Part shown: piece by piece, positions 1 to 28,508 of the stretch
Position numbering within the stretch: position 1 is the first letter of the stretch
How the letters are laid out: every line of letters begins with the position of its first letter
Origin: Bacteroidales bacterium
GTDB lineage: Bacteria > Bacteroidota > Bacteroidia > Bacteroidales > ML635J-15
Reading direction: 5' to 3'
NCBI GenBank assembly: GCA_007130555.1
Contig: SLSH01000305.1
Location: 1-28,508 of the forward strand
DNA length: 28,508 nucleotides
Notes under the pieces: model-generated
Told to the model about the DNA's origin: nothing
What the model saw: the letters and a program-made list of their open reading frames with translations, nothing else
The model's database searches: none
Translations under genes and position numbers: made by a program

Positions 1-200
1 TCATTTACATGAGTAAGTGCAAAGCTGCGTACCCCATATTCATTACCTGTCCCCGATAGAAAAACATACCCGGTGTCTAAAGCTATAACGCTATTGGTAA
101 TGTGAGCTATTGTGTCTCCTATAATCTTATTAAAAACATTTTGAGATAGTCCTGCAGTGCTTGTAAATATAAGAATTATATATAATATGATTTTTTTCAC
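1..200 (-). CDS. Secreted protein, N-terminal part only (runs off the window edge); possible T9SS cargo
   Basis: GTG at 198-200 opens an uninterrupted frame to the window edge: MKKIILYIILIFTSTAGLSQNVFNKIIGDTIAHITNSVIALDTGYVFLSGTG.... It has a typical Bacteroidota Sec signal peptide ending before Gln. Not in the supplied ORF track. Confidence 0.7.
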   Translation of the reverse strand, partial: MKKIILYIILIFTSTAGLSQNVFNKIIGDTIAHITNSVIALDTGYVFLSGTGNEYGVRSFALTHVN

Positions 201-217
201 GAAATAAATGTTTGATG

Positions 218-225
218 CAAATTTA
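218..225 (-). promoter_or_regulatory. Bacteroidota sigma-A -7 promoter element (TAAATTTG) for the gene starting at 200
   Basis: caaattta at 218-225 reads TAAATTTG(CA) on the - strand, matching TAnnTTTG, 17 nt upstream of the GTG. Confidence 0.45.
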
Positions 226-227
226 AC

Positions 228-254
228 AAAAATCCGGGCTAACCCGGATTTTTT
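228..254 (-). terminator. Intrinsic terminator-like hairpin (possibly bidirectional)
   Basis: AAAAATCCGGG-ctaa-CCCGGATTTTT: perfect 11-bp stem with a 4-nt loop and A/T tails on both sides, directly after the stop at 256. Confidence 0.65.
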
Positions 255-255
255 A

Positions 256-480
256 TTATTCTTTGATAAATTTTCTTATTCTAAAAAAACCATAGCAATC
301 GCTGACCCTAATCAGATAGGTTGTCGGCGGGAAATCCCGCATATTGATAGATTCTTTACCGTTTTGCTTTTCTAGGTTTTTTCGCATAATTAATTTCCCA
401 TCTATAGAATATACTGATATTTCTCCTCCGGTGCAATCATACTGCTTTCCACAAGTTTTTTGCCAATATACAAGCTGCAT
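256..480 (-). pseudogene. Orphan T9SS type-A C-terminal sorting-domain-like fragment (74 aa)
   Basis: EISVYSIDGKLI...SINMRDFPPTTYLIRVSD...RKFIKE resembles the distal strands of Por/T9SS CTDs (YxxxGxxV...GxYxx.x...KxxK). It lacks the YPNP start, a signal peptide and any passenger domain. Confidence 0.5.
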
Positions 481-485
481 AAACC

Positions 486-2672
486 CTAAATCTCAATATT
501 CGTAATTTTATCTGTTAATTTATAATCATATTCGGGATATTCGTAAATTTTCAGGATTTTTTCGGTTTCGCCTATTGAATATCCCCAAATAGTTTTATAA
601 TCGGAAGCATTTTCTCCTATTGATTCTAATTGATTCAGATATTCTCCGATTGATTTGGATTCGATTATTACTACCTTCCCCATTTTATGTATTATCGGAC
701 TGTGACTGCGCGTATGGTCATGGTCAAAACACAAAATTCTTCTTCCGTATCTTGTTATTCCTATTACCCTAAAAGTAAGGCTTTTCCCTACTCCCGGAAG
801 ATTCAGCACATTTCTTCCGCTTGCGATAAAAGGAAGCGAGTATTTATCAAGGAGTTTGGTCAGATTTTTTTGCAGAGTTTCGGGCTTTTCAAGTAGTTTT
901 GTTAGTTCATCGCTGATTTTTTTATCAAAATCCCCGAAATCTTTTTCTTCTATTTGTTCCTGAACGGCTCTGGCATTTGTGGCAAAATTATAACTGTTTT
1001 CCATATATCCTTTTACAGAAAATATATAGTATGATAATACGCCAATTTCATTAAGAGTTTTTCTTAATTTTGCCGTGTGTCCTCTTCGTGAGCCGGCAGT
1101 TGAAAATACATGTTGATTTGTAATAATCCATCCTGCATTTAATAATTTGCTTACGGTATTTTTTGCTTCGGGGGTTATTTCCATAGGAGTCTGAAAATGA
1201 GTTTGAATTACAAACTGCTTTAATCCCGCTTTTTGAGCATTAACTCTGAAATCCTTTAATATTTCAACAAGCTTGTCGTTAACTCTTTGTGGCAGATATG
1301 CCAAAAGTCTTGTCCCTAATCTTATTCTTAAAATTTCGGCGTTTTTTTCTCCGTCGGGAAGAGTTTTATTTTTTTCTTTTTTGCGGATTGTCATCTCTAA
1401 GACTTTGTCAAGAATTTCTTTCAAAGATTTATTGGAACTCATCAATGCATCTCCGCCTGTAATAAGGATATCTCTGAGTTGAGAATCTTCTTCCCAGTAT
1501 TTCATTATTTTATTTAATTTTCCAGCCCATTCTTGTGATGGTTTAAGTTCTTCAAGGTCAAAATTCAGATTTCCGCTTTGGAAGTCATACATTCTTTGAC
1601 AGCTTGAACAAAGTCCTCCGCATGCACGACCTGTTGTGTCGGGGATAAGTATTGCCACTTCGGGATATCTTCTGTGGACATTGCTTTTTGTCGGCAGTAT
1701 CCATCCTGCAGCATTCGGTTTCCCTGGTTCTACTTCATCTTCTTTTTCCCATGCAACAATGTCTCCGAACTCATTTACAAGTTCTTCGCTGTAAAAAATA
1801 TAATCTCTGATACTAAGATCTGCACCTACCGCAAAATCAGGAGCTTTAATATTCAGAAGAGACAAATAATATGGATTAACAAAAAACGGTATTCCTGTTT
1901 TTTCGGCTCTATACATAATTTGCATGGTTTCCGGGTCAACGGAGTGGTCCAGCATATCATTTAACAAGTCGGGATTTCTTATGGCAAAAGATAAATGAAA
2001 ATTATAATCTTCCCACCACTCAAGCATTTTGTTAAATTTTTCTTCATAAGATTTTTCTTTCTCAAATTTATATTTTGGACAGGATAATTCGCCTGAGTCA
2101 ATTTTACTTATAAATACATTAATTATTCTTTTTTTGTTTTTCTCTCTGATTTTAACAATTCTTGTATCCAAACCTGACGGGAAATTTTTCATCCAGTCTT
2201 TAAGTTGTTCTCTTTTAGGTTTTTCTTTTTTTAAGCTTCCTCTGAACTGTCTGAATAAAAAAAGCATATCCCTGAAAAATTCTGTACTTCCTCCTCCGTT
2301 TCCTTTGTTTACGGCTTTCCAAAGAATATTAATCGGTTCATTTATTACCAAATCTCCTTTAAGGTTTAAGTCTTCGTATTTTTGTCCTGAGTTATCAATA
2401 TAATCCAGTAATCTTATCGCAGCAAAATCCTGCCATGATAATTTATTATAAATTTCTGTTCCTTCTTTTTTCCCTTTATAATAATCATAAGCTTCAGTAC
2501 GGGTAATAATATAGTCTGAAGTCATTTTTTTTACTCCATTAAGAGCTTCTTCGGGATTTTTCGCATTCTGCAATATTTCTGCCAATTCTGAATTTTCTTT
2601 CAGGAGTTTTTTTAAAATCTTATGTGATTTAATTGAAATTGAAACTTTGTCTAAATTATTGTTTTTCAACAT
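486..2672 (-). CDS. KamA-family radical SAM/PLP aminomutase, long form (728 aa), paralog 1
   Basis: HRRYP..A, CxxxCxxC (C351GGLC355SSC358) followed by QR, DILITGGDAL, RIRLGTR, QTHF, NQHV and LPGVGK (putative PLP Lys630). Carries a ~300-aa N-terminal extension relative to LAM. Substrate uncertain, so no symbol is given. Confidence 0.9.
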   Translation of the reverse strand: MLKNNNLDKVSISIKSHKILKKLLKENSELAEILQNAKNPEEALNGVKKMTSDYIITRTEAYDYYKGKKEGTEIYNKLSWQDFAAIRLLDYIDNSGQKYEDLNLKGDLVINEPINILWKAVNKGNGGGSTEFFRDMLFLFRQFRGSLKKEKPKREQLKDWMKNFPSGLDTRIVKIREKNKKRIINVFISKIDSGELSCPKYKFEKEKSYEEKFNKMLEWWEDYNFHLSFAIRNPDLLNDMLDHSVDPETMQIMYRAEKTGIPFFVNPYYLSLLNIKAPDFAVGADLSIRDYIFYSEELVNEFGDIVAWEKEDEVEPGKPNAAGWILPTKSNVHRRYPEVAILIPDTTGRACGGLCSSCQRMYDFQSGNLNFDLEELKPSQEWAGKLNKIMKYWEEDSQLRDILITGGDALMSSNKSLKEILDKVLEMTIRKKEKNKTLPDGEKNAEILRIRLGTRLLAYLPQRVNDKLVEILKDFRVNAQKAGLKQFVIQTHFQTPMEITPEAKNTVSKLLNAGWIITNQHVFSTAGSRRGHTAKLRKTLNEIGVLSYYIFSVKGYMENSYNFATNARAVQEQIEEKDFGDFDKKISDELTKLLEKPETLQKNLTKLLDKYSLPFIASGRNVLNLPGVGKSLTFRVIGITRYGRRILCFDHDHTRSHSPIIHKMGKVVIIESKSIGEYLNQLESIGENASDYKTIWGYSIGETEKILKIYEYPEYDYKLTDKITNIEI

Positions 2673-2721
2673 AAAATTAAATATTATTTAATAAGGATTT
2701 GTAATTTGTTAATAAACGGGG

Positions 2722-2753
2722 CTAAAGATAATAAAATATAAGAACCCCTGCAA
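2722..2753 (-). promoter_or_regulatory. Putative own promoter of KamA paralog 1 (TTG-N20-TATCTTTAG)
   Basis: ctaaagata at 2722-2730 reads TATCTTTAG on the - strand, a variant -7 element. caa at 2751-2753 reads TTG, 20 nt upstream, which fits Bacteroidota -33/-7 spacing. Confidence 0.4.
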
Positions 2754-2800
2754 TTTTTTTTGATTTTCTGTTTGCAGCTTCTCAGAACACGATAAACCGG

Positions 2801-4996
2801 TTATGATAAATCAATATTTGTAAGTTCTTCGGTTAATTTATAATTGTAATCGGGATATTCGTAAATTTGCGGTCTTGGTTCGGTCTCGCCCAGAGAATAG
2901 CCCCAAATACTTTCATAATCATCTGCATTTTCTCCGATTTCTTCTAATTGCTGTAAATATTCGCTGATTGATTTAGATTCAATTACAATTATTTTTCCTA
3001 TTTTATGTATTATCGGACTATGACTTCTTGTCTGGTCGTGGTCAAATTCTAAAATCCTCCGACCATATCGGGTAATGCCTACAACTCTGTATGTCAGACT
3101 TTTACCGACACCCGGAAGATTTAAAACATTTCTGTCGCATGCAATAAACGGAATAGAATATTTTGTCAGGATTTTATTTATAATTGATTTTACTTTTTCG
3201 GGATGAGTAAGCAACTTATTTAATTCTTTACTTATCTTATCATCAACTTTTCCGTGAATTTTTTCTTCTATCTGTTCCTGAACTGCTCTTGCATTTGTGG
3301 CAAAATTAAAATTGTTTTCCATATATCCTTTAACCGAAAAAGTATAATATGGCAATACTCCGATTTCGTTAAGTATTTTTCTCAGTTTTGCAGTATGTCC
3401 TCTTCGTGATGATGCTGCAGAAAACACATGTTGGTTTGTAATAATCCATCCTGCATTTATTAATCGTTCGACTACTTTTTGAGCTTCGGGTGTTATTTCC
3501 ATTGGAGCTTCAAAATGAGTTTGTATAACAAATTGTTTTAATCCTGCTTTTTGAGCTTTTGTTTTAAAATCTTTTAAAATTTCAATTAATTCATCGTCAA
3601 CTCTTTGTGGTAAATATGCCAAAAGTCTTGTGCCTAATCTTATTCTCAACATTTCCGCAACTTTTTTTCCTTCAGGTAATTTTTTGTTCTTTTCTTTCTT
3701 TTTAATTGTCATTTCAAGAGTTTTGTCTAATATTTCTTTTAATGATTTATTGGAACTCATTAATGCGTCTCCTCCTGTAATAAGGATATCTCTGAGTTGA
3801 GAATCTTCTTCCCAGTATTTCATTATTTTATCCAGTTCTCCCGACCATTTTTCGGTAGGTTCAAGTTTTTCGAGGTTAAAATTCAGGTTTCCGCGTTGAA
3901 AATCGTACATTCTTTGACACGAAGCACAGAGCCCTCCGCAGGCACGTCCTTTTGTTGCAGGAATAAGTATCGCCACTTCGGGGTATCTTCTGTGAACATT
4001 ATGATGTGTCGGCAGTATCCATCCTGCTGCATTTGGTTTGCCGGGTTCTACTTTATCTTCTTTTTCCCATGCAACAATATGTCCGAATTCTTCAACCAGT
4101 TTTTTACTGTAAAGTACATAATAACGAATTGCCAGGTCTGCTCCTATAGCGAAATACGGTACTCTTACGTGTAATAATGATAAATAATAAGGATTTATAA
4201 AAAACGGAATTCCTACTTTTTCGGCTTCGTACATAATTTTCATTGTGTCGGGATCTAAAGAGTTTCCCAGCAGTTCGTTCAGTAGTTGAGGAGACCTGAC
4301 TGCAAAAGACAAATGAAAATTATAATCATCCCACCATTCTAACAGTTTTAAAAATTTTTGCTCATGAGACATTTTGGGAGCAAATTTATACTTAGGACTT
4401 AATAATTCACCGGAATCAATTTTAGTAATAAAAATTTCTATAATCCTGTCTCTGTTTTCTTCGCGTAGTTTAACAATTCTCGGGTCAAGTCCCGAAGGAA
4501 ATCTGTCCATATATTCGGCTAATTGTTCTTTACCCGGGATTTTTCGTTTATAACTTCCTCTGAATTGGCGAAACAGGTATAACATATCTTCAAAAAAGAA
4601 AGGCTTGGCACCACCTGTTCCTTTTGTTACAGCCATCCAAATCATCTTTATGGGGTTACTTACCGCAAGTTCTCCTCTTAAATTCAAATCCTCATATTCT
4701 TGTCCGGCATTGTCAACATAGTCTAATAGTCGGATTGCGGCATAATCCTGCCATGACAATTTTTCAAAAAACTCTCTGCCCTGATTTACTCTTTTGTAAT
4801 AAGCATAGGCATCAGGACGATTTTTCATATATTCCATCACCCAGTTTTTGATTCCTACGAGAGCTTCGGTTTCGTTTTTTGCATTACGCATTATTTCTTC
4901 TAAAACGGGATTCTCTTTTAATAATTCTTTTAAAAGTCTGTGTGATTTTACTGTGATTGCAATTTGATCTAATCTTTGGATTTCCAGCATAAGCAT
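2801..4996 (-). CDS. KamA-family radical SAM/PLP aminomutase, long form (731 aa), paralog 2
   Basis: Same motifs as paralog 1: C353GGLC357ASC360QR, DILITGGDAL and NVLNLPGVGK (Lys632). Collinear with 486-2672 over the full length. The start could be Met1 or Met3. Confidence 0.9.
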   Translation of the reverse strand: MLMLEIQRLDQIAITVKSHRLLKELLKENPVLEEIMRNAKNETEALVGIKNWVMEYMKNRPDAYAYYKRVNQGREFFEKLSWQDYAAIRLLDYVDNAGQEYEDLNLRGELAVSNPIKMIWMAVTKGTGGAKPFFFEDMLYLFRQFRGSYKRKIPGKEQLAEYMDRFPSGLDPRIVKLREENRDRIIEIFITKIDSGELLSPKYKFAPKMSHEQKFLKLLEWWDDYNFHLSFAVRSPQLLNELLGNSLDPDTMKIMYEAEKVGIPFFINPYYLSLLHVRVPYFAIGADLAIRYYVLYSKKLVEEFGHIVAWEKEDKVEPGKPNAAGWILPTHHNVHRRYPEVAILIPATKGRACGGLCASCQRMYDFQRGNLNFNLEKLEPTEKWSGELDKIMKYWEEDSQLRDILITGGDALMSSNKSLKEILDKTLEMTIKKKEKNKKLPEGKKVAEMLRIRLGTRLLAYLPQRVDDELIEILKDFKTKAQKAGLKQFVIQTHFEAPMEITPEAQKVVERLINAGWIITNQHVFSAASSRRGHTAKLRKILNEIGVLPYYTFSVKGYMENNFNFATNARAVQEQIEEKIHGKVDDKISKELNKLLTHPEKVKSIINKILTKYSIPFIACDRNVLNLPGVGKSLTYRVVGITRYGRRILEFDHDQTRSHSPIIHKIGKIIVIESKSISEYLQQLEEIGENADDYESIWGYSLGETEPRPQIYEYPDYNYKLTEELTNIDLS

Positions 4997-5081
4997 ATTT
5001 TTTTATTTTAAATTGCTAATATAAAAAAGTTTTGATTTATGTCAAGTTTTAATAATAATTTTTTATTAACCGATATGTTTT

Positions 5082-5089
5082 TATATTTG
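5082..5089 (+). promoter_or_regulatory. -7 promoter element (TATATTTG) upstream of galE
   Basis: Exact TAnnTTTG match 21 nt before the ATG at 5111. Confidence 0.45.
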
Positions 5090-5110
5090 TTGGTTGTAAA
5101 ATTCTTGTAA

Positions 5111-6136
5111 ATGGAAAAAGTGATAATTACGGGAGGCACAGGATATATTGGTTCACACACGGTAGTGGAGTTTTTAAATGCAGGTTTTGAAACTATCATT
5201 ATAGATAATCTTGTTAACTCAAAAATTGAAGTATTATCAGGAATTGAAAAGATTTGTAAAAGAAAACCGGTTTTTTATCAGGAAGATATTACGGATATAT
5301 CCGCAATACAAAAAATTTTTGAAGAACACAAAGATGCAGTTGCCGTAATTCATTTTGCAGCATATAAATCAGTCGGAGAATCCGTTGAAAATCCGTTGAA
5401 ATATTATCATAATAATATTCAGGGCTTGGTAAATCTTTTACGGAAAATGCAAAATACAGGGGTAAAAAATCTGGTTTTTTCGTCAAGTTGCACGGTTTAT
5501 GGTCAGCCCGAAAAACTACCGGTTACCGAAAAATCCCCTGTAATTAAACCCGAATCTCCTTATGGAAATACAAAAAAAATAAATGAAGAAATAATTGAAG
5601 ATACAATAAAAACAAATTCTGAAATTAATTGTATTTCTTTAAGATATTTTAATCCGATTGGTGCTCATCCTTCGGCAGAAATAGGAGAATTTCCTTTAGG
5701 AGTTCCGGATAATCTTTTACCGTATATTACACAAACCGCCATCGGATTGCGGGAAAAATTAAGTGTTTTCGGCAACGATTATAATACTCCTGACGGTACG
5801 GCTATAAGAGATTATATAAATGTGGTTGACCTGGCAAAAGCTCACGTTATAGCCGTAAACAGATTATTAGAAAAGAAAAACAAGGACAGATTGGAAGTTT
5901 TTAATATAGGAACAGGAGAAGGAGTGTCTGTAATGGAAGTAATACGTTCATTTGAGAAAGTAAGCAACCAAAAATTAAATTACAAAATTACAGGACGAAG
6001 ACCAGGGGACATCGAAAAAGTCTGGGCAGATACTACAAAAGCGAATAAAATTCTTGGATGGAAAGCCGAAAAAACTCTGGATGAAACGATTTTATCTGCT
6101 TGGGAGTGGGAGAAAAAAATAAGAAATAAAAGTTAA
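5111..6136 (+). CDS. galE: UDP-glucose 4-epimerase
   Basis: TGGTGYIGSHT Rossmann motif, IHFAAYKSVGESV, FSSSCTVYG, catalytic YGNTK (YxxxK), LRYFNPIGAH, DGTAIRDYINV, RRPGD. Confidence 0.97.
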   Translation: MEKVIITGGTGYIGSHTVVEFLNAGFETIIIDNLVNSKIEVLSGIEKICKRKPVFYQEDITDISAIQKIFEEHKDAVAVIHFAAYKSVGESVENPLKYYHNNIQGLVNLLRKMQNTGVKNLVFSSSCTVYGQPEKLPVTEKSPVIKPESPYGNTKKINEEIIEDTIKTNSEINCISLRYFNPIGAHPSAEIGEFPLGVPDNLLPYITQTAIGLREKLSVFGNDYNTPDGTAIRDYINVVDLAKAHVIAVNRLLEKKNKDRLEVFNIGTGEGVSVMEVIRSFEKVSNQKLNYKITGRRPGDIEKVWADTTKANKILGWKAEKTLDETILSAWEWEKKIRNKS

Positions 6137-6308
6137 TATAATTGGTGCTATCTCAAATTTAATGGAAGTTTTAGCTTATGATGTTAGGAAAAGTTATAGG
6201 GGATGGGTATAGGGATATAGGGATATAGGGATATAGGGATATAGGGAACACCCCTTACACCTTATACCTTATACCCTATACCTTAAAATAGTGATAGAAC
6301 TAAATATA
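6137..6308. mobile_element. Possible MITE-like bracket: imperfect 16-bp inverted repeats enclosing the tandem-repeat hairpin
   Basis: TATAATTGGTGCTATC (6137-6152) versus the reverse complement of 6293-6308 (TATATTTAGTTCTATC): 13/16 match. No clean target-site duplication. Confidence 0.3.
6195..6284. repeat. Inverted pair of short tandem repeat arms: (TATAGGGA)x5 and (YTAYACC)x4
   Basis: Five exact TATAGGGA units at 6208-6247, then TTACACC TTATACC TTATACC CTATACC at 6255-6282. GGTATAGGG (6206-6214) is the perfect complement of CCCTATACC (6274-6282). Confidence 0.9.
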
Positions 6309-6382
6309 TAATTAATAATTTAAATAACATTTTATTGAGCATTACGTAAAAATTAACAGACATTTACATTAAATAATATTAT

Positions 6383-6625
6383 ATGGAAGACACATTAGTA
6401 ACATTAGTAAAATATAGGTACGAGTATCGTGCTCATATACTTAGGGATAAACTTGAAGAGATAGGCATAACATGTGCCGTTTCGAACTTGTCTGTATTTG
6501 GAGAAATAGATGGCGTAAAAGTAATGGTTATGCAAAAAGATTTTGATAAAGCTTTAAAGATTTATCAGGAAATACGTAATTTATATGATAATCATTCCGA
6601 TGATGTAATTGAGGAAGGCGATTAA
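6383..6625 (+). CDS. DUF2007-like small putative signal-transducing protein (80 aa)
   Basis: LVTLVKY.YEYRAHILRDKLEEIGI.C ... GVKVMV.QKDFDKALKI fits the DUF2007 pattern (A.l++..Le..GI ... v.v.V...D...A..i). Confidence 0.7.
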   Translation: MEDTLVTLVKYRYEYRAHILRDKLEEIGITCAVSNLSVFGEIDGVKVMVMQKDFDKALKIYQEIRNLYDNHSDDVIEEGD

Positions 6626-9600
6626 ATTAAAGTTTTTAACTCTTCCATTACCAGTTTTTTAACAGGTTCTCTTTTTTTACGGGCAGTTTCGGTAAAGAAC
6701 TTATGTTCTGTCATAAATTTATACTGAAATTTATTCCATTCTTGTATAGTATTTACTTTTCCTCTTTCGAACAGTTCCCTGAATAAGTTTTGTGAAATAG
6801 GTATAAAATCAGGTCTTCCGAGATAGTCCAGGTCGGCATCACAAATTATTTTTTCCAGTAAATCTTTAGGATTCGGAGGCATTTTTGTGGCTAAAATCAA
6901 TCTTTCAACTGTAGCTATTTGGTCCTGTGAAAATTTATATTTCCGCAATGTTTGTGTCGCCATTTTTGCTCCGATTTTTTCATTATCATCATAACTGACT
7001 AAAAAACCCGCATCATGAAAAAGTGCGGCGCATTTTAATAAGAGCATTTCTTCTTCGTTAACCTTTTCTTTTCGGGCAAAATTTTCTACTACATACAGAA
7101 CATTAAGCGTATGCTTTAAATTATGATAATAAAGATTTTTCGGAAGATTTTTTTCTAATTGTTCCAAAATTTCTTCCTGTATGTCTTTTAATTTTATATG
7201 TTGTAGTTTTATCAAAAAATCCCTGTTAGGTAATAAGGAATTATGTCCTTCGGATAATTCTGCCTTAATATTATTAACCAGATACATTTCAAGCTCACCT
7301 TTATATTTTATATTGATTTTTCCTCTGTGGGTACAATCAAAAAAGTCTTGTATATAACTGTGAGTGGATTGTGATACATTAACTTTGTTGACAAGTCCGT
7401 GCGACTCCATTCTACTGGCAATATTAACGGCATCACCCCAAATATCATACTCTAATTTATTTGAGCCAACAACACCCGATACTACAGGTCCTGTATGTAT
7501 TCCTATTCTTAATTTGATTTTTAAATCATTTTCCTGATTATATAATTTGATTTTATTTTGCATTTCCATTCCTGCCAATACAACTTCTATCGGATTTGTT
7601 TTTTCCGCAACAGGTATTCCTCCCGCACACATATATGCATCACCTATTGTTTTGATTTTCAGGATATTATATTTTATTATAATTTTATCAAAGTCAGAGA
7701 ATATATTGTTAAGGCATGTAATAAGTTTTTCGGTATTCTCTTTTTCGGCAATTTTTGTAAATCCTTGTATATCTGCAAATAATACCGACACCATTTCATA
7801 TTTTTGTGATTTGGCTTCTCCTGTTTTTTTAATTTCGTCAGCAGTATAATCGGGTAAAAGTTTTTTTACCAGTTTTTCGGTTTGTTCTTTTTGATGCGAC
7901 AGTTCATTTGTACGTTGTTCTACTAATTTTTCGAGTCTGTAATGTTCTTTGGCGTGTCTTAATTCATTTAGTTTTAAAATCAGATAAATTAAAGCTCCAA
8001 GTAATAATACATAAAATATATATGCATAAATTGTTTGATAAAAAGGAGGTATAACTTTAAAATATATTGCAGTCTCTTCGCTGATGTTTCCGTACACATC
8101 TCTTGCACGTACCATAAAAACGTATTCTTTGCCTGTCAGGGCAGTATATTCCTTGAAACATTCCTGTGTCCATTCCGACCATTCCGAATCAAATCCTTTA
8201 AGAAAAACCTGAAATTCATTACTTCCGTATGAATTATATTGTAAATAAGTAAAATCAAATCTTACGGATTTATCGGAAAACAAAATTTCAAATTTATTTT
8301 CCCGACTGCTATCAAAATCAGGAGGAATATAAATAACAGAATCGTATCCGATTGTTATTTCTCTTATAAAGCATGGAGCAGTACTTTTGTGTATATCATA
8401 AAAATTATGTTTATATTTAATTAAAGATTCTGTTGTACCAAACCATATATTATCATCTGATTCCGCATAAATTGATTCTATCGGGAATTTTCGTATTAAA
8501 GCAAATGGATTAATAGTTTTTGTATATGTATTGTCTTTTTGATTAAATAATGCGACTCCTGTTTCTTTGTAATATTTATTTGAAAAAGTACAGCTAAACC
8601 ATAGATTTTTATTTTTATCTTCAATAATAGGATATATATACATATTTTCTTGTTCAAAATCATATCCTAAAAGAGTATCATATTCAAATCTGTTAGTATT
8701 GTAATTATAATTAAAAAGACCTTTTTGAGTAGAGAACATTGTTCCGAAGCTTTGCTGATAAACATCAACCCAGTTAAATCTTTTAGGGAATGCATTCTTT
8801 TCATTAAAACTTAAAAAATCGGTATTTGTTTTATAATCTCCGTTAAAGTTTAATTTAAATAATCCGTCTGCATTTGTGCCCAACCAAACTGTTCCCGTTT
8901 TATCAATGTTTATAGTTCTTATATTATAATTTAATCCTTCTACATATCCGATAGTGTCAAAATAATTACCGGATATTTTACTTATTAATAACCCATTACT
9001 GCCACCAATCAAACATATTTTAGGATTAATTTCGGATTGAACAATTTTATTGTATTGTCCCTCAAGTGCTTTTATTGCTCTGTTGTTTTTAATAAGAAAT
9101 ACTCCTGATGAACTTGCGGCAAATAAGTTATTATTAATTTCCGACAGATGCCATGTTATATTACTAATTCCGTCGATTCTTCGAAATCTTTTTCTGTTAT
9201 TGAATTCAGATATCTCCGTTTCATAAATGTTTCCGTAAAAATATCTAAAAACTCCGGTTGTCGTTGCGACATAGAGGGAATTGTCTTTTCTCAGCACAGA
9301 TATAATTGCTCCATTAAGCCCGAAATTTACATCGAAAAAATCAAAAGGAGAAGGAGTTTCTATCAGAGCAATTCCATTATATGTAGTTACCCAAACTTTA
9401 TTATTAATATCAATATAAAGGTCGGTAATATGATTATCTCTTAATCCGTTATTTCTGTTTAAAGCAAAAATAAATTCCCCTTTATTATTTATACATACAA
9501 TTCCTCCCAACCTTGTTCCGATAATAATATTACCATTTGACAGATTCGTACTTACAGAGTATTTGTTTTGTAACATAAATAAATCTGCCTCTGTCCGAAA

Positions 9601-10293
9601 ACGATATAATCTGTTATTTTCATAAATTAAAAATCCTCTTTGATTTTCGGGTTTTATTAAAATTTGTCTGTCATTTAATTCATACATATCCAAAATATGT
9701 GTGTTTTTAAGTTTGGTAAAATTTTCGGCAGGAATAATTTTTTTGTTTTTCCACGTAAATAGTCCTTTATTTGGAACAAACACATATAGTTTGTCATGGA
9801 TTTTAAAAATATTTATACCTCTGATATTAGATAACTGAACCTCAATAGTGTCATCAATATATGATAATAGCTGATGTGAAGTTGAAAAAAACACTTCGTC
9901 TTCAAATGCAAGAATTTTATTTATTTGTCCGGGATTAATTTCTTTTTTGTAATTAAATAATTCTGTACTTAAAAGACCATTTTTATGAACTAATTTTCCA
10001 AGTTGATTGTATCCTCCGAAATAAATCTCATTTTGCGAATTAATATCCATTTCAGGACGACCTGCTACTGGTATTAATCTCCATGATGAATTATCATATT
10101 CCATTATTCCGTTTACATTACCAAAATACATTAAGTGGTTTTGGTCTTGTATTATAGAAAAATTTTGGCTTTCCTGAGCATAAGTAATTGGCGAGATGTT
10201 TTTAAAACTGGGAATACCATGCTCTTTATTCTGGGAAAGAATATTTGCTGGAATTAGCAATATAAAAAACAAATAAATAAAAATTCTTCTCAT
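6622..10293 (-). CDS. Membrane-anchored sensor: beta-propeller repeats + Y_Y_Y domain + TM + class III adenylate cyclase + C-terminal HD domain (1223 aa)
   Basis: Signal peptide; two-component-regulator propeller repeats (IDKTGTVWLGT, EDKNKNLWF); Y_Y_Y-type FQVFLKGFDSEWSEW..KEYTALTGKEYVFMVRARD; TM YAYIFYVLLLGALIYLIL; cyclase motifs VLFADIQGFT, KIKTIGDAYM, RIGIHTGPV, YDIWGDAVNIASRMES; HD motifs YHNLKHT, FHDAG, CDADLDYLG. Confidence 0.9.
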   Translation of the reverse strand: MRRIFIYLFFILLIPANILSQNKEHGIPSFKNISPITYAQESQNFSIIQDQNHLMYFGNVNGIMEYDNSSWRLIPVAGRPEMDINSQNEIYFGGYNQLGKLVHKNGLLSTELFNYKKEINPGQINKILAFEDEVFFSTSHQLLSYIDDTIEVQLSNIRGINIFKIHDKLYVFVPNKGLFTWKNKKIIPAENFTKLKNTHILDMYELNDRQILIKPENQRGFLIYENNRLYRFRTEADLFMLQNKYSVSTNLSNGNIIIGTRLGGIVCINNKGEFIFALNRNNGLRDNHITDLYIDINNKVWVTTYNGIALIETPSPFDFFDVNFGLNGAIISVLRKDNSLYVATTTGVFRYFYGNIYETEISEFNNRKRFRRIDGISNITWHLSEINNNLFAASSSGVFLIKNNRAIKALEGQYNKIVQSEINPKICLIGGSNGLLISKISGNYFDTIGYVEGLNYNIRTINIDKTGTVWLGTNADGLFKLNFNGDYKTNTDFLSFNEKNAFPKRFNWVDVYQQSFGTMFSTQKGLFNYNYNTNRFEYDTLLGYDFEQENMYIYPIIEDKNKNLWFSCTFSNKYYKETGVALFNQKDNTYTKTINPFALIRKFPIESIYAESDDNIWFGTTESLIKYKHNFYDIHKSTAPCFIREITIGYDSVIYIPPDFDSSRENKFEILFSDKSVRFDFTYLQYNSYGSNEFQVFLKGFDSEWSEWTQECFKEYTALTGKEYVFMVRARDVYGNISEETAIYFKVIPPFYQTIYAYIFYVLLLGALIYLILKLNELRHAKEHYRLEKLVEQRTNELSHQKEQTEKLVKKLLPDYTADEIKKTGEAKSQKYEMVSVLFADIQGFTKIAEKENTEKLITCLNNIFSDFDKIIIKYNILKIKTIGDAYMCAGGIPVAEKTNPIEVVLAGMEMQNKIKLYNQENDLKIKLRIGIHTGPVVSGVVGSNKLEYDIWGDAVNIASRMESHGLVNKVNVSQSTHSYIQDFFDCTHRGKINIKYKGELEMYLVNNIKAELSEGHNSLLPNRDFLIKLQHIKLKDIQEEILEQLEKNLPKNLYYHNLKHTLNVLYVVENFARKEKVNEEEMLLLKCAALFHDAGFLVSYDDNEKIGAKMATQTLRKYKFSQDQIATVERLILATKMPPNPKDLLEKIICDADLDYLGRPDFIPISQNLFRELFERGKVNTIQEWNKFQYKFMTEHKFFTETARKKREPVKKLVMEELKTLI

Positions 10294-10500
10294 TTAAAAT
10301 ACAGAATATATAGTGGTTTATTCAACTTTATATTTATGCAAATATTATAAAAAATATTCATTTTAACAAAATTTTTTAGCACATGACAAAAATAATTCTA
10401 TTTTTTAAAATATAATTTTGTCCTTATATTTAGGGGGCTAAAACATTAACCGAAAAATATCTCGCTAAGTCCAATAAAAAAAACTAATAATTTTAGAATA

Positions 10501-10569
10501 CTTTGTGATCTTTGTGCCTTAGTGGGGAAAAAATCAAAAAACTCCCACAAAGACACTAAGAACACAAAG
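10501..10569. repeat. Inverted repeat built from three 8-9-bp tandem units per arm (CTTWGTG core)
   Basis: Left arm CTTTGTGAT CTTTGTGC CTTAGTGGGG (10501-10527). Right arm CTCCCACAAAG ACACTAAG AACACAAAG (10542-10569), whose reverse complement is CTTTGTGTT CTTAGTGT CTTTGTGGGAG. The spacer is 14 nt and A-rich. Confidence 0.85.
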
Positions 10570-10778
10570 ATAAATACAATAAAATTAATCTGAATAAAAA
10601 AAATCATTTAGCATATATTACTGATTGTATGCAATTTGATAAGATATAAAGAACTTTTGTCATGTACTAAAACAAAATTTAATAATATCAAATTCAAAAA
10701 TAATATCAGCTTTGTTTTATTATTAGATAAATTTTTATAAAATTGTAGTCGGTAATATTTTATTTTTTTATCATTATA

Positions 10779-11708
10779 ATGCTTAGAGGACAAGTAATAC
10801 AAACAACAGGCAATAAATGTATTGTAAAGAATGAAGATGAAAAATACGATTGTACTTTAAAAGGGAGATTTCGTTTAAAAGGAATAAGAAGTACAAATCC
10901 TGTTTCTGTCGGAGATTTTGTTGAATTTGAATTAATTAAAGATAATAAAGGAGTAATTAATAATATTTTGCCGAGAAAAAACTGTATTTTAAGAAAATCA
11001 TCAAATTTATCAAAAGAAACTCATGTAATTGCATCCAATATTGATCAGGCTGTAGTAATATTTACATTATGCAATCCCGAAACAACAACGGTTTTTCTTG
11101 ATAGAGTGTTGGTATCTTTAGAGTCATACAGTATTTCAGCTGTTATTCTTTTTAATAAGATTGATATTTATAATAAATCTCAAAAACAAGAATTGACAGA
11201 AATAAATAATATTTATAAAAAAATTGCTTATAAAACACTTGAGATTTCGGTTACAGAAAAGATTAATTTAGATAAAGTAAAAGCGATATTAAAGAATAAG
11301 GTAAGCGTAATTGTCGGACATAGCGGAGTGGGAAAATCTTCATTAATAAATGTGATTGAGCCGGGAATAAATTTAAAAACAGGAAAAATCTCGGATTATC
11401 ATAAATCAGGACAACACACAACCCCTTATGCGAAAATGCTGGAGCTTTCCTTCGGAGGCTATATTACAGACACACCGGGAATAAAAGGCTTTGGATTAGT
11501 TGATATAAAAAAAGAAGAAGTGTCTCATTTTTTTCCGGAATTTTTTAAAATGTCGAAAAATTGCCGCTATTATAACTGTACGCACTTACACGAACCGGAT
11601 TGTGCTGTAATAGATTCTGTCCGAAACGGAGATATTTCAATATCAAGATACAAATCTTATCTGAATATAGTGCTGGACGAAAATGATAAACACAGGCAAA
11701 AGTTTTAG
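10779..11708 (+). CDS. rsgA: Ribosome small subunit-dependent GTPase A
   Basis: OB-fold start (VSVGDFVEF), circularly permuted GTPase order NKID (G4), GHSGVGKSS (G1), GQHTT (G2), DTPG (G3), and Zn finger CRYYNCTHLHEPDC. Confidence 0.96.
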   Translation: MLRGQVIQTTGNKCIVKNEDEKYDCTLKGRFRLKGIRSTNPVSVGDFVEFELIKDNKGVINNILPRKNCILRKSSNLSKETHVIASNIDQAVVIFTLCNPETTTVFLDRVLVSLESYSISAVILFNKIDIYNKSQKQELTEINNIYKKIAYKTLEISVTEKINLDKVKAILKNKVSVIVGHSGVGKSSLINVIEPGINLKTGKISDYHKSGQHTTPYAKMLELSFGGYITDTPGIKGFGLVDIKKEEVSHFFPEFFKMSKNCRYYNCTHLHEPDCAVIDSVRNGDISISRYKSYLNIVLDENDKHRQKF

Positions 11709-11770
11709 AAAGTCAGGAGCTTTGAATAACGAATAAAGAACAAGATTTTTGATTTAGGAAGTATTTGGGA

Positions 11771-11860
11771 CGGTGGCTTCGGCTCCGCTCAGCCACCTAC
11801 GGGTACGCAAGGTGGTTGAGTCTCTCATCGAGCGGAGTAGAGATGAAGTTGAAACCACCG
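11771..11860. repeat. REP-like inverted doublet with a nested third unit
   Basis: Left unit CGGTGG-CTTCGGCTCCGCTCAG-CCACC (11771-11797). Inverted right unit GGTGGTTGAG[...]AAGTTGAAACCACCG (11811-11860), interrupted at 11821-11845 by TCTCTCATCGAGCGGAGTAGAGATG, which has the same GAGCGGAG core. GC-rich segment between the convergent rsgA and glsA. Confidence 0.8.
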
Positions 11861-11930
11861 CATTTAAAAAAAACCGCTCCCGCAAGTTTTTATCTTTGCA
11901 TTATATTTTTTTGTGGTATGAAAATGAAGC

Positions 11931-12842
11931 TTAAAATATCGAAGAAGTTTTTGTTGTAAATAATTCCAGAAATTTCATCCCTCTGTATGAGTTTCCTTTA
12001 CTGTTTAATTTCGGGCTCCATACAACAATTGTGTGTTTATTCGGATGGATTGCCAAAATTCCTCCGCCAATACCGCTTTTGCCAGGCAAACCTACTTTAA
12101 AGGTAAATTCTCCCGATTCATCATAAAGTCCGCAAGTTTGCATTATTGCATTTATTCTTTTTGTTCTGCTTTTATTTATTATCTGCTTATTGTCTGAAAC
12201 TTTACGACCTTGATTTGCAAGAAACAAAAAACAGTTTGAAATTTCCCTGCAACTCATTTCTATTGAGCACAGATTAAAATAAAAATCAAGAACTTCTTCG
12301 CTGTCGTTTTTTATATTACCAAATGATTTAATAAAATTACACAATGCGATATTCCTGAATCCTGTTGACTTTTCGGACTTTGCTATTTTCGGCGAAAATT
12401 TTATTGAGGGATTATCTGAAATATATCTCATAAAAGACAGAAAATCCTGTTGCGGATTATCTAACTGACTTATAAGAATATCGCACACAACGATTGCTCC
12501 TGCATTAATAAAAGGATTTCTAGGAATCCCTTTGTCAGCTTCTAACTGGACAAGCGAATTAAAAGCCGTTCCTGACGGCTCTACACCTATTCTCTTCCAC
12601 ATTCTTTTGCCTAATATTTTATATGCTAAACTTAGAGAAGCAACCTTAGCAATACTTTGAATCGAAAATTTATCGTTAAAACTTCCGAAACCAAATTCAT
12701 CATTATTTACCGTTTTAAAAAAAACTCCGAAATGTTCAGGATTAACACCCGATAACTCAGGTATAAAAGAGGTAACCTGTCCTTTGTTCTCTTCATTTTT
12801 TATAGTTTCGTAAATATCTGTTAAAATTTCCCGGTAATTCAT
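11931..12842 (-). CDS. glsA: Glutaminase (serine beta-lactamase-like fold)
   Basis: FSIQSIAK (catalytic SxxK), GVEPSGTAFNS, PRNPFINAGAI, YFNLCSIEM, MQTCGLYDESGEF..VGLPGKSGIGGGI, WSPKLNSKGNS. Confidence 0.95.
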   Translation of the reverse strand: MNYREILTDIYETIKNEENKGQVTSFIPELSGVNPEHFGVFFKTVNNDEFGFGSFNDKFSIQSIAKVASLSLAYKILGKRMWKRIGVEPSGTAFNSLVQLEADKGIPRNPFINAGAIVVCDILISQLDNPQQDFLSFMRYISDNPSIKFSPKIAKSEKSTGFRNIALCNFIKSFGNIKNDSEEVLDFYFNLCSIEMSCREISNCFLFLANQGRKVSDNKQIINKSRTKRINAIMQTCGLYDESGEFTFKVGLPGKSGIGGGILAIHPNKHTIVVWSPKLNSKGNSYRGMKFLELFTTKTSSIF

Positions 12843-12863
12843 TTTATTGTTTTATTAAAGTTA

Positions 12864-12871
12864 CAAAAGTA
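12864..12871 (-). promoter_or_regulatory. -7 promoter element (TACTTTTG) upstream of glsA
   Basis: caaaagta reads TACTTTTG on the - strand, 21 nt upstream of the ATG. Confidence 0.45.
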
Positions 12872-13032
12872 TTAAATAACTTATTTATGTTTTCAGGTTA
12901 TTTTACCCACTGACAATTATACAATAAATTTCAGTTATTTTCAAAAAATAATTTAATTTTTAACACTTGTAGTTTTATAAGGATAAATGACGTTTTAGGT
13001 ATAAGGGGGGGCACATAAGTTAAAACTTTTAT

Positions 13033-13069
13033 TAAATTTGTGGTAGTACCATTTTATTTTATATTTTTG
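13033..13069 (+). promoter_or_regulatory. Two candidate -7 elements (TAAATTTG 13033-13040; TATTTTTG 13062-13069) upstream of the lipoprotein gene
   Basis: Both match TAnnTTTG. The sequence cannot show which is used. Confidence 0.35.
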
Positions 13070-13097
13070 CATTATTGTTAAACTAAAATCTAAAAAA

Positions 13098-13598
13098 ATG
13101 AGAGCATTATTATTATTTTCGGTTTGTTTTATTTGTTTTTATTCTTGTAAAAGTGTAATTGAAGAAACAATCAGTGCACAGGAGTACAATGATAAAATGA
13201 TTGCTATTCAGAAAGATGTGGACGATGCCCTTGTAAAATTAATTGTTGCTATTGAATCCTTTGACAAAGAAGCCATGCCTATTCAGTTGGATAATGCTTT
13301 GACAATAACCGAAGAGGCAATTGAAACTTTATCGGAACAAGAAGAATCTGCACAATTTGAAAACTACGAAAAAGAGATTAAAAACTTATTAAAAGTTTAC
13401 AAATCAATTATAAGTGTAGAATTAAATGAAATTGTAGAGATTTTTTTAATGCCTGACGAGGATTATACCGAAGAACACGAGCAACGGGTTTATGAACTTT
13501 TTGATGAGGCATTAACACGGTATTCAATAGCACTTGCCAATTTTTCCGACTTTCAGGTAAAATTTGCCGATGCAAATGAATTGGAATTAAGGGAATAA
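13098..13598 (+). CDS. Acidic all-helical lipoprotein, function unknown (resembles LIC11966/ErpY-like surface proteins)
   Basis: Lipobox-like FYSC after a hydrophobic signal. The mature part is very Glu/Asp-rich and helical, with EYNDKMI..Q near the N-terminus and FQVKFA near the C-terminus. The family resemblance is from memory. Confidence 0.7.
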   Translation: MRALLLFSVCFICFYSCKSVIEETISAQEYNDKMIAIQKDVDDALVKLIVAIESFDKEAMPIQLDNALTITEEAIETLSEQEESAQFENYEKEIKNLLKVYKSIISVELNEIVEIFLMPDEDYTEEHEQRVYELFDEALTRYSIALANFSDFQVKFADANELELRE

Positions 13599-13616
13599 AT
13601 TTGTCAGAAATTACTT

Positions 13617-14900
13617 TTATTTTTCTTCTATCCATATTTTCAGAATATCATCAAATCTCAGGATATAATTATCAGGGAGTTTATTCCATGCAAAAATATT
13701 ATTTATTGTAACATTATATCTTATTGCAATTTGGTGTAAAGTCTCTCCTCTTATAACTTTATGATAATAGATTCCCCTTCCTAATGTATCTCCTGCTTTT
13801 TCTTTCAGGTCAAAATAATTATCAATATGAGGTTTGTAAAAATATATTTTGTTTTGATTTATTAAAAATTTCAACATATAATCTCTTGGTAAAACAAGTG
13901 TGTATATTTTATTATTATCAGGGATTTTATTTTTGATAAATACGGGATTCATAAGCCTTATGCTGTCAGCCGAAAGACCTGTAACATATTCGATTTGTTT
14001 AAAATCAAGGGGTCCTGTAATATGTAAAGTATCATAGGCATAAAAATCAATATAGTTTTCATTCGGAAAAATATTATGTTCTGCATGATAATTCATAAGA
14101 TATGTCATTGCAATAAATGCCGAGACATAATTTTGCATCTGGTCTGTCATATAAGGTCTGAGTTCCCAGTAATCTGTTTTTCCGCCACTACGTGCAATTG
14201 CTTTAACAACCATGCCGGGACCTCCGTTATATGCGGCAAGAGCAAGCTGCCAGTCGTTAAATGTGCGGTACAGATACTCCAGATAAGCACAAGCTGCATC
14301 AGTTGATTTATATACATCGCGTCTTTCGTCTATATATGAGCTTACTTCTATTCCGAAAATATCGGATGTATGTTTCATAAATTGCCATAATCCTACTGCT
14401 CCCGAAACAGAAATGGCATTGGGATCAAGAGCGGATTCTACTGCAGCAAGATATTTTAATTCTATCGGCAAATTATATTTGGCAAGATATTCCTCAAAAA
14501 TCGGAAAATAATATGAGGATACAGCCATTATGTTTTCTAACTTTTCTTTGTTCAATACTCCGTATGCCTCGATATAATTAAATACAAATTCATTATATTC
14601 CAGTTTTATCGGCGTTTTTCTGTCTAATTTTTTTATCCTTTTTTTAAAGATAATATCGTTATTTTCCGAAATTTCTGTAAAACCGGAATTGTCGGATACT
14701 GAGATTGTGTCGCGCCACCAAATACTTTTATTTTGATACAGGTTAGAAATATCAAAATTGATTTTTTCCAAAGCAGTAACAAAATTTTTGTTATTATCGG
14801 TTTTTGTTAATGATAATAAAAAGTCTTCCTGTTCTTTTTCTATAAAACTTATTGATAATAATCCTATAAATATGCCGAATATTAATACTTGTATTTTCAT
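13617..14900 (-). CDS. MltD-like lytic transglycosylase with C-terminal LysM
   Basis: SLT motifs AAVESALDP (catalytic Glu), GAVGLWQFM, DERRD, LAAYNGGPG; LysM HKVIRGETLHQIAIRYNVTINNIFAWN; N-terminal signal/anchor. Confidence 0.9.
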   Translation of the reverse strand: MKIQVLIFGIFIGLLSISFIEKEQEDFLLSLTKTDNNKNFVTALEKINFDISNLYQNKSIWWRDTISVSDNSGFTEISENNDIIFKKRIKKLDRKTPIKLEYNEFVFNYIEAYGVLNKEKLENIMAVSSYYFPIFEEYLAKYNLPIELKYLAAVESALDPNAISVSGAVGLWQFMKHTSDIFGIEVSSYIDERRDVYKSTDAACAYLEYLYRTFNDWQLALAAYNGGPGMVVKAIARSGGKTDYWELRPYMTDQMQNYVSAFIAMTYLMNYHAEHNIFPNENYIDFYAYDTLHITGPLDFKQIEYVTGLSADSIRLMNPVFIKNKIPDNNKIYTLVLPRDYMLKFLINQNKIYFYKPHIDNYFDLKEKAGDTLGRGIYYHKVIRGETLHQIAIRYNVTINNIFAWNKLPDNYILRFDDILKIWIEEK

Positions 14901-15046
14901 AATAAATCTGAAATTAATGGATTATTAGTTTTTTACAAATATTATATTTTTTTTTATTCTGCTGAGGTTTTTAAAATCATTTTTTTAACTTTTTATTGTT
15001 AATTTTTTATTCCTTTAATTTCTTAGTCTGAATTAAATAATATTAT

Positions 15047-15054
15047 TAAATTTG
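15047..15054 (+). promoter_or_regulatory. -7 promoter element (TAAATTTG) heading the long + strand run
   Basis: TAAATTTGCA 18 nt before the ATG at 15073. Confidence 0.5.
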
Positions 15055-15072
15055 CAATTTTAAAACACCTAT

Positions 15073-17838
15073 ATGAAACGGATTATTATCATTATATTGA
15101 TATGTATAATTGCAGCAGGCATAGTTTTTTCATTTTTTCATTTTTTCAAACCCAAACAAATACATATAAGTGAGTCTTTAAGAGCTGTTCCGACAAATTC
15201 TTCCTTGCTGATTGAAATTAATGATTTTAACGAATTTTTTAAAAAACTTTCGGAAAATAATATTTATAATGAACTTTCAGGTATTAAAGAATTAAACACC
15301 GAACGGTCGTTAATGCATTACATTAACAGGTTATCAGAAGAGCAAAACGAATTTAAAAAACTCAGTTCAAATTCTTCGGTTTTGGTTTCTTTTCATATTC
15401 TGGGAAGAGATAAAATCAAGCAATTAGTTATATTATCAATTCCGATTGAAGATAATGAAAAAACTATTATACAAAACCTCATAAAATACTATGAAGATAT
15501 TGCAGAAATAAAATTCCGTCAATATGATAATTCGACAATTTACGAAGTTTCGCTTAAGGAGTTGTCAGAAAGTTTTTATTTTACTGCTTTTAAGGGACTT
15601 TTTATTTGCAGTCGTTCTCCTTTACTTGTCGAAAGTTCGGTAAGACAACTTGAATCCGACTCGTATATTACAAATATCCCTGAATTTAATACTGTTTATC
15701 AAACAGCAGGAAAAAATGAACTTGCAAATATTTATATAAATAAAAATAATTTTTCCGAAATTGTTAAGGTATTTTTGGATAATAAATTTCATTCGGGGAT
15801 TGCCGGATTTGAGCATTTTGGAACATGGACGGAATTAGACCTTAGTATTGGTAAGGATATTATTTATCTTAACGGATTTTCTGCGGTTTCGGATACTGTA
15901 ATCACTTTTTTGGATGTGCTTGAAACACAATCTCCGACTAGCATGAATGTTACAAGAATTTTACCGGACGGTACGGGGATGTATTTATTTGTTGCTATTA
16001 ATAATATTGTCAGATACGACCAGTTTTTATCTAGATATTTAAATTTAACAAACAGGGGAAAAACAAGGGATGAAAAGATTTCAGAAATTAACAGACAAAC
16101 TAATGTAGATATTAAAAAAGTGTTTTATCCTTTAATAAATAATGAAATATGTCTGGCAGTTACAAATGTAAATATTCTGGATATTTTTCAGAACTCGTTT
16201 ATTATTATGGGAATTAAAAGCAGAAGTCATGCTGAGAATGAAGTAAACAATATGCTGAAACTGGCATCAAAAAAACTAAACACTTCGTATTATGATTATA
16301 TAGATGAAATTAATATTGACGAATCCAGTTCTATAAAAATATATTCACTTCCTTTCAATAATACGGGCGAACTTCTTTTTGGTCCGTATTTCAGCATTTG
16401 TTCTGCAAAGTATTTGACACTTTATGATAATTTCCTGATTTTTGCAAATTCAAAAGAAGCATTATACAGATTAGTACATGATGCAATTCTGAACAGAACT
16501 TTGAGTACAAGCATAGGACATAATAAATTCCTGAATCAATTTTCCAACAGAGCCAATATGTTCTTTTATTTTTCAACTCACGTAAGTCTGGGAATTTTAC
16601 AAAATTATCTTAAAGATAATCATAGTAGATTTATAGTTGCAAATACGGATAATTTCAATAATATAGGTTCAATTGGTTATCAGGTAACCAAAAGCCAGAA
16701 TATGATGTATAATAATTTGGTGATAAAACATCTGGAAGATGTTTCCGAAAGACCTCAGACAGCATGGGAAAGCCGTCTTGATACCAATATAAATATGAAA
16801 CCTGCCATTGTAATAAATCATAATAATAATACAAGAGAAATAATAGTACAAGACCTGAACAATAATCTGTATTTATTAAGTAACAGCGGAAGGGAAATAT
16901 GGAAAATTCAACTTGATGAACCTATCACAAGTAACATATATCAGGTGGATTATTATAATAACAACAGACTTCAGTATTTATTTTCGACCAAATCAAAAAT
17001 TCATTTAATAGACAGATTAGGAAATTATGTTGAAAGATATCCGATAACTCTTAGAGCAGAAAGCACAGCTCCGCTGACTTTATTCGATTACAACAACGAT
17101 AAAAATTATAGATTTTTTATCCCTTGTAAAGACAATAAAGTATATTTATATGATATTGAAGGAAATATAATTAAAGGTTGGAAATTTGATAAAACCGAAA
17201 ATATCGTTACAAATGAAGTCTCTTTTTACAGATTCCGTAATAAAGACTTTATTGTTTTTAATGATAAATATAAAGCCTATATTATGTCGAGAAGAGGAGA
17301 GGAGAAAATAAAAGTTAAAACTAATTTTAATTTTTCACGGAATAATAAAATATGGTTTGACAATTTTGGTACAAATTTCAGATTTATTACAACCAACACA
17401 AACGGCACGATAAAGATTATAAACAATAAAGGAGATGTTGATTCAATAAAAATTAAAGAATTCAGCGAAAATCATTATTTTGCTTTGTCGGATATGAACA
17501 GAAACGGCACAAACGACTTTGTTTTTCTGGATAATAATAAGTTAGAAGTTTATACAAAAAACAAAAAATTATTATTTGAATTTGTTTTTCCGGATAATCC
17601 TCAATCCGAACCTTCTTTTTATTATTTCCCGGGCAACCAAATTAAACTTGGAGTCGTCTGTAAATCGTCCGGTAAAATTTATCTGATTAATCATGATGGT
17701 TCTTTATTTAATGGATTTCCATTACAGGGATTAACACAATTTAGTATTGGATATTTAAGCTCTTCAACTAATAAATTTAATTTAATTGTTGGAGGACCCG
17801 AAAATTTATTGTATAATTACGAAGTAAATGAAAATTGA
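15073..17838 (+). CDS. Membrane-anchored DUF3352-like protein with C-terminal beta-propeller (921 aa)
   Basis: N-terminal TM, RAVPTNSSLLIE start and an alpha/beta middle region. The C-terminal third has propeller blades (LYLLSNSGREIWK, IHLIDRLGNYVERYP, YLYDIEGNIIKGW, DMNRNGTNDFVF, YLINHDGSLFNGFP). Confidence 0.7.
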   Translation: MKRIIIIILICIIAAGIVFSFFHFFKPKQIHISESLRAVPTNSSLLIEINDFNEFFKKLSENNIYNELSGIKELNTERSLMHYINRLSEEQNEFKKLSSNSSVLVSFHILGRDKIKQLVILSIPIEDNEKTIIQNLIKYYEDIAEIKFRQYDNSTIYEVSLKELSESFYFTAFKGLFICSRSPLLVESSVRQLESDSYITNIPEFNTVYQTAGKNELANIYINKNNFSEIVKVFLDNKFHSGIAGFEHFGTWTELDLSIGKDIIYLNGFSAVSDTVITFLDVLETQSPTSMNVTRILPDGTGMYLFVAINNIVRYDQFLSRYLNLTNRGKTRDEKISEINRQTNVDIKKVFYPLINNEICLAVTNVNILDIFQNSFIIMGIKSRSHAENEVNNMLKLASKKLNTSYYDYIDEINIDESSSIKIYSLPFNNTGELLFGPYFSICSAKYLTLYDNFLIFANSKEALYRLVHDAILNRTLSTSIGHNKFLNQFSNRANMFFYFSTHVSLGILQNYLKDNHSRFIVANTDNFNNIGSIGYQVTKSQNMMYNNLVIKHLEDVSERPQTAWESRLDTNINMKPAIVINHNNNTREIIVQDLNNNLYLLSNSGREIWKIQLDEPITSNIYQVDYYNNNRLQYLFSTKSKIHLIDRLGNYVERYPITLRAESTAPLTLFDYNNDKNYRFFIPCKDNKVYLYDIEGNIIKGWKFDKTENIVTNEVSFYRFRNKDFIVFNDKYKAYIMSRRGEEKIKVKTNFNFSRNNKIWFDNFGTNFRFITTNTNGTIKIINNKGDVDSIKIKEFSENHYFALSDMNRNGTNDFVFLDNNKLEVYTKNKKLLFEFVFPDNPQSEPSFYYFPGNQIKLGVVCKSSGKIYLINHDGSLFNGFPLQGLTQFSIGYLSSSTNKFNLIVGGPENLLYNYEVNEN

Positions 17839-17839
17839 T

Positions 17840-19504
17840 ATGAAACAAAAAACAATTTTATTCAGCTTAATAACAATGGTATTTTTAATAAATGCCTGTG
17901 TTAAAGATAATTTTAATTTTGACAAATGGGACAAAGAAATTGATTATAATGCAGGATTTGCATTCCCTGTATTATATGGAAATATTGGATTTGCCGATGT
18001 TGTAGAAAAATATGATAAAAACGCGATAATGATGGTAGATGAAGATGGACTTGTCTCGATTGTTTATAATAAAGTGGTTCGTTCCAAAGACCCCCATGAA
18101 ATTATTTATTTGCCCAACCAGCATACCAGCAGGACTATTGAAGGGCTTAACTTTAATTTTGCGGGATTTGACAGCCCGGGAGATTCGGTCAGTTATTCTT
18201 ATACAAAACATTATGAGTTTGATGTTTTTAATGATGATGCCGAATTAACATCCATATCATTAAAATCGGGGACCTTAAATATTTCCGCTCAATCAAATTT
18301 TTATCATACGGCAAGATTATATTTAACTTTTCCAAGCATAACTAAAAATGGAGTCCCCTATTCCTGTATAATAACTTTTGCTTATATAGGAGATGTTTCA
18401 AATATAAATATTGATTTCACAGGCTATACGATAGATATGACTCAAACTCCTCAGGGGTTTAATGAAATTCCTATTGATATAACCGCAACTCTTTATTATT
18501 CGGGATACGACGATCATTCGGGTGATGTTGATTTTTCAGTTGATTTAAATAATATGCAATACGAGTATGTAAGAGGATATTTTGGCACAAATACATTAAT
18601 ATATGAAAGCGGAAAAATAGAAATCACAATGTTCCAAAGTGATGAAGTTACAATAGAAGATTATTATTTTAAAGACCCGAAATTTAAAGTTCTTTACAAT
18701 AACTCATACGGAATTCCTACCTCGTTTTATTTTACGGAATTACTCCTCAATTCTTCTATAGACGAACAAGATTATAATATTACACACTACGAAGGAGGAT
18801 TACCTATGGATAGCTTAAATCCTTATCACGTTTCTTATGCATCAACGATTTGGACAACTGTTACAGATTCTCTTAAAGTCAGTAAAGAAAATTCAAATAT
18901 CGCCGAAATAATAGATTTAAAACCACAATGGGTACAGTTTATTGCTCATGCATATACAAATCCCGTAGGAATTACTCATAATAATTTTATTACTGACGAA
19001 TCTCTTCTTGAAGCCGATGTGCTGATAGAACTTCCTTTATGGGGATATTTATATAATTTCAGAAATCTTGATACGGTAGAATTTAAAATGACAGATGCTT
19101 ATGACTATGATAGTTGGACTCCTAATACAAGAGTTGCGGCAAGAGTATTTATCAGAAACGGATTGCCAATTGAGGTTTTCGCAAAAATTATGTTTGTGGA
19201 CGGAAACTACAATTTACTGGATAATCTTTTCCTTACAGAAGAAGAAGAAATTATTAAATCGGCAGTTGTTGACGGGAACGGAAGAGTTATCAACTTTGGC
19301 GAAAAAGCATTTACAATAGAATTAGATAAAAACCGATTGGAAAAAATTAAAAATACTAAACACGTTATCTTTAGCGGACGCGGAAGTTCAACCGAAGCCG
19401 CTAATCAGGATATAGTTAGAATATATGATGATTACAGAATCCTTTTTGATATCGGCTTTGAAATTGATATTGATGATACAATTTATTTGGATTCGATTAA
19501 TTAA
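17840..19504 (+). CDS. Beta-rich outer-membrane lipoprotein of unknown function
   Basis: The ATG at 17840 follows the upstream TGA (17836-17838) and is preferred over 17828. Signal MKQKTILFSLITMVFLINAC, then VKDNFNFD, an acidic/aromatic motif typical of surface-exported Bacteroidota lipoproteins. Beta-strand-rich and acidic. Confidence 0.75.
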   Translation: MKQKTILFSLITMVFLINACVKDNFNFDKWDKEIDYNAGFAFPVLYGNIGFADVVEKYDKNAIMMVDEDGLVSIVYNKVVRSKDPHEIIYLPNQHTSRTIEGLNFNFAGFDSPGDSVSYSYTKHYEFDVFNDDAELTSISLKSGTLNISAQSNFYHTARLYLTFPSITKNGVPYSCIITFAYIGDVSNINIDFTGYTIDMTQTPQGFNEIPIDITATLYYSGYDDHSGDVDFSVDLNNMQYEYVRGYFGTNTLIYESGKIEITMFQSDEVTIEDYYFKDPKFKVLYNNSYGIPTSFYFTELLLNSSIDEQDYNITHYEGGLPMDSLNPYHVSYASTIWTTVTDSLKVSKENSNIAEIIDLKPQWVQFIAHAYTNPVGITHNNFITDESLLEADVLIELPLWGYLYNFRNLDTVEFKMTDAYDYDSWTPNTRVAARVFIRNGLPIEVFAKIMFVDGNYNLLDNLFLTEEEEIIKSAVVDGNGRVINFGEKAFTIELDKNRLEKIKNTKHVIFSGRGSSTEAANQDIVRIYDDYRILFDIGFEIDIDDTIYLDSIN

Positions 19505-19518
19505 AAAATTTTACTGAA

Positions 19519-20946
19519 ATGAAAAAAATAATCGTTTTAATAATTACAATATTTGTGTTTGTAAACACTAACTTTGCACAACAGGGATTAACCCTTTTTT
19601 ATATGGACAGAGTTCTGCAAAGCCAATGGGTAAATCCGGCTTCGGATGTAAAATATAGAATTCATATCGGAGGAGTTCTTGTTCCCGCATTTGGACAAGT
19701 TCCACCCCCTTTGTATTTTAATTATGCAAATAATTCATTTTATTATAACCATTTATTTCACATGGGTACTGGAGATAAATCGGATAATCTGGTTATGGAC
19801 ATTCCGAAATTTATGAACAGCCTCAGAAAAACCACGCATATAAGACTTGACGCACAGATAGAACTGTTAAATATAGGCATACAACTTGAAAACCATTTTT
19901 TCAGCTTTGCTATTACAGAAAAAATAAAATACGGACTTTCTCTCCCTTATGATTTTTTTGAATTTATTGCACATGGTAATAAACCATATATGCTTGAAGA
20001 TAAGCCCCTGGATTTCAGCAAATTAAACTCTAACTTCTCTCATTACAGAGAATATGCTTTTGGAATATATACAAAAGACATAATTGAGAACTTAAATGTC
20101 GGAGGTCGTGTTAAAGTACTTTTTGGTCAGGCAAACACAACAACAGATGTTAACACTTTTTCTCTTTATACCAACCCCGACACCTATCACATGACAATGA
20201 CAACAGATTTGGCATTAAGAAGTTCTATGCCATTTTATTATGATTATGAAGTGTTTACTGACAGTGTTAATTTTGATATAAATAAGTCTTCATTAGATAA
20301 CATTACTCCCGGTAATTATTTATTTAATATGCGGAATGTCGGTTTTGCATTCGATATAGGAGGCTGTTACAAATTAAATAATGAGATTGATTTATATATT
20401 AGTGCAACTGATTTAGGCTTAATAACATGGAACACCAACCCTCAAAGTTTTGTCAGTAAAGGAGAATTCACTTACAAAGGCGTTGAACTGGATATTTTTA
20501 ATTTTGATGAAGATATAGACCTTCACGAAACAGTAATTGATTCTATAAATGAAACTTTCAGATTTGAATTACAGGAACATAATTATTTCACATGGTTACC
20601 CTCAAGCGTGTATTTAGGGGGGATGTATAAATTTCATCCATTGTTACATATCGGAGCTTTGTTCAGAGCCGAATTCTACCAAAAAACACTTTTGCCGGCT
20701 TTTACTCTTTCGGCTAATTCAAACCTGAATAATTGGGCTACTGCACATGTCAGCTATACAATTGCAAATAACTATTTTGGAAACTTAGGAGTAGGAGCAA
20801 CCGCAAAATTAGGATTTGTAAATTGGTATATTGTTACAGATAATATTATTGGAATTATTTTTCCGCAAAAAGCTAAAAACTTAAATATAAGAATGGGTTG
20901 TAATTTAGTATTCGGAAAAGAAAAAGCGTCTGCACCGCTTCTTTGA
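19519..20946 (+). CDS. DUF5723-like outer-membrane beta-barrel protein
   Basis: Signal ending NFA-QQ, early NPA motif, alternating amphipathic strands (VGGRVKVLFG, GFAFDIGGCY, ISATDLGLITW, NLGVGATAKLG) and terminal NIRMGCNLVFG. Confidence 0.75.
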   Translation: MKKIIVLIITIFVFVNTNFAQQGLTLFYMDRVLQSQWVNPASDVKYRIHIGGVLVPAFGQVPPPLYFNYANNSFYYNHLFHMGTGDKSDNLVMDIPKFMNSLRKTTHIRLDAQIELLNIGIQLENHFFSFAITEKIKYGLSLPYDFFEFIAHGNKPYMLEDKPLDFSKLNSNFSHYREYAFGIYTKDIIENLNVGGRVKVLFGQANTTTDVNTFSLYTNPDTYHMTMTTDLALRSSMPFYYDYEVFTDSVNFDINKSSLDNITPGNYLFNMRNVGFAFDIGGCYKLNNEIDLYISATDLGLITWNTNPQSFVSKGEFTYKGVELDIFNFDEDIDLHETVIDSINETFRFELQEHNYFTWLPSSVYLGGMYKFHPLLHIGALFRAEFYQKTLLPAFTLSANSNLNNWATAHVSYTIANNYFGNLGVGATAKLGFVNWYIVTDNIIGIIFPQKAKNLNIRMGCNLVFGKEKASAPLL

Positions 20947-20993
20947 TTAAATTACCTTTATTCTGTTTGAAATAATCCTTAATATACACAAAA

Positions 20994-21878
20994 GTGATAG
21001 AAGGAATAAAAAAATACCAAAAATCAACTCAAATTGATTATAAATTCAGTGTTTTAATTCCGACCTGGAATAATATTGATTATTTAAAAAATTGTATAAA
21101 CAGTATCCTTAAAAATTCGCATTTTAAAATACAAATCATCGTAATTGTAAACGAAGGGCATGACGAAACCATTGAATGGATTACTAATATAAATGAAATA
21201 GATTATATCCATTCAAAAAACAATATTGGAATTTGTTACGGGTTAAATATTGCAAGGTCGCTCGTAAAATCAGAATATATTGTTTATGTAAACGATGATA
21301 TGTATTTATTGCCAAACTGGGATTTGGAATTATATAAAGAAATCGAAAATATCGGCAATAATAATTTTATGCTGTCATGTACTATGATAGAACCTGAGGA
21401 TACAGGAAACCCGTGTGTTATAGTTAAAAATTACGGAAAAAATATCAGGGAATTTAACGAAGAACTTCTGCTGAAAGAATATTCCGGATTATTTATTAAG
21501 GATTGGTCGGGAAGTACATGGCCCCCTGTTGTAGTACATATTGATTTGTGGGATTTGGTCGGAGGATTAAGCGTCGAATTTAGTCCGGGAATGTATTCGG
21601 ACCCCGACTTTTCAAAAAAACTTTTTGACGCAGGTGTCAGAAAGTTTAAAGGGAAAGGAAACTGCCTGGCTTATCATTTCGGTTCAAAATCCACAAAACG
21701 AATAAAAAAAAATAAAGGGAAAAAAACTTTTTTGTTAAAATGGGGGATTACTTCTAAAACATTTACAAAAGAATATCTTAAGTTAGGAAAAGAATTTTGC
21801 AGTAATACGGCAATTACTGAATTAAATAAAAAGAATATTATCATTAATAAAATCAAACGAGTTATTAACAGTTTATAA
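20994..21878 (+). CDS. Family 2 glycosyltransferase
   Basis: FSVLIPTWNN..YLK.CI.SI, NIGICYGLN, YIVYVNDD (DxD-like), YSDPDF, YHFGSKS. GTG start. Confidence 0.9.
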   Translation: MIEGIKKYQKSTQIDYKFSVLIPTWNNIDYLKNCINSILKNSHFKIQIIVIVNEGHDETIEWITNINEIDYIHSKNNIGICYGLNIARSLVKSEYIVYVNDDMYLLPNWDLELYKEIENIGNNNFMLSCTMIEPEDTGNPCVIVKNYGKNIREFNEELLLKEYSGLFIKDWSGSTWPPVVVHIDLWDLVGGLSVEFSPGMYSDPDFSKKLFDAGVRKFKGKGNCLAYHFGSKSTKRIKKNKGKKTFLLKWGITSKTFTKEYLKLGKEFCSNTAITELNKKNIIINKIKRVINSL

Positions 21879-21937
21879 TATTTATATAAGTTTTTGTGTT
21901 CAATAAAAAACTATATTACTAAATTTTAATTTAAAAA

Positions 21938-23527
21938 TTGAAAAATAAAATCCATAATAATATACATTTGTTTGCATTATGCTTACTGGTTTTATGTATA
22001 TCCGTTTCCGAATATGTTACGAGTATAAGTATTTGGATAATGCTCACAAACTGGATTTTTCATTTTAACTATAAAGAAAAATGGGAACTGCTTAAAAAAA
22101 ATAAAACTGTTTTTATTTTTCTGTTATTGTTTCTAACCCATGTCGTTTGGCTCTTAAACACATCAAATTTTTCTTATGCACTAAACGACCTCAGAATTAA
22201 AATCCCATTATTGGCTTTCCCTGTTATTATCGGAAGTACAAAGCCAATATCTTTTAATAATCTTGTAATTGTAATTAAATTTTTTGTACTGGGACTATTG
22301 ATAAGTACAGTATCAGGCTTATTTGCATATTATAAAATTATAAGTATTGATAATATTGATAACTTCAGAAATATTTCAATTTATATAAGTCATATCAGAC
22401 TTTCATTAATGCTTTGTCTGGTTATTTTTATTCTTGCATATTTTATTTATAAAAAAATTCTGACAAAAAAATACGAAATTTTTATCTCAATCCTGATTTT
22501 ATGCTGGTTTATCATTTTTATGCTTATGATTCAGGCAATTACAGGATTTGTAATCCTGTTATTAATAAGCTTTGGACTGATATTTATTATAGTAATCAAA
22601 GAAAAAATTATTATACGGAAACTTGTATATTTTAGTATTCTAGTTTTTATTCCCCTTTCCATATTATTATATTTATTGTATTTTATTAATGATTTTTATA
22701 CTCCTACACAGACAGGACAAGGTGAAAGTATTTATACCGCAAAAAATAATCTGTATTCTAATAATTTTGAGAATAAACTTATAGAAAACGGGAATTATAT
22801 ATACAGAGATATTTGCGAAGAAGAACTATATGAAACATGGCAGACAAGAAGTTCAATTTGTCTGGATTCACTAAATAACAGCAATAATAAAATGTTTCAT
22901 GTTTTATTGAGGTATATGGCATCAAAAGGGTTAAAAAAGGATGCCGAAGGAATAATGCAACTTGCCGATAAAGATATCCGGGCAATTGAATCAGGGGCTA
23001 CAAATTATCGGTTTAATAATAATTCCTTTATAAATAATATTAATAAAAGATTATACAGCATAATTTGGCAGATAGATGTTTACAGAAAAGGAGGAAATCC
23101 CAGCGGACATTCTGTTACACAAAGACTCGAATTCCTTAAAGCCGGATTAAATATATTCGGGCAAAATTTTTGGCTTGGAACAGGCACAGGAGACCTTGAC
23201 GATGCTTATAAAAAATATTATCCGGAGTCAAATACGGAACTTAAACCGGAATTTTGGCACAGAGCTCATAATCAGTATTTGACATTGTTTATTACATTCG
23301 GGATTTTTGGTGCTATTATTTGTTTGATTGCAATATTTCTTCCTGTTTTTATGGAAAAAGCTATTAAGAATTATTATTTTATGATATTTTTTGCCATAGC
23401 ATTAATTTCGATGTTAAACGAAGATACTCTCGAAACAATGATAGGCGTTTTCTTTTTCTCATTTTTCTACTCTTTGTTTTTATGGGGATATAAAAATGAA
23501 AAAGCATCCGAACAAATTACAAATTAG
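21938..23527 (+). CDS. O-antigen ligase/polymerase-family membrane protein with large periplasmic loop
   Basis: About 10-12 hydrophobic segments, a soluble region of roughly 200 aa, then QRLEFLKAG...WLGTGTG...RAHNQYL..FITFGIFG, the Wzy_C/WaaL signature. TTG start. Confidence 0.85.
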   Translation: MKNKIHNNIHLFALCLLVLCISVSEYVTSISIWIMLTNWIFHFNYKEKWELLKKNKTVFIFLLLFLTHVVWLLNTSNFSYALNDLRIKIPLLAFPVIIGSTKPISFNNLVIVIKFFVLGLLISTVSGLFAYYKIISIDNIDNFRNISIYISHIRLSLMLCLVIFILAYFIYKKILTKKYEIFISILILCWFIIFMLMIQAITGFVILLLISFGLIFIIVIKEKIIIRKLVYFSILVFIPLSILLYLLYFINDFYTPTQTGQGESIYTAKNNLYSNNFENKLIENGNYIYRDICEEELYETWQTRSSICLDSLNNSNNKMFHVLLRYMASKGLKKDAEGIMQLADKDIRAIESGATNYRFNNNSFINNINKRLYSIIWQIDVYRKGGNPSGHSVTQRLEFLKAGLNIFGQNFWLGTGTGDLDDAYKKYYPESNTELKPEFWHRAHNQYLTLFITFGIFGAIICLIAIFLPVFMEKAIKNYYFMIFFAIALISMLNEDTLETMIGVFFFSFFYSLFLWGYKNEKASEQITN

Positions 23528-23542
23528 TAATAAATATTAATT

Positions 23543-24016
23543 ATGGAAAATCCACAGGAAAAATTTATGAAACGTGCAATACGCTTATCAATCGAAAATA
23601 TTGAAAAAGGCGGAGGACCTTTCGGGGCTGTAATTGTAAAAAACGGAGAAATAATTGCCGAATCCGCAAATTCCGTTGCCATTGATAACGACCCTACTGC
23701 ACATGCCGAAATAAATGCAATCAGAATTGCAGCAAAAAAATTGCAAACTTTCGACCTTAGCGGTTGTGAAATTTATTCTTCCTGCGAACCATGTCCGATG
23801 TGCCTCGGAGCAATTTATTGGGCAAAAATTGATAAATTATATTACGGAAATACAAAAAGTGATGCCGATAAAATAGGATTTAGCGATAATTTTATTTACG
23901 AAGAATTTGAAAAAAATATTACTCAGAGAAACCTCAAAACCGAACAAATCCTGAAAAACGAAGCTATAGAAGCTTTTAAAAAATGGGAAAAATACGAGGA
24001 TAAAATTGAATATTAA
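23543..24016 (+). CDS. guaD: Guanine deaminase (cytidine-deaminase fold, B. subtilis GuaD type)
   Basis: GPFGAVIV, DPTAHAEINAIR, SCEPCPMCLGAIYWA (HxE...PCxxC Zn site), GFSDNFIYEE, and a C-terminal Tyr as in GuaD. Confidence 0.85.
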   Translation: MENPQEKFMKRAIRLSIENIEKGGGPFGAVIVKNGEIIAESANSVAIDNDPTAHAEINAIRIAAKKLQTFDLSGCEIYSSCEPCPMCLGAIYWAKIDKLYYGNTKSDADKIGFSDNFIYEEFEKNITQRNLKTEQILKNEAIEAFKKWEKYEDKIEY

Positions 24017-24022
24017 TTAACA

Positions 24023-24541
24023 ATGAAAAAATTAAATCCCGAATTTTACAGAAGAGATGTTCTTGAAGTTGCACCGGATTTGGCAGGTAAAATTATTGTA
24101 AGAACTTTTGATGACGGTACACAGGTAAAATTAAGAATTACCGAAACCGAAGCATACAGAGGAGAAGAAGACAAAGCCTGTCATGCTCATAAAGGACGTA
24201 CAAAAAGAACCGATGTTATGTACAGGCAGGGAGGAACAATTTATGTGTATTTAATTTATGGAATTCACTGGCTTTTAAATATTGTAACCGGTGGAGAAAA
24301 CAATCCGCAGGCAGTACTGATAAGATGTGTGGAAAATTATGACGGTCCCGGAAAACTTACAAAAGCACTGGGTATAGACAAAAGTTTTAATTACGAGAAA
24401 ATATATGATTCAGATAGAATACATATAGAACAAGATAATTATACTCCGGAGATTATAAATGCAAAAAGAGTCGGAATAGACTATGCCGGAAAAATATGGG
24501 CAAATAAATCCTGGAGATTTATTGATAAAAAGAAAAAATAA
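24023..24541 (+). CDS. 3-methyladenine DNA glycosylase (MPG/AAG family), short form
   Basis: ITETEAY (catalytic Glu), D.ACH, YVYLIYGIH..LNIV, AVLIR, GPGKLTKALGI, RVGI...WRF. Confidence 0.92.
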   Translation: MKKLNPEFYRRDVLEVAPDLAGKIIVRTFDDGTQVKLRITETEAYRGEEDKACHAHKGRTKRTDVMYRQGGTIYVYLIYGIHWLLNIVTGGENNPQAVLIRCVENYDGPGKLTKALGIDKSFNYEKIYDSDRIHIEQDNYTPEIINAKRVGIDYAGKIWANKSWRFIDKKKK

Positions 24542-24570
24542 TAAGCGTTTTATTTTGCTTCTCGGCACAA

Positions 24571-25404
24571 TTAATCTTTTATACAGCGGACGGAGAAACC
24601 TGATTGGTAATGAGGACCCCAAAAAAGTACATCAAAGCGTTTCAATTGATAAGAAAAATTTGATAATTTATATAGATAAGGATAACCATTAGATGTACTG
24701 GCATCTGTCGCTGACCACCAATACCCGGATTTATTTATCTCAACGAAATCTCCAAATCTTGCCCCACCGGGTAAGGCGTTGAAACCGCTACTGTTATTCT
24801 CTGACATATCATTACCAATAGCTCCTTCAGTTGTTGATGTCTCCCAATAAGACGTTGCTGCCAATGATTTTGCGATTTTATTATCTTCGTTTGTGCCGTC
24901 ATAATTATAGTTATTTGAAATCAAATAATTCTTTAATTGCAACCATTCAGCATCACTAGGTAAATGCCAATCTGTTGGACAAACTCCTTGTACGCCACTC
25001 GGATTTTCTTCACTGCTTTCTGCTCCATCCATTGCTGCAGGCCAGTTATAAAGTACTCCGTATATATTGTAATTTTCAGTGGCTTTTGCGGTTTCAACAT
25101 CATTAGCAGAATCTATATAGTCATATACGGTATATGATCCCCAGCTTTCAACCGAACCATGTACTTCGGGTAAATATTTTAAATTCTCTGCCATCCAGCA
25201 TTGCCCTCCGATTTGAACAGTAGAATAAACAGTACTGTCGCGAGAATCTGTAAAGTCGTCGCCACAAGTAAAATCTTCTCCATTACCTCCATTTTCAACC
25301 GGCGGCGTTGGTTTATCATCCTCTTTTTTGCAACGTGTACTTACTACAAGTAAAAATGATGCTAATAAAAGCATCCCATAAATAAAAAACTTTTTTGTAT
25401 TCAT
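24571..25404 (-). CDS. FISUMP (Fibrobacter succinogenes major paralogous) domain lipoprotein
   Basis: DSRDSTVYSTVQIGGQCWMAENLKY, YGVLYNWPAA, GVCPTDWHLPSDAEW, SGFNALPGG, WWSAT, GFSVRCIKD. Met at 25404 gives the signal peptide plus CKKEDD; the longer 25464 start adds an implausible leader. Confidence 0.9.
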   Translation of the reverse strand: MNTKKFFIYGMLLLASFLLVVSTRCKKEDDKPTPPVENGGNGEDFTCGDDFTDSRDSTVYSTVQIGGQCWMAENLKYLPEVHGSVESWGSYTVYDYIDSANDVETAKATENYNIYGVLYNWPAAMDGAESSEENPSGVQGVCPTDWHLPSDAEWLQLKNYLISNNYNYDGTNEDNKIAKSLAATSYWETSTTEGAIGNDMSENNSSGFNALPGGARFGDFVEINKSGYWWSATDASTSNGYPYLYKLSNFSYQLKRFDVLFWGPHYQSGFSVRCIKD

Positions 25405-25523
25405 AATTTTATTTTTTTTTCTCTTTTTATTGTACAATGCTCTGTCTTTGTATGTTTTTACCACTCGCCCGTATTTGCAATCGAGTGATTCTATATTAAT
25501 TCATTGTTTTATTAATTTCTTTT

Positions 25524-26783
25524 TTACATACGCCTTCTGTAATATCTTTCCAGTTTTCTATTTAAATCTGCAACAGTATGGTTATAAGTCCAGGTTAAAG
25601 TTGCCAAATAAACAGGCGGTATAAACAGTAATTGTTCAGGATGTTTACGGACTGTTTTATATATCGCTCTTGTATAATAAGGAAACGGCTTGTTCAACTG
25701 AACAAAATTCCGGTCGAGAATCCTTAATGCATAAAAATTAATATCAGATGATGGTGTATAATAATGAAGTACCCCCTCTACTCCGTAATCTTTACCGGGC
25801 TTATATGAGTGATGAGAATAATACTTCATTGTATCTTGTCCTATATATCCAAATTCCGCAATAAAAAAACTAATATCAGGTTCTAGTTTTATAGACGGGT
25901 CAACTTCTAAGCTGTCGTTTAAAAAAATATTTTCAAATTGTTTTAATCTTACTTTATCTGAATTATTACTGAAAAAGAATCTTACATCACAGAAATCGAA
26001 GTTGTTTTTAAAAGCATTAATTATTTTCTTATTTTCGGTTTCTTGTTTAAGCTTGACTTTGTCTGCTTCTTCATTTTTTCCGACTTCTCTTAATGCATTG
26101 ATTGTGCTTTCAGCAGTTTTAAGTCTAACCAATAAAACACCTTCTTTTAATTGTTTGATTTGTGTTTTTGATGCTTCAGATTTCATCTTTCTGTAATTCG
26201 GTCTTTTTTCAACCCTGTTATTTAGAGCTATATTAAGTCCTATTTGAAAACAGGATGAATAAGTATTGTTTGTCGGGATGGTATAATTTATTATTAAATT
26301 TATATTCTCCTGTAATAGAAATTCAATACCCGTAAAGAAATTTAATTCAGAGTTATAACCGGAGATATTTATTTTTTCTTGACCAAATTCACTAAGTATA
26401 ATTTTATTTGATTTTATGATATTTAAATAAGATAATCCAGCCCGAAAGTAAAAGTCCTGAAATATTTCAAATCGTGGCGAAATTGCTAAATTTAAATATT
26501 GATTTTCAATCTTCAGATATGGACTTATTGAATTAGAGCCTTTTACCGAATAATTAACAACGCCGCTTAAACTGAATCTTCCTGATATATTGTAGTTTCC
26601 TGTAATACCGACAAATGGCTTTTTACCCGGCTCGAATTCAATACTGTCATTTTTTAAACGGCTAATATTTAAACCAATGTTAGTCTTTATGGTAAACTTA
26701 TTTTTTTCTGATAAATTTTCTGTTTGTGAAAAACTTATAATTGGTATTATAAGTAATAATATTATGTTTATATTGCTTTTCAT
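25524..26783 (-). CDS. Small OM beta-barrel (porin/PorT-like) fused to a ~230-aa C-terminal domain of unknown function
   Basis: Signal ending SFS-Q and about eight amphipathic strands (IKTNIGLNIS...FSLSGVVNYSVKG...YLNLAI...FYFRAGLSY...FQIGLNIAL), followed by an alpha/beta region (QIKQLKEGVLLVRL...AFKNNFDFCDVRFF). Confidence 0.65.
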   Translation of the reverse strand: MKSNINIILLLIIPIISFSQTENLSEKNKFTIKTNIGLNISRLKNDSIEFEPGKKPFVGITGNYNISGRFSLSGVVNYSVKGSNSISPYLKIENQYLNLAISPRFEIFQDFYFRAGLSYLNIIKSNKIILSEFGQEKINISGYNSELNFFTGIEFLLQENINLIINYTIPTNNTYSSCFQIGLNIALNNRVEKRPNYRKMKSEASKTQIKQLKEGVLLVRLKTAESTINALREVGKNEEADKVKLKQETENKKIINAFKNNFDFCDVRFFFSNNSDKVRLKQFENIFLNDSLEVDPSIKLEPDISFFIAEFGYIGQDTMKYYSHHSYKPGKDYGVEGVLHYYTPSSDINFYALRILDRNFVQLNKPFPYYTRAIYKTVRKHPEQLLFIPPVYLATLTWTYNHTVADLNRKLERYYRRRM

Positions 26784-26818
26784 CCTTGTAAATTACAACT
26801 AATGTGTGTTAACGGCTT

Positions 26819-27355
26819 TTAATTTTTCTCAAATTTATAGACTGGTTCAGTTAAATTACCGATCCATAATTCTTTTTTTGTTAATCTATAAATTTTATAT
26901 TGTAATTCTGGTTGTATTATTTGCATCGTATCATTATTAAATTCAATCTCGTTTCCATTTTCGTCAAAATAATAAAATCCTGATGTCCGAGAAAAAGTAG
27001 CATTTATAAGTAAATATTCCTTTTCGTCATCGAAATTCCAGTTTCCATTTTTCGAATAAAAAAATACACCTTCTAAATTATAGCCCGTTTCAAGAAAATC
27101 TTTGTTCCCCTTTATATACCAAGTTAAATCAATACCGTTAATAATGGTTGTCCATTCTCCGACGATTCTCTTTTCTTTTGAAGTCAGGCTAATAAATGGC
27201 CCGTCTTCATACTTTTTGCATGCTGTCATCCCGAATAACAAAATAATAAATAGCAAAATAAGGATTAATAGACAAATTTCAGGATAAAAAACTCTAAAAA
27301 GATTATCTTTACTGGTTTTAAATACAATCAAATGTCCTGATTTATTTTTTTTCAT
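26819..27355 (-). CDS. Lipocalin-like-domain lipoprotein
   Basis: TAC-KKYEDGPFISLTSKEKRIVGEW (GxW lipocalin-like motif), G.WNF and I.RLT.KELW are typical of small Bacteroidota beta-barrel lipoproteins. The ATG at 27355 is preferred because the TTG at 27373 lies inside a promoter motif. Confidence 0.7.
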   Translation of the reverse strand: MKKNKSGHLIVFKTSKDNLFRVFYPEICLLILILLFIILLFGMTACKKYEDGPFISLTSKEKRIVGEWTTIINGIDLTWYIKGNKDFLETGYNLEGVFFYSKNGNWNFDDEKEYLLINATFSRTSGFYYFDENGNEIEFNNDTMQIIQPELQYKIYRLTKKELWIGNLTEPVYKFEKN

Positions 27356-27370
27356 TCTAATAATTTTAAA

Positions 27371-27378
27371 CAAAGATA
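27371..27378 (-). promoter_or_regulatory. -7 promoter element (TATCTTTG)
   Basis: caaagata reads TATCTTTG on the - strand, the best-consensus Bacteroidota -7 box, 15 nt upstream of the ATG at 27355. Confidence 0.55.
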
Positions 27379-27573
27379 ATACTTATTTAAGTTTTCATTA
27401 TAATATTTGGAGGTAAGCATAATCAGAAATTATTTTCAGTAATCCTTCTTACTTCCATTATTTGTCAGTAGTCTGGTATTTAAAGTATGTCCGAGTATTT
27501 TTACAGTATTTTTCAATTCTCTAAGCTCTTTGTTCTGAGATTCTGGTCTTTTTTTTATCAAGTACCCTGCCTT

Positions 27574-28152
27574 TTAACTGAGCTCCATATAATTATTCTC
27601 CCACTCTATTTCTCCCTGCTCATACATTATTTCTCCAAGCAGATTTCCTTCGGGGCAATAAAATTTCCATAATCCGTGTGGGATTCCCATATCATGTTCT
27701 TTGTTATAACGAATTTGAGAATTTTCGTAAAACACTTTACTTGCTCCATGTTCAAGTCCGTTGTAATAGTTTCCCGTACTCCAGATATTTCCGTTTTCAA
27801 ACCAGGCAATCCATTTGCCATGCCGTTTGCCGTTTTCTAGCGGTCCTTCAATAAAATTTTTTCCGCTACGATAATATTTTCTCATAAAAACAGGCTCAGA
27901 AGGGTTTTCTTTGTCATAATATTCCGCTGTTAATGCTTGTCCGTCATCGTAAAATTCAGTGATTTTTTCATCATATTTTTGCTTAATTACATCCTCTCCC
28001 CTTATTAAATTAATCTCTGTTTTATCAAATTTATCAGGTTCTTCTTTTGTAATTTCTTTTTCACTTATCTGCGAATCGCATGATAAAAAAAGAACAGCTG
28101 TTATCCCGAAAATTAAAACCCCTGAAATAAATATAAAATAAACCTGTTTCAT
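27574..28152 (-). CDS. MORN-variant repeat (YwqK-like) lipoprotein
   Basis: Lipobox FLSC and repeats YYRSGK..EG..ENGKRHGKW..WFENG...G.Y.NGLEHG....YENSQ.......HG.W..Y..EG. Confidence 0.85.
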   Translation of the reverse strand: MKQVYFIFISGVLIFGITAVLFLSCDSQISEKEITKEEPDKFDKTEINLIRGEDVIKQKYDEKITEFYDDGQALTAEYYDKENPSEPVFMRKYYRSGKNFIEGPLENGKRHGKWIAWFENGNIWSTGNYYNGLEHGASKVFYENSQIRYNKEHDMGIPHGLWKFYCPEGNLLGEIMYEQGEIEWENNYMELS

Positions 28153-28186
28153 ATTACTTGATTTTTAAATTATAACATTTTTAATA

Positions 28187-28194
28187 CAAAATTA
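28187..28194 (-). promoter_or_regulatory. -7 promoter element (TAATTTTG) upstream of the MORN gene
   Basis: caaaatta reads TAATTTTG on the - strand, 34 nt upstream of the ATG. Confidence 0.4.
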
Positions 28195-28298
28195 GTATTT
28201 ATTTTTCCATTTTCAAATATGTAAAAATAGTTTGATTTTAAAAATTTATATTATTTTCACGTTTTTTTTAATAAACTTAAACAAATTATAATAATTCT

Positions 28299-28508
28299 AT
28301 GAAATCTTACAGGATAATTGCCGTTTTATTTTTTATTATAATATGTAAAACCTGCTTTACATCAAATAATGCAGATTCGCTGCTTAATTTATTAAAAACC
28401 AACCCGGAGATAGAGCATGCGGGAATTTATAATGATTTGGTTTTAATATATTCCGACAGTTCAAGAGATTTGGCAATAAATTATGCAAATAAAGCAATAG
28501 AATTATCA
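28299..28508 (+). CDS. N-terminal part of an exported TPR-like protein (probable sensor ectodomain), truncated by the window edge
   Basis: Open frame to the edge: MKSYRIIAVLFFIIICKTCFTSNNADSLLNLLK...IYNDLVLIY...LAINYANKAIELS. A signal peptide followed by DSL... and TPR-like helices is typical of Bacteroidota TPR sensors. Confidence 0.7.
   Translation, partial: MKSYRIIAVLFFIIICKTCFTSNNADSLLNLLKTNPEIEHAGIYNDLVLIYSDSSRDLAINYANKAIELS

Follow-up and report, generated by a model that had tools for sequence, protein, structure and literature searches.

Results

Near the beginning of the window, by which we mean the whole 28,508-nucleotide stretch of Bacteroidales DNA that was analyzed, two intact open reading frames follow one another on the minus strand, to which all coding features given below belong: P0002, the upstream paralog of 731 amino acids (2801..4996), and P0001, the downstream paralog of 728 amino acids (486..2672). 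Their products are 71% identical and belong to a large, very conserved, uncharacterized branch of KamA proteins of ~730 amino acids, which are radical-SAM, PLP-dependent 2,3-aminomutases. A hairpin rich in G+C and flanked on each side by T/A runs (228..253) lies 233 bp 3′ of the P0001 stop; from a consensus scan only, it is a candidate bidirectional terminator at the end of the pair. The original prediction had placed the motifs CxxxCxxC-Q-R, YY(I/T)FSVK and VLNLPGVGK in both proteins, and every residue number that it gave was correct. The radical-SAM cluster motif is C351-x3-C355-x2-C358-Q359-R360 in P0001 (1593..1622), where it is invariant in 100 of 100 family members, and C353-x3-C357-x2-C360-Q361-R362 in P0002 (3911..3940); R360 is the counterpart of Arg134, which binds the α-carboxylate in lysine 2,3-aminomutase (LAM). 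At the position of LAM Asp293, P0001 has K554, within I550-F-S-V-K554 (1011..1025), and P0002 has K556, within T552-F-S-V-K556 (3329..3343). The LAM Asp330 position is occupied by N624 in G619-R-N-V-L-N624-L-P-G-V-G-K630 of P0001 (783..818), with the corresponding segment of P0002 reading D621-R-N-V-L-N626-L-P-G-V-G-K632 (3101..3136). K630 is the PLP lysine and stands one residue earlier in the Gly loop than LAM Lys337.

The substitution of Lys and Asn for the two Asp residues of LAM was originally read from an alignment made by eye, and it was upheld by every alignment method used. With HMMER against PDB 2a5h the last residues aligned were YYIYQ/YYIFS, so that D293 falls on K554; when MAFFT was used with the canonical LAM of the same genome, whose residue numbers are those of the Clostridium subterminale enzyme minus 1, D292, D329 and K336 fell on K554, N624 and one residue past K630, respectively. 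Profile alignment with hhalign paired FSVK of the 730-amino-acid family with YQCD of LAM (probability 99.7%) and, for a sister family of ~600 amino acids, VFNVP with VVDAP. The spacing from Lys to Asn is 38 residues in the sister family and 37 in LAM; in contrast, the 730-amino-acid family has an extra helical insert of 32 residues (P0001 helices ~584–611) in the region between the two specificity residues (~556–616; 825..1007), and this insert is absent from both LAM and the sister family. A check against a LAM structure gave the same answer, since residues 177–662 of the AF2 model (pLDDT 90.6) superposed on residues 3–391 of 2a5h_A, a range holding both sites, with Z 33.4 and an rmsd of 2.8 Å over 338 residues, and the next matches were unrelated radical-SAM proteins at Z ~13.7. 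As modeled, both proteins thus have the LAM fold. They share with LAM (KamA/AblA of C. subterminale, PDB 2A5H; TIGR03820) the CxxxCxxC motif, the carboxylate Arg and the PLP-lysine loop, and differ from it in having Lys for Asp293, Asn for Asp330, a Gly loop shorter by one residue and ~310 additional residues. They also lack the zinc ligand Cys268, which is replaced by the Ser of S528-R529-R530 in P0001 (1083..1091).

Every one of 100 members of the 730-amino-acid family has K554, N624, K630 and R360, and in the sister family the Lys is found in 128 and the Asn in 129 of 130 members; the Lys/Asn signature is therefore not a product of chance. The sister family, uncharacterized and bacterial (Desulfurivibrio alkaliphilus, Thiovibrio frasassiensis, Zixibacteria and Aminicenantes are examples), is 26–30% identical to the long paralogs and carries the same Lys, Asn, Lys and Arg residues and the same Ser-Arg-Arg at the zinc Cys, but lacks the inserts of the longer proteins. 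Homology of the two families extends over the full length (hhalign E 5e-76, residues 16–698) and includes the helical N-terminal extension, ~residues 1–215 of P0001 (2028..2672). Several conserved basic residues are absent from LAM (R334, R449, R529/R530 and R568), and the pair R529-R530, kept in both long families and missing in LAM, would for that reason provide candidate extra anion binders. Identity within the 730-amino-acid family is ~60% across phyla; such high conservation, together with the extra domains, is not explained by a simple free-amino-acid mutase.

Homologs in JGI are named 'lysine 2,3-aminomutase', and LAM is the only relative with a solved structure; even so, we regard a lysine substrate as very improbable indeed. 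Both lysine-binding Asp residues are replaced, invariantly, the zinc Cys is lost, and with the LAM model TIGR03820 the score reaches only 92 of the 525 bits that its cut-off requires. In addition, a canonical LAM with both Asp residues is encoded on another contig of the same genome (C245; 562 bits, over the cut-off), where it adjoins kce and kdd, genes of lysine fermentation; because this separate enzyme is present beside those genes, neither long paralog is the organism's lysine aminomutase. The claim that these are not lysine aminomutases is supported by all the computational tests that were run, and the accompanying statement that lysine-fermentation genes are lacking holds within the window but not for the genome, which has kce, kdd and LAM. 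These genes form a lysine-fermentation cluster in an organism that lives as a fermentative anaerobe.

Comparison with glutamate 2,3-aminomutase (EAM) pointed the other way. Ruzicka and Frey are said to have described, in 2007, Lys and Asn in place of the two LAM Asp residues in the Clostridioides difficile enzyme, and the Lys/Asn logic for glutamate 2,3-aminomutase reportedly dates from that year. In all long proteins tested, including those of the 600-amino-acid family, the EAM model TIGR04368 outscored TIGR03820 (119 versus 92, 110 versus 89 and 223–233 versus 182–191 bits). The M. jannaschii genome behaved in the same way (E 1e-60 to 1e-50 for the EAM model versus 1e-50 to 1e-40 for the LAM model). 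The best reviewed structural match was the uncharacterized MJ0634 of M. jannaschii (UniProt Q58051, 620 amino acids), with TM scores of 0.65 by query and 0.76 by hit over query residues 11–698; it is a KamA protein with a long N-terminal extension, which the match covers, like the paralogs here, although identity to it is only ~23%. The C. difficile EAM ranked second among reviewed structures, above all LAMs, and its match begins at query residue 154; LAM matches begin only at 217–218, so that the segment 154–217 is common to EAM and lacking in LAMs. Short Atlas clusters named 'putative glutamate 2,3-aminomutase' matched from query residue 151, and one Atlas cluster of the 730-amino-acid family itself bears the automatic name 'Glutamate 2,3-aminomutase'. 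The clostridial Eam (Q185C5, 422 amino acids; TIGR04368) uses radical SAM and PLP, as the long paralogs would, but is only ~20% identical to them and has no counterpart of the helical insert, of the C-terminal tail or of the ~150 residues with which the extension begins. Compared with the archaeal enzymes, the bacterial proteins here are ~110 residues longer, with a C-terminal tail and five or six additional inserts, the 32-residue helical one among them. The methanogen enzyme of Tunckanat and co-workers reportedly also has a long N-terminal extension. The Lys/Asn pair, the extra conserved Arg, the model scores and the structural ranking together support a glutamate-type, anion-friendly distal site, as originally proposed.

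The Lys/Asn signature might nevertheless mean 'not lysine' without meaning 'glutamate', in which case the substrate would be a different amino acid of acidic or polar character, 2-aminoadipate or glutamine for instance. No NCBIfam equivalog model comes near its cut-off, the best-scoring one, TIGR04368, giving 119 bits against 650. The KamA subfamily cut-off, too, is missed by the 730-amino-acid family (151 versus 199); the cut-off of TIGR00238 is passed by the 600-amino-acid family (318–344 bits) but not by the longer one. Residues flanking the sites differ between the two families (Y556 versus K, G531-H532 versus F-E, R620-N621 versus E-A/P and Q490 versus V), and some genomes (G004, G423 and G435) contain both types, which would be odd if the enzymes were strictly redundant. 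Against this, Lys/Asn is the only signature known from the literature to mark an acidic substrate instead of lysine, and there the substrate is glutamate; the EAM model and structure rank above those of LAM, and the gene stands without catabolic partners. We consider such a different substrate rather unlikely and favor, with modest confidence and on the strength of sequence and model comparisons, conversion of L-glutamate to β-glutamate; with the lysine-binding residues absent and glutamate-type residues present, β-glutamate is the most likely product.

The tandem pair is kept in a related lineage (locus L121), with dN/dS of ~0.05, and both copies are under purifying selection; more weakly, we infer that the duplication is older than the split from that lineage. 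P0002 has evolved more slowly and stands nearer to orthologs elsewhere, with identities of up to 75.6% to these and 80.8% to its upstream counterpart in L121, whereas P0001 is 74% identical to its L121 ortholog, P0003. Median identity to family members is 60% for P0001 versus 67% for P0002, and dN is 0.18 versus 0.14. P0001 and its L121 ortholog share T550I and D619G, two changes 4–5 residues before K554 and N624 at positions where the other 99 members show no variation at all; with two invariant residues changed beside the specificity sites, the downstream copy may have shifted kinetics or specificity. P0002 could accordingly have kept the ancestral activity while P0001 came to differ in specificity, kinetics or regulation, or became a partner subunit in a mixed oligomer, LAM being oligomeric. 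Retention of the pair in two lineages and the faster evolution of P0001 fit this idea; however, the catalytic and signature residues of P0001 are all intact, and only six conserved positions are altered in both downstream copies. We judge unequal roles unlikely, though appreciably possible; they are compatible with the glutamate reading rather than exclusive of it.

Discussion

We propose that these paralogs are glutamate 2,3-aminomutases. In the predicted reaction, the α-amine of L-glutamate would form an external aldimine with the PLP on K630 (K632 in P0002), R360 (R362) would hold the α-carboxylate, and the γ-carboxylate would rest on K554/N624 and perhaps also on R529/R530. The 5′-deoxyadenosyl radical derived from SAM would then remove the hydrogen at C3, and migration of the amino group from C2 to C3 would give β-glutamate.

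The genomic setting bears on what the product would be used for. Among 79 loci there was no conserved operon partner, the gene normally standing alone, and no transaminase, CoA-transferase or downstream pathway genes were beside it in the loci examined. Carriers make up 62 of 291 good Bacteroidales genomes, about a fifth, in a patchy distribution, and 99% of the window DNA is present in a soda-lake metagenome run; a search for a salt-responsive riboswitch found none. Interconversion of glutamate and β-glutamate could instead be the first step of a fermentation, as the lifestyle of this organism and its lysine-fermentation cluster might suggest, and what the clostridial EAM does for its own host is likewise not settled; but with 79 loci lacking accompanying pathway genes, and with the soda-lake origin of the window, we hold a catabolic role to be quite improbable. 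An osmolyte role is no more than plausible: it is argued from the soda-lake origin, from the isolation of the gene and from its patchy occurrence. A stand-alone gene of this kind would make β-glutamate in one step, as a compatible solute in a soda-lake Bacteroidales bacterium.

A precedent exists in methanogens. A 2005 review noted that early NMR work spoke against a glutamate aminomutase route in these organisms; that argument is superseded by the glutamate 2,3-aminomutase MmarC7_1783 of Methanococcus maripaludis C7, which is linked, by the title of its description and by authors who cite it, to β-glutamate and salt tolerance (Tunckanat et al., Biochemistry 2022, 61:1077). With that enzyme reported in 2022, the original prediction overstated how new its idea was: the same reasoning is already published for clostridial and methanogen enzymes, and what we describe is an uncharacterized branch of a known kind of enzyme. 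What is new here concerns the downstream paralog, in which two residues that flank the specificity sites, and that are invariant elsewhere in the family, have changed.

Active-site residues of the two paralogs

The two genes lie in tandem on the reverse strand, with the downstream paralog (P0001) at 486-2672 and the upstream paralog (P0002) at 2801-4996, as intact ORFs of 728 and 731 amino acids. The two proteins are 71% identical, and 128 bp separate the ORFs. Every residue number in the original prediction was correct when checked in both ORFs. P0001 contains C351/C355/C358-Q-R360, YYIFSVK554, and VLN624LPGVGK630; P0002 has the same motifs at +2 (C353/C357/C360/R362, K556, N626, and K632), with Thr where P0001 has Ile. 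Both paralogs have the CxxxCxxC and carboxylate-binding Arg of the KamA family (TIGR00238), as well as the PLP-binding Lys of the P-G-x-G-K loop (K630/K632), which is invariant and aligns one residue ahead of Lys337 of the C. subterminale lysine 2,3-aminomutase (LAM; PDB 2a5h). Asp293 and Asp330, which bind the lysine epsilon-amine in LAM, were absent; both paralogs and 100/100 members of the family of about 730 amino acids to which they belong (730-aa family) have Lys and Asn instead. This is the arrangement of glutamate 2,3-aminomutase (EAM), with K554/N624 in P0001 and K556/N626 in P0002 at the LAM Asp positions. The rule that a Lys/Asn pair at these two positions defines EAM reportedly goes back to Ruzicka and Frey in 2007.

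The placement of K554 and N624 on the LAM Asp pair, originally made by eye, was borne out by HMMER, MAFFT, hhalign, and an AlphaFold model. With HMMER, the sole match in the PDB was 2a5h, and the alignment, which stops at YYIYQ/YYIFS, puts Asp293 on K554. MAFFT alignment with the genome's own LAM, whose numbering is that of C. subterminale minus one, placed D292 on K554 and D329 on N624, with K336 falling one position past K630. When a 100-sequence profile of the 730-aa family was compared with a LAM profile by hhalign (probability 99.7%), FSVK fell on YQCD; for the sister KamA family with the same N-terminal extension (600-aa family), VFNVP-x-x-GK fell on VVDAPGGGGK. The spacing from the first to the second of these positions is 37 residues in LAM, 38 in the 600-aa family, and 70 in the 730-aa proteins, the last because of a 32-residue helical insert.

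Predicted structure

An initial AlphaFold model, for which 22 close homologs were used, was weak at the active site (pLDDT 64.5) and was replaced by a second, built from 118 diverse sequences (pLDDT 90.6, pTM 0.93). Compared with LAM, the second model had a LAM-type fold: residues 177-662 superimposed on 2a5h_A residues 3-391 with a Z score of 33.4 and an rmsd of 2.8 Å over 338 aligned residues, the next matches being unrelated radical-SAM proteins with Z of ~13.7. K554 came right after strand 546-552, N624 lay within strand 620-625, and K630 within strand 629-631; in the model these three predicted positions match those of the corresponding LAM residues, as judged by position along the chain only.

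In a Foldseek search of Swiss-Prot, the top reviewed structural match was MJ0634 of M. jannaschii, a 620-aa "uncharacterized KamA family protein" (TM 0.65 normalised by query, 0.76 by hit); it spanned query residues 11-698, and the N-terminal extension is therefore common to both. The second was C. difficile EAM (TM by hit 0.73), which aligned from residue 154, and every LAM aligned only from residue 217-218. Alignment from residue 151-152 was also seen for short Atlas clusters, among them one with the automatic name putative glutamate 2,3-aminomutase, and positions 3-13 of the EAM profile TIGR04368 matched residues 146-180 of the long proteins. Because the segment 151-217 was aligned by EAM, the short clusters, and TIGR04368 but not by LAM, it connects the 730-aa and 600-aa families with the glutamate branch rather than with LAM.

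Profile scores and enzyme class

Scores on the KamA model TIGR00238 were 150.9 bits for P0001 and 143.1 bits for P0002, below its cut-off of 199.2, and the 730-aa family is thus a divergent outlier within its superfamily. In the same order, the two proteins gave 92.0 and 88.6 bits on the LAM model TIGR03820 (EC 5.4.3.2; cut-off 525.4) and 119.2 and 109.7 bits on the EAM model TIGR04368 (EC 5.4.3.9); the cut-off of 650 for the latter was not reached, yet it was the best equivalog model. EpmB, which acts in EF-P beta-lysylation, was also considered. On its model, TIGR03821, the scores were 57.7 and 61.5 bits against a cut-off of 369.3, and neither epmA nor efp was found among the scanned window ORFs or in the flanks of 79 loci from other genomes.

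The EAM model also scored higher than the LAM model with three distant 730-type proteins (102-104 versus 88-96 bits) and with 600-type proteins (223-233 versus 182-191 bits). When E-value limits were titrated against the M. jannaschii genome, the EAM model answered between 1e-60 and 1e-50 and the LAM model between 1e-50 and 1e-40; by this sequence measure M. jannaschii ranks EAM over LAM, as do the proteins described here. No canonical EAM above the TIGR04368 cut-off was found in 201 and then 401 genomes from the phylum and class of a carrier Clostridia MAG, where the best matches were LAMs with Asp at both positions. A tblastn search of plasmids with LAM returned ablA, blsG, and AblA-like genes, and no EAM. 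Within the limits of sequence analysis and predicted structure, these results support the proposal that the paralogs are not lysine aminomutases but enzymes of the acidic-substrate type.

A lysine enzyme elsewhere in the genome

The original prediction also noted that lysine-fermentation genes were missing. This held within the window; genome-wide it did not. On contig C245 of the same genome (L001:3-2520) there is a canonical LAM with YYIYQCD and VVDAPGGGGK, which scored 562.5 bits on the LAM model, above the cut-off of 525.4, and is truncated by the end of the contig. Immediately before it are genes resembling those for 3-keto-5-aminohexanoate cleavage enzyme and 3,5-diaminohexanoate dehydrogenase, and together these make up a predicted lysine-fermentation cluster in the genome that carries the pair. 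Since lysine is already served by this separate LAM, the non-lysine reading of the long paralogs is strengthened. A C-terminal piece of the C245 LAM is seemingly located on contig C98.

Conservation and the sister family

The 730-aa family has more than 8000 database members, of ~729 aa, and in the genome collection no fewer than 589 species carry it. K554, N624, K630, R360, and the three Cys were invariant in 100/100 sequences, old divergent paralogs included, and the K/N signature is, judged from these sequences, more than chance. In the 600-aa family, which surfaced in an exhaustive search, the K was kept in 128/130 members and the N in 129/130. Homology between the two families is full-length and includes the N-terminal extension (hhalign E 5e-76, 16-698 on 22-620). 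Several residues common to both differ from those of LAM: R334 (His in LAM), Q359 (Thr), R449 (Ile), R529-R530, R568 (Lys), E572/E575/E576, and S528 at the position of the LAM zinc ligand Cys268, which is absent, Ser528 being found in 99/100 members of the 730-aa family. The extra basic residues of the long families would suit an anionic side chain. One Atlas cluster of the 730-aa family, auto-named "Glutamate 2,3-aminomutase", carries the new Pfam family DUF8427.

A metagenome protein of 1357 aa (P0217) runs from a DnaJ domain through a long uncharacterised stretch and a 600-type aminomutase core to the end of an M54 (archaemetzincin) peptidase. We set it aside as a fusion clue, as it is probably a gene-call read-through, or else uninformative.

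Divergence of the paralog pair

In a neighbour-joining tree of the family, the pair represents a lineage-specific duplication within the main clade. A JGI metagenome contig (L121:4721-9190) also carries this tandem pair, with the gene order kept but the flanking genes different, CDP-diglyceride synthase being upstream. There, the upstream copy and P0002 share 80.8% identity; the downstream copy, P0003 (L121:7001-9190), is 74.3% identical to P0001, and P0001 and P0003 together are sister to P0002. The occurrence of the pair on both contigs indicates that the duplication predates the split of the two lineages. For both orthologous pairs dN/dS was ~0.05 with dS saturated, and the ratio therefore shows purifying selection and nothing more.

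The downstream copy is the faster-evolving one. Six positions that are otherwise conserved are changed in both P0001 and P0003. At two of them, altered by T550I and D619G, the remaining 99 sequences show no variation at all. In P0001, I550 (1023-1025) is four residues before K554 and G619 (816-818) is five residues before N624; the two changes suggest, from sequence, that the pocket of P0001 has been tuned or shifted. Where other genomes have a second copy, it is an older paralog that has diverged further (55-62% identity). Three loci, L060 (a Pseudomonadota MAG), L028, and L112, have two 730-type genes side by side that are old paralogs of this kind, and tandem pairs have therefore arisen or persisted more than once.

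Gene context and distribution

A galE-type epimerase gene lies upstream of the pair in opposite orientation. Beyond the other end, 233 bp past the P0001 stop, a hairpin at 228-253 with a perfect 11-bp stem, A runs before it, and T runs after it reads as a candidate terminator on both strands. A search for a riboswitch or leader for the aminomutase genes yielded nothing credible, and no RNA runs were listed as containing the gene. The source MAG, of which the window is contig C297, is a Bacteroidales genome of 2.6 Mb that is 87% complete; 99% of the window DNA was covered by a sequencing run labelled soda lake metagenome.

Two other genes of the window were noted. A glutaminase gene at 11931-12842 on the reverse strand (Pfam Glutaminase, E 9e-108) is 7 kb away from the pair; its product would be glutamate, the proposed substrate, and nothing ties it to the pair. 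A gene at 6622-10293, also on the reverse strand, encodes a 1223-aa protein with regulator-propeller repeats, a class III cyclase domain, and an HD domain.

ORF clustering and a Pfam tally of the flanks of the 79 loci from other genomes revealed no conserved gene partner; the flanking genes were usually divergent or convergent. The commonest neighbour was a convergent RlmN gene, in 10/65 loci, which reflects local synteny, and MscS occurred in 3/67. The 730-aa type was present in 62 of the 291 good Bacteroidales genomes sampled (51/200 genera), was absent from three genomes of the window's own family, and was also found in Ignavibacteria, Aminicenantes, Nitrospinaceae, Myxococcota, and others. 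Among the carriers with a name are Perlabentimonas gracilis, Ancylomarina euxinus, and a Saccharicrinis strain; B. thetaiotaomicron was rejected as a carrier, its KamA-like signal being weaker than that of the 730-aa type. The sample names of many carrier MAGs point to soda lakes, brines, or marine sites, in a list that is skewed to relatives of a soda-lake query. The 600-aa type was found in 11 genomes, two of which had both types, as did one Aminicenantes genome; both types were seen in G004 (600-aa gene at L105:669-2486), G423, and G435. Coexistence of the two types in single genomes argues against simple redundancy. That the gene stands alone, has a patchy distribution, and occurs here in an organism from a soda lake fits one-step compatible-solute synthesis, without proving it.

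Copies ~73% identical to P0002 were seen in MAGs labelled Ignavibacteriales, Patescibacteria, and Chrysiogenales (L008, L011, L014, and L021), and they nest within the Bacteroidales clade of the neighbour-joining tree. Either gene transfer between soda-lake organisms or mis-binned contigs may account for them.

Proposed chemistry and significance

The analysis shows that these proteins carry the motifs for the cofactors, a LAM-type fold, and the signature residues; from these we infer that the standard aminomutase mechanism acts on L-glutamate. SAM would be cleaved at a [4Fe-4S] cluster on C351/C355/C358, and L-glutamate would form an aldimine with PLP, which K630 binds in its absence, with its alpha-carboxylate on R360 and its gamma-carboxylate on K554/N624 and perhaps R529/R530. 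Abstraction of the C3 hydrogen and a 1,2 shift of the amino group would then give beta-glutamate.

To our knowledge, beta-glutamate, a compatible solute, has so far been tied genetically only to a clostridial and a methanogen enzyme. The methanogen enzyme MmarC7_1783, in work by Tunckanat in 2022, is said to have an N-terminal extension of ~160 residues and to have been assigned by the same substrate-residue logic, beta-glutamate reportedly being detected afterwards upon expression in a methanogen. The proteins described here likewise have a long, helical N-terminal extension before the KamA core, as in the N-extended methanogen-type EAM, with MJ0634 aligned from residue 11; they also have a C-terminal tail. 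Our literature searches turned up no publication dealing with the 730-aa family and nothing on beta-glutamate in the carrier taxa. One passage of a riboswitch paper lists eam (beta-glutamate) among the osmoprotectant genes under Na+ riboswitches.

The pair is a new, structurally elaborated version of a known kind of enzyme, both the residue logic and an N-extended EAM having already been published, and it opens no new kind of chemistry. A bolder proposal, which we consider speculative and rather improbable in its entirety, is that beta-glutamate synthases of the 730-aa family are widespread in bacteria and make an osmolyte in one step in saline and alkaline anaerobic sediments, that their extra domains are regulatory (responding, for example, to ionic strength), and that the T550I/D619G paralog has a second specificity. 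P0001 and P0002 provide a natural paralog pair for studying substrate-pocket divergence in radical-SAM aminomutases. More broadly, thousands of database proteins named lysine 2,3-aminomutase or generic KamA would be unable to bind lysine in the manner of LAM. Should these prove to be glutamate 2,3-aminomutases, single-step beta-glutamate synthesis would be open to many uncultured bacteria of sediments and soda lakes, and the long KamA gene would be a simple marker gene for this trait.

Follow-up and report, generated by a model that had tools for sequence, protein, structure and literature searches.

A single-polypeptide Bacteroidales receptor with an HTCS-type sensor, a predicted adenylate cyclase and a phosphodiesterase-like HD domain

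Both making and breaking of cAMP were shown biochemically for CAPE (COMBINED AC with PDE), found in Marchantia polymorpha and further streptophytes whose sperm are motile (PMC5159850), such that single-chain turnover of this messenger has precedent. In CAPE, a canonical full-size class I phosphodiesterase (PDE) is N-terminal and the adenylate cyclase (AC) is C-terminal. The sensors of Bacteroides hybrid two-component systems (HTCS), including BT4663 (PDB 4a2l/4a2m), 3v9f and 3ott/3va6, comprise a double beta-propeller and a Y_Y_Y module, followed by a transmembrane (TM) helix and a cytoplasmic HK-REC-AraC output. The class IIIa membrane ACs, i.e., mammalian AC1-9 and Mycobacterium Rv1625c/Cya, are built on 6-TM bundles. 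For a long time, Bacteroidota were believed to use little cAMP. The bacterial cAMP PDEs described so far belong mostly to the metallophosphoesterase (CpdA) class or to the class II enzymes. A 2005 census reported no cyclases in the four Bacteroidota genomes then available (PMC1183210).

Examination of the window, namely, the whole 28,508-nucleotide stretch of DNA analysed here (Bacteroidales bacterium, SLSH01000305.1), revealed a single intact ORF of 1223 residues on the minus strand at positions 6622-10293, to which the following features were assigned:

6622..10293, minus strand: complete receptor gene (1223 codons and a stop codon), apparently monocistronic
10231..10293, minus strand: predicted signal peptide or uncleaved membrane anchor, residues 1-21 (MRR plus a hydrophobic stretch, from hydropathy)
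8032..10230, minus strand: periplasmic sensor, residues 22-754, double beta-propeller plus Y_Y_Y (homology to HTCS sensors)
8071..8205, minus strand: membrane-proximal Y_Y_Y (Ig-like) module, residues 697-741 (sub-threshold Pfam match and 3v9f profile coverage)
7963..8031, minus strand: single TM helix, residues 755-777 (hydropathy)
7813..7962, minus strand: long cytoplasmic helix of coiled-coil type, residues 778-827, ending in LLPDYTADEI and cyclase-transducer-like
7273..7812, minus strand: class IIIa nucleotidyl cyclase catalytic domain, residues 828-1007 (Pfam and catalytic residues)
6625..7224, minus strand: all-helical HD domain of ~200 residues, residues 1024-1223, with a class-I-PDE-like fold
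6832-7119, minus strand: Pfam HD match, residues 1059-1154

The domain order given in the preliminary description (propeller/Y_Y_Y, TM helix, long helix, cyclase, HD) was borne out by the ORF, by hydropathy and by a Pfam scan of the 1223-residue protein, in which Guanylate_cyc, Reg_prop and HD scored above threshold and Y_Y_Y below. The receptor consists of an ectodomain resembling the sugar sensors of gut Bacteroides, a predicted cAMP-making enzyme and a small putative metal enzyme with a fold like that of the core of animal cAMP-degrading PDEs. As in CAPE, a class III AC and an HD-superfamily domain occur in one polypeptide. Unlike the eukaryotic CAPE, however, this bacterial protein presents the AC ahead of the HD domain, the latter is a 200-residue minimal form scoring too low for PDEase_I, and the enzymes are preceded by an HTCS-type sensor in the periplasm and a TM helix. 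There is no sign of orthology. The receptor is an analogue of CAPE rather than a member; CAPE is the closest proven analogue, and the receptor varies on known kinds of protein in a form that is widespread but uncharacterised.

Upstream, rsgA at 10779 is divergent from the receptor gene, while a DUF2007-encoding ORF is convergent with it and overlaps its stop codon by 4 nt. In a departure from HTCS loci, which adjoin SusC/SusD polysaccharide utilisation loci, the ten flanking ORFs scanned yielded no SusC/SusD-type or TonB-dependent-receptor Pfam match. None of the eight window neighbours considered recurs across 80 related loci; Usp and Ham1 are neighbours of the gene in relatives and are absent from its own window. 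A role in a Pycsar-like defence system was rejected, given the ATP-type residues of the cyclase and the lack of an effector neighbour and of an island context in the ten ORFs scanned and the 80 loci compared.

Hydropathy placed hydrophobic segments at residues 1-19 and 754-778. In the sensor, Reg_prop was matched with an E value of 6.5e-13 (47.6 bits), while Y_Y_Y at residues 697-741 reached 15.4 bits, short of the 26.6-bit cut-off, and is thus sub-threshold in this copy, although above threshold in most homologues. When a profile of the periplasmic part was compared with the PDB, solved HTCS sensors were matched, namely, 3v9f (E 6.5e-45, with residues 229-732 as the best stretch), 4a2l (E 4.6e-40) and 3ott/3va6 (E 2e-34), confirming the earlier assignment of an HTCS-type propeller plus Y_Y_Y ectodomain. 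The two kinds of ectodomain are homologous and of equal size. At the same time, no Pfam match to HisKA, HATPase_c, Response_reg or HTH_AraC was obtained in the 1223-residue protein, where a coiled coil, the cyclase and the HD domain take the place of the kinase, receiver and AraC output. The protein thus has an HTCS sensor yet is no HTCS member.

The AlphaFold model presents one long helix running from the end of the TM segment to the cyclase, in line with the coiled coil predicted earlier, and residues 786-829 align with the helices that precede the catalytic domains of the AC9 C2 domain and of GC-A, a receptor guanylate cyclase. Within the LLPDYTADEI motif, P814 is invariant in 120 homologues sharing 51-80% identity across the cytoplasmic part. 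The catalytic domain itself was matched by Guanylate_cyc (PF00211; E 1.9e-56, 191 bits where 21.9 is the cut-off), and its nearest solved relatives are mammalian AC9, AC5 and AC8 and mycobacterial Cya, with E values as low as 5e-67 in alignments that take in the upstream helix. The class IIIa membrane ACs are the best catalytic-domain match and have in common with the receptor the residues for catalysis and for ATP specificity as well as a transducer helix ahead of the catalytic domain; they differ in their 6-TM bundles, where the receptor has a single TM helix below a large ectodomain, and in the additional C-terminal HD domain of the receptor. In class III cyclases, a Lys and an Asp at the two positions that select the base denote ATP, whereas guanylate cyclases carry Glu and Cys. 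Here, these positions are K881 (Lys in 118 homologues, Arg in two) and D950 (Asp in 120 of 120), which align with the IKTIG and YDIWG motifs of AC9 C2. The metal-binding D841 and D885, the transition-state residues N957 and R961 and the phosphate-binding R929 are all present and are kept in 119-120 of the 120 homologues. As such, the ATP-type pair, both metal Asp residues and the N..R pair noted in the preliminary description proved invariant or nearly so. Judged from these residues, the substrate would be ATP and the product cAMP, and a homodimer is expected, by analogy with mycobacterial Cya.

The HD domain was matched by PF01966 with an E value of 2.2e-9 (38 bits, the cut-off being 22). Its motifs are Y-H1057-N-x-x-H1061, H1093-D1094 and C-D-A-D1154-L-D, the last with Asp at 1152, 1154 and 1156. 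The metal ligands H1061, H1093, D1094 and D1154, together with the YHN histidine H1057, are invariant in the 120 homologues and at least 90% conserved in 73 proteins of other architectures; the H...HD...D signature reported earlier accordingly belongs to an intact and conserved metal site. By analogy with PDE4 and PDE5, H1057 would be the general acid, and H1061, the HD pair and the distal Asp would be the metal ligands. The second helix that follows the metal Asp carries the conserved W1186, Q1190, F1193 and H1197, of which Q1190 and F1193 may correspond to the purine-binding Gln ('glutamine switch') and the hydrophobic clamp of PDEs. When a profile of the C-terminal 84 residues was compared with the PDB, no PDE was returned, only chance matches (a designed PPR protein, toxin B and OSCP). 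Sequence searches did align YYHNLKH and ALFHD with the catalytic motifs of PDE5 and PDE9. At position 1097, corresponding to the second His of the PDE HDxxH motif, the receptor has Phe, as do 99 of the 120 homologues, with His in 11 and Tyr in 10. PDEase_I (PF00233) scored 16.0 bits against a threshold of 24.8, covering profile positions 1-45 only, and the domain is not counted as a member of that family.

A confident model of the HD domain alone (pLDDT 92.8) was next compared with solved structures in an exhaustive search. The top matches were PDE7A (Z 16.9) and RhoPDE (Z 16.7), with PDE8A, 9A, 2A, 4, 5, 1B and 3A and LmjPDEB1 following, down to yeast PDE2 (Z 13.5); Foldseek agreed as to the relatives of the fold. 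Across 17 PDE representatives, 187-198 residues were aligned (~195 of 209) with an rmsd of ~3 Å. The class I PDEs (PDE1-11, RhoPDE, trypanosomatid PDEB and yeast PDE2), as the top structural matches (Z 13.5-16.9), resemble the HD domain in having the motifs Y-H-N-x-x-H and HD, a last metal-binding Asp and a metal site composed of H..HD..D only. By comparison with their catalytic domains, the HD domain is ~130 residues shorter, lacks the second His of HDxxH and, as given above, scores below the Pfam threshold.

The partners of the HD subfamily were surveyed among the top 150 matches from an exhaustive search of 1.84 billion representative proteins. These comprised cyclases behind many different sensors, independently arisen HD-cyclase proteins of reversed order, HD-cNMP_binding proteins, some continuing into SpoIIE or HisKA, and HD-PycTM proteins. 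The same search turned up true stand-alone HD forms, whereas a word-indexed search for such relatives gave, among its best 120 matches, chiefly pieces of the fusion protein cut off at contig ends. The contig of P0330, a stand-alone HD protein, is only 952 bp long. The cyclase-HD architecture is not unusual, being common in Bacteroidota and represented by thousands of homologues. Among 301 Bacteroidota genomes searched, no PDEase_I match above threshold was obtained, and the two sub-threshold matches are HD-PycTM proteins of the same HD subfamily. The host MAG encodes a single copy of the HD subfamily, in the receptor, and five cNMP-binding proteins; some domains of this kind (CRP/FNR-type) do not bind cAMP. 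No match to PDEase_I, PDEase_II or the CpdA equivalog was found in this MAG, which is 87% complete, such that missing classes may be unassembled.

Together, these observations make it somewhat probable that the protein is an adenylate cyclase that forms homodimers, is gated by a ligand and includes its own cAMP phosphodiesterase. It would act as a single-pass inner-membrane receptor in homodimeric form. A periplasmic ligand would bind the double-propeller/Y_Y_Y ectodomain, and the signal would be relayed by the TM segment and the coiled-coil/transducer helix onto the class IIIa cyclase dimer, which would convert ATP to cAMP. The C-terminal HD domain, as a putative minimal relative of class I cyclic-nucleotide PDEs whose metal site is H..HD..D and whose general acid is the YHN His, would then convert cAMP to 5'-AMP. 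The receptor would bear its own signal terminator, and the cAMP output may therefore be local, short-lived or buffered. The analysis establishes the ORF, the identities of its domains, the conserved catalytic residues, the relationships of the folds and the domain partners; that ATP is the substrate, that the protein dimerises, that the HD domain acts on cAMP and that its activity is in any way tied to that of the cyclase are inferred. The earlier proposal that the HD domain erases cAMP or a related nucleotide gains support from the proximity to the class I PDE fold, the sub-threshold PDEase_I matches and the repeated fusions to cyclases and cNMP-binding domains, but is weakened by the failure to reach the PDEase_I threshold, by the missing second His of HDxxH, by the shorter length and by the equal rank of YpgQ. 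The ligand-driven toggling between synthesis and hydrolysis suggested earlier gains no support from these results, nor does a glycan as the ligand. Further, the view of this signalling mode as poorly characterised holds insofar as no experimental study of the family was found in literature on cyclase-HD fusions, Y_Y_Y cyclases and Bacteroidota class III cyclases, although the architecture is widespread and AC plus PDE in a single chain is proven in plants.

That equal rank underlies the strongest competing explanation, in which the cyclase makes cAMP while the HD domain hydrolyses another nucleotide, linking cAMP output to a second pool rather than erasing it. Candidate activities would be those of a YpgQ-like NTP/dNTP pyrophosphohydrolase, an AMP 5'-nucleotidase, a 2',3'-cNMP PDE or a (p)ppGpp/polyphosphate-type hydrolase. 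Small bacterial HD hydrolases tie with the PDEs in the structural comparison (2pq7, Z 16.6; YpgQ, 15.9; YedJ, 13.7), resemble the HD domain in size and lead the sequence matches among solved structures, with 2pq7 first (E 3.4e-5). They also have the DADxLDxxG motif, its DADLDxxG form being common to 2pq7 and the HD domain, and weak Ppx-GppA_III and HDIG/CCA matches point the same way. These proteins stand alone, and we know of no reported link between them and cyclases. YpgQ acts on NTPs and dNTPs as a pyrophosphohydrolase (PMC8177086), and the other two structural neighbours of equal rank have no assigned function. In favour of cAMP as the substrate, plant YpgQ-like HD proteins have been reported to hydrolyse cAMP and cGMP (PMC8431786). 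Against the competing explanation, the small alarmone hydrolases, SpoT, PPX/GppA and other HD families score clearly lower (Z <=10.6), leaving a gap below the PDE/YpgQ group. Moreover, the first His is followed by Asn in 114 of the 120 homologues, as in PDEs, and by Asp in the 2pq7 and YedJ alignments, and the repeated fusion to cNMP-binding domains and, in both orders, to cyclases would be left unexplained. We therefore regard hydrolysis of a different nucleotide as fairly unlikely.

A mainly regulatory HD domain, binding cAMP or another nucleotide with feedback on the cyclase, or serving for dimerisation or docking, and turning over hardly any substrate or none, is more doubtful still. In Pycsar effectors, a cNMP-binding sensor domain precedes the PycTM module, and in HD-PycTM proteins it is the HD domain that lies N-terminal of this module; the two-domain model of cyclase plus HD (pTM 0.81) also suggests a defined arrangement. 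The invariance of the four metal ligands and the YHN His, extending to other architectures, is nonetheless the pattern of an active enzyme and not of a decayed binding module. Finally, a cyclase that is silent, signalling otherwise, or that yields cGMP, cCMP/cUMP or another product is the least probable reading, as although the two canonical residues do not always predict substrate in bacterial class III cyclases and the PycTM link of the HD subfamily recalls pyrimidine-cyclase systems, the ATP-type pair Lys881/Asp950 is present with a complete catalytic set, the solved structures closest to the domain come from bona fide adenylate cyclases and no defence-island context was seen among the ten flanking ORFs or when eight neighbours were compared with 80 loci.

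Returning to the ligand-gated cyclase with its built-in cAMP phosphodiesterase, a broader version, which we offer only tentatively and consider unlikely as a whole, would have the HD subfamily be an unrecognised bacterial branch of the class I PDE fold and the principal means by which Bacteroidota remove cAMP, a portable cassette joined to sensor cyclases, to cNMP-binding domains and to PycTM and YitT membrane modules, with a periplasmic ligand reciprocally switching synthesis and hydrolysis in the cyclase fusions, as in Rel/SpoT. Should the HD domain hydrolyse cAMP, it would represent a bacterial minimal version of the fold underlying all animal PDE drug targets, and many Bacteroidota receptors would bear their own signal terminator. 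Testable functions would also follow for the widespread HD-PycTM, HD-YitT and stand-alone HD proteins of the phylum, and extracellular sensing of the HTCS type would be tied to second-messenger output rather than to direct control of transcription.

The receptor gene was found to comprise one unbroken ORF of 1223 codons, for which Pfam and hydropathy analyses, together with inspection of the adjacent genes, yielded the following features.

Features of the cyclase-HD gene, its product and its immediate surroundings
Window 6383-6625, plus strand: DUF2007 ORF of 80 aa, convergent, with a 4-nt overlap with the cyclase-HD stop codon
Window 6622-10293 exactly, minus strand: cyclase-HD gene
Window 10294-10778: 485-bp AT-rich gap between the cyclase-HD gene and a divergent upstream rsgA GTPase gene
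Residues 1-19: hydrophobic segment
Reg_prop matches (Pfam, E 6.5e-13)
Residues 697-741: Y_Y_Y (Pfam, sub-threshold)
Residues 754-778: hydrophobic segment
Residues 828-1007: Guanylate_cyc (Pfam, E 1.9e-56)
Residues 1059-1154: HD (Pfam, E 2.2e-9)

As only these two hydrophobic segments were detected, residues 22-754 are predicted to be periplasmic and those beyond 778 cytoplasmic. Each element of the architecture proposed in the preliminary description, namely, a propeller/Y_Y_Y region, a transmembrane helix, a putative coiled-coil, a cyclase and an HD domain, was located where expected. The protein is best read as a homodimeric adenylate cyclase that is gated by a ligand and carries its own cAMP phosphodiesterase, a reading held with slightly more confidence than doubt.

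The assignment of the HD domain was addressed using 120 homologues sharing 51-80% identity over the cytoplasmic part, with those annotated coming from Bacteroidales/Bacteroidota MAGs. Residues H1057, H1061, H1093, D1094 and D1154, the latter four being the metal ligands, are invariant in this set, in agreement with the earlier description of an intact H...HD...D motif. When solved structures were searched by sequence, the top matches were 2pq7, an uncharacterized HD hydrolase (E 3.4e-5), and YedJ, followed by a group of matches to class I phosphodiesterases (PDE9, PDE5 and trypanosomatid PDEB1; E ~0.01-0.03), in whose alignments YYHNLKH lies opposite the PDE Y-H-N-x-x-H motif and ALFHD opposite the PDE HD motif. 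The Pfam PDEase_I model scored 16 bits on the domain, under its cut-off of 24.8. W1186..Q1190..F1193..H1197, invariant in the cyclase-HD family and largely retained in other architectures (W in 72/73, Q in 63/73, F in 66/73 and H in 71/73), map to the second of the helices that follow the metal Asp, a position that may correspond to that of the purine-binding Gln and Phe in PDE4/PDE5 structures.

Modeled alone, the HD domain was confidently predicted to be all-helical (pLDDT 92.8). Exhaustive structural alignment of this model against 48,161 PDB representatives placed class I phosphodiesterases at Z 13.5-16.9 (PDE7A 16.9, RhoPDE 16.7, PDE8A 16.1 and yeast PDE2 13.5, with PDE9A, LmjPDEB1, PDE2A, PDE4B/D, TcrPDEC, PDE5, PDE1B and PDE3A in the same range), with matches covering ~195/209 residues at ~3 A rmsd. 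The small bacterial HD hydrolases 2pq7, YpgQ and YedJ scored 13.7-16.6, and the remaining HD families (GppA/PPX, small alarmone hydrolases, SpoT, SAMHD1 and HD-GYP) 10.6 or less. Foldseek searches of the PDB and Swiss-Prot models gave a ranking that agreed with this. A review of the superfamily (PMC8177086) describes class I phosphodiesterases as building a two-metal site from H..HD..D alone, and YpgQ as an NTP/dNTP hydrolase that depends on Mn; cAMP/cGMP hydrolysis has been reported for plant YpgQ-like HD proteins (PMC8431786). By its fold and motifs, the domain belongs to the HD branch in which cyclic-nucleotide phosphodiesterases are found; these features do not of themselves fix its substrate.

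The domain partners of the HD subfamily were also considered. When 1.84 billion representative proteins were searched with an HD-domain profile, 5820 relatives were returned, 1161 of these with E below 1e-30. About half of the best 150 of the 5820 are 1200-aa sensor-cyclase-HD proteins resembling this receptor; a cyclase domain is present in 40 of the 73 shorter ones, and the sensor and regulatory modules represented among the 73 include Y_Y_Y, 7TMR-DISM, dCache, MASE2, TPR, HNOBA and REC. Other domain orders in the same best 150 include HD-cyclase, HD-PAS-PAS-cyclase, HD-cNMP_binding, HD-cNMP_binding-SpoIIE, HD-cNMP_binding-HisKA and HK-REC-HD. Of the comparative evidence, what argues most strongly for a cyclic mononucleotide as substrate or ligand is that the subfamily has been fused independently to cNMP-binding domains and, in either order, to cyclases.

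The structural tie with YpgQ-type enzymes would also accommodate hydrolysis of another nucleotide by the HD domain, although both the cNMP-linked architectures and the Asn of the YHN motif argue against this, such that it is held to be unlikely. A chiefly regulatory role for the domain is rated lower still, given the invariance of the catalytic residues.

As to the favored cAMP phosphodiesterase activity, other candidates were sought in the host MAG (2.6 Mb, 445 contigs). Neither PDEase_I nor PDEase_II found a match in this 87% complete genome, and the CpdA equivalog model reached 19 bits at most, as compared to a cut-off of 225 bits. The MAG encodes five cNMP-binding proteins and a single copy of the HD subfamily. 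Three further cyclase-domain genes, on contigs C188 (locus L003), C150 (L002) and C358 (L004), comprise one CHASE2-cyclase truncated where its contig ends, along with two short genes; all three lack a detectable HD domain. The HD domain of the receptor is the only recognizable candidate cAMP phosphodiesterase in this incomplete genome.

Turning to the cyclase, the solved structures nearest to it are those of mammalian AC9, AC5 and AC8 (E to 5e-67), of the receptor guanylate cyclase GC-A and of mycobacterial Cya proteins, with the alignment reaching into the helix ahead of the catalytic domain. As such, it was assigned to class IIIa with a transducer helix. In an AlphaFold model of residues 780-1223 (pLDDT 88, pTM 0.81), this pre-catalytic helix runs into the cyclase fold. 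The residues cited in the preliminary description are all present and conserved in 118-120 of the 120 homologues: the metal-binding D841 (119/120) and D885 (120/120), the transition-state N957 and R961 (120/120 each) and the base-specifying K881 (118 K, 2 R) and D950 (120/120). The phosphate-binding R929 is likewise found in 120/120. In class III cyclases, Lys and Asp at the two base-specifying positions denote ATP, and active sites lie between the two subunits of a dimer. On these grounds, the receptor is predicted to act as an adenylate cyclase in the form of a homodimer. That the cyclase is inactive or forms a different product is considered very improbable.

In a single-sequence search, the receptor gave weak matches to the solved HTCS sensor domains of Bacteroides thetaiotaomicron. 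A sensor profile built from 26 homologues matched 3v9f (E 6.5e-45; best stretch, query 229-732), 4a2l (BT4663; E 4.6e-40) and 3ott/3va6 (E 2e-34), bearing out the HTCS-type propeller sensor described earlier. At 734 aa, the ectodomain falls in the size class of the solved sensors (758-795 aa) and, given these strong matches, is considered a true homologue of the double-propeller plus Y_Y_Y sensor. The receptor itself is not an HTCS, since it has no kinase, receiver or AraC module. A glycan ligand is suggested only by analogy.

The cyclase-HD gene appears to be monocistronic. The rsgA/cyclase-HD intergenic region contains CTTTGTG/CACAAAG inverted repeats, as noted separately, and no exact TAnnTTTG -7 motif was seen by eye directly upstream of the start codon. 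The DUF2007 family is labeled 'putative prokaryotic signal transducing protein'; further neighbors in the window encode a GalE-like epimerase, a glutaminase and an SLT/LysM transglycosylase. Pfam detected no SusC/SusD-type matches in the ten flanking ORFs, and 0/8 window neighbors tested recur in 80 related loci. Elsewhere, a gene of the Usp (universal stress protein) family (~280 aa) adjoins the cyclase-HD gene in 21/58 related loci (e.g., locus L011, 4702-5547, and 20 more) and, in 14/58, its neighbor is a gene for a Ham1/RdgB NTP pyrophosphatase; both are absent from this window. Some mycobacterial USPs bind cAMP. In six loci of relatives (L021, L023, L028, L044, L051 and L059), two cyclase-family paralogues share one 13-kb locus.

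In Bacteroidota, the HD subfamily was found in 143/401 sampled genomes (E 1e-20 or better), mainly as 390-430-aa HD-PycTM proteins and as ~200-aa HD proteins adjoining or fused to YitT-family membrane proteins. HD-PycTM (~400 aa; e.g., loci L103, L104, L105 and L106) carries the Pycsar-effector membrane module PF18967; its presence in 15/15 genomes of one genus and 28/28 of one family within the sample makes it look like core genome rather than a defense island. Sub-threshold PDEase_I matches across 301 Bacteroidota genomes fell on HD-PycTM proteins only. In loci L094 (1504-2965) and L096 (1507-2970), the gene for a stand-alone 190-aa HD protein immediately precedes one encoding YitT_membrane + DUF2179; in L102 (1516-2976), the two are joined as a single 486-aa protein.

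In the receptor, the built-in phosphodiesterase would limit the spread and lifetime of the cAMP signal; that the ligand might switch synthesis against hydrolysis, by analogy to Rel/SpoT and GGDEF-EAL proteins, is speculation. One chain both making and breaking cAMP is proven in plants, where CAPE of Marchantia joins an N-terminal class I phosphodiesterase to a C-terminal class III adenylate cyclase, both active in vitro (PMC5159850). The receptor is an analogue of CAPE, differing in its reversed order, minimal HD domain and bacterial receptor front end. No study of a bacterial cyclase-HD fusion was found in the literature searched, which left out most subscription journals. The cyclase-HD cassette is widespread, occurring in Bacteroidales, Marinilabiliales, Flavobacteriales, Chitinophagales and Cytophagales, with cultured carriers including Marinifilum sp. 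D737, Carboxylicivirga mesophila JCM 18290, Alkalitalea saponilacus DSM 24412 and Taibaiella koreensis; the genes of the first three encode ~500-600 aa, with no room for a 730-aa sensor. Widespread and uncharacterized, the cassette is of moderate interest, which rests on the PDE-like fold in a bacterial HD subfamily more than on this single gene.
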